A stretch of DNA of 64,000 bases from Podarcis melisellensis (GCA_964234715.1 OZ174278.1), one strand, 5' to 3'. Counted from the stretch's first letter, positions 1 through 64,000 are shown. The notes: a model not told the origin generated them from the letters alone. Translations and numbers: made by a program.

Positions 1-44
1 GTTAGCTATGGTAGCTAATAGAACATCCACTACTTCCTTAATGC

Positions 45-142
45 CAAGCTTGTGGACTTCCCAGAAGTATTTGGTTGGCCATGGTGGGAAACATGTTGCT
101 GAGCTAACAGGTCTATGATTTGATCTAACAGATCTCTACTTA
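45..142 (+). mobile_element. Degenerate CR1-type LINE 3' end
   Basis: Resembles the squamate CR1 3' motif (gggcttcccag..gcatctggttggccactgtg.gaa.caggatgctggactagatgg..tgatccagcag). Similar copies lie at ~52630-52790 and ~56841-56995. Confidence 0.4.
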
Positions 143-2791
143 TTTTCACCGTTGGTTAAATATTTAGGGTGAAATGTTTACAGACTTATTGAAAAAGACT
201 TACCTAATTCTACCATTGTTTGATGTCTTCAGCCTAGCATACTGTAGCTCAGTGTCAGAGTACATGTTTCTCATACAAAACGTCTTCATTGTATCTTCGG
301 TTACAAGAAACAAGTAGCTGTGTACATGCAAGAAGTCTGCCTGAGACTCTGGGAAACTGTTGCCATTCACAGTCCTGGATACATATGCTAACTTGGAATA
401 ACACAGCTTCCCGTGTACATCTGCTTTGACATTTTACATTCATCCCATGGTCTTCAGCCTACCCTTCTGTTGTTCTGTATAGTTCCTGAAAGCTATGCTC
501 CACTGAGACAGACAAACTTCTCAGTGACCCCCAGGGCAAGTGGCCAGCATTTCACATTTATTGTTGTAAGACACTGTGCTTTTTATACAGGCCTACTGAC
601 ACCTATTATTTGGTTTTGTCCCCATAGGTTATAGCTATGTTGGCATTGTATTCCAGATTTTACAGTGAGCATTTCTTTGTCATTTACAGCCCCTGAGTTG
701 GAAATATGTTCAGAGTTCTTGTGCTCCCTGCTTTCTTGAACTGGTGCTTGGTATTCACTTTGTTGGTTGCTACCAGTCCTCAGGAGAGCTCACATCCACC
801 AATTAGATCTAAACTGCAGGATTCTGGCCAGATTCTTTCCTAGCTGGACAGTAAAGTATTTGGTGAAGAAGTGATGATTATTTGAATGCAATTTCAGGGC
901 TTAACTCCCCTCCCCCTTCAATGTCACCTTCTTTCCTTACTATTGTGTTTATTCACTTGCCAGTCTTTTCATGTTAAAATATTTAAATAATATTAGGAAA
1001 ATGGATATTTGGGAGCCTTCCATGTGTTTTGAAAGTGTCACAAATTCTCATACCTATTCATTTACTCGTCTATAAAATTGCTGGTTTGGGCTTCTTTATT
1101 AATGCAAATAAAAAAAACCCATTCCTTTTATATGAATGTAGTAGACTGTTTGTGTGATATGCAGTCAATTCAATGCTATGAAGGACCTTTTCTCAGAAAA
1201 ACAGCACCTAAAAATACATGTATATATTTTATAACCAGTGAAGCAAATGACGTTTGCACTCTCTTTTCACATTATAATGTAGCAAGAAAGTTTTACTCAG
1301 AAGCTATATTGCATTGCTATTTGCCAGTAATGAGACTGTTATCTCCCTAGTCGGGAGAACCCGATGCAAAAGCAGGTGAATACAAGTCTACAGTTTCCAT
1401 TGATATGACCTGAGCACACGTACTGATAGTAACAAAGCATCATATGGCTTTAAATCATTTTAAAAATACGGGACATAGAAAGAGTGGGAACAACTTCTAA
1501 AGTAGATTGAAGATGTGATGTTCCATCCTCTACCACCTTTTTGGCTCCAACTCCTATTCAGACAGGCCTCTTTTATTAACTCCTTGGTTCACAGCAACCT
1601 TTTCTCGCTTTGAGATCCACCTCTCCATGACTACCTTGGGGGAGGGAGGTGATGTCTTCAAACTCTTTTGCTTTTCTCCACACTCTTTATATACTTACAC
1701 AATTTCAGATTTCATAGCTAGCTTTTCATTGCTCTGCAACACAACTTTAAAGCTAGAATCCTGTCCATGGCTGCTGTACCTCAACCCCTCACCCCCCTTC
1801 TGCATGCCTGCAGTCTTCCCTGTAATGGGGTGCACACATCACAATATCTTACAGCAGTAGTTGATATGGCCTGTAGAATACTTTTATATGGGTTTTTTTT
1901 AAAAAAACAAACAAACCTTTGTTTATAATTTTTCTATGATATAAATAACAAAAAAGAACATAATATAGCTAATAAGTTGCCCTCTCCCAGATTTATTGGT
2001 GATTTATTTATAATTTATTTGTATTTTGGCAATAATTCCTATAGACTTAGGGCTGTTTCAATGGCTGATGCTTCTGCTGTGTGCTGTTCAACAGAGATAT
2101 CGGTCACACCTACGAGATCAGAATCAGTAGCTGTAATTGATGTCTCTATTCTTCATCAGCAAGGAGCTGAAAATGTAGCAACCCCCAGCATTGTCCATGC
2201 TGCCAGTTGTGTACACATGTTGTCTGCAGTCCCTTCGGAATAATGAGCATATTGCAGTATGCTCATTATATGGCACTATTAATTGCTTGGGCCCTGGAAA
2301 TTCTGTCTCTCCCGTGAATGATATCAGTGGCCAGATGCAGACAAACTTTCTGAGAGAAACTGAGATGATTTTGTTAGGAACAAGATGCAGAAAGTATATC
2401 CTGAGGCCTTTGTGAAGGCAAGACAAAGGCAGCCTTTAGGAGAAAGAAGCAAAATTCTTCAGTGGATTCTGGTCCACTGAAGGTGTATTAAATTGGACAG
2501 GTTAGTGTAGGAAAAATGACAGGTACTGCTCACCTAATAGCTTAAATGTTTTTGGGAATAAGGATAAACTCAAGGATATGGTAAAGTGTTTCTCCAAATA
2601 ATGACTGAAAGCCCAATAGAGTCAATAACCCATTTCCTTTTATTTCAGGAGACATGCTACACTGTGAATAGCTTGTGTAAGTATCATTCTTTCTGTGTTC
2701 AGTGCTGTAGTGCCAGGTAGAAAATTTAGAAAGTATGGCATGCCTGCAGGTTTTATAGCCATTATATGTGTTGTGCACTGACAGTAGAAGG

Positions 2792-2928
2792 CAGGCATAG
2801 GCAAATTTGGCCCTTCAGATGTTTTTGAGACTACAACTCCCATCATCCCTAGCTAACAGGACTAGTGGTCAGGGATGATGGGAGTTGTAGTCCCAAAACA
2901 TCTGGAGGGCCGAGTTTCCCTATGCCTG
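2792..2928. mobile_element. hAT-family MITE (~136 bp, near-palindromic)
   Basis: Termini CAGGCATAGGCAAA...TTTCCCTATGCCTG. Imperfect 8-bp TSD gtagaagg/gtataaag. Confidence 0.85.
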
Positions 2929-3462
2929 GTATAAAGCATCATTTTCAGGTACAAAGAAAACTGGTGCAGGTTCTGGGAGTACTGTGTTGAAAATCATCAA
3001 ACTATAGGGAATTCCAGATGAATCTTGTGAATGTCCAACAATACAATGACAACTTATGACAGTCATCAAAATGAAATTGTCAGTCTTTACCAGCACATTC
3101 CTCTAACAAGTTGGGGAAAATGCATTTATTATGGAGTAGTCCTAAAACTAAGACAATATGCCTAAATTATCCATATTTTGAACAAGCCCTGTTTCAGGCA
3201 TATGATAACAGAATGAAAAACAAAAACAAAAAGACAAGGGGTGAAGACCAATACCACACCAGTGGACATGACAGGACTTTCTCCTTCATCTTCTCCCACC
3301 ACATCCTCTGATCCTCTGAGGCAGATTTTGGAAGCTTGTGAGTAGTGGCGGGGGGGGGGAGGGGGAGAAAGAGAAGAAGGTTCTCAGATGTATTTCCTGA
3401 TATGTGGATGCCCTTCCTGTGAGGTATGTCAATGTCCATCATAACTGACTTTCATATAACTT

Positions 3463-3486
3463 ACACACACACACACACACACACAC
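3463..3486. repeat. (CA)n microsatellite
   Basis: Directly visible. Confidence 0.95.
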
Positions 3487-3489
3487 CAG

Positions 3490-3990
3490 ACATAACAACC
3501 TTTAAATTACCAACTGTAAGATATACAATTGCCTTAATGGTAGATGAGGGCGCAGACTTGGCATGTATAACTGAGACTTGGGCAGATGGACCGGATGGCT
3601 CTACATTTGCCCAGCTGTGCACACCTGGATACATGGTGCAGCATATTCCAATCAGAAGGGTAGGTGATTTGCAGTTTTCTTCACCAGGAGACCAATCCAC
3701 ATGGTGTCTGGGTTTGATAAATAGTTTGTGGTTTTGAGACAGAAAGGCAGAATAAGGATGTTGCTGGTATGCCTTCCACCCTGCTCTTTGCAACCTCCCT
3801 GACCAAGCTGGCGGAAGTTGTCTTAGATGTGGTTGGAGAACTCTCACACAGTGGTGCTGGTGGACTTCAGTATCCAGCTGATGCTGCCTCAAATGAGGCT
3901 GCCTCAGTAAATCAGTGACCCAACACATGTAGCTGAGCATCCCTTGGCCTGGTCTTTGTCTCACAACAGTTTAGCACTATTCCATTGATT
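3490..3990 (+). mobile_element. Decayed L2-like LINE, endonuclease region
   Basis: Translation ALMVDEGADLACITETW...LCTPGYMVQH matches the APE N-terminal motif (D-x-x-C-I-T-E-T-W). Frame is broken downstream. Confidence 0.55.
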
Positions 3991-5006
3991 GGAGGGCTCA
4001 CTGTGAGTACATTGTTGCAGATGGACCCTTTCCTGGTGAGATTTGGGCTAAACGTTGCTGCTCCGCTCTGCAAGGGTGTGGGACCAATGTAGTTCAGATG
4101 TAAAAGCAGTCTTTGGGAAGGAATCAGAGCACATGGGGGGTAGGATATAGATGGAATGAGAGCAGGTAGCATATGAACCTTGTTTCTTCAAGATCAAACC
4201 ATGTCTTAACCTTACATCTGAACCTAACCACAGACTGTTACCACTTTCATTTTAGATAATAAATTCATGTTAATAGTTGACTCTATAGTTTTAAATGTTC
4301 ATGAAATAGTTGCCAGGTCAGTTTGGTAGCTACAGGGGCCTTTTAAGTATTCAATAATTGAATCTTTGTAATGATGACTAAAAGACTCATGACACATACA
4401 GGGCCCGACTCGTGTCCTTGGGAATTCTAGATAAAAAGAGCAAAGCTTCCTGCCTGATGCCACAGAAAATCAGGAGTTATTTTCATACAACAAGCAAACA
4501 CAACTAAGCTGTCATCTTCAAACATTTTGAATGAATGTTGATGAGCCAAATTGAGTAATCATCGAAAATGCAATGCTTTCTCACAATTAAAAATACAATT
4601 GAGTAAGCACCAACATTGATTAGAACAGTGAGCAAGACCATTACAATGATGTACCACGGCGTAGCAAAGATGCAAAATATCAACAAAAGACTAGTGTTAG
4701 CATGGCCTTTTCTGTTTTAAAAGCATCTCAGAGTACATATTTAAAAGAGTTAAATCTTTTCCATTTACTTTAAATCTTGTAGGGGCACTCTTGGAAAATT
4801 CATTTTCCTATACCATACAGAAAGTTTCTTGAAATAGCTTTGTTCCAGTGTAACTTATATTGTTAGGGAGTTTAGGAAAGATTTGCTTTTGAAACTGAAG
4901 TTTGTGAAGATTATTTGTCCACAGATATCAATACCAACAAGCAGTTACTGGGATAGCAAAGGGTGAAACTTTCCTACAATTTAATATTCTGTCCAATGTA
5001 GCTCAA

Positions 5007-5317
5007 GGTAAAGGTAAAGGTACCCCCGTCCGTACGGACCAGTCGTGTCCGACTCTGGGGTTGCGTGCTCATCTCGCTCTAGAGGCCGTGAGCCGGCGCT
5101 GTCCGAAGACACTTCCGGGTCACGTGGCCAGCGTGACGAAGCTGCAGCTGGCGAGCCAGCACCAGCGCAGCACACGGAAATGCCGTTTACCTTCCCGCTA
5201 TAAAGCGGTCCCTATTTATCTACTTGCACTTAAGAGTGCTTTCGAACTGCTAGGTGGGCAGGAGCTGGGACCGAATGATGGGAACTCACCCCGCCACAGA
5301 GATTCGAACCGCTGACC
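5007..5317 (-). mobile_element. Sauria SINE, 5'-truncated within the tRNA-derived head
   Basis: (AAAGGT)n on + equals an (ACCTTT)n tail. Bov-B-like 3' part (agtcgtgtccgactct). Box-B-like GGTTCGAATC on the minus strand. TSD agctcaa at 5000-5006 and 5318-5324. Confidence 0.9.
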
Positions 5318-6999
5318 AGCTCAAACAACATCTAAATTGTGTTAATCATTATAATTGAGGCTAGTAGCAATAACAACAATAATAGTTTCTATATTTCTTA
5401 GATACTATGGTGTAGCTTCCAGGCTTCTATTGGTGATGGTGATGACAACAGTCTAAATTCTAATCAGAATACAATCATAAGCTGTACTCCAAAGCCTCAA
5501 GGCCTTCTTCTCACTAGGATATATACTGCAAAACTCTCTCTCTTTGTGTGTGTGTGCACATGTGTGCTTAGAAAACAATCAGGGAAGTTATTATCTAATT
5601 AGAATAAGACCCAATAAGTGGATTAATAAAACAACTCCGGACAGGAACACTATAAATTAGCATGAGAGGAATCAGCCTCAGGAGAGATAGGGCAGTGTGA
5701 TGAACAATGTGTCTGTTTTGCACTTCCATTGTCAACTTGCTTTCTAAAGCAGAATCATCAGTATAGTTCCAAAACCACAGATTCTCCGTGCAGCTAACAG
5801 TGTTATTCAGATACAAGTTTCTTAACATTTTTATTCTGTTCTTGTTTAATGATACACCTTTTAATTTAGGAACAAAAAATGACCAACATTACGATGAAGT
5901 TCAAAGACATTCAGAAAAGCATGCCTACTGATTAGCAATCGTTAGTAAACTCCAAATATTGTTGCTTTCATCCATGCTGCACTTAAAAACACAAAAACAG
6001 TTTTGTATATGTAAATGTGACTAACTTATGTTTCATTGATTTCAGAAGAATCAGCATGACTTAGGCTACAATCCTAGCCCTACTTAGCTCAGATTATACC
6101 CCACTGATTCAAAAGAACTTTCTTCTGAGTATACATGGCTAGTTCCTTCCAGCTGAAGGAAAAGGACACTTTTAAGACCATTTACTTTAATGATGAGCTA
6201 CAGTGTTATCATGAGCACATTTCAAAGGGTTTTCCCACTGATTACAGCAACAGTGGCAACAAACTCCAGTTTAAATGCAGCTGGGAGACCAGAGTGCAGC
6301 ATTCACCCTGAGTCTGTGTTAGTGTCACTGTTTCTGGCTATACTCTTATCAGAAAATGCCAGCTTTCCAGCCTGGAGTCTGTATAATTTATCAGTGCTGC
6401 AAGAAGACCATACTTTATAACTTTGGACTGACTCACATTGCCAACAGCAATCATGTGCATAGGGTGTGTGAACCACATCCTTGTGTCCGCCACACACCTG
6501 CTGATTGCATGGAGGCAATCTGGTATGGATCAAACACACTGGATTCTCATATGTATATATCAAAGGTCACAGTTAAATTGCAAGTCCAGACTGATACATG
6601 TGAACATTAGTCAGGTTGTAAACAGAAAAAGTCATATTAGCTTATAGCATCATCATTCATACACCCACAACAAAGTAATCACTTTGATAATATAAGCCCT
6701 GATCCCCGCACCCACCCTCAAATACCAGTCAGCAATCTATTTTGTCTCAAATAATCCTGGCTAGCTTCTGTGTTTTGTTTTAGGTTGGCTTTGTTTTATT
6801 TTTGTCTTCCCCTACATCATGACAGCTTGGCCACTTAGTCAAGCCATCTGGATTCTTATACTAAATCATTACTGGAATCATGCAGAAACCCAGCTTGGGG
6901 ATCCTTGTTTGCTTTTTGCTTTTTGTGGCAGACAATGTTGTGAATTACACAGAAGGGAGAACAATAATATGTGATGAGGATGTGAGTCAGAGCATGGAG

Positions 7000-7135
7000 C
7001 AGGCTTCCTCAACCTCGGCCCTCCAGATTTTTTGAGAATATAGTTCCCATCATCCCTGACCACTGGTCCTGCTAGCTAGGGATCATGGGAGTTGTAGGCC
7101 AAAAACATCTGGAGGGCCGAGGTTGAGGAAGCCTG
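7000..7135. mobile_element. hAT-family MITE (variant termini)
   Basis: TIR CAGGCTTCCTCAACCTCGGCCCTCCAGAT. Perfect 8-bp TSD gcatggag at 6992-6999 and 7136-7143. Confidence 0.9.
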
Positions 7136-7581
7136 GCATGGAGGATCAAGGCAGAAAGAATAACATATTAACTTCAGGTCATGCTCTTAAATGTTCATAA
7201 TTCATGTCACAATGCATTTTATCACTCATATGGCTGCATGGGCCTCCAGGTCCTCTTGGTAGTGTCTCCATAAAGAACAAGGACCTGAGAGATAGGAGCA
7301 CCAGTGACCATCTGAGGATTCTTCTGTTTCTCATATTTGATTGATTCCTGCAGTTGAGGTTAGAGGTGATCTCCACTGATTATTCAACTTTCAACTATCT
7401 CTAATACCTGTGGTACATCACCACTTGGAACATCTAGGAATGGCTCTCCCTGCCCTCAGTTGCTGATGTCACTCCTCAGGTTGTAATAAGCATGTCACTT
7501 AATATTGCCATATAAATAGCATAATAAAGAAAAATCCTAAAACCTGTTACGTGAACATTTCAAGTAGCATAAACTACAATA

Positions 7582-7608
7582 AAGGTAAAGGGTAAAGGTA
7601 CCCCTGCC
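7582..7608 (-). mobile_element. Extreme 3'-tail-only Sauria SINE insertion (~27 bp)
   Basis: aaggtaaagggtaaaggtacccctgcc matches the tail of the SINE at 5007. Flanked by a 14-bp TSD, cataaactacaata / cataaattacaata. Confidence 0.75.
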
Positions 7609-9228
7609 CATAAATTACAATACACAAATATAATTAAAGCCCAGGAAAACAGTCAGGAAAACAAAAAGGTTCTACAATGGCAAGCATTAAGCAACCAACC
7701 AAGTCCACAGTGAACAAAGAATTTTCTAAAATGCTAAAATTGTATCAAAATCTGCACATGCATTAATTGGAACTCTAATGTGACAAACTTGGCATTTTGG
7801 CTTCCTCAACTTTCTCCAGTCTCTATTGTCCAGGGATTCTGTTCCTCATCTCATTAGTCACTGAACCACAGTTCTAGTTGTACACACACTGAAGCTCCAT
7901 CTCTTCTTATGACTGCAATTGTACTGTACTTTTGTTAAGTTACTCACTGCCAGTTATTGCATAATATTACTTGTCTTTGGCTTGTCCCATCCTTCCATGA
8001 CTCAAAGCTATTTCTCTCCATTTTCTCAATCGCTGGTGAGATTCTGGATGAAAAGAGAGCTTTTCTCACTTTAATTGAAAACTTTGACACAAATTAACCT
8101 TGAATTTTCTCCAATATGTGTCCCCTCCCCCCTTGAAAAGAGAGCATGGTTGAAGTAATTTACAGTTTCTTTTCACACTTCCAATGATATTATCTTGTTT
8201 TGCAATTGTCACAATACCTTTTAGGATTATCATGATTTACTTATTGCTTGTGGGTCAGTCTACATAGTTTCTTTTTATGACTAGGTTGTTTTTTGTATTT
8301 TACGAAAATCATTTTTTAAAAAACCTCAGACGTTTGTGTGGCATATTTTAAAGAACATGTACTGGAACTATTGATACTGCAATCCTGTACATAGTGGGTA
8401 ATGGTGCCTTCCAGATGTTTTGTGCTCTAGCTCCCATTACCCCCCAGCCAGCATGGTCGAAGGGATGATGAGAAGTAGTAGTTCACAATATCCAGAGAGT
8501 ACCACCTTGGCTGCCTCTACTATGCATACTAACCTGAAAGGAAACTCCACTGGAATCAATGGGACAACTGAATAGACATCTAGAGGATTTCTGAGAGAAG
8601 GTTGCTTTAAATTATGTTGCATGGAAATGAATTTGGATGTGGCTGTATGCATACTTTCCTGTAAATCTTATTTATAAATGGAATGTACTTCTGTGTTAAA
8701 ATGCATATGATTTGGATGCACACCATGCACCTGATCCTATTCATATTTACTAAAATAAATTCCACTGTGTTCAGGAAGGTTTACAGGAAAAAAGAGCTTC
8801 CTGGCTGATCACTATGATGCTGCTCTTTAAAGTTTAATGTTGAAAGCAAACAACTTGCAAAGCATAATGAGTTTGGCATTCTTAAGCCTCATATGAAACG
8901 TTGCTGCTGCTGCTGCTGCAACAACAACTGAAACCACGATAAGTGACAAGGAATGTAAAATGGGTTGAACTCAGGCCATATTTTATATAAGCAAACATCT
9001 GCAAAAGGAATTAATTGTGTGGGCAACTATGGACAAGTCTACTCTGCCAACTGGGTCATGACCACTTTACCTGGACCACACAACTAAGGTACACAGGGAA
9101 GCCCTTGGTCTGAGCCACACAGCTCCAGTCAGATGAGGCTCATTAGCCTCAAGGATGTTCCATATCCAGGAAAGAGCTCCATGGCTCCTACCAGCAGGCC
9201 TCTGGAGATGCCTATCACTTTTAAAGGT

Positions 9229-9512
9229 GAAGAAGAAGAAGAAGAAGAAGAAGAAGAAGAAGAAGAAGAAGAGAAGGAGGAGTAGTAGTTTGGCTTTATC
9301 ACTACCCGAAGGAGTCTCAAAGAGGCTAACATTCTCCTTTCCCTTCCTCCCTCACAACAAACACTTTGTGAGGTGAGTGGGGCTGAGAGAGTTCAGAGAA
9401 GTATGACTGGCCCAAGGTCACCCAGCAGCTGCATGTGGAGGAGCGGAGACGCGAACCCGGTTCCCCAGATTATGAGTCTACCACTCTTAACCACTACACC
9501 ACACTGGTTCTC
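9229..9512 (-). mobile_element. tRNA-derived Squam3-like SINE with (CTT)n tail
   Basis: Minus strand has box A TGGTGTAGTGG, box-B-like GGTTCGCGTC and CORE-like gctgggtgaccttgggccagtca. (GAA)n run at 9229-9272. Second copy at 56602. Confidence 0.8.
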
Positions 9513-9744
9513 CTACACCACACTGGCTGTTCATCAGTATACCTAATATCCCTTTCATTCACATACCTTCCTGTCAAATGTGATCAACTAGAATATTTAA
9601 AGATGCTGGCCCACTAGACCAGTGTGGTTCAACTTTTCATACCAAGTTGGCTGCAAGAGTACTTCAACAGAGAATCTGCAGGCCACACAATGGCTTGTTG
9701 CTTGGGGAGGGGGGGGGAGTGAGCCCAAAATTTGTCTCACCCCC

Positions 9745-10190
9745 CCAACCCTTCGTTGGACTGGTCATGTTGTTTGGATGCATGATTATCATCTTCCAAA
9801 GCAAATACTCTATTCCAAACTTAAAACTGGAAAGCTTAATGCTGATGGTGAACAAAAGAGATTTAAAGACTGTCTCAAGGCAAATCTAAAAATATATAGT
9901 ATAAACACCGACAATTGGGAAACAATGGCCTGTGAGCGCCCCAATTGGAGAAAAGCCTATACCAAAGGTGTCATGGACTTTGAAGATGCTCGAACTCAGG
10001 ATGAAAGGGAGAAACATGTTAAGAGGAAAGCACGCTTGGCAAACCCTCACCATGATCAACTCCCACCCAGAAACCAATGTTCCTACTGTGGAGACGTGTG
10101 GATCCAGAATTCACTTATGGACTCATTGTTAAGTCTGTGTTCATGGAAGACAATCTTCCTCAGCTACGAGTGATCGCCAAAAAAGAAGAT
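9745..10190 (+). mobile_element. RTE-clade LINE 3' fragment (non-BovB)
   Basis: Translation LRWTGHVVWM..HLPKQILYSKL..GKLN..GEQKRFKDCLKANLK..WETMACERPNWR..CSYCG is typical of an RTE ORF C-terminus. Short A/GAA tail follows. Confidence 0.85.
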
Positions 10191-10357
10191 ACAGAACAAT
10201 GCATAAATATATTTGTTAAGAAGATGCAGGAAAAACACTGAATTATGACCATATGCACAAATGGTTAAGAACATCTAGTTCATAAATCTAACGCAATTCA
10301 GTTTTATTGAAATGGACTTACAGCACAATCCTTATCAAGTTTACTAAGAAGTAACTC

Positions 10358-10923
10358 ACTGCGGATGGTGACAGCAGTCACAAAATTAAAAGACGCCTGC
10401 TTCTTGGGAGAAAGGCGATGACAAACCTAGACAGCACCTTAAAAAGCAGAGACATCACCTTGCCAACAAAGGTCTGTATAGTTAAAGCTATGGTTTTCCC
10501 AGTAGTGATGTATGGAAGTGAGAGCTGGACCATAAAGAAGGTCGCTGAAGAATTGATGCTTTTGAATTGGTGCTGTAGGAGACTCTTGAGAGTCCCATGG
10601 ACTGCAAGAAGATCAAACCTCTCCATTCTTAAGGAAATCAGCCCTGAGTGCTCACTTGAAAGACAGATCATGAAGCTGAGACTCCAGTACTTGGCCACCT
10701 CATGAGAAGAGAAGACTCCCTGGAAAAGACCCTGATGTTGGGAAAGATTGAGGGCACAAGGAGAAGGGGGCGACAGAGGACGAGATGGTTGGACAGTGTT
10801 CTTGAAGCTACAAACATGAGTCTGACCAAACAGCGGGAGGCAGTGGACGGCAGAAGGGCCTGGCGTGCTCTGGTCCATGGGGTCACGAAGAGTCGGACAC
10901 GACTAAACGACTAAACAACAACA
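10358..10923 (+). mobile_element. Bov-B (RTE) LINE 3' fragment
   Basis: MTNLDSTLKSRDITLPTKVCIVKAMVFPVVMYGSESWTIKK and LEKTLMLGKIEG..RRGRQRTRWLD. Ends gagtcggacacgactaaacgactaaac(aac)n. Frameshifted. Confidence 0.95.
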
Positions 10924-11406
10924 AACTCCTATTGAAAGGTTAGGATTGCAGCATAAGCTTCACCCTCATTCCCAAATTAATTGTGGATACAATTCACACC
11001 TGAGTTTGAGAAAGAAGGTTTTTTATTTTCATTTGCAAGCCATAGAGAACAGCAGGAGGCATATTTCAGTATTCAACCAGTCTGTACTCGAAATAAAATC
11101 AGGATGTAGTGGGAACAGAGTTTGGCCCCTTCAGAATTATTCACTGAACCTTGATTAGCATAGGTCTATTTGAAATTCATAAAAGCCCAACAACTGTTTA
11201 ACTGCAGTACTCCATGTGATGGTAAGATGTTAAAAAGGTTGGCCATCTGGGTTTAAAATGTGCCATTTATTCCTGCATCTGCTTTAATTTCTAAAATTCC
11301 CTCTAAATATTGAATTAGAAGTAGTGATATGATGCTGTCCATCAAAATAGTGGCTACAAAAGAAACATGACTTGACTTTCTTTACTTGTACAAAAATGTA
11401 GCATGG

Positions 11407-11408
<2 letters not shown>

Positions 11409-11456
<48 letters not shown>
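11409..11456. repeat. (AT)n microsatellite
   Basis: Directly visible. Confidence 0.95.
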
Positions 11457-11459
<3 letters not shown>

Positions 11460-12887
11460 GGTTTTGGTGTCCTCGGGTGTCACCAATATATATATATATA
11501 CTGCAAGAAAATGTTGCAGTGCATCCCCAGCCCCCAACAGAAGGAATGCTGCAGAAGAGAAGAGTTCAGGGCTTCAGTTAGGGGAAGTTTTTAGGAAGAG
11601 GAAAAAGGATTCCTTTAAAAGAAGAAGTGTTGTTGAATACATTGTTATTCCGCATTTTAGATAATTTCTCAGGTGGAGAAAAATAATACAAAATAAAACA
11701 AACATATAATAAAATTTATAGCTAAAATAATATATATATATATTTAAAAGCCTCCTTTTCTACCAAAGTTGTTCCATGTAACACTATATATATGGCCCTA
11801 AGGAGGCTTGAGTTCTGGACTGGTATAGCTTTTATTGGTATATATTGAAGGAGAAAGCTTACTGGAGAGAGGGAAAGGGAAAGTGTGTCCTTTACAATTC
11901 TGAAACCCATGTAATGGGTATGGAAAGGAAATGTTTAGCCTCATGTCCTGACCCTAATTCCCACCTCCTGGAGAGTATAAATTGCTAGGAGCTTAGGGTG
12001 CAATCCTAACCCCACATACCCGTGCCATATTTATTTCAGTAGTTCCTATGGTTAAGAGGAGTCAAGCAGTCAAATTCCTTTCCTCTCCCTTTCCCTGCCA
12101 AATGAGATCCCCAACACTCATTAACTCCCGTAGACCATGGAACATGCTCCCCATCAGATTACCCCTCCCCTTGTAATTTAGAAGGTATTATGCATCCTTG
12201 GGGGAGCCTGAAAGTTTGCTGAAAACATAGTCTGATGATGGGCCCATTTTTATGCTCCCAAACAGTAGGTATGGGACCATCTAGGATCAATAAGTGCATC
12301 TATATTAGTGAGCCATAGTCCTTTTGTTATTTTTATGACGTGTTCTATGGTATAGATGATGTCTAATTACTTATCTGTATGTAATTGTATTTTAGTTTGG
12401 AAAACCAGAAGTAAGTAGACCATTTGGTAGATTAAATTAGCATCAGCCCAGGAAACCAAGTCAGGACAATCTTCCATTTTCTCCTTGCACAACTCAATTC
12501 ATTAGAAATAACCAACTGCATAGCTACAGACCTAGAAACATGTCTTGTGGGGTGTCACTATACTAAAATAATAATTGGTTTTGGTAATGGCAAGCATATA
12601 ATAACAGGCATAATAAGTGCAGGTTTTTTATTTTTAAAGAAAAGGTCCTGCAACTAAGGCAGCTGTTGTTTCTTTGTCAGTGGTATTGATTTTAGATTTT
12701 CTGCTACTTGAGTCTTTTTATTTCCTTCTTTCTGCTATTGAAAAAAAAATGCTCTGTGGGTATGGTAAATGTGCTAGCATTAATGTTCACATCAAGGACC
12801 TTTCCAGTGGTGGGGGAAAAAACCCCACCTACACACTTCTCTAGGCTCTATACTTGTGTAACTGTGATTCAGCAGGTTGATACTGCT

Positions 12888-13104
12888 AAGAGTCTTGCGG
12901 ACCTTATAAACTAACACACTTATTATGGCACAAGCTTTCATGGACCAGAGGTTACTTCAGCAGATGCAACACACTGCCTTTTTGAAGAAGAGGATTTTAG
13001 TTCTAAAAAGCTTGTGACACAATAAATGTGTTAGTCTATAAGGTACCACTAGACTTTTAGCTCTTTTTGTTGCAACAGAAAAAAACATGGGTACCCCTGT
13101 GGAA
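12888..13104. mobile_element. Inverted pair of degenerate Penelope-like terminal repeats
   Basis: Left arm (12888-12967) is approximately the reverse complement of the right arm (~12982-13056). Resembles the reptile repeat ctgatgaagtgg..cacgaaagcttatgc..aataaa..gttagtctttaaggtgccacaagactc. Confidence 0.55.
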
Positions 13105-16100
13105 GTAGTGTGATATACTGTCCTTGTGATATTGAAAAGGGATAGAACAACAGGGGTTATTGTTATTTCTGAGAAAATTGCTGAGCTTTCTTTTTGTCAC
13201 CCTTTGGAAAAAAGGCCACTTCTTTTGTAGAATTTTCTCCAAATGTTCTTCACCATTCTTTGTGGCAACCACTGTATTTAACAGTGAAACAAGCCAGTGG
13301 TCAACGAGGACATATTTTCCCCTGTTTCATCTAACTATGTCCATATTTTCCCAAGTTATTCACTCTTAAATATAATTATTTCCCATCTGTGTTTCACAAA
13401 GCACAGTATGTTTTTAACTCCCTGCCAACAAATGTAAAGATACTGTGCCCAACATTTACAGTTCAACAGCATAGAGGAAAGTCCAGACAGATGGCACTCC
13501 TGACTCAGAAAGACATTTTTCTTCTAGGCAACTGACAGGATATGTTGATTTTCAGTTCTGACCTCACTTTCTTGTAATAATCCTGAATAAGATTTATTAC
13601 TTTGAATGGCTGTAAAAGAAGCTTTGGCAGTAGGAAAAATTCCAGATCCCCAATAGAGGCATCTCTCCAAAATATTCTTTTAAAGAGTTGTTCTTTCTAG
13701 AGCTTGAGATCTTTGTTCAGAAGTACTAGTTTTTGGTTTTTTAAAGTATTGATGTCCCTGTCACATTATTTACTTAATTTATTTTTGGGGAAATGGGGGT
13801 GGGGGGACACCTGGAACTACCACTCTGAAATATGGCAGGGTTAATTTCCTATTGGCTGTCCACAATTCAGATTTCACACACCTGCATTAAAAAGTGGCTG
13901 TTTGGGTTCCCCAATGAAAGTAAATGGGAGGCTGAAGCTTTGGTTTTCTGAATTTTGCTTCAGATTTTGGGTTTGAAGTACCCCCGCATGTAATTTAAAG
14001 CATATGGGGGCCTATTTCAAAACACTGAAATTGGGGGGTCCCTCACACAGCCCTAATTTATATTTCCCACAATGCCTCAGAACCATGTCATGTTGGGTTT
14101 TCTCTAGAACTTTGTAAGAATCTTAAATGACGGTTTCAAGCTGTCCCTTTTACCCATAAAAGTACCACTTCCCACAAGCATCCTCTGACCTGAAGGCAAC
14201 CCTGCTTTCTAGATGCCACCCATACAAGAGGTAAGAGTGGCTACTGCATTGGGTGGAGCCTTCTCTGTTGCAGCTTCCACTGGTGCAACAGCTCCACCAA
14301 GGACACCAACCTTCCAGAAGCCATACATGCCTTTCACCTATTCACTAAAAATAATTTTGCTTAATTATATATTCAGTAGCTGTTCTTTGCTGCTTAAGAT
14401 TTGTAGTTTTATAGTTTTCTGTTACCCTTTTTAACCCATTCATGCCCCAAAACAAATATTTGGGAGAATTTTCAGTATTTTATGTGTCACCTATATCTGG
14501 GAAGGTGGCTATTATTCACAGTTTGTTGTCTCTTTTATAATGACTTTACTTTTTCAGAGTAAAGCCTTTGCATACAACCAACCTCCTTTGGGCTTGCTAG
14601 AAGAAAAAAACCAACCATCCCAAAACTATTTATTAATATTTGAAAAGGGCCGAGGTACTTAGATAGAAAGTACCAATGAAATGCAGGACACTATTATAAT
14701 ATGAAACACTTCAAGCATAGAAAAGAATGTAGAAGCATGGCAAGAAGCTCAAGTAATGCAGAGACAATTTCAAGGGAAGATGAAGCAGAGAATAGGATGT
14801 ATATTAAAAGCCAGGTATGTGCATGGGGAAAAAATGCCACCAGGAAAGTGGTTAAAACTTTTTAAGAGATAGTATGGTAAATTATTGTTGGAAGCGACAG
14901 ACATTGAGCTATACTTCAGCTCTCTCAACAAAATAGGCAATGGGAGAGTTGAGAGCATATTTCTTCCAGCCAGAGAAAAAAAGGAAGTAGCATCACTTCA
15001 AAAGGAGCAGAGAACTCTCCTAGTCTTTCGAGTACAGTATATAAGAAGTCACAATGCCAGGCATTGCCAGGAGACTAAAGTTATGACACCACTTCACATG
15101 TTCCTCAGCCTCTTGGTGCCAAAAGCTTTTGTACAGTAAGGAAAACTAAGCAGAGGTTTGGCTGGGTAGGCAAATTAATATGTCTTTCTCGCCAAATGAA
15201 GAACGTTTCTCATCAGAATTTTCTACCTCTGTGGACCTTCTATTCTGCTGGCAGGGGAACTCCCTGAGTGCACAAATGCCATGCCTGCCTCAGAGTCCAA
15301 CCCTCACTGTACTGTGCTATTGGTTGATTATGAGAGCCCCAAAAGTAAAGGATACTGTGCAAGGAAGTACTGTAAATCTCACTCTAAAAGCCAACAGAAA
15401 GTTCATCAACTACTCTGTTGTTATTGTTAATCAAGCCAATGACAACCATGTCTCTTTGTATCCAAGAGTCACCCATCCAGAGCAATCTTTTGATATCTTA
15501 AGCCCTTTACCAAAGTCTATTTTACTAAAGTCTATTTTAACCTTTGTGTACCTGGTTTTTGTAAATCACCTAGAAGCCTATTTTGGTTTTAAGTGATAAA
15601 TAAAATGATGATGATTATAAATATGGCTGTTCTAGATTCTCTGAACTCAATGAGTCTCCCTAAATCTGTCCAAGTGTCTAATGTCCTTATTTTTACTGTC
15701 AGACCAGTTGCCTACCAAAGTTTAGGAGTGTCACCTGGTGTCCACCCCTTTTCCAGTCTGCTGCCACAATAATATGGATAGGTATGATATGTTTTTCATC
15801 TTCTTTCAACCTCTTTTGCCAGTTCCAAAAGCAACTTCTCCTTTTTTGGATGCAGAAAGACCACAATACATTCCACGCAATTGATTCTACCCCACCTCTT
15901 TCTTTCCCTATCTCTTTCTGGGAAAGCTCAGAGTTAATAATTTGGCTACTAATTTACTTTTTCTATTGACCTCATTTTCTGGAAAAGTGCTGACTTTTCT
16001 TCATTGCACCCCAACCTTATGGGGGTACTCTGCTTGCCCAACTAAACTACCAAAATGCCATCCATGCTTGGGCTCCATGTATTTGGTCAAAGGGTTAGAT

Positions 16101-16625
16101 TGGGCTAGCTCTACCAGATTGACAGCAGCTGGTCTTTCACTAGACTAAGATCCACAGTTGCATTGGGAAACGGTTGCCCTAGCAGAACATTTGAACAACA
16201 TTCCACCAATCAGTTTTGTTGCAGGAGAGCTCACTCCTGACCACAGAGAAGTATTCTGTAGATGTGTCCTGAGCAAGAGTGGCAACTCTGAAGCTTCCAT
16301 TCACAGAGTAAAATTGTATTCCACCTCACATTACTAAAGTTAGTAGCAACATTGTCAGGCTTGTTAACCTCCCTTCATTCCCCTTCTGTGCACAGTTCCA
16401 TGTATCAGAGCATCCTGCTATCTAGTTCCTTCCATGTTGGCTGCCATTATGGTGTTCTGGATAAGCAGTAAATACAAAATACCAGTTCTCATAGATGATT
16501 GATTAAACTGACCTAATTTTTAATTTATTATGGTTGTAGCTCAGAGGGACAATTAGCAACAATGCCTACTAAGCTTTATTAACTCTATCTAGATTTTAAA
16601 ACAAACAACCCTAGATCCCCAAAAC

Positions 16626-16985
16626 CAGGGATAAGGAACCTCAGGATTAAGAGGCCAAATGTGGCCCTCCAATCCTCTCTATAAGATCTTTAGAACTCTC
16701 CCCAGGCCACATACATCATTGGACCTGCTTTGCATCCCATGGCTAGGATGTAATAATTGCTTTCACTTATCCTGATTCACTTATCCTTGAGCTCTGTTAA
16801 TGTTTCTGCCTTGTACATTTCAGTGAAGGAGAGAGAGCAGTGCGTGTAGAAACTAGCCTACAAACTGCATTTGTTGCTTCACCCTCTTTTGCCTCTGGCC
16901 CTGCCCACCACAGCCATGTGGGCTTCAGAAGGATATCCAAAAGGAGTCAATCCTTCAACCTGAAATGATTCCCAATACCTACTCA
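16626..16985. mobile_element. Old non-autonomous hAT (Charlie-like) element
   Basis: Starts cagggataaggaacct..ggccaaatgtggccctcc and ends atgtgggc..aaatgattcccaatacct (degenerate TIR). Confidence 0.4.
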
Positions 16986-18019
16986 ATGCCATGCAAATGA
17001 TACTGGATGCAATGGACCTGCCCCAACTTTTTTTTTTTAAAGTCAAGATTTTAAATAATTGACAGGTGGAAGTTGTAGGCAGGATTTACCTACTCCAGAA
17101 AAAAAAATCTATGACCACACAGCAAGTGACATTCTACAAGGTCAGCAAGCATCGTAGGAGCTACGAGGTGCTTATCTGGATAAAGAACTGTCTTGAAGAA
17201 TGAAGACAAATGATATCTGGGAGAGAAAACACTTCAAGATGGATAGAAGTGACAACTACAATGCTGCAAGCCTTCGTATTAGCCTCCTTTGTGTTAACTC
17301 TATATATCAGTTACCGGAAAGAAAGAACATCTAGGCTAGCAGGATACAAGAGATACCCGTGTAATAGAACATAGCTAAAGGCAGGAGCAGAAAGCTTTGT
17401 CTTGCTGCATTGGCCTTCTCATCTCTTGCATTGTTGAATGCCCTAGGAATATGATGTAAAAGAAACTAACAATTCTCTGAAAGGGGGTTGTATATAGATC
17501 ACCTCAAGTCCACTTGGTTATTGTTCCACCGGTCACATGTCCCTCAGATGCTGCCACTTTCCAGTAGGAAATTCAGATTTCAGAAGACTGTGCTTGCATA
17601 GGGTTAAGCAAAAGGAAATTAAAACAAAATCTCTGGTACTACATTTTAAAATTGGACTGGGGAAAGGGTAGTTTATAATATACACCTATGCATGTGTATT
17701 TGAAAACAAGCTCCACAGGGTTCAGTAGGACTTACTATTGTGCAGAGAATTTTTTTAATACACTAAATGAAAACAATTATGTACACCACCTTGAGCTCCT
17801 TGAAGGGCAGATGGAGATCCCAGATTCTTTTAGTTTAGGAAGATTGTGGAAACTCAAAGAACCAGTCACAACCTGCCAATATCAGAAGATAAACAAATAC
17901 ATCAGTTTCTAAATGCCAGAAATAGCCTCCCTAAAAACCATAATGGATAGAACACAATATATTGACAATCTATCAGATGGCAAGGCTTCTGTCTTGTCAG
18001 TTTAAAAAGCCCTATAGAG

Positions 18020-19380
18020 TTGGGTGTTCTTCTCCTCACATTATTTACAAACACTTGATACCAACATTCTTGGTGTCAAAAATCCATAAAACATTCATTT
18101 TATAAATAGCATGAAATATCTCCTGTAGTGTTTTATTGGTGCACAAGAGCCACAAGAAGTTTCCAAAGCAATGGAAAGGATGGCTCATGGTGTCATGGAC
18201 TGGCCAGATGCAGAGGACTGATTTGAGCATTGAAGCTTTAGGAAAGCATCATCATTTGAGTCCATATTCACCAGCAACTGGGAGCCAGAACACTAGTATT
18301 AACCTTTGCTCCCAGAAGCCTGTAAGGTACTGTCCGGTTAACTCTGGCCACAGCTTTATTAACAAACTACAACATGAACCCTTATTAAATGATTAACTCC
18401 AGCTTTTACAAAAGTTAAGTGGAATGGGAGGAAATAGCTAAGATACTGCTGGAGGCACATCAATCTTTTGTTAACACGCCCTTTAGGCAGCTTTAGGTAA
18501 AACAGGCTCACTTTGTGCCTCAGCTATTGAGGAACCAGAACCTTGTGAGTGAAGCAATCATTCTCAGGTTTACTCAGGCTTCTCAGAAAATCCTGTAAGA
18601 ATGTGTATGATATACTTGAAATGCATTAGGCAAATAAACTGAAGTGCTTCTCTAAATGAAATATTTCCTTTAGCAGCTTTTGAGAATTGGCAGCTGAACT
18701 AGTTTAAATTCCTAAAATCCATTCCAGCTTGCCCACCACAACCGATGGCCTCTGGTTCCCACTTTTGCTTCAAGTACTTGCCGCTATCATTCAAGGAGAT
18801 ACTGGTGCTTCCAATTTTATTATGTTGTGGTTTTTTGTGGGTTTTTTTAAAAATACCTTTGGCAAAAATTAACAGTGCCACATTTTCTTGCCAGTTTCAT
18901 TTATTATTATTACTGTTATACCATCTGCATACCAAAGAAAGGGATTAGCACATTCCAACCTCGATAGCTTGAAATCTGAAAATAGACACAAAGGAAATAC
19001 CAGGGTAGTAGATGGAAATGGAGATGGGGAGAACATGCTGCTTTGGAGGGATATAAATTTGATAATGAGTTTGTGATTCTTTGGTGTCATTTACATGCCA
19101 TTTGGTTTTCAGGAAGGTACTGGAGTGAGGGGGCTGTTTTCTTCCAAAGGCTTCACAGAAAAGTGGGGGAAGGGGTTGAGGAGAGATCTGAAGGAAGGCA
19201 AGGAGGTGGTCTGGAAAGCAGTTTGACAAATAAGGGAGGAAGAATTGTTCTGGGGAGTAGGAGAGCTTTGGATGTCTTGCTGGATGAGCAAAAGCCACTA
19301 TTAGGGATCTGTTAGGCTAGAAGAGCAGAGAGATAAGGATTCAGAACAATGAACATGGGCATGAAAGTAGCTTCTACTGA
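18020..19380 (+). repeat. 1,361-bp direct repeat, left copy (abuts the L1 5' end)
   Basis: Identical by eye to 25091-26451 at an offset of 7,071 bp, except A at 18047 versus G at 25118. The ORF track shows the same spurious ORFs twice at that offset. Confidence 0.97.
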
Positions 19381-19700
19381 GACTTCCGGTCGGCTCCAGC
19401 GTTAATGGCGGTCCTTGCTTTGAGCTCCGAAGCAGGACTGCTCCGTGAGTTCGGGTCTGACCCGCTACGGCGAGCGGGGGACCCCTAAAATCACAGGCGC
19501 TGAAGCCTGTGAACAAGGAGATTCGGTGGGCACCTTTGCGCCCCCCGGTATCGCAAAAGAGCCTTTTTAAAGGCTCCGGAGCGGCATCGGGTGTGAGCGC
19601 GGTGCTGAGGATCGCAACCCAGCTCACGGAGCGAAGCCGCGTCGCCATTGACGGAGAGCGCCGATTCCTTCCTGAAACTACCGATTGGAAACAACACCCG
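19381..19700 (+). promoter_or_regulatory. CpG-rich L1 internal promoter region
   Basis: Abrupt GC/CpG-rich block at the element 5' end. ETS-like CTTCCGG and YY1-like AATGGCGG lie in the first ~31 nt. Promoter function is inferred from L1 biology. Confidence 0.65.
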
Positions 19701-20331
19701 TGAGTAAGAACAGTAAAAAAAGGGAACGGGACTTTAAAATTTAAGAAGATTTGGCTGAAAACGGGAGAGGCAAAAATTAAGGAAGTCTGCCCCCCCGGAA
19801 CTACATGATTGACTGAGCAACGAAAAGAGTAAGCTGTGCTTAAAGGGGATGTTTCTATGCTTTTTAACTTCGTTAAACTTGACATCGGAAGAGGACCTCC
19901 CCCCCCAACGAGCAGGAGAGGGGGGGAAGAAATTTGACTTAATTTTATCTGCTCAAGAAAGGAGATTTGAACGGGAAATCTTCCACTGCCGATACCTCTG
20001 GCCAGGCTGCCGGGGCAGTGAGCGCCTGAAGAGAGCTGTCAAACCTGATTGAGGATACAAAGTAAGATTTATCTGATATAAAATAACGGGACTTTAGCGG
20101 ACAAAAACTGTAACATTTTAAACTGCAACAAAGTAGGGTCTTTATTTGGACTTTCGCTTTTGGAACTTTGTATGGCTATTTCTTTCCCTGTTTCTTTGTC
20201 TTTGCATTGGATACAATGTACTCCCTCTAGAGGCTTAAAAGAGAGACTGCTGCATTGAGATATAAACAGTGGGATTTTCCAACTGCAACTGTTCCTGTGG
20301 GAACGACCTTGAGATATGAGCGGCCCACTGG

Positions 20332-21321
20332 ATGAAATATCAACAAGATCCAAAGCAAAACAGGCTCAGGCTCAAAAGAAAAGAGGCAACACAGGAAAGA
20401 ACAACAGCAACACAGGAAAGAACAACAACGGTATCAATGGATTCCATGACACAGGCTCTACTCAGGATAAATGAATCTTTAGAATCATTTACTAGGCAAA
20501 CCACAGAGAACTCCAAGAAACTGACTGAACTGACAACAAGATTGGATTTGAACACGACAATAATATCGACTAATACAGACTCTATAAACCGTTTAATTCA
20601 GGAAAGCACAGAGACGAGGAAAATAGCCGAAAGCGCGAGGACCACGGCCGAGGAAACCAAAGGGAAATTTGTTCCTATTGCAAAGAAGGTACATGAGCAT
20701 GATGAAGCCCTGGCCCTTATGGAACTGGAGAGGAAAGGCAAGAACTTGAAATTGAGACTGGTACCTGAGGAGGAGGAGGACAAGCTCGGGGAATTTCTTA
20801 CAGACAAGTTCCAAGAATTTTGGAGTGAAGAGTTGGGGGAAGAGGAAGAGGATTTTACAATAACTACAGCCTTCCGGATTGGTAGAAAGCAAGGCAAGAA
20901 GCCAAGGGATTGTTTAATAACTTTTAGATCCAAGGAAGAAAGAGATAAAATATTGAACCTACATTTCCAGAGGGCACTGGTTATCAAAAATTCCCAAATA
21001 CAGATCTTCAAAGATATTCCTAGATACTTTTTGGAGGTGAGAACACAATTTAAAGACCTAGTCGACATATTAAAACAAAACAACATCCAATTCAGGTGGG
21101 AATTCCCACAAGGGCTGTCCTTCAACTTCAAAGGGAAGAAAACTAAAATAAAAACAATTCAAGATAAAGAACACTTTTTGGAGAGAAACTTTGAGGACTT
21201 TCAGAAAGGAACTGTAGAGGGGGGAACACTGGATATTACCAACCTATCGTTTGGATTGAACCAAGCACCGACTGACGAGGAACAAGAACTTGGAGCAGTG
21301 GGTGGGAAAAGTACCCAATAA
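20332..21321 (+). CDS. L1 ORF1p (coiled-coil, RRM, CTD RNA chaperone)
   Basis: 329 aa. Heptad-rich N-terminal half, NLKLRLVPE, AFRIG..KPRDCLITF, IQIFKDIP, FRWEFPQGL. The true start codon is uncertain. Confidence 0.9.
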   Translation: MKYQQDPKQNRLRLKRKEATQERTTATQERTTTVSMDSMTQALLRINESLESFTRQTTENSKKLTELTTRLDLNTTIISTNTDSINRLIQESTETRKIAESARTTAEETKGKFVPIAKKVHEHDEALALMELERKGKNLKLRLVPEEEEDKLGEFLTDKFQEFWSEELGEEEEDFTITTAFRIGRKQGKKPRDCLITFRSKEERDKILNLHFQRALVIKNSQIQIFKDIPRYFLEVRTQFKDLVDILKQNNIQFRWEFPQGLSFNFKGKKTKIKTIQDKEHFLERNFEDFQKGTVEGGTLDITNLSFGLNQAPTDEEQELGAVGGKSTQ

Positions 21322-21326
21322 CAAAA

Positions 21327-24300
21327 ATGTCTCTGCAACTTCTGAGTTGGAATTGTAATGGTCTAAACCGTCCCCGAAAAAGAGATCAAGTTTTTCATAT
21401 ATTAAAGAAAGAACAGTTAGATATAATTTGTTTGCAAGAAACCCATATTGCCAGGATACACAGGAAACTTCTGATAAATAAGAGACTAGGATTGGAATTT
21501 GTTTCCTCGGACAAAGTTAAGAAAAGAGGGGTGGTGATTTATGCCAAGGAAAAATGGGAACCAAAAATGATCTTTAAAGATGATGAAGGAAGATACCTGG
21601 GAGTAGAAATTCAAATTCAAGGAGAAAAGATTTTAATTGTTGGAGTTTATGCACCTAACGAGGGGAAGGCAGAGTTCTTCAAGAAGTTGCATGAGACCTT
21701 AATGGACTTTATGGACCTTAAAATTATAATGATGGGAGATTTCAACGGAGTTGTCTCCACAAACATGGACAAGGCACAAAGGCAAGTAATATCCAAGGAT
21801 GGGAGACTACCAAAGACTTTTTTCGAACTCACTGACACCATGGACTTGATCGACATCTGGAGAACTAGGAACCCTCTGGAAAGAGAGGGAACCTTTTTCT
21901 CGGAAGCAAAAATGACCTGGACTAGAATTGATCAAATTTGGATTTCTAGCAGCCTGGCACCAAGAGTGAAAAAAACAGAAATCTGCACAAAAACCTGCTC
22001 CGACCATAACGCAGTTAAGATGGAAATGAAATTAACAACGGCTGGAACCTTCAGATGGAGAATGAATGACACCCTATTTAGAGATGAAGAAATTTATCAT
22101 AAGGCCCAAAAAATATTGAAGGATTACTTTGAGATAAATTTGAGAACGGAGGTGGAAAAAAGAATAGTATGGGACGCAAGTAAGGCCGTGATGCGTGGAT
22201 TCCTAATTCAGCAAAATTCCATAAAAAGGAAGAAACAAAATGAGAGGAAGGAAAAGATTTTGAACCAGATAAAGGAAGGAGAAAAGAAACTGAGATCTAA
22301 GCCGAAGTCTCAAGAGATCTTAAGAGAAATAAAATACCATCAGACGCAATACATGGAATTGATGAATCAGGAAATAGAATGGAAGATAAAGCAAATGAGA
22401 CAAAGGACATTCGAATCGGCAGATAAATGCGGGAAACTGCTGTCATGGCAACTGAAAAAGAGGCAAAAATTAAACACGGTGACATCCCTGGAAATAGATG
22501 GGAAAATTATCAACAAACCAAATGAAATAAGTAATTGTTTTCAAAGTTTCTTCAAAAAACTTTATGCACAAGGGCCTACAAATGAACAAGAAATAGAAGA
22601 ATTTGTTAAAAAATATGGACTACCAAAGATCTCAGAACAAAATAAAAGGATTTTGAATGAAAAAATCACAGAACAAGAAATAGAGGGTGCCATTCAGAAT
22701 ACAAAATTGGGGAAATCACCAGGACCAGATGGTTTAACTGCAAAATACTACAAAGATCTTAAAGAATGGCTAATACAGCCATTGAAGGAAGTATGCAACC
22801 AGATACTAGAGGGGAAAAAGGCTCCCGAATCGTGGAAAGACGCATTCATCTCACTTATACCGAAGACAGAAACTGAGAAACATCAAGTTAAAAACTACCG
22901 CCCTATATCACTCTTGAATGTGGATTATAAAATTTTTGCAGACGTTTTAGCAAGAAGATTTAAGAGAGTTTTGATGGAGGAGATTCATAAGAACCAAACA
23001 GGCTTTCTCCCAGGGAGACATATGTCAGAGAATGTGAGGAACATTATAGACATTTTGGAGATGCTAGAGGTGGACATTAATAGGAAGGCAGTGTTGATCT
23101 TTGTGGATGCGGAGAAGGCCTTTGACAACATTTCTTGGAAATTTATGAAGAAGAATCTCCATGGGATGGGGGTAGGTCAAGGGTTTGAAAACGGTATAGG
23201 TGCAATATATTTTGAACAAAGAGCGAAACTAATTGTGAACAATGTGGTAGTGGATGAAATACCAATAGAGAAAGGTACACGACAGGGATGCCCTATATCC
23301 CCTTTACTGTTTATATCGGTCCTGGAGGTTTTGTTAAATATGATTAGGAGGGACCAGCTGGTAAAAGGAATACAGGTCGGATCTAAACAATATAAGTTAA
23401 GGGCATTTGCAGATGACTTAGTGCTAACTTTGCAACAGCCAGAAGCTAGTACCAAAAGAGTTTTAGAATTAATGGAGATATTCGGCCAGGTCGCAGGATT
23501 TAAATTGAACAAACAGAAAACAAAGGTGCTGGAAAAAAATCTAACAAAAGAGGAGAAAGATAGGTTTCAAAGTGAAACTGGGTTGGAAATAGAAAAAAAG
23601 GTTAAGTACCTGGGGGTGAATCTGACATCAAAAAATGTGAATCTATTTAAAGATAACTATGAAAAATGTTGGACAGAAGTTAAGAAAGATCTAGACATAT
23701 GGTCCAGGCTGAAACTTTCCTTGTTAGGCCGAATTGCTGTTATCAAGATGAATGTATTGCCAAGAATGTTGTTTTTATTTCAGACGCTGCAGATTCTAGA
23801 CAAAATGGACTGTTTCAAGAAGTGGCAGAAAGACATATCTAAATTTGTCTGGCAGGGCAAAAAGCCCAGAATTAAATTTAAGATTTTAACTGACGCAAAA
23901 GATAGAGGGGGCTTCGCCCTGCCAGACTTAAGACTTTATTATGAATCAGCAGCCTTTTGCTGGTTGAAGCAATGGCTACTTCTTGAAGATACAGACATTC
24001 TTGATCTGGAAGGATATGACAATAGTTTTGGTTGGCATGCATATCTGTGGTATGACAAGGTAAAGATTTATAAAAGTTTTAAAAACCATATTGTCAGGAA
24101 AGCATTGTACAATGTTTGGAATAGATATAAGGATTTATTGGAAAGTAAAACCCCTAGGTGGTTGTCACCAATGGAAGCGAAAGCAGTGAAAAAAATTAAC
24201 ATGGACTCTAATTGGCCTAAGTATTGTGAAATTTTAGAATATGATGGCGAGAAACTGAAGCTACGAAGTTTTGAGAAGCTAAAGCATAAAGTTCGAGATT

Positions 24301-25061
24301 GGTTACACTACCGTCAGATAAACGAGATGTTTAAGCAGGACAGGAAACTGGGTTTTCAGAAAGAGAGGTCAAAGTTAGAAACAGAATTGTTAGAATCCAA
24401 TACTAAAAATCTATGTAAAATGTATAATTTGCTGCTGAAATGGAATACACAGGATGAAACAGTGAAATCAGCTATGATCAAATGGGCACAGGATATTGGT
24501 CATGACATTATGTTTGACGACTGGGAACAGTTATGGACCACCGGTGTTAAATTTACGGCATGTAATGCCCTGAAAGAGAATATAATGAAAATGATCTATA
24601 GGTGGTACATGACCCCAGTCAAACTTGCAAAGATCTACCATCTGCCCAATAACAAATGTTGGAAATGTAATGAGGCTGAAGGTACTTTTTATCACCTTTG
24701 GTGGACTTGCCCAAAGATTAAAGCCTACTGGGAAATGATCTATAACAAAATTAAGAAAGTCCTTAAGTGGACGTTTGTAAAGAAACCGGAGGCTTTTCTC
24801 TTGGGCATGGTCGGCCAATTGGTACCAAAGAAGGATAAGACATTTTTTATGTATGCAACCACAGCAGCAAGAATTCTGTTGGCAAAGTATTGGAAGATGC
24901 AAGAATTACCTACTCTGGAAGAATGGCAATCGAAGGTGATAGAATATATGGGACTGGCAGAGATGACCGGCAGAATCCGTGACCAGAGGAAAGAGACAGT
25001 GGAAGAGGACTGGGGGAAATTTAAAATATATTTAAAAAATTATTGTAAAATTGTGGACTGA
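21327..25061 (+). CDS. L1 ORF2p (AP endonuclease, reverse transcriptase, C-terminal CCHC)
   Basis: 1244 aa uninterrupted. APE: SWNCNGLN, CLQETH, GDFN, RIDQIW, SDHNAV. RT: KSPGPDG, YRPISLLNVDYKI, DAEKAFD, GTRQGCPISP, FADD, KYLGV. CCHC: CWKC-x8-H-x4-C. Confidence 0.97.
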   Translation: MSLQLLSWNCNGLNRPRKRDQVFHILKKEQLDIICLQETHIARIHRKLLINKRLGLEFVSSDKVKKRGVVIYAKEKWEPKMIFKDDEGRYLGVEIQIQGEKILIVGVYAPNEGKAEFFKKLHETLMDFMDLKIIMMGDFNGVVSTNMDKAQRQVISKDGRLPKTFFELTDTMDLIDIWRTRNPLEREGTFFSEAKMTWTRIDQIWISSSLAPRVKKTEICTKTCSDHNAVKMEMKLTTAGTFRWRMNDTLFRDEEIYHKAQKILKDYFEINLRTEVEKRIVWDASKAVMRGFLIQQNSIKRKKQNERKEKILNQIKEGEKKLRSKPKSQEILREIKYHQTQYMELMNQEIEWKIKQMRQRTFESADKCGKLLSWQLKKRQKLNTVTSLEIDGKIINKPNEISNCFQSFFKKLYAQGPTNEQEIEEFVKKYGLPKISEQNKRILNEKITEQEIEGAIQNTKLGKSPGPDGLTAKYYKDLKEWLIQPLKEVCNQILEGKKAPESWKDAFISLIPKTETEKHQVKNYRPISLLNVDYKIFADVLARRFKRVLMEEIHKNQTGFLPGRHMSENVRNIIDILEMLEVDINRKAVLIFVDAEKAFDNISWKFMKKNLHGMGVGQGFENGIGAIYFEQRAKLIVNNVVVDEIPIEKGTRQGCPISPLLFISVLEVLLNMIRRDQLVKGIQVGSKQYKLRAFADDLVLTLQQPEASTKRVLELMEIFGQVAGFKLNKQKTKVLEKNLTKEEKDRFQSETGLEIEKKVKYLGVNLTSKNVNLFKDNYEKCWTEVKKDLDIWSRLKLSLLGRIAVIKMNVLPRMLFLFQTLQILDKMDCFKKWQKDISKFVWQGKKPRIKFKILTDAKDRGGFALPDLRLYYESAAFCWLKQWLLLEDTDILDLEGYDNSFGWHAYLWYDKVKIYKSFKNHIVRKALYNVWNRYKDLLESKTPRWLSPMEAKAVKKINMDSNWPKYCEILEYDGEKLKLRSFEKLKHKVRDWLHYRQINEMFKQDRKLGFQKERSKLETELLESNTKNLCKMYNLLLKWNTQDETVKSAMIKWAQDIGHDIMFDDWEQLWTTGVKFTACNALKENIMKMIYRWYMTPVKLAKIYHLPNNKCWKCNEAEGTFYHLWWTCPKIKAYWEMIYNKIKKVLKWTFVKKPEAFLLGMVGQLVPKKDKTFFMYATTAARILLAKYWKMQELPTLEEWQSKVIEYMGLAEMTGRIRDQRKETVEEDWGKFKIYLKNYCKIVD

Positions 25062-25090
25062 TAAGATGACAAGGGGTAAGAAACAAAGAA

Positions 25091-26451
25091 TTGGGTGTTC
25101 TTCTCCTCACATTATTTGCAAACACTTGATACCAACATTCTTGGTGTCAAAAATCCATAAAACATTCATTTTATAAATAGCATGAAATATCTCCTGTAGT
25201 GTTTTATTGGTGCACAAGAGCCACAAGAAGTTTCCAAAGCAATGGAAAGGATGGCTCATGGTGTCATGGACTGGCCAGATGCAGAGGACTGATTTGAGCA
25301 TTGAAGCTTTAGGAAAGCATCATCATTTGAGTCCATATTCACCAGCAACTGGGAGCCAGAACACTAGTATTAACCTTTGCTCCCAGAAGCCTGTAAGGTA
25401 CTGTCCGGTTAACTCTGGCCACAGCTTTATTAACAAACTACAACATGAACCCTTATTAAATGATTAACTCCAGCTTTTACAAAAGTTAAGTGGAATGGGA
25501 GGAAATAGCTAAGATACTGCTGGAGGCACATCAATCTTTTGTTAACACGCCCTTTAGGCAGCTTTAGGTAAAACAGGCTCACTTTGTGCCTCAGCTATTG
25601 AGGAACCAGAACCTTGTGAGTGAAGCAATCATTCTCAGGTTTACTCAGGCTTCTCAGAAAATCCTGTAAGAATGTGTATGATATACTTGAAATGCATTAG
25701 GCAAATAAACTGAAGTGCTTCTCTAAATGAAATATTTCCTTTAGCAGCTTTTGAGAATTGGCAGCTGAACTAGTTTAAATTCCTAAAATCCATTCCAGCT
25801 TGCCCACCACAACCGATGGCCTCTGGTTCCCACTTTTGCTTCAAGTACTTGCCGCTATCATTCAAGGAGATACTGGTGCTTCCAATTTTATTATGTTGTG
25901 GTTTTTTGTGGGTTTTTTTAAAAATACCTTTGGCAAAAATTAACAGTGCCACATTTTCTTGCCAGTTTCATTTATTATTATTACTGTTATACCATCTGCA
26001 TACCAAAGAAAGGGATTAGCACATTCCAACCTCGATAGCTTGAAATCTGAAAATAGACACAAAGGAAATACCAGGGTAGTAGATGGAAATGGAGATGGGG
26101 AGAACATGCTGCTTTGGAGGGATATAAATTTGATAATGAGTTTGTGATTCTTTGGTGTCATTTACATGCCATTTGGTTTTCAGGAAGGTACTGGAGTGAG
26201 GGGGCTGTTTTCTTCCAAAGGCTTCACAGAAAAGTGGGGGAAGGGGTTGAGGAGAGATCTGAAGGAAGGCAAGGAGGTGGTCTGGAAAGCAGTTTGACAA
26301 ATAAGGGAGGAAGAATTGTTCTGGGGAGTAGGAGAGCTTTGGATGTCTTGCTGGATGAGCAAAAGCCACTATTAGGGATCTGTTAGGCTAGAAGAGCAGA
26401 GAGATAAGGATTCAGAACAATGAACATGGGCATGAAAGTAGCTTCTACTGA
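25091..26451 (+). repeat. 1,361-bp direct repeat, right copy (abuts the L1 3' end)
   Basis: Copy of 18020-19380. Confidence 0.97.
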
Positions 26452-28029
26452 ACATGGTGGGAGTTGCTTCTGGGGGCTGCTGCTCCAAAGGACCTGTTTA
26501 TTGACCATTCCTTCTGATTTGCTTGCACAAAGTGATTGTTAGACTATGAACAGTCTTTATTAAGCATTTATTCCATTTTGTCGTGAGGTTATACCGCAAT
26601 GGCCATTCATCCTGCATTGATTCTGATTTGCTTGTGTGCTGTTTATATGTCTTCCCATCATTCATTCATTCCACTTTTCAATGTTTTCCCTGTCACTTTC
26701 CTAATTGCATGAACTTGGTTTCTAAGGTGTCAGAGTGCTTTAATCCACTTTAACTGTATAAACCCAAATTTCCCGTGGGTGCTTGAATCATTCAAAGCAC
26801 TGCCTGTCTAGAGGTATACTGAATTAATGCACCCAGGGTTACACAGGAAGTGGTTTGAACAAATGTATTGCTGTCAGTTATGATGAAAATTTAAAACTGC
26901 ATGCCTGAGCTTTTCGCCTTTCTATAAAATCATATATGCCTAAAAGCAAACCTTAGTTGAAAAGGTTTCTCTGTATAGACACATTCTCTTCATGCACCAT
27001 AAGCTGAAATGCCTGGACTCCTCATACTGTAATGTGCCACATTCATTTTTGATATTCATTTTGAATCTCTTCTATCCTAATATAGCTTCCCATTCCTCAT
27101 ACCCTTTTGTTGCAAGGATAATTGACCCTCGTTGACCTTATCAGGATTTAAAAGCTGACAAAAATGCCCCACTGCTCAAAACCTGAGATTTACATATAAA
27201 AATTATATAGTTGTGACTTTTGCTAAGCAAAAAATTGCTCAATGAGTGAACAAAAGCTATGAAGATAGATTTCACTTAAGTAATTGGCTCTCTTTCTATT
27301 ACTTCTGGCCCATTAAATTTGTCAGTAAAATACATGAGCACGTAAGGTCAATGATCAAAGAATGTTTACAGGTGTAATCAGTTTAAAATGAGATAATTAG
27401 GCACATTATCACAGTTAAGTGAATTGCAGAAATTAGAAATGGGAAGTACTGTTAGGTCACTTTGTCAATCTCACAAATGAAGCTGGTTTGTTTTCTAGAT
27501 TGGCAAACAGGAGTGTTTTTTTTAAAAAAATACACTATTCTAGACGGGAAATATTGAGAATAGCATTACTCAAAGGTTTTAAGGATGAAAGGTATCCAGA
27601 TTTTTAAGGATGAAAGTAACCAGCAATTCTTGCAGAAGCTTACTTGGTTCTACTGGATATGTCACTAAAACGATAGTATGAATAAAGTATTCAATGAAAT
27701 GTCATTGAGGATTGTGCCTAAATATGTTGAAATTAATATAGCAATGGTGGAAAGCCGAGCTGGTCTATGGAAAATACATGTTGTTCTTCCCTGTGGACCA
27801 TTTTAAACATCATCTATATTTTCTTGTTGCCTTTTTGCTATGTCATCATAACCACTATGCCTGATCCTGAAGGGACTTGCACTGTACATATCTAAGGCAG
27901 TCTTAGGGATGTTTCTGATACTGTTGAGACGTATGACCACATGAAATTTATGAATAAAGGTCTAACAATGTAAGAAATGCTTGAATAAATAAATAGCACA
28001 ATAAATGGTTAAAAATAATGTCTCAAACC

Positions 28030-28826
28030 CTCAGTGAGTTAGGGACTTCCCCTACATGCAAAGATGGGCTCACGTGGATTGAGTAGATAAGACCAACAGT
28101 GGGTCCAATGGTGAAAAAGGCGGTTTCTGCATGTGCTGTAGAGGGAAATGAGGGGCAGATGGGTCAAGCTGGAAGGGTAGCCCATCTAGGAGGTCTAAAG
28201 CTCCCCAGCCTTGCGCTTATACTCATTTGTGAGAAAGGCTTCAGGAATAAACCCCAAGGAAAATTCCTACCCGCTGCCTTGCAGGACATCTTTGGGGAAA
28301 GAAAAGGATAAAGAGTAAACACTACACAAATCCAGAGTGGAGTCCCTAAGATGGTTGGATAGCATCTTCTATGTCTCCTTCCAGCAACTCCTACAACCAA
28401 GCTGCTGCCAAATGTATTGCTTTCCTTTCCTTGGACCCAGTGGCAGAGGAAGGGGGGCGGTGGGGGCGGTTCGCCCTGGGTCTCACCACTGAGGGGGGTG
28501 ACAAAATACTGGGCAGCACTCACTGTGGGGCCTGCAGTGCGCCTGAGCCACACATGTCTCCTGGAAGTGATGTGGTGGCTCGGGCGCCCACAGGCTTCAC
28601 TCTGCCCAAACGATCCACCCACTGCCTCCCCCCCCCAGCTGTAGGGTGGCTGAGTGGGAGGAGGCAGGCAGACTCTGGAGGCCCCACGGTGCACCCCACC
28701 CCGCCCCTGGGCATGCCACCCCAGGTGCCTGAGCGGCTTCCTCCACCACTGCTTGGACCACATTAGTGAGACCAAGAGTGGGATCTTGTCAAATGGGCAG
28801 CCCAGGACCTTCATATACACTGCCCA
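28030..28826 (+). mobile_element. Old LINE 5' region, probably RTE-clade, interrupted by a hAT element
   Basis: Resembles a recurrent squamate repeat (ggaagggcagcccatctaggag..gtggagtccctaagac..gggcagcccaggacctccatacacactgccc). It reads continuously across the insertion at 28438-28751. Family assigned from memory only. Confidence 0.4.
28438..28751. mobile_element. GC-rich non-autonomous hAT element
   Basis: TIR CAGTGGCAGAGGAAG / CTTCCTCCACCACTG. Perfect 8-bp TSD cttggacc at 28430-28437 and 28752-28759. Homologue at 49739. Confidence 0.9.
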
Positions 28827-31800
28827 CTTCTAATGCAGCAAAAATGATGAGAGAGGCAGCTGTTACAAGCTACTGGTTACTGCAGCCACAGTAGGTGCTG
28901 TGATTCTCCAGCGGTTTGACTCTGCCCTCAGAGGCTCATTCTTTGTCTATTGAGACAACTACCTACTTGTCTATTGAGCCAGACAGATGCCAACAATACA
29001 TGTATACTCAAAAATAAGTCCCATTGAATTAAAATGGGCTTACTGCCAAATAAATGGATATAGGATTACAGTCTATGCAACCTGGGAGCAAGTCCTTTTG
29101 ATGTCTATGGGGTCAACTCAGAACATAATGTATAAGATTGCACTGTTGGCATTTTATTATGAGGTTGACATTAGTTATATACATACAAAATAATTGTAAT
29201 GAATCCAATTACGTATCCTTGCAATTATTTCACTATTCCCCTTCATCTAAGAATCAATATAAGCAGTGAGATGCTACATTATATCAGACTTCCCAATCCT
29301 TGGCTAAATTATCTATTGCTTTAAGGTAGACTTTCTTTCTCTCCCCCCCCCCCAGTACCTGTATAGTTTGCAGTGAAGCTATAACAGACATTCCAACATT
29401 ATTAAAGAAAAATCTTTCCCATTCTACTCATACCTAAGTTTAAGTCAAGACTCAGCTCTCCATATAATAGACCTCTTTAAGAGAGTAGAACTGTTGGTCG
29501 ATAATGGGATATGGTATTAGAAGTTCAGATCTGAACATGAATGGGAACAGAGCTGAAGTCATTATTAGCTGAAAGTAGCTTGGGTAGACTCTGTGAAAAT
29601 GAGTTGATCACTCCCAATCAGAAAGAGGAGAGACAAATGAGAAGTCAAGCACCTCCCAAACTGGCAGATGTTAGGGAGCTATTTTGCCCTTGCACCAACA
29701 GGCTTCTATTCCATTTTTTTTTCTTTCAAGAAGATGAGGAGTCCAAGAGCACTCTGTTCTTTTTTCCCCTATAAACATTTCTTCCTTGAAAGATAAGAAA
29801 TGTATTTGCACATGAAACTGGAATCTTCTGCTTTTTCCAATGTTTTTAAATGGAAGAGGTCTCTCTAAGCACTGTCAATCTGCCATTTCTCATGAGAGTC
29901 CTTTGCACTCCTTTCCCCCCTGCTCACCTCCCCCTCAAGTCTGTTCCCCCTGCTGAATTAAATCAACTTCTACTGGAGCCTGGAGTATTTGGAAGGCTTT
30001 TAACAACAGACTCTGCAGGGAGAGAAATGCCGTAGATCAGCCTTGAAGGTTGAAACAGAGGATTTCAGCACACTTATCCACTCTAATCATAGTTATCTTG
30101 ATCATGCAGTTTATATCCCCAGTGGCCAGCCAGAGCTGTGCAAGTTGGGACCATGCCTAGAAGGTAGGCACACTGCCTCTTAAGTATTTCTCTGCAGCTG
30201 TAGTTCACACTGTCATGTTTTGTTTAAGCAAAAGGACTACAAGTTCATTTCTGGTATAACCGTTTGTGAAAAGAACACAAAAAACCGCCCACCTTCACCT
30301 GCAGCCTTTGCATTCACCTCTGCAGCACAGATGTCACAGTCTTTGTGTCTGAAGGATGTGGACATATTCCAAGCTAAATCCACCTGTGCCTTACATTGAA
30401 CTTAGGAGTTATGATATGTACATGAGCACAATGCAGACTTTTTGAAGAAAGGCAAGGTAAGTGATGATAAGGAAGGCTCATGCCTTCCGCTGACATGCAT
30501 TGGGTGACAACATTGTTCCTTTGATACAGAAGTATTTCTATGCTGTCGCATCATAGGCTATCATGGTGGTGTACAATAAACCATGAAACACCATTTAAAA
30601 GAATACAATAGTAATTAATGTGACTGGTTAATCAATTTAAACAGCTTACAAAGACCTACCTGCATAAAAAGCACAAAGATGCCTGGAAGTCAAAGGATTA
30701 CGACTGAATGTCTGCAGGCCAAATTCCACTAAATGTTTGGCTTTGAGTGAAGGTGTCAGGCCTCTGCAACATGGGGGCCAACTAACAGCACCTCTGTGGA
30801 TCAGCTAAGTGATCAAATTGGGATATAAGGGCTGAGTTGTTCCTGAAGGTATCCTGGATCCAAGTTGCTCAGGGCTTTGTATGTCAACACAGGAAATGTG
30901 AACCTGTCCCCATAGCATTTAAAAACTGTTTTTAGGGCCGAAAGGCCCCAAATTTGTGAACAGTATTAATACATATTATAGAAGAAATATATGATAAAAA
31001 TGCAATACATATACTAGTGCAATCAAAACACACTCTCATTTTTTTTAAAAAAAACAATAATAAGCAAATTCACTCAAAGATACTAGTTACATAATAGCAT
31101 CTAGTTACCAACATGTGCAGCACACACAGGGTGGCAGAAATCTGCAGTCCTCACTGCCTTCTATGCAAAAGCAAGGAAATATTTACTGGTATCTTTCTTA
31201 TCACATGGCATGTTACATGCTGGACTCTTCCAATACATCCGGCACACTCTTCATGTATTCTAAAGTGCAGATTTTTGCAACACTAAGGCATGCACAGAGG
31301 CTACTGCCTCTAACTGCCATCTCCAGGCCTAAACATCTGTGTGGATCAAGAAAAAATGGCAGCAGGCTGAGGAATCAATAGCATAAATGCTGATGCTCTA
31401 CACAGTTTTGGCCCACTCCCAGTTATTGTTTTGGCTGCCCATCCTAAATACTTGTAGGGAACTGGAAGAGATGGTATCAGGCCCGATTAGTAGGCAGACC
31501 AATAACAGGTAAGCACACTTCTTTACAGAATTCCCCCCCACCCCACATCCCTGCTGTAAAACTAGATCATGGTCCTTAATTGAAGTTTAAAAATTCCAGT
31601 CATTATGTAATAACAGCCAATTCTAGTGACTGAATTTGAAGGCTTCATAACATATGAGGCAAGACACTGGCTACTTTTGCCTCATCTGTTTTTTCCCTTC
31701 TTGCTTCGGAAATAAAATCTTTTTCCCCCTCTGCCTGTACTTTGAACAACACAAAGTATTGCTAAATGATATTGACAATCATAAATAGGGAACAAAATTA

Positions 31801-34800
31801 CAATAAAAATGTATCTGACTGCCCCACATTACAGAACTGAGGGTCAGATAGATACAAGATACTCTTACAAATCTAGTCATGTTCAAACAACTTTGCTATT
31901 CTAAGATACGGAGATATTACACACTCTACTTGGTAATAAGCCTGCTATTTTAAACCTATACATTTTAGCTGGATGGAAAAAAAGATAGTCCTTCCAGCAT
32001 TACAATTTCCTAAGTAATGGATTGGGGGGGGGGGGAGAGAGAAAAAATCTTATTCTAAGTCCCTAAATAGCTTTGTGTTGTATGTAAAGTGGTCTTTTTT
32101 GCACTTGCAACTGGTATGAAAGGGGAAATGAGTTTTCATGGTAATGAAGGAGCAAAATTAGGCTCTAATGTTCAGAGGAGGTAAGTACCAGGGATAAATG
32201 TGTGGGATAATGCACTGATGCCTTGAATTGCCAAATCCAATGCATGTCCAATGATGGTGGTGGTGACTATAGGTGGTCCTTCTCTGAACAAGCTGTCCCT
32301 TCATGGTTGTAACCCCTGAAGGAGGTCACTCTAACAATTAGGATTGGTAACCCATCAAGTGTCCTTTAACCACGCAGTGAATTGAACCTGCTCGCCTCAC
32401 CTTGGGCTCAAGTAAGTATATTCCTCTTGTCCACGTGCCATTTCACCTATTCTGCAGCATCTTTCTTGCTGGATTCATGGTTGCATAGATCCTTTAGCAG
32501 AGTCAAGTGAAGGGATGTACATTGATGATGATTTTTGGTACAGGGAGAGACAGAAGAAGAGAGACTCCCTTAGAGTACAAACTGAGGAATTTCTACTACC
32601 AAAAAGATGGACAACACTGGTCTTGAGCCCCTAACTGGTAGAGGTCCTTAGTCCTAGCTAGGCCTCAACAAAATCAAGAGCTGTGTTTGGGCTTTCTGGG
32701 GCTGGGCTGAATACAAGCTTCTTCAGCATTTCTATTCACAATGGGGCTTGAATGAGTCGGTGTTGTGTTCTGTCCTCATAACAAGGTAAACTTCCTCATA
32801 TGGAGGAGCTCTGCAAGGCAGAATCAGTTCCCTTTTCTGCCTAGGAAAGATAAAACATTGCCTGTGTTAGGCTCATCTGGTTTAACTTCCCTTCAGAGAT
32901 CTTAACCTTATTAATTAATTTGGAGCCTGGTCACACTCCACTTGCTTTCTTCTGTTTTTCTTCATGAGCATAGGGTGCATATTTTGGAATTCTGTGCTTA
33001 AATAATATTATCATCTGGATATTGCCTGCCTAAGGTCCTTCTTAATCAAGAATTGCAACATGACTCTTTGTTTTTCTACTTGCTTATTTCCCGGCAGTTT
33101 CCACAACATCTGTTACTTTGCAAGGATAGAGCCAAGCTCCCTGTCATACAGTGATACCAGAGGGTAACCCTCTATCTCATCAGCTGTTAAAATATATTGC
33201 TGCTCAGAAAGAACATGCATAAAGAAAGCCCCTCTTCTAGTCCAAGCAAAGCACAAAAGGCTAGTGAGCATAACTATTGCAGGCAAACAGCACACAGATC
33301 TTAAAACATATTGATGCCACATGCTGGTATTTTATTTAAAGGCTCGTTCAGAAAGAGTTTTCCAACAGGAACAGGAGAAATGCAGAGTGTTCCAGATACT
33401 GGAACCTATCAAGGAACCTATTTCCCAGTATTGACTGTCTTTTGCATGTGGTTGATAATAAATGGAATAGCTACATCAGTCTTTCTCAACTGTGCTGACT
33501 GGGGCCCTTGGGAATCTGTCAATCTGTGTTTCCCATTTTTCCAGTCTTAAGTTTGATTTTCCACAAGAAGGCCTTGTTCACATTCATCAGCATTTCAGTG
33601 CACTCCCCCCCCCCCCGATATAGACTTTTTTGCATGCAAATTCCCCTAATAAGCAGTGCCCAATTTGGAGAAGTACAAATCTGAAAGTATGTGTTTCAGT
33701 CTGTGTACTTTTTCAGAAAGTCCGATTCAGGTAAGCCCACATTTAACTGAAAAGTGAATTGAAGTTCTCCCCCATCCCAAACTGTATTCCAAAACTGTAG
33801 GACACACACTACAGAAGGCTGACCTATGGCATCCCAAGGCCATATTAGTTCTCAGGGGATGGAGAATGAGCAGGAGTGCAAAACAGAGTAAGGGAAAACC
33901 CAAAATGGTTTCTCACTGATGTACTAAGCAAATTAGAACTGCAGTTAGATAGATGATTTGTTATTATTATGGGAAGGGTTAGTATTTGAAGTCCTTACTT
34001 AGAAAACTCAGTTCTATATATAAAAAAGTCAACAGTGATGCAAGCGGAAGGTAAATTTATATTCCTAACCTTAGGTTAAGGAATGGCAAATGATACGTGG
34101 AGAACTTCATAGCTGAAATAGGATTGGAAGGTGCACCTCTATGGCCCAAGTCTACACACATCCCTTTTTAGAAGGTAACATGTTTTATCTCTCCCACTTC
34201 AACATGATCTGCTCTATTTCAGGACCCTCCTGCCCAGTCTGTTAAGTGAAGCCCTTGTAGTCCTGCCTAGACCACCAAATGAAAGCAAGTCCATAGTCTG
34301 CCTTGCTTACTGTCTCTGAAATTGATGTTGCCAACATTCGGTTATTTAGCTAGTAGAGGAAGAGCTGGATGTTTTCCCTTCTTTTGCCATGTCTTGCCAA
34401 TCAGAAGGACATGGGCAAGGAATCAATTACTACCTGCAAGCGCCATACATTTCATACTGTACACCATCCCCATAGAAACGGAGGAGAGACTAAGTTGCAC
34501 TCCAGAGCACATAAATTTCACACAAAAGCCTATGTGCCTGTGACAGGGAACTACAGGAACAGTCATGCCTGCTGAGTTTGTTCATTACATTTGTAATCCA
34601 CCCTTCTACCAAGGCGCTTGGGGCATTGCATAAGACCACCCTCTACGTACTGTATAATCTACTCGGCAGTGCTGAGAGAGCTATTTGGCTAAGTAATTCT
34701 GACTTGCCTGTGGTGAACATCATAGTTGGATGAGGATTGGAAATTGGGTCTCCCTGCCCCAAGTGCCACACTCTATCCTCTGCAACACGAAGGCTCTGAA

Positions 34801-34929
34801 TGGAGTTCAGTTCTATACCTCTGCATTAGAATTTTGCAAACTCATTTATACCATCTCTTCCCATAAGAATCAATTTCAATGCCTAAGTGAATTTGAGACC
34901 TGGGCAGTAGAGTGTTTATGACTCCCTGT

Positions 34930-35076
34930 CAGTGGCGTAGTGTGGGGGGTGCAGGGGGGGCCGGCCGCACTGGGCGCAACATCTGGGGGTTAGGGTTAGG
35001 GGGCACAAATCCATGGGTTAGGGGGCGCAAATTACTTGCCTTGCCCCGGGTGCTGACAACCCACGCTACGCCACTG
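34930..35076. mobile_element. hAT MITE containing GGGTTA hexamers
   Basis: TIR CAGTGGCGTAG(T/C)GTGGG. Perfect 8-bp TSD ctccctgt at 34922-34929 and 35077-35084. Confidence 0.9.
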
Positions 35077-35116
35077 CTCCCTGTCCCTCCAAACCACCAT
35101 CCAAAGACCTCTAGAA

Positions 35117-35275
35117 GGGAAAGGCCGTAGCACAGTGGTAGAATTGCTTTGCATGCAGAAAGTTCCAGGTTCAATGCTTCTCATGTACAGTACAGGTAGA
35201 GTTGGGAATGTCTCCTATCTTGCAGTCCCATAAAGCTGGTCAATATAGACAGTACTGAGTTAAATGGAACAACGT
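35117..35275 (+). mobile_element. Old tRNA-derived SINE
   Basis: Head ggccgtagcacagtggtaga (box A-like) and ccaggttcaat (box B-like). A related decayed copy begins near 41090. Confidence 0.55.
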
Positions 35276-35429
35276 TATGTGTACATGCACACACGTGCAC
35301 ATGAGACACATAACAGCAGGTACTGAAGATTGTATCACATGTTGCTCCCCCCCATCTTATTTCTCCCTTTTCTTCTGCACTGTAATTTGTGAAGAAAGAA
35401 TGGGTTTCAATTTTCCTTCAGGTGCACTA

Positions 35430-35655
35430 CAGTGGTACCTCGGGTTAAGTACTTAATTCGTTCCGGAGGCCTGTTCTTAACCTGAAACTATTCTTAACCT
35501 GAAGGACCACTTTAGCTTATGGGGCCTCCTGCTGCTGCCGCGCTGCCGGAGCACGATTTCTGTTCTCATCCTGAAGCAAAGTTCTTATCCTGAAGCACTA
35601 TTTCTGGGTTAGTGGAGTCTGTAACCTGAAGCGTATGTAACCCGAGGTACCACTG
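35430..35655. mobile_element. Tc1/mariner (Tigger/pogo-like) MITE
   Basis: TIR CAGTGGTACCTCGGGTTA / TAACCCGAGGTACCACTG with TA on both sides. Confidence 0.9.
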
Positions 35656-36569
35656 TACTTGCATTGAGCTTCCAGCATACCTGTTTAAAGTAAAATAGGT
35701 GCTTACACATTTTTTTTATTAACATATTCCTATGTTCCCCCTACATTGAGATGATCTCCAAGAAGACAACCTCCCATGTACAAAATGGAGGGGGGGGGAG
35801 AGATGGAAGTAGTCCCAAGGAGATGCTGACTGGGAGTATACCCCACCATCATTGTGCTGCCACATGCTTTTCTGAAGCCATGACTGCAACAATTGCTCTA
35901 CAGGAATGTTTTTTTTTTTTAAAGCAAGATCTGGAAAGTGTTATAAGCAAAGTAGCATTTGGATTTTCTTCTGTCATACATGAGACCAGGCCTTGGAAGG
36001 CTCTTTCGGCTGTTTCTACCTCCTGGACTATTTCCATATGCCAGCAGTGCATATGATAAAAACCAAAAGTTAGTAGGATCAGTCATATGTGATTTGGTTA
36101 AAAGCAACATCCGTTTACACAAATCCATTGACACATACCCAGGCATTGACACAAATCCAGCCAGCCACATATTCCGCCAATATCTCTCTCACTCCCTTTC
36201 CCATCCATGTTCCCCCCCTCTCCATTACCACCCATTCTTTCTTCCTTCCCCACACGTCTCTCTCTTTCTTTCTTTTGCACCCACACCAACAGCCATTCAT
36301 TCTCTCCTTCCCTCTATCCATCTATCTCGGTCATTGCCTTTTTAAGAAATACCAAATGCATTGCTCTTGCAAGGAGTGTGGAGGCTACAGTCTTAATTGT
36401 TCACTATTGCTTTCAGGCAAGTAACATGAGTTGTCTGCTTGCTCTGTCAAAATTGCTTCTTTGCTCAGATGCGATTGCTTTCCTCCCTCAAAGGTAGGTT
36501 CCTTTCCTTCCATGCTCTCCCACATGTTGTTTTAGTGGCAGCATGGTGGAGGAGAGGCCATGGATACAA

Positions 36570-36810
36570 TGTTATTGTTGGCACCCTTATGTCTCAGGAG
36601 ACAATGGAAGAGTACAGCCTCAGGTCGAACCTATCGGAGAGTTACAGCACCAGCTTTGGATGTAGAGGAGGGACATGTCTTATTGCAGGTGGGGCAGATG
36701 AAGGGATCCAGTTTTGCTGCTACAGGAGCACCATGGTGTGTCTTCTCGCTACACTCCTCCCAGTGGTCACTCTGCTCACTGCTGCAGATACAAGACCTGA
36801 CTGTCCAAGA
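36570..36810 (-). mobile_element. RTE-clade LINE 3' fragment
   Basis: Minus strand encodes PFICPTCNKTC (C-terminal Zn-knuckle), followed by ccattgtctcctgagac..gccaacaa, a typical RTE end. Confidence 0.65.
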
Positions 36811-36899
36811 AAAAATGCAAAAGACCTGGTCATTGATGTTTTCGGCATGAATTATAAGTCACAGGCCAGGAATTTTAACCACGGACCATTTAACCTGCC

Positions 36900-37115
36900 T
36901 TCAGTTCACATTCACACTGTACTTTTTGAATACTCCTATTCCACTTTAACAGTCATGGAGAATCCTTGGAGTTCTAGTTTGTTAAGAATTGCCAGGATTG
37001 TAGATGTGGAAGGTCAGTACCTTTAGCAAACTACAATTCCCGGGGTTCCCATGGGAAACCATGACTGTTAAAGTAGAGCAGGAATGTTTTAAATGCATGG
37101 TGTGGATGTGACTGA
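36900..37115. mobile_element. Old palindromic MITE (PIF/Harbinger-like)
   Basis: Inverted arms cacattcacac..actttaacagtcatgg / ccatgactgttaaagt..gtgtggatgtg. Confidence 0.5.
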
Positions 37116-37686
37116 TCTGTCAGTATGGCTGATACTTCTTTTGTGTATCATCTCAAGGTAGCCTTGGGTTCTAGAACTACCTCATTTTGTAACAAATGAA
37201 GAGTTTCTGAATCTTGGCAAACTAAATAGCACAAAAGGTTATTTAATATGACATTAAAATTCTGACAAAGAACACTTCTCTGAGGAAATGAAATGCTAAC
37301 ACACTGACACAATATCCTCTACTTATGCAAATAACTGGTTATGGATTTCTTGGTGACAATCCCTCTGTCATGTTTACATTTACATAAAGAGTTGTCTCTT
37401 GGAAAATATTGCACAATCAATAGGAGGAAAAGAACAAAGTTAATGTTAGACCATTCATAATTGCAAGCATTTAATACTACATTTTTTTACTATAACGTTA
37501 ACTTTACAAATAGTCTGGGGTTGGAAGAAGTGGGTACACAGCTTGGTAGTACTTCTAGATCCTTTGCTGTCACTTGAGGGGGTATTCTTTTTGTTTGTTA
37601 CTATGCTATTTTTTGGTGTTTTATATTGTAAACCATTCTGTGAGCCTCAGATTAAACGTGGTCTAGAAAATACATGCATTCATTCA

Positions 37687-37719
<33 letters not shown>

Positions 37720-37831
37720 TTGATGGAAATTGCATTGATAAATGTATATGACAGTCTGTTGGAAACATGTTAGCTTAAACAGGACTATGTTATTGTCAAA
37801 TCCAATATAACAGGGCTTGGAACAGATAGAC

Positions 37832-37967
37832 CAGGCATAGGCAAACTCGGCCCTCCAGATGTTTTGGGACTACAACTCCCAACACCCCTAGCTAACAGGA
37901 CCAGTGGTCAAGGATGATGGGAGTTGTAGTCCCAAAACATCTGCAGGGCCGAGTTTGCCTATGTCTG
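37832..37967. mobile_element. hAT-family MITE
   Basis: Same family as 2792. Perfect 8-bp TSD agatagac. Confidence 0.9.
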
Positions 37968-39119
37968 AGATAGACTGACTATGTAACAGACACTCAAGGA
38001 TATTTCCACCTAAAGTGCACCATAAAAAGTGTATTTCGGTCTTTCTTATGAAAGGCAGCAGGATCTTTTGTGGAAAGACAGTTTCAGATGGAAACAAATT
38101 AGTTAATGATAAATTGCATAACATATGTAGTTCAAAGCACAGCTAGACATCAGGCATGATTTGAACAATGCCTATTTGAATCTGATATATATATTTCAGT
38201 CTGGGGTTAAGTTCACTTTCCAGACAATCTGAATATGGTGAATGGGAGGCAGGACAGTGAGTTATCATGCCCATGCAGGACTTCCACCCTATGTTTCTGC
38301 ACTGAGCAACAAGTAAGACTGAGGAGTCAGGTCACCTGATCCTGCTGGACTTCAAAGCTACAGGAGACCTTCTGGCCATCGGCGGTGGTGGCACGTCAGA
38401 ACAACAGAAGCCAGGCTAACAGTTCCCTTCCCTTGCTTTTTATCCTCTCTCCTGCTATACAATGTTTATTCTGCCTCTGCAGAATATCAGCGAGCTAGCA
38501 GCTAGATAGAAACATGATTAAGAATCCATTACATTTTAAAAAGTTCCTTGCAACCATGGGGTAAGTGTTGCTGTGCAATCAAACACTTTGGATAGGAAGG
38601 ACATGCAGGCTGCTATGTCAGCACAATGTCTCAGATCATGGTTATGCTGGCACTGCAAGGATACTAACTCCTGCATCACAGGAAGATTTGCCAGTGCAAA
38701 TATTTAGCATCTAAGTTGCCAAGAGCCAGTGATTAAATCTTGATATATCTGCAGCAATTAAAACTTGACATCTTGTTTCCAGCCTCTAATACCCAATCTC
38801 TATCTTTTGTACTGTCCCCTCCTATGAATTAGTTGGATAGCTTCCACCTGTCTGGAAACTTGGGTGCTTTAATCTTTCATCCCTTGTATTGATAATCAGT
38901 ACATTGTGCATCACTGCAGCACTTTATAATTATAACCTGATTCAGCATACAGTTAACCAAAGCTAATGCGACTTGTAGTCTACAACAGATCTGCAGTCTC
39001 TTCCTCTCTACTGTTGTGGAATGAGCTTGCAAAGGATAAGGTATTGGTCATCATAAATATGTATCCCATACACAGAAGCCACAGTATCCTGATTTTATTT
39101 GATAGGGCGTTTTTGGTGA

Positions 39120-39120
39120 A

Positions 39121-39163
<43 letters not shown>
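39120..39163. repeat. (ATT)n microsatellite
   Basis: Directly visible. Confidence 0.95.
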
Positions 39164-39165
<2 letters not shown>

Positions 39166-39429
39166 CACAATTAAAAGATGAAAAACCAAAATATAACATA
39201 GGCATGTAGAGTTGCACATGAGTTAAAATAACAAAGTCCAGATAAAGACTATCAACTTTATCAGATCATCAAGCGGAGTTCTAGATTTGCCAGGCTTGTG
39301 ACAAGCATAGTCTTGAAAATGATGGTTCCACTGTATATGTCATAAATGAATGCAAAATCATATAAAACGTTACTGGAGGTTTTTGTCCCTGTCAAAATAT
39401 CAAATTATGTATGATGTTCTCCACTATAG

Positions 39430-40197
39430 CTATGTTCCAGAGTGGGTGGCTCTAAACATCCAGTGTAGGATTTTCGGCTGTTTTCCATTGTGATGCACAT
39501 ACTATTGTGCTACCAAAATCACATACAAGACCAATTCTTTTGAAGATATATTTACAATAGTATCATCAAAAATATTCAGTAACATTAATTTTGGACAACA
39601 AACAATAGTTTCTTTAGTAATATTTATCATTTGTCAAAATTAAATCCCAAAAATATTGCACCAACTGCCATTTCCCACCATAAACAATATGTACCAAGTT
39701 TACTACAACACCTCCAGCAATTAGGTGATACAGCAGAAAATATGGTTGACATTTGCAAAGAAGTGAGATACCATACGTGTGATCAGTTTTAGGACTTTTT
39801 TACTACACTGGAGAAGTTACAAGCTCTGTGTATGACTGCCAAGAAAGTTTTTTAATCTTTTTGCTCTGCACCCTCTAAAACTGATCTAAATTCCAAAGTC
39901 TGTCACAATTTCACTTAACACCCACATGGTCATACAGCTCTTTATTATATTGTAGAAAGTTTTGGATTTTTTTCCAGAGTTTTCCACACACAATTCCATA
40001 GCTTCATTTGCACTTATTTCTATTACTTGTATCTTCCGAGTTAATTTTTCTCATGGATCTTTAATAGTATTGAAGCCTCTTTGCCACTTTACAAGTAAGG
40101 AGGCATGCAGATTTTGTATTTTGACAGTAACTGCCTTCATCAAGGCTGTTGTTGAAGCAATATCTGCTAGTCCAAGCTTTTCTCCCTTGGTGGTCAT
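39430..40197 (-). mobile_element. Ancient decayed L1 fragment
   Basis: Minus strand at ~39660-39730 encodes SPNCWRCCSKLGTYCLWWE, a remnant of the ORF2 CCHC region. An upstream segment looks like ORF1 coiled-coil. Confidence 0.55.
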
Positions 40198-43100
40198 TTT
40201 GTGTACTTTGTTTGCACTCTGTTTTCCTTGATAAGATTATAGCAAGCCAGAAAGAGAAGACTCACAATTCTGGAAGATATTGTTTGCTGCTTTCATTTGC
40301 AAGATCAAAAATATCTTTAGAAAGATTCAAAGTTCAGTTTAATCCATTGAAATCAGTTGTAAAGACTTGTTAGAATCAGAACTGTTCCCAAGAAACTGCT
40401 GTTTGACTCTTTGCTGCACCTCCCCCTCCAATTTTAATTGATGTTGATGCCAGTTCAGTTAAACCTCAAGAAAGGCAGAGCTTGGTCTAGTTCAACTAAA
40501 GGGCATGAAAGACCAAGGGAATTAAATAATTTATTGTTTAATTTTTGTTTTGACTGCAGGTTTTATTTAAAAATACAATCTCCAAATATTTCTATCTTCA
40601 GCTACAAAATAGCCACCCTAATTATCTGAAAAACCTTTTCAGTAATGAGTTACCAGGAAACAGGATCACCTTTCCATAGTTTCTAGGTTCAATTATGAGT
40701 CAAACGTATTGTTAAAAATAAAACCTAATTATATATACATAATTGACAAACACTGTAGCATATTGTTTTCTTGGAAGTCCCCCTTCCCACTCATATAAAT
40801 GAATTTCTTCGAAAAATGGTCTGTGAAGCTCCACTTCAGCCATATTTTTATATCTTCTAAAATAATTCTCAGTGTCACTGGCAACAAGCTATCTCTATTG
40901 GAAGGAGCTGACCTCCTATCTAAGGTTAATCCCTGATAAACTAACAGATAAATGGATGAAGGGTATACACAATCTCTAACAAAACCTATAGCTCAGACTT
41001 CAAGAAATTGTTTCCTAAACAAAATTCTAAGCACACTTACTAGGGAATGTGAGTTTTACTCTTGGTGTTTAGAATGGTATTGCAGATATGGGAAAGAACC
41101 TTAGCTCAGTGACAGAGTGCATGTCCTGTAAACAGGGGTCTCAGGTCAAAACCCACCCCAACGTTTTCTGTTATTAAATTTCTCAAAGGAGTCCAGGGTG
41201 GCAACCACACAAGCTATAAAAAATATTAAAAAACAATTCCAATACAGATGCAGACTTTATTGTACAATTAAAAGACCTTTAGAAAGAGGAAGGCCTTCAC
41301 TAGGCATTGAAGAGATAACAGAAATGGTACCCTCAGGAGGCAGAATGTGATGGGACTGACCTCTGTCTAAGAACCAGGTGATGTTCTGTGAGTCAGTATA
41401 CAACAGTGGCCTAGGTTGACAACATCATTTGACCTGGAATAAGATGGCTTCCTATGTGCCAATAACAAAACTGTTGAATACAGAGAGAACCCAAACTCTG
41501 TGCTTAAAAAGAAATAAAAAACCACTCCCCATGTTCTACTCAATTTTCCAGCCTGTCACTGTTGCCAGTGGCATTAAGTTGTTATTTATTTATTTCATAA
41601 AAAATTATACACCTCTTGAAAGTAAAAAAACCCCTCAAAGCAGTTTTACTAGAAGATAAAACAATAAAATCAATAAAAAATCAGAACTGTACTTTAAAAC
41701 ATGGAAAAGTTAAAATACTAAAACAGATTGAAATTACCTCATGGCACATTACTGTATGTCACTTGGCCAATGCCTGCATATCACTGAATTCAAAGAAAGC
41801 CAAGTGTACAGTATAATCCTTGTTAATTTTAGTAGCGCTAGCTTCTATGCAATTATGTTTCAGGCTATGTCTGGAAGAATTTATAACTGGTGCCAGGGGG
41901 AAATCTGCCACCCATGACTATTTCTGCAATGGGACAGGCTGATCTCAGTCCACAAGAGATGACCCAGAAAGCAGGATGTTTATTAAATTTAGAGGAGTAC
42001 AGCGTGGTTAATCTAGGAAAGTTGATACATTACTGATCATTGGCCATGCTGGCTGGGGCAGGTGAATTGTAATCCAAAGGATCTGGAGGGCACCAATTGG
42101 GGAAGAATAATGGGCCATCCCTCTGGAGTTGAGACAGGCTTGAGATTTAACCCAGAACAGCATTATTGAAAGGAAGTAATGGAAAATATGACATTAAAGT
42201 TCCTGAAGAGTTAGCCAAAAGGGTGGGAGTAAGAGCCCTTTAAAAAGCAGTAGTTTGGCAAATAAGCAAAGGACAGCTAAGTCAGCAGCAAAAATTTAGA
42301 AGAATTACTATTGCTTCTCTGACTTGGCTCACCTGTTCCATTGCTAGGGCTGCCTGTAAATTAAACCCAGTCTGGGTGGGGCGTGATAAAAATCTGTCAA
42401 TATATTTGCAGACGAATTTGCCTAGAAACAGACAGTGTTATCTGTAGTAGTGTTATTTGTGTGGAAAAGCTAATAGTCTGAATTATGGCTGGAATTCTAT
42501 ATGTGCCAAAAAAGAAAAGGGAAAGGGAAAGAAAGAGATAGAAAGAGGCTGTAAAGGGAAACAAAAGCATATGGCCAGGAAAGAAAGAGCTACAAAAAGC
42601 CACGGTTGGTGCCTTCATTCTGGCAGAAGATTAAATGAGTGTAAGTCCTGACTGAGCTCACATGAGGGCCATTGCATGGCAGAACGCTTATGTGTCAGGT
42701 CTGTCTATTTTTCACAGTTGTTTAGAAATAAAATAAATCACTCCGTTCAAGCCAGACTAATTCCAATCTGCAAGGATGAAGCTTTGCGCCATATTTCTAC
42801 ACAAATATTTGGTTGATGGGAGCCCAATCATGATAGATTTTCAATCAACATGTTTTTAATTTGGATTATTTTACTTGTGGCTTATGTTTCCAACTCATCC
42901 AGCTAGATTGTGATCATAGGGACAATTCTTACATTCAAATTGTGAAGTTACCCAAATCAGTGAAATGTATTTTGACATCCACGGTGAGACCACTGATGGG
43001 TACAAGAGTTAATTAAAAATAAACTACTGAAAACTATATAATACACTGACCACACATCCCAAAATATATTTTATTTGACAAAACTGTCATTCACAACTGC

Positions 43101-43454
43101 CAATTATCCTTTATCTTACATAGAATACCACATGTTCCATTTCCTTGAAAGAAAATATATAGGAATTTGATAATGCATCACATTTTCCCTACAAGAACAA
43201 AAAATAGTTCAGCTAAGAATCAAACTATTGCTAACTCAGACACTGTTCCCCTGCTCATTACTTACTTTCCAGCAACAACAAAAATGTTGCAATACAGTCT
43301 ACAAAAAATGTGATTGCAAAATGTCTCTCCTTCCTGCTACCTGGCCATTTGGCCATTATATCTTAAAAATTCACACACAGAGAGAAATCTGAAAGAGCAG
43401 CACCAAACCACTAGCAAGGGTAAACCAGATTAAGTTAAACAGTTTTAAAGCCTG

Positions 43455-43870
43455 GATAACTAATGTTTAAAGCGGCTCTGAAAAGACATCAAGTTAGTCA
43501 CCAGGTGAGCATCCTGAATAGGGAAGGTCCACAATCAAGGGACCACTACTTCAAAGATCCTTTTTCCAACAGCCTCCCAATGCACCCCAGATAGTATCTG
43601 GAGCCTGCTCCATATACTAAAATGGGCAGGTGCATGTGTGGAGACAGGCAGTGTTTTGATCCCAAGCTGCAAATAGCTTCAAAAGACTAGCACAATAAAA
43701 TGAACCTGGAAACAGACTGGACTAGAGATGAGTGCATTCGAGAAATCACCAATGCTAGTTAGCAATTTAGCAGTGATATTTTGAACAAACTGCAGTTTCT
43801 GAATTGTCTACAGAGGGCACCTCTTGTCTTGCACATTAGAGTTTAATCTGGAGGTTGCAAAAGCATGAAT
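43455..43870 (-). mobile_element. Decayed L2-like LINE 3' fragment
   Basis: Pattern aaagcctgg..gggaaggtccacaa..cccaagctgc..tgaacctggaaac..actgcagtttctgaa resembles an antisense squamate L2. A similar decayed piece lies at ~30640-30920. Confidence 0.4.
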
Positions 43871-46800
43871 AACAGGAGTAATTGATTAGAGAGGTAATAG
43901 GTGAATGGGTATTTAAATGTACATTTTCTGAGTCTAGACATAGTAACATGTCAGACATTAATGAAAGGGAAGTGAACTTTATGCTTCTAGAATTGTCCTT
44001 CTTCTGAAGCACAGAACACTTGCCTGATCAAATTCAGTTACAGAACAAACAATTCAGTTTCAATTTCTGAACTGGGAAGTCAGATAGTGATCTGTTTTGT
44101 ATGGTGTGTTCCTCCATTGCTGTAACTGAATAGATTTTCTGCCCATGGCTTTTACTTAACATTACAGTTCAGTATAATATCCATCTGGATGTTCTGATAA
44201 AGGAATGTGAGATGAACCACCAATTATTGCAGATCAGCAAAGCAAGTCACATTGATATGATTGATCTGAAGATGGCTTGGACTACTCACTTGTCAGGCAC
44301 CTGGATGATCATTGTTCAAAGACATGTTGTGCATTTTCCTACTGGCAAAACTATGCAGAAAACCTGTTTTTGACTTGCAAATATTATATCTGGGATTAAT
44401 TTTGAAAATATACCCAATACCATAAGAAGGCAGTTATTTGAAACTGGGCACATGTATTCTAAGGTACGGATGATTGGGCTGAAAAGCATTAGATTTATAC
44501 ATATGGTGGCAGTCCAAAAATAAAGATCTGAAAGGGAAAATGAATCAAACTCTTTGGCACTGACCTTTAGGAATGTTCCCCACATCAAATCCAAGAATAC
44601 TTTGGAATAGATGCTGGTGTAAAAGTGTGAGCCCTAGATCAAATTTCCCAGAACAGTGTGAGATCCAGCCTGGCATAGCTGCTTCTCATGCCATTGGAGG
44701 GATGTGTAAATGGGCCAGGTGACATAGTTAATCTGCCCCAACATTGCCCTTGAAGTTCTCACTTTAGATGATTCAACCACATTTTCTTCTTTTCAAATGT
44801 TACAGTGGTGGCATAGGAAGCAGCCATGCCACAGTAGTACCCAAGCTGTTCAGGGAGCATGGGCATAATTTAATCAGCCTCCAGACTTGAAGTGGTTACT
44901 ATATGCTATTCTGGTTCTCTGTGTGTGGGCTACTCATGGTTACAAATTTCTAGATGGAGGTGATGGGTGGATTTTGTTCTAAGCCTCACACAGAAATCGC
45001 ACACATTCTTTCACAAAAGCCAACTCTTTTAAAATATCATGGTAGTGCACAATAAAATTAGTAAACCATAATAAAAATATAAAATTTTGTATTCCACTTA
45101 TGATCATTCATTGATGTAACAAAGAAAATGGTTAGTATGTCTCTTCAATTTATTATTGATACAAGTGAGCAAGTATTCATGATGGATATAACCTGTTTTC
45201 CACCAAAATATCAACACATTCACCAGCGTAAGTCATTGTCAGACTTAAGTCACTTTTATAAGCTGAGCCAAAAATTCTAAATGAGTAGGCATATTCATCT
45301 ATAGTAGTTTTTGTGGCACCTTGAAGCCTTACAAATGTACTGTAGCATCAGCTTTTGTAGGCAAGACAAAACCACTTTATGGAGTGATCAGAGGTCCTTG
45401 CCTCTAGAAGAGAATAGCATAATCAATGTTAGCCCTTAAGGTTTCCTTCTTCCACCTGTTATCCTTCAGCCGTTTTGGCTTACAACTCTGATCAGCTCCA
45501 ACCAGCATGGGGCTGGCTGGGGCTGATGAGAGTTGCAACGGAAAACAGCTGGAGGGCACCAGGTGTGAGAAGGCTGATTTAATGTATTGCAAGCCAAGGT
45601 ATGGTTTCCAGCATGAAAACTTCAGTCTTGACCTTACAATCCATATCCTTCTAAAATGCATTTTCAATTTTGTTTTGTCCAAATATAGAGGGCAACATGA
45701 GATTCTCTGCTATTAACCTTCTTAATCAAGGGTTTGTTATGCAATACTCTCAAAAATAAGCATCATTTCCAAGGTTGGAGGGAAAATATTTGGAACAAAC
45801 AATTCCTATCCAGGTACTAAAAGGGGGACATAGAGATACTGAGAAAATAAATTGGCTAACAAACATATTTTTGTTTTAGTGGCTCATATAAGGTTTTGAC
45901 AGGTATATGTAGGAGAAGCATTATAAAATAAGTATGGCTTTATCCATTTATTATTAATATCAGTTATGTCAGCCAAAAGCTGAATTACAAAGATTAAAAC
46001 ACAAATTAGGTATGACATTCAAATGAAAAAAAAAGTACTAAACATTAAAAATATGTCTTGCATTATTCTCTGAAGGTCACTAGCCTAGATTTCTGTTAAG
46101 GCTGCCAAGGGAAGCAAATTTCAAAAGTGCTATCTCAATGGAATGTTCAAACCCAGTTATAGACCAAACGTCTTCCAGCTTATCTTTACTACCATGGAAG
46201 AGCTTCTGCCAAGGGCTTTAAAGGTCACAAGAAATGTTCTGAATTCATCTAAACAATATAAATTGACAAAGCAGATGTAAAAGTAGTTGTAGAATGCTCT
46301 CAGCTAAGACTCGGGTCTATCCACTCACAATTCATTTGAATTTTATGCTGCAACCTCAAATACACTTAATAGGGAGACAAACCCATTGAATACCCTGGGA
46401 CTGACATCTGAATAAACCTGTGTAGTACTGTAATATCCCTTTGTAAGATGAGGAAAATAAGGAAATATTTAGTGAGTAGAGTTAAACCCCTATCTCTCTT
46501 TCACACAGCAACACTCACACACACGCGCAGAATATAATAATGCTGTGACAAAACCCATACTCTAATTTCTCAAAAGTTTTCTTCCCCTTTGAAAGTGGAT
46601 TCCATTTTTTCTACATCTAGCTTTACCAACTGAGGATACATGGGTGTTTTCAGGAAACACAGGAACCAAGAAGACTGAAGATCACTAGATATATGTTTTG
46701 CAGAATGCAAGGGCAAACCCCCTTCCTCATCTTGGAAGTAAGGTTAGCAAAACAAAATCCTTGCGCTCATCAGAATTTCACTGAAAAATTCTCTCTCATT

Positions 46801-47328
46801 TGATGGTTTTTCAGGTGTAATTTCTTTTCTCATTAATTGATGGTTATAAAAAAAATATGAATCAGGGCAACATTTTGGCATAGAACTACAGCATATTGTA
46901 TGCTGGCACACAAATATTGATAATTACATTGTGGGTATGACATAGAGAGGAAATGACCTAGGAAGAAAATGTGATGACAAGTTATTACATGAATTTGTCT
47001 TCCAAATACTATGACAGGGACTAGGGTGAACATAAACAATCTGACAGGTTGTGATGCAGTGTGGAATGAATATATTTTATACTGCTTAAACTCCATAATG
47101 GATTGTGAAATTTAGAATAGATCCTTAGATACTTTAGACATCTAAGTTGCTCAGTGCATGCTAGGAGGCAAAGAGGTAGGTGATGCCACGTTTCTTTCAC
47201 CATATTGGAGACTGATCATATTAGATGAGATCTAGAATGGTCTGGTGATGCCTCCTAGGCAATGCTAGACTTTGTCCATATTATTAAATATCAAGACCAT
47301 GGCAAGGAGAAATTGTGTGATGGTTGTA

Positions 47329-47539
47329 CAGTGGTACCACTGGTTACGTACCTAATTCATTCCGGAGTTCTGTTCTTAACCTGAAACTGTTCTTAACCTA
47401 AAGCACCACTTTAGCTAATGGGGTCTCCCGCTGCTGCTGCGCTGCTGAAGCACAATTTCTGTTCTCATCCTGAAACAAAATTCTTAACCTGAGGTACTAT
47501 TTCTGTAACCTGAAGCGTGTGTAACCCAAGGTACCACTG
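47329..47539. mobile_element. Tc1/mariner (Tigger/pogo-like) MITE
   Basis: Homologous to 35430. TIR CAGTGGTACC / GGTACCACTG with TA flanks. Confidence 0.9.
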
Positions 47540-47709
47540 TATAGCTATATCACACTTCCTTCTTTCTGTAGCAGAGACAGATTTCATAGGAAAGCATTGC
47601 ATCCTGGGTAGATTGCCATATTGTTTTTGTCAGAAATAGAACCCAGACCTTCACTGCGGATTCTAGTTGGGAAATAATTTTTCCCCAACCTGATAATATA
47701 ATAATTGCA

Positions 47710-48384
47710 GGCGGAGATGAAATAGCGTACAGGGGGGAGGTTCAAAAACTATCTATATGGTGCTTAGAGAATAACTTGCACCTAAATATTAGCAAGACAA
47801 AGGAGATGGTCTTGGACTTTCGGAGGAAGAGAGGGGAACCGGCCCCGTTATATATCGGGGGGGGGGGCTGTGTGGAGAGAGTCTCCTCCTTTAAATTCCT
47901 GGGAGCTTACCTTAGTGAGGACCTCACTTGGAAAATCAACATAACTCAGATGGTCAGAAAAGCCCAACCGAGACTCCATTTCCTCAAGGTCTTGCGAAAG
48001 AATAATGTTAAACAACAGCTGATGAACTCCTTTTACCGGTCCACAATAGAAAGTGGCCTGACAGCCACGGAAAGAAAGTCTCTACAGAGGGTAGTGAATA
48101 CAGCACATGATATCATGGGCTGTCCCTTGAGTCCACTAGATGACATCACAAGGCTAGCACCTCTTTAATCTTCTACCCTCGGGCAGGAGATATAGAAGTA
48201 TAATCAGCTGTACCAACAGGCTAAAAAATAGCTTCTATCCGTGGGCTGTTAGGCTGTAGAACGGAAAATAACATAGTGCAATTGACTTGCAAGGTGGTGT
48301 GTTGTTCGATAAGAGAATGAGTGCTTGGGGGGGGGAGGCTCATTTAATTTCATTGTACAATGTACATTGTACAAGACAATAAAT

Positions 48385-48427
<43 letters not shown>
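47710..48427 (+). mobile_element. Rex1/Babar-type LINE 3' fragment with (TTA)n tail
   Basis: WCLENNLHLNISKTKEMVLDFRRK..VERVSSFKFLG..DLTW..KAQPRLHFL, then LLPSGRRYRSI..TNRLKNSFYP. AATAAA followed by (TTA)n. Appears internally deleted. Confidence 0.85.
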
Positions 48428-49738
48428 GGCAAGTTTCCAAGCTTCTAATCATTCAACCTAGTCTATTTCTTTTTCTGAGTAAGGCTTAAAAGTGTCTGGA
48501 GCCCTCTTCAGGCATTTCTTGCCAAACACGAAGGGGTCTGCACCCTTAACAACATGTATACCTTCCAATGTAATACAAAACTTGCTTCTCCATTAATAAA
48601 ACTTTTTCACAGGAGCTTTCTAGTGGGAGCAATTGGGGCATTATTGGGAAGGCCTGATAAGTCACCAAGGGAAGAAGATATTTAACTGAGAAAGTGAATA
48701 ATGTGAAAAAGATAAATACCATAAATTGTCTTATTTATTTGAGAAGCAAGTTTTTTATAACAGTAAACCCCTGCGAAAAAGTTTTGTTAACGAAGAAGCA
48801 AGTTTTGCAACATAAAAATCTCCTGCAAAAATAAGAAGATAAAATCCCACTGGAACAAGCCATTGCCTGCACAGATTGTTTTCATTTTTTAGAAACTCAC
48901 ACATGCCATTCCTTAGTTTAGTTGAATGTTTTTGCCCCTTTTCATGTTCAGCAGAGCCAACAGCTGCCCTTGACTACTTGGCATCTACTTTTATGGGTTT
49001 CCACCCATCTTGAACCTATCAAAAATATAGAAAGTCTGCATGCTTTCCTCTAGAACTTTAGATTAGTCAGTCAAATAAATATCTTTGCCCTCTAGGAGTG
49101 CATCTTATACTATGTAAAAAGAAGAAATAAATAAAGAAAAACCACATTGTCATAGGCAATTTACAATAAGTGTGTTACGTATGTGGGCAAGTCTGTTTTC
49201 TGGAAGAACTACCTCAGAAGCATTAGTCTTGCCTCAAAAGGGGGCATATGATGCTGTAATTTCTTTCAAAAACAATTTCTGTATGTAGTTTCAATTTAAA
49301 AGCAAACTTTTCAGGAACATGTGAGACATCAGGCTTGTATAGGGAGCCTGTACATTGTTGTGTGTTTTTTAGCCCTATTACTTACCTTTAGGCACACACA
49401 TGCACCGATCAGCAGAAGTAGTTTGTGAACATTTATCTTTGCATTCGAGCTCTTCTGGAATCCAATTTCTCCTGATTACTATTGCCTCAGGCCATGTCCC
49501 ATCTGCTCCAACGGTAAAGAGAGTTCAACACACACAGAGACATAGATATCAGGTTTTTTCCCCATGTCAATACTACAGAGGTGGGTGGAGTTGGAAAGCA
49601 TATTACTGTTCTCATACAGAACTTCTATTGAAGTTTGCTAGGTATAGTTTTATCAGTGTTTCCAGTAATCCTCTAATCACCAAAGAGGGGGAAATATGTC
49701 AGACAAGTATTGAAGCACATTGGGGAGGATGTGTGTGT

Positions 49739-50021
49739 CAGGGACGGAGGAAAGGGGGGTGCGGTGGGTGCTGGCTGCCCCAGGTGTCACCGCAAGGGCT
49801 GCAGCACACCCGAGCCATGTGTCTCTCCTGGGAGAGATGCGGTGGCTTAGGTTCGCACTGCCCAAACGGCCCGCCCTCTACCTCTCCCCAGCTGTAGGGC
49901 GGCTGAGTGGGAGGAGGCAGGCAGACTCTAGAGGCCCTGTGGTGCACCCCGCCCCTATGGGCGGCTCACCCCACCCCTGGGCACGCTGTCCCATGCGCCC
50001 GAGCGGCTTCCTCCACTGCTG
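49739..50021. mobile_element. GC-rich non-autonomous hAT element
   Basis: Homologous to 28438-28751. TSD gtgtgtgt/gtgtatgt. Confidence 0.85.
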
Positions 50022-53000
50022 GTGTATGTTCTCCTTTCTGAGCAATATTTTCCAAAATAATAGCATTAAAAATGACATTAAGACATTACTTACCATGTAT
50101 GAATGGATCTGTAACATATGGCCCAAGTCATGTGAAGTGGTGCCTGATGGAAGATAGAACAACCCATAATGTTAAGTTCTGGGAGTGATAGCATAACGAG
50201 TAGTCATAACAGATCTTCATCAGTTGCTGTTCATGTTTTGTTTCTTCAAAGCAGAAGCAAGGGATGGAGTCGGAAAGTCAGGTGTCATCTCAACACATCC
50301 AGGGGTGATCTGGAGCCAGAGTTGACAGGTGTCAGCAGATAGAGAAGAAGCAAGGCTGGGTTGAACAGTAATATGGCTCAGGGCAGCAGCAAAGGCAGAC
50401 ACAGATTTAAGCAGCAGCCTATCACAAGGTTTTCTGATATTGTAGGGTTAGATATTTGCTTTTGCTTTCTCTAAGTCAACATTTCGACAGTTTCTGGGGC
50501 AATTAGTTTTCTTCAATCACCTGAGATCAGGGTGGCTAGCTGTGAGCTGCAAGGTAGAGGCAGCTGTTGGCAACTATGTTCCCACTAATCTGAGGATAAA
50601 GAATCAAACATGATGCCTTGGGTATCAGATACAGATCCTTTAATCTCCTTCATGTGGCAGCACAGAGATAGCTTTCCTGAGTTCCAGTGCTAGGAAAGGC
50701 ATTTCAGGTGCTCAACAAGAAAAAAAATCAGGGTAGTGCTATAACATGCTGATTCATTTTCCTTCCTCCTATTCATCAACATTTTCCAGACCAGGGGTGA
50801 ACAACCTTTCTGGGACCATGGGCATATTGGCAAACTGGAGGAACTGTTGCAGGTACCACATGCACCCTGCAACCAAGCAGACAGCTGTTCTATTGACTAC
50901 AAGTGAATGCTTCTTCCGAGTCAAACTTTGGGTAGGGGAGGGAATCATGTAGGCATGAGGGAAGGTCTATGGGACACATGAGCTCGCATGGGCACTATGT
51001 TAGTGAACCCTGCTCCAAACAAACACTGGAAAACAATTGTTTTCATATCAGAGCTGGATTTCCATGTCTGAAGAATTCAGTATTTCCCCTGCTATGTTAC
51101 TGACCTAGTCCCCACCATCAAACAAGTTATCACTGCTAACAGCACTGACTATCTGATAGAATTGAGTTCACAATTTTATATTGCTATCTTTTCCCCTGTA
51201 AATTGTTACTTTATTTCATTTATACCTGGTCTGGGATTGAAATATTGAACGAAGAGTGGTTTATATAGGAAACAACAACAATTCTGATACAATTCTGTAT
51301 AATGGTGAGAATCCCACATGAAAATTGTTTTGTGTGTGTGTAGTGTTAGACTAAGGTTCAAGCTGACAAACCTATTTACTTAGAATAGTTCCTTTAAGCC
51401 CTCAGCAACATATTTTGGAATAAACAATTTTATATTCTGTTATGATTAATAGCTGCAAATATATTATACACTATTTTGATAACAACTGAATTATAAGAAC
51501 ACAAACCAAACAAACTCCAAATTTTCATAACACAAAACATCATAGATAAATAAGGTCTGTATGCCCATGTACAAATATTGGCAACATGACTTGGCATTGG
51601 GCATTGTGTAGTTTCTTACCCATTATTAAAGTATACACAAATATCAAGTTATTTGTTATATTGCTGTATTTATACTTTATATTTTCCTCTTATTTTCTTT
51701 TCTTTTATTGATGTTTGACATTACAAAGTATTCTGAGTTGCACTGTGGCATGCCTACTTTGAAAAAAGTGTTTAGCATGTAATAAAAGAATAGTTTTTAA
51801 GAGTCTGTGTAGGCACACAGCACATATTCCCTTTTCCTGACAGCTGTGCTATAGGTAGATCAATTCCCTCACCATAAACCTTTCATTTTGAAAGCTTGAT
51901 ACAATTCAGTCAAATGAGCAAGCACTATATCTCCTCCCACTGTAATGCTGAAAGAGACCTAACCTTGCTTGAAAACTCTGCATTGAGTATGTCAAATATG
52001 TACATAACGCAGATGCATATTGAGTCAGAAATTAACTGCTTCCTAATCCATATTTCTCACATCCCTTTTGAAAGCTGCACTGACTCACTCATAATAAGCT
52101 ATTTTCTTCCCTAGAATTTGGCCTGGTTGCAGTGCCCTGGGCAGTATTTCAGTGATTCTGGGTATAACTTTCTAATAACTGATTTTAGTTTACATATCTT
52201 CCTAGAACATAGACATTTTTTGTGCTCCTGTGAGGGTTCAGGGTTGAACAGTGCTTCTGTGAAGGTACAATTTGTGTACCATTGTCAAAAGATTGCAAAG
52301 CCATACTAGCGTAGATGCTTTAACTCCTTTTTAAAAGAGGGTTAGGCAAATTCATCATAAGCAGTGCTGGTACAGGCTATTTTGTGCCATAGGCAAGGGT
52401 GACTACTTGCACACCCCCCAATGGTTAACTTCAATTTTCAGAAACAGGGGTCTTGTAGAAATGATACAATATTAATGAAAAGAAAAATATTATCTAAAAA
52501 TTATAGCAAAAAAGAATCTGTATAAAATCATGCTCCGCAAAGGTCAGTACTGTGCCCCTCTGAAGTCTGAGCCTTGGGCAACTGCCTAGTTGGTCTAATG
52601 ATAGCACTGGCTCTGGCTATAAGCAATATCCAGGTTCAGATGTGCCTTGCCTCTGACCACCAACTGCTCAGGAGCAACAGCAGGAGAAGGCTCTTGCCCT
52701 TATATCTTGCCTGTGGGCTTCCCACTGTGCATAACAGGATATTGGATTAGATGCACCTTGGGTGAGTTTCAACAGCATTCCTCTTACGTGTGATTGAAAT
52801 TCTCTGTGGGCTACAGTACTTGCAATTGCTTGATGACAACAGTGCTTTTTGGAATCATAGGCATTGTGGAAACCATAGCAGCCATGTAGTATGGTGGGGT
52901 CAGTTCACCTAACAGTGCTTCTCTGTCAGTGCACCTAATCGTAGTTCCCATCTGTTTCTGAGGCAGAAGCATGGGTTTTGGCCCTGGCAATATACACTTA

Positions 53001-54961
53001 CTAGAAAACAATTGTGTTGTTGTTTATAAGCCAAATTTTGAAACTGACTAATTCCCCCAATGACTGTCAGGTGCCATCTTGACACCAAGGGGCAGTCCAG
53101 AGTCTGAGTTGAAAGGAGTGTGAAGATGGAGAAGAAGCAAGTGTAATTAGGAAATAAAACACCTTCAGTACTCTTCCTTGAACAGATCCTGCTATTCCTC
53201 CTACTCCCCCAAACTGGGGCTATGAGTTATTCTCCTTGAAACCCAGTTTAAGGCTCGGATCACCATTTCTGTAGTGAGGCTGTGGCTCTGCAATAAGGGC
53301 AATAAGAGAAGGCTGGGCTCCTTCCTTTATACCAAGGTTGGCCAGACAAGACAGCTCTGCCTTTTCCAGGTGTTAGTGTTGGGTTTTCTCCTACATTTGG
53401 GGCTCTCTCTGAGCTACATCCCTTTGCCCCAGGCAACATGGACTGTTTCTAAATTCTTTGCTTCAAAATGCTTCAGTGCTTCAAAAGTTAAATCAGCAAT
53501 GCCACTAAGAAGCAAACTCAGAAGGATAGAATTGCATGTTATTTAACAGAGCAGAACAATTTATAGAGCAGCAATATGGACATTCTTTGACAGACTGGGT
53601 GTCTCCATTTAGAATGTAATCCTGCTTAATGTGCCTGCATAATAAGAGCTATAAAATACAGCCAGCCTGCTTCATTGTATCTAGTCTTTAGCGATATTTG
53701 TTTTATTGTTCAGGAACAGTTTACAATGATCACATTCCCATTGTTTCTGGGGAAAGTGTTGAGCCTAAAGAATGTCATGGCAACCTATTCTGCTTAAGGA
53801 GCATAGACACATAATGTCTACTCTAACTATATTTTACAAAACTCAGTAAACTCCTAGAACAATCAGAATACACACACACACACACCAATGAGGTGTTTCA
53901 ATGGGCTTTTGCATTTTCTGCTTCATAATTCAGATGTAAAATCTACACTATATACTGCTATTGTTTATACGGCTTAGTCATATATAAATTGTATATAAAA
54001 CGTTCTAAATAATATAATGTAAATTCAGATGTGCATTATTTATTTATTTTAAGAAACTCTTTATTCCTTTCTGTACCTCTTTAGACAGAATTTGCTAACA
54101 TGTTGATGGTCTACACTTCCCACCGTCCCTGTGTTGGCTTGGGCTGATGGGATTTGGAGTCCAACAACATCTGGAGGTACAAAGTTAACTTTCAATAGAT
54201 GAAGGCTACAGCCCCAAGCATACCTCCTTTCCGTCTTAAATCCTAATGGAATCAATGGGATTAATTTCTGAGTAAATCTGTTTAGGGTGTAAGACATTTG
54301 TGGTGTCAGTTGTGAGACTTATCTGGAATAAGTTCCTAAAATCACACCTGGCACTTTAATTATTTGCAGAAAACATTATCTGGCTTAGTCCAAATGAGAT
54401 GGTAAGCTGGGTACGGTTAAAGTATATAGTCAGCTGAAGAAGAGAAGCTAATACCAGACATGAGAAGCAGGAAAAGCAGGAAAGCATCGGAGGCAGTGCA
54501 GAGGTCTATGAATCAAGAAAGTTGTGTTTAATGTAAAATTTAAAGGGCACACCAACTGCAATACTAAAATTAGAGCAGAGTAGTCAGCTTAAAAAGCACC
54601 TAAAGCAAGGGGGAGGGGAACTACTTTTACACACAAGTTTTTGGTACTACTCTGCCACAGGCACACTTACAATTGGCTCCTCTTTTTCCTTGTGCTTATC
54701 CTTCATTATAACAACATGAGACCACATTTATAAAAATCTAAATTAATATCTATGTAAACAACACTGGTAGCTACAATTCAAAGTGCTAATTTTAACCTTT
54801 ATGAGCCTCAAATGCCTTTTTCCTACAAACAATGGAATTTTCACATAATTAGCATCATCTGCTAAGGTACCTTTTTGCATCTGCCGTCCACACAAAATCA
54901 CAAGAAGACTGCCAATCAAGTCCTCAGCTGTCTATTCTTTTTACAAGTCTATGATCCCACT

Positions 54962-55028
54962 GGCGTGCTCTGGTCCATGGGGTCACGCAGAGTCGGACAC
55001 GACTAAATGACAAAACAACAACAACAAC
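54962..55028 (+). mobile_element. Bov-B 3'-tail-only insertion (~67 bp)
   Basis: ggcgtgctctggtccatggggtcacgcagagtcggacacgactaaa..(caa)n. 11-bp TSD atgatcccact at 54951-54961 and 55029-55039. Confidence 0.9.
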
Positions 55029-55340
55029 ATGATCCCACTACATGTATGGCTAGTGGCTCCAAAGTTAAAATAAACAATGGGCACAAGGGATAGCCATGCC
55101 TTGTCCTTCACTGGAGAACTATATGTTTGAAATCCAAATAATTCTGATTTTGGTTACCAAGTTTTATTTTGTTGACCTGTGTGTGTTTGTTTGTTTAGTT
55201 AGTTAGTTAGGCACTTATGCAATAGTGTGCAGTTGTAAGAGTGACTGAGGATGCTAGGAGAGGGAGAATGAAGTTTCATGCCTGGTGGTGTGAATTTTGC
55301 CACCAACCTTGGATGTGAGAAAGCAGGGGATTGGGTGTCG

Positions 55341-55344
<4 letters not shown>

Positions 55345-55375
<31 letters not shown>
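55345..55375. repeat. (AC)n microsatellite
   Basis: Directly visible. Confidence 0.95.
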
Positions 55376-55377
<2 letters not shown>

Positions 55378-55519
55378 TTATTACAGTGTGAGCTTAATTA
55401 GTATTTTTGCCTCCTAGCTGTTGCCTCCTGTGTGAGAGGCACTGGTTTTTGCCCCAAGGTGAAAGTCTATTGGTGCAAATTGCCCCCCTGGATGCAAGAA
55501 GGTATTGGTGCATCTACAC

Positions 55520-55655
55520 CAGGTATAGGCAAACCCAGGCCTCCAGTTGTTTTGGGACTACAACTCCCATCATCCCTGACCACTGGTCCTGTTAGTTAGG
55601 GATGGTGGGAGTTGTAGTCCCAAAACATCTGGAGGGTTGAGTTTGCCTATGCCTG
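55520..55655. mobile_element. hAT-family MITE
   Basis: Same family as 2792 and 37832. Perfect 8-bp TSD atctacac. Confidence 0.9.
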
Positions 55656-55989
55656 ATCTACACACCAAGGGGAAGCTTGTTTCTTTATTTTTGCTGTGTC
55701 TTTGCCACAGAGCTAACTGTTGTTCCTAATATCATTCAAATTATCAGTTAGCTGGGAGCCTGTACTTATTGTAAATGTGAATGACATGCCCATTAACCTA
55801 ATATACTGTGTCCACGTGTCTTCATTCCCCAAGCGGGGATCGGGTCCTCGAATCACAAGAATGGATTAATGTGAGTTGGTGTGTTAGTGCAGCTGATGCT
55901 GTGAGTGTGGTGTAGATGGTTGCACTCTGTCCCCCTTTCTGGTTTCTTAATCAATCCCGATGCACCTGGCTGCTCTTCCACTGAGCTTC

Positions 55990-56200
55990 CTACTCAGTAG
56001 TGCTGTTGCTCAATGCCAGGTCCATTTGCAACAAGACTGCACTCATTCATAATTTGATCATGGAGGAGCAAGCCAATCTGTCATGCATTACAGAGACCTG
56101 ATTAGATTAGCTGTGTGGGCCAGAATTCACGGAGCTTTACCCAGCTCGGAACTCTGTGCAGCACCAGGCAAGACTTGAGGAATGGTGGTGGTGATGGTGG
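55990..56200 (+). mobile_element. Decayed L2-like LINE, endonuclease region
   Basis: LLLNARSI..KT.LIHNLIMEEQANLSCITET. Homologous to the ~3500 fragment. Confidence 0.55.
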
Positions 56201-56601
56201 GGTTTACTGTGCTGATCTTGAGAGATTATAGCTGCTTGAGGGAATTGGCAAGTATCTCATTGGTAAAGATACCCAATTGGTCAAGATGCTGGGACACTTG
56301 AAATTCACTTATAAAGTCAATTAAATTTCCTGAGTGGGGCTGGGCTACAATTTCATTAGTAAATAAATAAATAAATAAATAAGAATCTTGTATCTGTTTG
56401 GCTATTATGATCTAAGTTTATGCTGACCTTGAATGTGAAGTTAATGTTGGTATCTTCTATGGTTCATCAGGTGTTGGGGTTGTGCAGTACAAGGCCTGTT
56501 ATGATTATGGAGTTGGCAGTGAGGGAATGGAAATAATCCCCCCTCTTAATGTTGGTGGTATAATCCCCCCCCCCAAATTAAATAAATAGTGCCTCCAAAA
56601 T

Positions 56602-56840
56602 GAGGAGTTTGGATTTGATATCCCGCTTTATCACTACCCGAAGGAGTCTCAAAGCAGCTAACATTCTCCTTTCCCTTCCTCCCCCACAACAAACACTCTG
56701 TGAGGTGAGTGGGGCTGAGAGAATTCAGAGAAATGTGACTGGCCCAAGGTCACCCAGCAGCTGCATGTGGAGGAGCGGGGAATCGAACCCAGTTCACCAG
56801 ATTATAAATCCACCACTCTAATCACTACACCACAGTGTTC
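56602..56840 (-). mobile_element. tRNA-derived Squam3-like SINE
   Basis: Homologous to 9229-9512. Box B GGTTCGATTCC on the minus strand. Directly adjoins a CR1-like 3' end. Confidence 0.8.
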
Positions 56841-58474
56841 TGCCTCTGAACACCAGCTGTTGGGAGCTGCAGGTGGGGTGAGATCCATTGTGGTAATGTC
56901 CTGCTTGCGGGCTTTCCAAAGGCATCTGGTGGGCCACTGTGAGAACAGGCTGGTGGTCTAGATAAGCCTTTTGCTACAGAACTCGTCTTATTTTTAACAC
57001 AGTGACAACTCCACTGAAAAGCAAAGGTGACGGCAGCATCTGTGCCAAAGTGAATGAAGAAGCTTCCTGAAAGCTAGGCAAATTTCTGTTGAACAAACAA
57101 ATTTGTGTATAGCTGAAAACAACTCCTAGAGAGCACAGATGGATGGTAATAAAAACACATTGCTATTGATAGGTAAGAAAGAAAGAAAGAAAAGACTAAG
57201 AACCGTAGGTATCTCTATTTGTGTTTAAAATTATGCCTGCAAAAAAAAAAAAACCAATGTGCAATTTAGGTTTAAATATCTCTGCAGGACTAATGACTTA
57301 TTTACCTATTGTTGACTACAGTGTGTCATTGTGATCTTATCACATTTGGAATAATTAGTATCTCAAGTGCCGTTACAAATGCACACCACTGATAAATATA
57401 AAAAGCAATGGGAGCCTTCAGTAGAAAGCAGCAACATTCACAAATAGTGCTATTTCTAAAGCAAGCATAAGATAAGAAAGATGAATATCCATGGGGACAT
57501 TTTCAGCAAGGCACTTAGGAAATTAAACAAATGACTTCTGTTACTTTATAATGTGCTAAAGGAATCTATTCCTGATAATTTTCTTCCTACCTGAGCAATG
57601 TGGACATAATAGATAAGCCTTGCATCTTCTGTATTATGAATCCCTGTGAAAAGGTAGTGAGCATGACCCTGGTGGGTCTATGATATTCTAATATGAGATA
57701 CTCTTAAGGTAAAAAATAATAATAAAATGCAGGCAGAAAATGGGGTGAAATGGTGACTACATCATTTGCTAATGTTACCTTTGCCCCCAAATAGATGGAA
57801 TAACAATGGTGCTTTCAGAATCATTTGTTCAAGGCCAACCTGTCTTTTCTATCCATTCTAAAAAAACTAGTGCTCCATGAATTTGAGTTTGTTCAATTCC
57901 AGCAAGGGATCACAGGAAGACAGTGTTGGAATCAAGCTTTGTCAGAGGAATGTGCTACTCTCCAGGCACCCGGCTGATTTCCTTGTTGACCTCCCCGTCT
58001 GCGACTCCCGGCAGGATACAGGCGAGGTCTCTCTATCGGCGATCCTCCTCAAACGTGAGAAGAACACACCACTCCTTCCCTCTCCTCCCTGCTATCCCCA
58101 GGGAGGGGAAAGAGACAGACAGAAATGTATTTACATGCCTTTATTTCTGTCTTTTGCAGCAGTACAGAGAAACATGTCTGCACTCTCTTAACATCAACAG
58201 AGAGAGATTTAAGACTCCACCCATGTACTTCCAGTACAGGTCAGATGACACACTGAGCTAACATCCGGTGCTCAGTACAGTGAATGGACTGCCCCCTTTT
58301 CCCACGGTACAGCCACAAACATCAACATCCTGTTTGGCTTTCCAGCCACCTGCTGCTCGCTGCATTGCTCCTTTTTCGTAACAGACAGAATGCTCTTCCT
58401 TGAGTGAAAAATATAATAAGGAAATCCAGATAAACATCAGAATCATACAATAGATGTAGACAAGAAAACACTAA

Positions 58475-58479
<5 letters not shown>

Positions 58480-58530
<51 letters not shown>
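58480..58530. repeat. (TTA)n microsatellite
   Basis: Directly visible. Confidence 0.95.
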
Positions 58531-58895
58531 TCCAGCCTCGGCCCAATATACCTGAAGGAGCATCTCCACCCCCATTGTTCTACCCAGTCACTGAGGTCCA
58601 GCACTGAGGGTCTTCTGGCGGTTCCCTCACTGCAAGAAGCAAGGTTACATGGAACCAGGCAGAGGGCCTTCTTGGTTGTGGTGCCTGCCCTATGGAATGC
58701 CCATCAGATGTCAAAGAAAAAATCAATTATCAGATTTTAAGAAGATATCTGAAGGCAGCCTTGTTTAGGGAAGCTTTTAATATTTGATGAATCATTGTAT
58801 TTTAATATTCTGCTGGAAGCTGCCCAGAGCGGCTGGGAAAACCCAGCCAGATGGGCGGGGTATAAATAAATAAATTATTGTTGTTGTTGTTGTTA
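58531..58895 (+). mobile_element. L2-type LINE 3' fragment
   Basis: GPIYLKEHL..RLHGTRQRAFLVVVPALWNA (cf. L2 RAFSVAAPxLWNxLP), then gggcggggtataaataaataaa and a simple-repeat tail. Confidence 0.8.
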
Positions 58896-59398
58896 TAGTT
58901 ATATTTATTATGTATTATTTATTATAATTATTTGAGCAGAACAATAGCCTTCCACCCTGACTCAAAATCTAACTTGTTTGAAAGTCTACTCTCATTTCTA
59001 CCTGGACTTCCCTTTTTCACCCACAGATTGCAATTCTTATACATTCTAATTTACCTTGCTGGTTATTGATCTCTAAATTGTAAGGTTTTAGCACTCTAAC
59101 TTGGTGCTGAACTACTTGGCATCAAGCTACCCAGCTCCTTTGTGAACAGCTAAACTGAAGAGAGGGAGATGGTGACCACTCTTCTTCTGCAAATACTGGT
59201 TCACCTTATGTCATTAAAGCAGAACTGATGATGAGAATGGAAGATGTAGTAGGCAGAGACCTTCAGTGCTGAGAAAGAAATTGCATGAGTTAAGGTGTCA
59301 GAAGAAGATGACACAAAATTTCGTAACACTCACTTGGCCTGAGCTGGAAGCATGGCTTCATATCAGTAGGAAGGAGGGAGAATTTTATTTAGGTGTCT

Positions 59399-59573
59399 AT
59401 TCACCCATTATCTATCCTTAATTAAGTATTCTATGTATATGTTTAAATCTACGTTTGGTTCTAGCTCCTATTTATTTAATAATTATTCGCCTGGATTCAT
59501 ACTGTTATGCTATTTATGTATATGTTTTGCTTATGCTGGTCTATGACCGTAATAAAGTACTTGACTTGACTTG
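59399..59573 (+). mobile_element. Non-LTR retroelement 3' end, family unassigned
   Basis: AT-rich 175 bp ending ctggtctatgaccgtAATAAA followed by (ACTTG)3. 12-bp TSD atttaggtgtct at 59387-59398 and 59574-59585. Confidence 0.75.
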
Positions 59574-61676
59574 ATTTAGGTGTCTGCACTTTATTATCCT
59601 TTGGACTTTGCACTTCCCAAAATTTTGTGATTTAATGGTCAGAAGAAAAAAGGATTTTAGGGTAAAATACTTTTCAAAATGCATACATTCAGATAAAATT
59701 CATTATTCAAGAAATATAAATATGAATTTTCTTACAGACTTTTAAAAATGAAAACTCAAAGCTTAGTGGCAAAATGGGGCAGAATGGACTTATGAGTGAA
59801 CATGTGCAAAATAGACATGGACTAAATAAAGACTGATTCATCCTCCCTATTCCAGGCTAAGCTTGGATACAAAACAAAGAGAAAAGATTCAAGTAGACCC
59901 TAGTTTAAATTAGAGCCCATGCAGATCTTATTCCAGCTGACTAACTCTGCAAATGAGATGTCTGTCTGTTCATCAGAAGAAGAAGCCACCAAAAATTTCC
60001 TCTAATCTTCCAGGAATAGCAAAATTGTGGTTTGTCCTCTCCGCTCCCCCTAAAGTAGACCATTTCTGTTAAGTTATTTCTTTGGGCTGGCCAGTTGTAG
60101 CAGCTCTTCATAAGTAACAGATTTGGAACCATTGGCTATGCCACATGAAACTAGTATCTTCACATTTGTGCTTTGGTATCTTCAAGTATTCTGCATCAGT
60201 CCTGCTTTATTGTAAGTAAATTATGACGTTAAAAAGAGGCTTGCTGAACAAGTAATCAGAGAAGTGTTTTCTTGTGCAGATGGCATCAGAAAACAAGATA
60301 ACATTTTTGAGCACAGAAATAGGTAACTAAAATTGACCTAATAAAGTAATACCTTCAGGAGTGTCCACTGAGCAGAGTTTAATGTCTGGAGTGCAGCAGC
60401 TATAATTTCCCCATCTCTTATCATTAGAGCATGCTGTGACTCCTCACCCCCATATTAATATATTTAGAAAGCATCCACTGGGTGTATAAGTGTGAGAGAG
60501 AAAGAGAGAGAAAGAGTGTGTGTATCAGAATATGATATCACAGTGAGCAGAAGATGTATTTGGAATTGTCCATCCAGAAACTAACTGGTAAGAAAATTAT
60601 TTAATTACTTGTCATCTGATGGCTTAAAATGAACGAAGTTGATTATTGTGGTTTCCTTTATAGCTTTAATTAGATGAGGTTTTTTAAAAAATTTAATATC
60701 ATCTTGGTCTTTTCTTGAGCCTTCCAAAAAAAAGAAACTGTCTAATTCACTTGAATATTAATGTGGAATAATAATGTTTTCTGGGTGGTGATGGAAATAA
60801 TAGTTTAAATATTTAAAATAGTGGGTGATTTGCAATAGGAATGGGCTTAGGGCTGCACACTAGTGAGGATGGGGCCATATCTGAAAAATGGGTGGATCCA
60901 GATTAAACAATCTCAGATGAAAGCAAGTGAAGAATTAGAACAGCATTTTAAAATCCTTTCCATTCCTTTTTAATGTTAAAATTGATATTAGGGCACACAT
61001 CATGACAGGCATTGCAAGCAGGCTCTCAAGGAACATAGGGCAGATACAGAAATATACGCTTCCTAAAATCCTTATTGAATACTTCATTTTGCATTTCTCC
61101 TTCCTTCTTACATTATTTTATTTGTTTCCTTTTATTTGCCTGCCTTCCCTGCTCCTTTCATTACAGTATATTTCTCCTTCAGAGCACAGAGCTGTCATGG
61201 CTGCAGCTGATGCTTTCAGTCTGATGCACTGAATTCAATGGACTGAGTTTGATGTATTGAAAACAGCAGCAGGCAACAATAGAGTGACCTAGGTAGGGTG
61301 CTGAACAGATGCCCTGCTTGTCACTTCTAAGGTCAGAAGAAGGGAGACAACAGCAAAAGCCAGCAAGGAACAACAAGATCAGCATGGAGCTCAGTGGATA
61401 AATGGACCAGAAGTTAAGTTTGGGGGCAGCTGGGAAGTCAGGCTTCTGAGCAGCAGTAAATTAATTGGTGTCAATTGCAGTGGTACTTTTTGTGGAAGAA
61501 GAAGGCATTCAAGCAATGGACTACATGGGACAAGGGCTGTCAGCTGCCAGTGTAATTTACACAGTCATCAATAGTTATCATGGAATGTTTTGCCTCTTTT
61601 CAGAATCACAGGGGACATTTTTTTCCATTCATTCATTAAATAAAACCCATTGACATAGGACACTAAAGTCTTAGGA

Positions 61677-61999
61677 CATGGGTAGGCAAACTAAGGCGGG
61701 GGGCCGGATCCAGCCCAATCTTCTTCTAAATCTGGCCTGCGGATGGTTAGGGAATCAGCATGTTTTTACATGAGTAGAATGTGTCCTTTTATTTAAAATG
61801 CACATCTGGGTTATTTGTGGGGCCTGCCTGGTGTTTTTACATGAGTAGAATGTGTGCTTTTATTTAAAATGCATCTCTGGGTTATTTGTGGGGCATAGGA
61901 ATTCATTCTTTTTTTTCTTTTCCAAAATATAGTCCATCCGCCCCCAAGGTCTGAGGGACAGTGAATCGGCCCCCTGCTGAAAAAGTTTACTGACCCCTG
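61677..61999. mobile_element. Non-autonomous hAT (Charlie/SPIN-like) element with internal ~63-bp direct repeat
   Basis: Termini CATGGGTAGGCAAACT / AGTTTACTGACCCCTG. TSD tcttagga/tcctagga. Internal duplicate at ~61761-61823 and ~61832-61894. Confidence 0.85.
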
Positions 62000-64000
62000 T
62001 CCTAGGAAAACCTTAACACCATTAACCTTTGGGAGCCCTGTATGGCTATTTGTGTCAATGTAAAGAGCCTGAAGCTCCAGCATTTTCTGCACATTAGGTA
62101 TCTGGTCCCTCCTCCATCTGGGAGCACACATAGCACTTCTCACCTCCCAAGCCTGCAGGAGTGGAGGAGCGCTAATCCATTGAGTGTCACCGTGACGTTC
62201 ATGTGAAATAAAATATATGCTGCAACCCACCCTCAATGAATATATTTAATACAGACTTAAACTGGTTAACATTCATGTCCTCTTTCTAGAAAATCCTGGG
62301 GATTGGAATTCAGGGGGTTCACCAGGGATTCTTTTCATGTGTCATGGAAAAATCGGAAATGAATAAATCCTTTGAGTTAACCAGGACCTGCAATAAAGTA
62401 GGTGGTGGAAATGCTTTTTAAAATTGGCCAGGTAGCAACTCTGACACCTTCACTGAAGGTCAACAGCCACTTTTTCTGATCTAATGTGAACTTCTGCAGC
62501 TCATTAGTCTTGGAGAACAGCATGCTGGGAAAGGTGGAGCTTTTAAAGATAAACCTTGTTGTTTCTTGTTATTGCCAGAGTCTTATCTGATATAAATGCC
62601 CAAAGGCACGTTTCTTGGTTCCCTATCACAACCACATCCCCTAAAAGCCATTGTGTGCTAAAGCAGCATGTCAAAGCTCCTATTTATTATTGATGTGAAT
62701 AAAATGAGCATGGTGTATTTATGCAGTCTGTGTTGGGGGGGGGGGGTACTCAATACTGCAAGATTGTCCAAGGCTTTTAAAATTGAATATTTTCCCCTTG
62801 TAAGTTTGAGTATTGTCTGTAATTATATTTTACTACACGGCAAGTTCTGCACAACTGAGATAATATCTTTTGAATGTATTTTTGAAGGCACTTAGCATGT
62901 TGTGAAGGCTACCGCAATAAAAAAAGAGTAATACCTTATTCACAAAAGACACAAACATCAATAAGAGCAGCTGGCAGAGAATGGTGCATTATATTCATGA
63001 TAATTCTGTATATACAAATACATTTGTGACAAAAGAATGCACTTGTTAGCAGGAAGGGATGAAATTGGGAGAAAGAGAAGCATGCAGTTCATTGATGCCG
63101 CTGTTATTAATAGAAGCAATTTATGAAAAATAATGAAATATTCTGAGGAAAGCCGTTAAAGTAGATTAATTCTTTTAGGAAAGTGAATTAATTTCCATGT
63201 TCTGCTTTCATTAAGAGGTCCTACTCTGACATGCATGGTGTATTATAGCTAGCTGAATAACTTTTAGTTACCCACACATCCTAAGTGACAGTCTAGTTAC
63301 TAGGAGTATATACTGACTACAAGATTCAGTTCAAATGCTGAAATGGTGTTTTAAAAACAACTCATTGAGACCCAAATGACTTCAAAGGCTGCTCACTTAA
63401 GGGGCTGAGGTGGAGTCCACTTTTTGGGAAAGTCAGGTTTTCTTCCCTCTATGCCATTTACTATTGGAAAATCAGTAAAAGGTTATAATTTGTTTTTCCT
63501 TTCAAGGCAGTAAAAAGGTGCTGATTCTAAACTTTAAAGCCATATATAGCTTGGGAACCAGATCCTTTAAAGATCCCACAGGTTCCTTTCTTTAAATGTT
63601 AGTATAGTCACACAGGAAATTGTCTTATACAAAATCAGATTGTTGTCTGTCTGTTCTGGTATCACTGAATGGCAACCAGCTCTCCTGGCTTTCAAACTAG
63701 AGCCTTTCTCAGCATTCATGAAAGTGACCCAAAGTGAACTACAAGTTATAAAACCAGTTATAAAAACACATTGATGCATATAAGAGACAGGATTTGCAGA
63801 TTCCACCCCACTAAAAGAGTCCACAAATGCATGAAACCCTTCAAATTAAGGGCCAAAAGCCTGAGTAAAAAAAGGAAAGGTTTTGCACCTAAAAGATGGC
63901 ATCAGGCATGCTACTGAAAAGGACTGTTTTTGTGTTGCTACCCTCCAGACCTCCTGTGAAGGGGGCACAAAGATAAGGGCCTTGGAGGATGAACACAGGG

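Follow-up and report, generated by a model that had tools for sequence, protein, structure and literature searches.

Long target-site duplications (TSDs) have been described around L1 insertions in several settings. In NER-deficient cells, L1 TSDs were found to reach 5.3 kb, with a median of 1,495 bp, and 'tailless' inserts were recovered as well, while in HeLa cells TSDs of over 100 bp were seen in fewer than 10% of events (Servant et al. 2017, PMC5223499, where earlier reports by Gilbert 2002/2005 and Symer 2002 are cited). L1 studies have also equated small tandem duplications of 1-10 kb with large TSDs (10.1101/2024.12.14.628481), and L1 was shown to bridge sister chromatids (PCAWG, PMC7058536). 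Furthermore, when ZfL2-2, an L2 element of zebrafish, was assayed in chicken DT40 cells, 1 of 25 wild-type insertions carried a 1,228-bp TSD (Suzuki et al. 2009, PMC2666801), which indicates that a TSD of this length is not a peculiarity of human L1. Until now, the settings in which kilobase TSDs and L1-bridged small tandem duplications were described have been engineered assays, repair-deficient cells and tumours. Here, we describe an L1 flanked on both sides by a 1,361-bp direct repeat in a 64-kb stretch of lizard DNA, which was analyzed as a whole and is referred to as the window.

Structure of the locus

Self-comparison of the window at an offset of 7071 showed that positions 18020-19380 (plus strand, left copy A1) and 25091-26451 (plus strand, right copy A2) are identical at 1360 of 1361 positions, the sole mismatch being A at 18047 and G at 25118. 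Identity drops to background (~25%) directly beyond both ends, and near-identity over such a length cannot have arisen by chance. The segment A adjoins the two ends of a 5,710-bp L1 (19381-25090) with intact ORF1 and ORF2, and no extra short TSD of about 7-20 bp was found around this L1, the duplication itself being 1,361 bp. Within the 64-kb window, A occurs just these two times and this L1 once; the window holds no N letters and is gap-free in the assembly. The comparison thus bore out the X-A-L1-A-Y layout of a preliminary description of this DNA, including its single mismatch. The exact abutment claimed there is true of both ends, with one refinement: the TT at 25091-25092 both opens A and fits the L1 3'UTR, and because it belongs to either side, the L1/A2 junction is ambiguous by 2 nt.

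For comparison, we used public Logan contigs of runs X1, X3, X13 and X15. X15 is the probable source sample, and the set provides a second individual (X1) and two related species, X13 being a different species. The position equivalent to 18047/25118 is G in the contigs of X1, X3 and X13. Because all three carry G, this allele is taken as ancestral, so that A1 has the derived A and A2 the ancestral G. As the two copies differ at a single site over 1,361 bp, the event is young, in keeping with the very recent origin that had been proposed.

Coding capacity and termini of the L1

Both reading frames of the L1 are open on the plus strand. ORF2 (21327-25061, 1244 aa) carries APE endonuclease and reverse transcriptase domains (Pfam PF03372, E=2e-14, and PF00078, E=3e-36, respectively), shares 95% identity with a Podarcis muralis protein of 1244 aa, and matches human L1 ORF2p (residues 4-1205, E=1e-177). 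With an N-terminal APE domain and a reverse transcriptase in an arrangement collinear with known ORF2p, the element is an L1-clade non-LTR retrotransposon. ORF1 (20332-21321, 329 aa), recognized from its reading frame and homologues, contains a perfect 21-nt tandem duplication at 20386-20427. It had no Pfam match at threshold, Tnp_22_dsRBD appearing only below it (E=0.08), and UniRef lists a P. lilfordi homologue (48% identity) under the name 'L1 transposable element RRM domain'. Look-ups of exact products (ORF2, its closest P. muralis homologue, and a minus-strand ORF across the A1|L1 junction) returned nothing on record. Rfam gave no match in 16000-29000, and no host gene was found by Pfam among the other long ORFs of the window.

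The 5'UTR (19381-20331, plus strand, 951 nt) consists of G followed by ACTTCCGGTCGGC. The closest ORF1 match, which was used for tracing the 5' end of the family, is 79% identical, and its Logan contigs stop before the 5' terminus, with no more than 673 nt of upstream sequence. From its first bases onward, the 5'UTR can be aligned with a full-length, TSD-bounded relative from P. lilfordi at the 5' end of that copy (L001:5430-5843); our L1 begins at the same GACTTCCGGTCGGC terminus as this copy, behind one extra G. Judged by this alignment, the L1 is complete to the 5' terminus of its family, and the lone G may come from the cap. No microhomology was found between the L1 5' end and its flank at the A1|L1 junction. 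An extra G and no microhomology have been reported for the 5' junctions of full-length inserts (PMC11702581), with which this junction agrees.

The 3' end is different. Only 29 nt of 3'UTR (25062-25090, plus strand; 31 nt with the common TT) remain, as determined by comparison with family contigs. The L1-family contigs in X15 (7) and X1 (6) fit up to 25092 and then read ACAGCTGTAAATGTTAAAC, and the 3'UTRs of relatives are about 300-400 nt long, with AATAAA and A-rich tails. Our copy has no poly(A) tail and none of the 3'UTR beyond these nucleotides, and host DNA begins 29-31 nt beyond the ORF2 stop. The element ends at an internal 3'UTR position and not at the family terminus, which identifies it, on these comparisons, as 3'-truncated. 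The preliminary description had called the L1 intact; this holds for the two ORFs and not for the 3' end, where most of the 3'UTR and the tail are gone. The 3' truncation and the absence of a tail indicate that ordinary poly(A)-primed target-primed reverse transcription (TPRT) did not form the L1/A2 junction.

This junction shows a 2-nt microhomology, which over a longer stretch is 6/8 between ATAGAGTT at the X|A boundary (18014-18021, plus strand) and AAAGAATT in the L1 3'UTR (25085-25092). It reads GAG/TTGG (bottom strand CCCAA/CTCTA), with no endonuclease (EN) consensus. A perfect L1-endonuclease-type TT/AAAA target, TTTAAAAA, lies at 18001-18008, and the bottom-strand nick that it implies (18003/18004) lies 16 nt to the left of where the duplication begins. 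In a post hoc test, a perfect TTAAAA so near and on the correct strand was expected at ~2.2% of the host positions in the window. In terms of canonical TPRT, the locus has neither an intact 3' end with a poly(A) or A-rich tail nor a short TSD. Three related copies in P. lilfordi have A-rich tails and TSDs of 14, 15/16 and about 39 bp, which marks the present copy as exceptional within a canonical clade. The recurrence in this family that had been raised as a possibility thus finds no sign among these relatives.

Host origin of the duplicated segment

In contigs from the second individual and the two other species, A is single-copy, contiguous with Y, and has a left neighbour that is not L1. 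The A|Y boundary is crossed into Y by contigs of X15, X1 and X3, those of X3 crossing 26451/26452. The X1 contig of the A region is 7,203 nt long, whereas a 4,232-nt X13 contig matches only 25087-25410, with the crossing into Y on another X13 contig. Long single-copy contigs begin to match at 25087, where the AGA(G) of X matches too, and the X15 contig (9,359 nt) has only two differences, both where X-A1 departs from L1-A2 (25090, which is deduced, and 25118, which is listed). The common AGA(G) start and the two X15 differences suggest that the left neighbour of A is X, and the site before insertion would then have been X-A-Y. Other family copies run past 25092 into different sequence. Therefore, A is not the L1 3'UTR, the present copy is tailless, and A is not attached to many L1 copies. 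These comparisons identify A as ordinary host DNA outside the element, as had been supposed.

Origin of the duplication

We consider it probable that a single aberrant L1 retrotransposition, with host junctions 1,361 bp apart and priming inside the 3'UTR, produced this locus. In the germline of a Podarcis-type lizard, this would have produced a 1,361-bp TSD, equivalent to a small tandem duplication bridged by L1. Of the three origins offered in the preliminary description, retrotransposition with host breaks 1.36 kb apart is the best supported.

In this model, a full-length L1 RNA would have been reverse-transcribed at the X-A-Y site up to its capped 5' end. First-strand synthesis would have been primed within the 3'UTR, ~30 nt past the ORF2 stop, rather than on the poly(A) tail, by a host DNA strand with its 3' end at the X|A boundary and able to pair by 2 nt (6/8 over the longer stretch). 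This 3' end was probably supplied by an EN nick at the TT/AAAAA 16 nt to the left, the unpaired flap then being trimmed; alternatively, it may have come from a pre-existing nick or the end of a nascent strand. For the other end of the cDNA, the partner would have been a top-strand end at the A|Y boundary, 1,361 bp downstream, with no microhomology at the join, and fill-in would leave A on either side of the L1. Three sub-mechanisms for the distant end would give an identical final sequence. The RNA intermediate, the order of the steps and the way in which the distant end arose are what we infer from this final structure.

In weighing this one-event reading, we counted the TT/AAAAA 16 nt from the junction, expected by chance in about 2% of cases, in its favor. 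Against it, we counted the finding of no Logan contig across either junction, the lack of an EN consensus at the L1/A2 junction itself (CCCAA/CTCTA) and the observation that long TSDs in HeLa cells accompany 5'-truncated rather than full-length inserts (PMC2912911).

Alternative explanations

The same features might be divided between two steps, a scheme that we regard as unlikely. An EN-dependent, poly(A)-primed insertion at TT/AAAAA, with a 1,377-bp TSD beginning at 18004, would have been followed by a deletion of ~350-400 bp between the imperfect repeats in the L1 3'UTR and at the start of the right TSD copy, so that the right copy lost its first 16 nt and the L1 its poly(A) tail and most of its 3'UTR. 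This would jointly account for the EN-type site 16 nt to the left, the 6/8 junction microhomology and the absent tail. However, it needs two rare events in a period in which only one substitution arose in 1,361 bp, and tailless inserts with long TSDs are known as single events (PMC5223499).

An assembly artefact, in which A was falsely duplicated in tandem around a heterozygous L1 insertion, deserves little credence. The 9.4-kb X15 contig runs X-A-Y, and this single contig over 25118 has the A1 allele; among the X15 contigs, none has G at 25118 or crosses L1|A2. Its path fits a heterozygous empty allele or graph simplification, and it lends no positive support to the filled form. From the haplotypes, the L1 insertion may be polymorphic. 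No contig bridging L1|A2 (25090/25091) or A1|L1 (19380/19381) was seen among the Logan contigs, which is weak evidence because such contigs lose rare branches beside high-copy repeats. The structure, however, argues against mis-assembly. The assembly is free of gaps and of N letters, and it contains two novel junctions, neither of which would be obtained by mixing an empty haplotype with a conventionally filled one. Moreover, the L1 5' terminus coincides precisely with one of these junctions, a microhomology marks the other, and the single site at which the copies of A differ is a true polymorphism with a consistent placement of its alleles. On these structural grounds and contig-level data, mis-assembly appears unlikely.

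A DNA-level event that involved no RNA, in which replication template switching (FoSTeS/MMBIR) copied an L1 of another locus into a tandem duplication of A, seems very improbable. A 3'-truncated L1 without poly(A) and with microhomology at L1|A2 would be compatible with such copying, but the insert begins exactly at the 5' end of the L1 transcript, after a single G and with no donor flank. The 5' junction also lacks microhomology, and a random DNA breakpoint would rarely fall there.

Finally, there is next to no chance that A is part of the element, be it an LTR-like terminal repeat or a long 3'UTR, the latter implying two copies in tandem, head to tail, one of them 5'-truncated and the other full-length: the ORF2 stop does lie just 29 nt before A with no tail between, but A is single-copy host DNA joined to Y and to a non-L1 left neighbour in other individuals and species, the 13 family contigs go past 25092 with different sequence, the 300-400-nt 3'UTRs of relatives are unrelated to A, its ends (TTGGG...CTGA) lack TG..CA, and the interior is an APE+RT LINE; the LTR and the tandem form are both rejected.

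Significance and comparison with known systems

The locus is probably a natural germline instance of a rare but known aberrant kind of L1 insertion, in which ~1 kb of host DNA is duplicated where ~15 bp would be usual, and it reveals no new mechanism. The suggestion that it might represent a new integration route does not stand, as TSDs of 100 bp-5.3 kb and L1 tandem duplications are already described (PMC5223499, 10.1101/2024.12.14.628481, PMC7058536, PMC2666801). As a clean, very young and heritable case in a wild vertebrate, it would indicate that this outcome reaches the germline, and the junctions of a full-length, ORF-intact, tailless insert can be read here to the single base. Such events can duplicate exon-sized pieces of host DNA, and recombination between the resulting 1.4-kb direct repeats can remove the element at a later time. 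For models of second-strand cleavage and flap processing, the locus should be of use in that it unites a full-length insert and a large TSD with internal 3'UTR priming and an EN-type site 16 nt off. It is highly doubtful that a young lacertid L1 lineage recurrently uses a poly(A)-independent, microhomology-primed germline route with host breaks a kilobase apart. If it did, this route (e.g., priming from replication intermediates) would be a regular source of kilobase host duplications. A tailless, ORF-intact copy might still be active, in which case parts of A could be moved by 3' transduction.

Among the known systems, the insertions of Servant et al. 2017 (PMC5223499) are similar in that 0.1-5.3 kb of host DNA is directly repeated around de novo L1s, some of them tailless, and the cause proposed there is a second-strand break distant from the first. 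Those were engineered human L1s in repair-deficient or HeLa cells, whereas the lizard copy is endogenous, full-length, ORF-intact and in the germline. The 5'-complete lizard L1 also differs from the 5'-truncated inserts that carry long TSDs in HeLa cells (PMC2912911).

The events described by Mendez-Dorantes et al. (10.1101/2024.12.14.628481) and PCAWG (PMC7058536) likewise are tandem duplications with L1 at the junction, equated with a large TSD, and their full-length inserts have an extra 5' G and no microhomology. However, most of those junctions are polyadenylated and lie at EN motifs, while the lizard copy has no poly(A) and an EN-type motif 16 nt off. Mendez-Dorantes et al. studied cancers as well as cells in which L1 expression had been induced, and the events of both reports are somatic, unlike the germline lizard copy.

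Endonuclease-independent L1 insertions (Morrish 2002; Sen et al. 2007, PMC1920257) resemble our locus in being 3'-truncated, without poly(A), with 3' microhomology and a non-EN junction. Their defining trait is the lack of any TSD; target deletions accompany them as a rule, and most are 5'-truncated as well, in contrast to the 1.36-kb duplication and complete 5' end seen here. By the definition of NCLI given by Sen et al. 2007, the lizard copy has the 3' truncation of >25 bp, the missing poly(A) and the deviant EN site, but its 1,361-bp duplication places it outside that class. Finally, the ZfL2-2 insertion (PMC2666801) shares a kilobase TSD with the lizard locus, and differs from it in belonging to another LINE clade and in having been obtained in an experimental assay.

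Structure of the locus

Comparison of 18020-19380 with 25091-26451 (fixed offset 7,071 bp) showed identity at 1,360 of 1,361 positions, the sole mismatch being A at 18047 and G at 25118, and identity dropped to background right beyond each end of the repeat. The near-perfect direct repeat around the L1 reported in the preliminary description is therefore real. The window is free of N, and neither a third copy of the repeated segment (A; left copy A1, right copy A2) nor a further copy of the L1 was found within its 64 kb. The 5,710 bp between the A copies (19381-25090) are an L1 on the plus strand, with a 5'UTR of 951 nt (19381-20331), ORF1 (20332-21321, 329 aa) and ORF2 (21327-25061, 1,244 aa), the last of which contains APE endonuclease and reverse transcriptase domains. 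Human L1 ORF2p aligned to ORF2 over residues 4-1205 (E=1e-177), and the nearest ORF2 proteins were from Podarcis muralis (95% identity, equal length), followed by other lacertid and Anolis L1s. ORF1 contains a perfect 21-nt tandem duplication (20386-20427), which doubles the heptapeptide ATQERTT close to the N-terminus.

Elsewhere in the window, a 130-aa ORF (47776-48168) matched Pfam PF09004 (ALKBH8_N; E=3e-15). This model often matches the C-terminal part of CR1-like LINE ORF2s, and we presume that the ORF is a LINE fragment, not a host gene. A local G+C peak at 28001-29000 (0.53 vs ~0.40 around it), where ORFs of 218 and 131 aa overlap on opposite strands and neither has a Pfam match, may be a CpG island.

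Origin of the repeated segment

Contigs of four public sequencing runs (Logan) were compared with 23600-27600: X15, which has the same species label and is likely to be the source sample; X1, a second individual of this species; and X3 and X13, from two further species. Throughout the four runs, A lay on contigs of single-copy depth except for one ~130-nt segment, whose raised depth in every run is as expected for an interspersed repeat of some age; contig depth gave no sign that A is amplified. The fit of the long contigs to the window started exactly at 25087. Had a contig run on from A into the L1, its fit would have extended left of this position; these contigs thus leave the L1 there, and the start at 25087 coincides with an AGA found both at the end of the left host flank, X (18016-18018), and at 25087-25089, the end of the L1. 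The boundary between A and the right host flank, Y, was crossed into Y by long contigs of X15 (9,359 nt), X1 (7,203 nt) and X3, the last spanning 26451/26452. In X13, a contig of 4,232 nt fits 25087-25410 only and has 3,889 nt further left, and the crossing into Y is carried by a separate contig. Over 2.5 kb, the X15 contig differed from the window twice: at 25118 it has A, as A1 does, and we infer that the second difference lies at 25090, where X has G; the contig thus follows X-A1 on its left and A-Y on its right, which is the empty site that had been expected.

High-copy L1-family contigs (7 in X15 and 6 in X1) fit the window up to 25092 and then went on with ACAGCTGTAAATGTTAAAC..., showing that the family 3'UTR has a continuation unrelated to A and that A is not attached to many L1 copies. 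Together with the single-copy A contigs, this identifies A as host DNA and shows that the empty site, X-A-Y, exists and the window L1 is cut off within its own 3'UTR. The earlier view of A as ordinary host DNA thus holds, since in X1, X3 and X13 it is single-copy, continuous with Y and flanked on the left by sequence other than L1. A head-to-tail tandem, with A as a long 3'UTR, was first suspected because the ORF2 stop lies only 29 nt before A2 and no tail follows, and was ruled out by the contigs of the four runs.

Summed contig depth at 25208-25341, inside A, and at 26414-26815 was 5- to 70-fold over single-copy in all four runs, and many contig joints lay at 26525-26533; both resemble older interspersed repeats, of which one lies within A and the other begins in Y immediately past the A|Y break. 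In X1, 25112-25118 is covered twice, by contigs of similar depth: the long X-A-Y contig has a 5-nt deletion there, and a short one, which has no deletion and stops before 25127, may represent an allelic branch or else a fragment of a junction.

A1 and A2 differ at 1 position in 1,361 bp, and the X1 contig has 20 substitutions vs the window haplotype in ~2.5 kb. The counts point to a duplication more recent than within-species haplotype divergence, and the insertion is therefore probably polymorphic.

L1 ends and junctions

Three P. lilfordi loci (L001, L002 and L003) carry L1s with 77-81% nucleotide identity to the window L1. L001 holds a full-length relative with a 14-bp TSD (CAAATTTGCAGATG), whose ~300-nt 3'UTR carries AATAAA and a poly(A) tail; L002 and L003 have A-rich tails and TSDs of 15-16 bp and ~39 bp, respectively. 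Judged from sequence, the normal integration of this L1 clade is canonical, and with tails and 14-39-bp TSDs in these relatives we found no evidence for the recurrence within the L1 family that had been considered. At L003 (9230-15140; OX395133.1), a series of L1 pieces follows in head-to-tail order (the middle of ORF2; the 3' end of ORF2, 3'UTR and tail; then ORF2, 3'UTR and tail again), all enclosed by one ~39-bp direct repeat (ACAAATTTGACCACTAAAGTAGAGACACTGACAAAGAAA); the arrangement is a nested or tandem L1 insertion, or else arose by template switching.

The 5' end reads GG-ACTTCCGGTCGGC in L001 vs G-ACTTCCGGTCGGC at 19381 in the window copy. Since this end equals the L001 terminus, the window L1 is, by alignment, 5'-complete, and its single initial G is compatible with a cap-derived G, as reported for full-length L1 junctions (PMC11702581). 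The 5' junction has no microhomology to the flank. At its other end, the L1 lacks at least ~300 nt of 3'UTR and the tail. At this 3' junction, the L1 3'UTR AAAGAATT (25085-25092) and the target ATAGAGTT (18014-18021) match at 6 of 8 positions, and the L1 shares TT with the start of A. The junction sequence itself contains no L1 endonuclease (EN) consensus; a perfect TT/AAAAA is present at 18002-18008, and the implied bottom-strand nick lies 16 nt left of the duplication. A perfect TTAAAA so near and on the correct strand occurs at ~2.2% of host positions in the window (post hoc test). No EN-type motif was found at the A|Y break (CTACTGA/ACATGG). The first polyadenylation signals 3' of the tailless L1 are both in A2 (ATTAAA at 25455 and AATAAA at 25704), so that transcripts of the window L1 would carry 0.4-0.65 kb of A.

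Proposed mechanism

The locus is most simply explained by one aberrant round of retrotransposition. Reverse transcription would have been primed inside the 3'UTR, via short homology, by a host 3' end located at the X|A boundary; this end probably came from an EN nick at TT/AAAAA after removal of 16 nt, and was otherwise present beforehand. Synthesis of cDNA would have proceeded up to the cap, NHEJ-like joining would have linked the cDNA end to a top-strand end located 1,361 bp further downstream, and fill-in would have left A duplicated. The distant end may have come from a remote second nick in the same duplex (Servant et al., PMC5223499) or from a sister-chromatid break (PCAWG, PMC7058536); these candidate sources yield the same final sequence, and we therefore make no choice among them. 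Of the options in the preliminary description, the first, TPRT with two breaks 1.36 kb apart, is the best reading.

Two steps also fit, namely canonical insertion primed on poly(A), giving a TSD of 1,377 bp, and then deletion between the two 8-mers, but this needs two rare events within a very short time. A template switch at the DNA level only is disfavoured, because the start of the insert coincides exactly with the 5' end of the transcript and no donor flank was brought along. An assembly artefact is improbable. The four runs, stored as contigs, show no contig bridging 25090/25091, and the only X15 contig over 25118 has the A1 allele and the path X-A-Y. An empty second allele would produce this pattern, and so would contig building that drops thin links to a repeat of very high copy number. 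Structural points make an artefact unlikely: the assembly sequence is gap-free; both novel junctions, one precisely at the 5' terminus of the L1 and one at a microhomology, would be required, and neither arises from mixing empty and conventionally filled haplotypes; and the A1/A2 difference is a real site, with G in the other three runs and alleles consistently placed.

Comparison with known L1 insertions

The single-event reading does not amount to a new L1 integration route, as had been proposed, since kilobase TSDs were already described (PMC5223499, 10.1101/2024.12.14.628481, PMC2666801). In HeLa cells, TSDs >100 bp accompany <10% of L1 events, and in NER-deficient cells long TSDs dominate (range 5 bp-5.3 kb, median 1,495 bp), with 'tailless' inserts found alongside long-TSD ones (PMC5223499). 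Tandem duplications of 1-10 kb at L1 insertions in tumours and L1-expressing clones were termed large TSDs (10.1101/2024.12.14.628481), and in chicken cells a zebrafish L2 insertion had a TSD of 1,228 bp (PMC2666801). Compared with full-length HeLa inserts, which have TSDs of 10-17 bp (PMC2912911), the window L1 is unusual in being full-length and having a long TSD. Like endonuclease-independent insertions, it is 3'-truncated, lacks poly(A) and shows microhomology, whereas those insertions are defined by having no TSD and the window L1 has a 1,361-bp duplication (PMC1920257). On the best reading, the locus is a natural germline, non-mammal example of a known aberrant L1 outcome.
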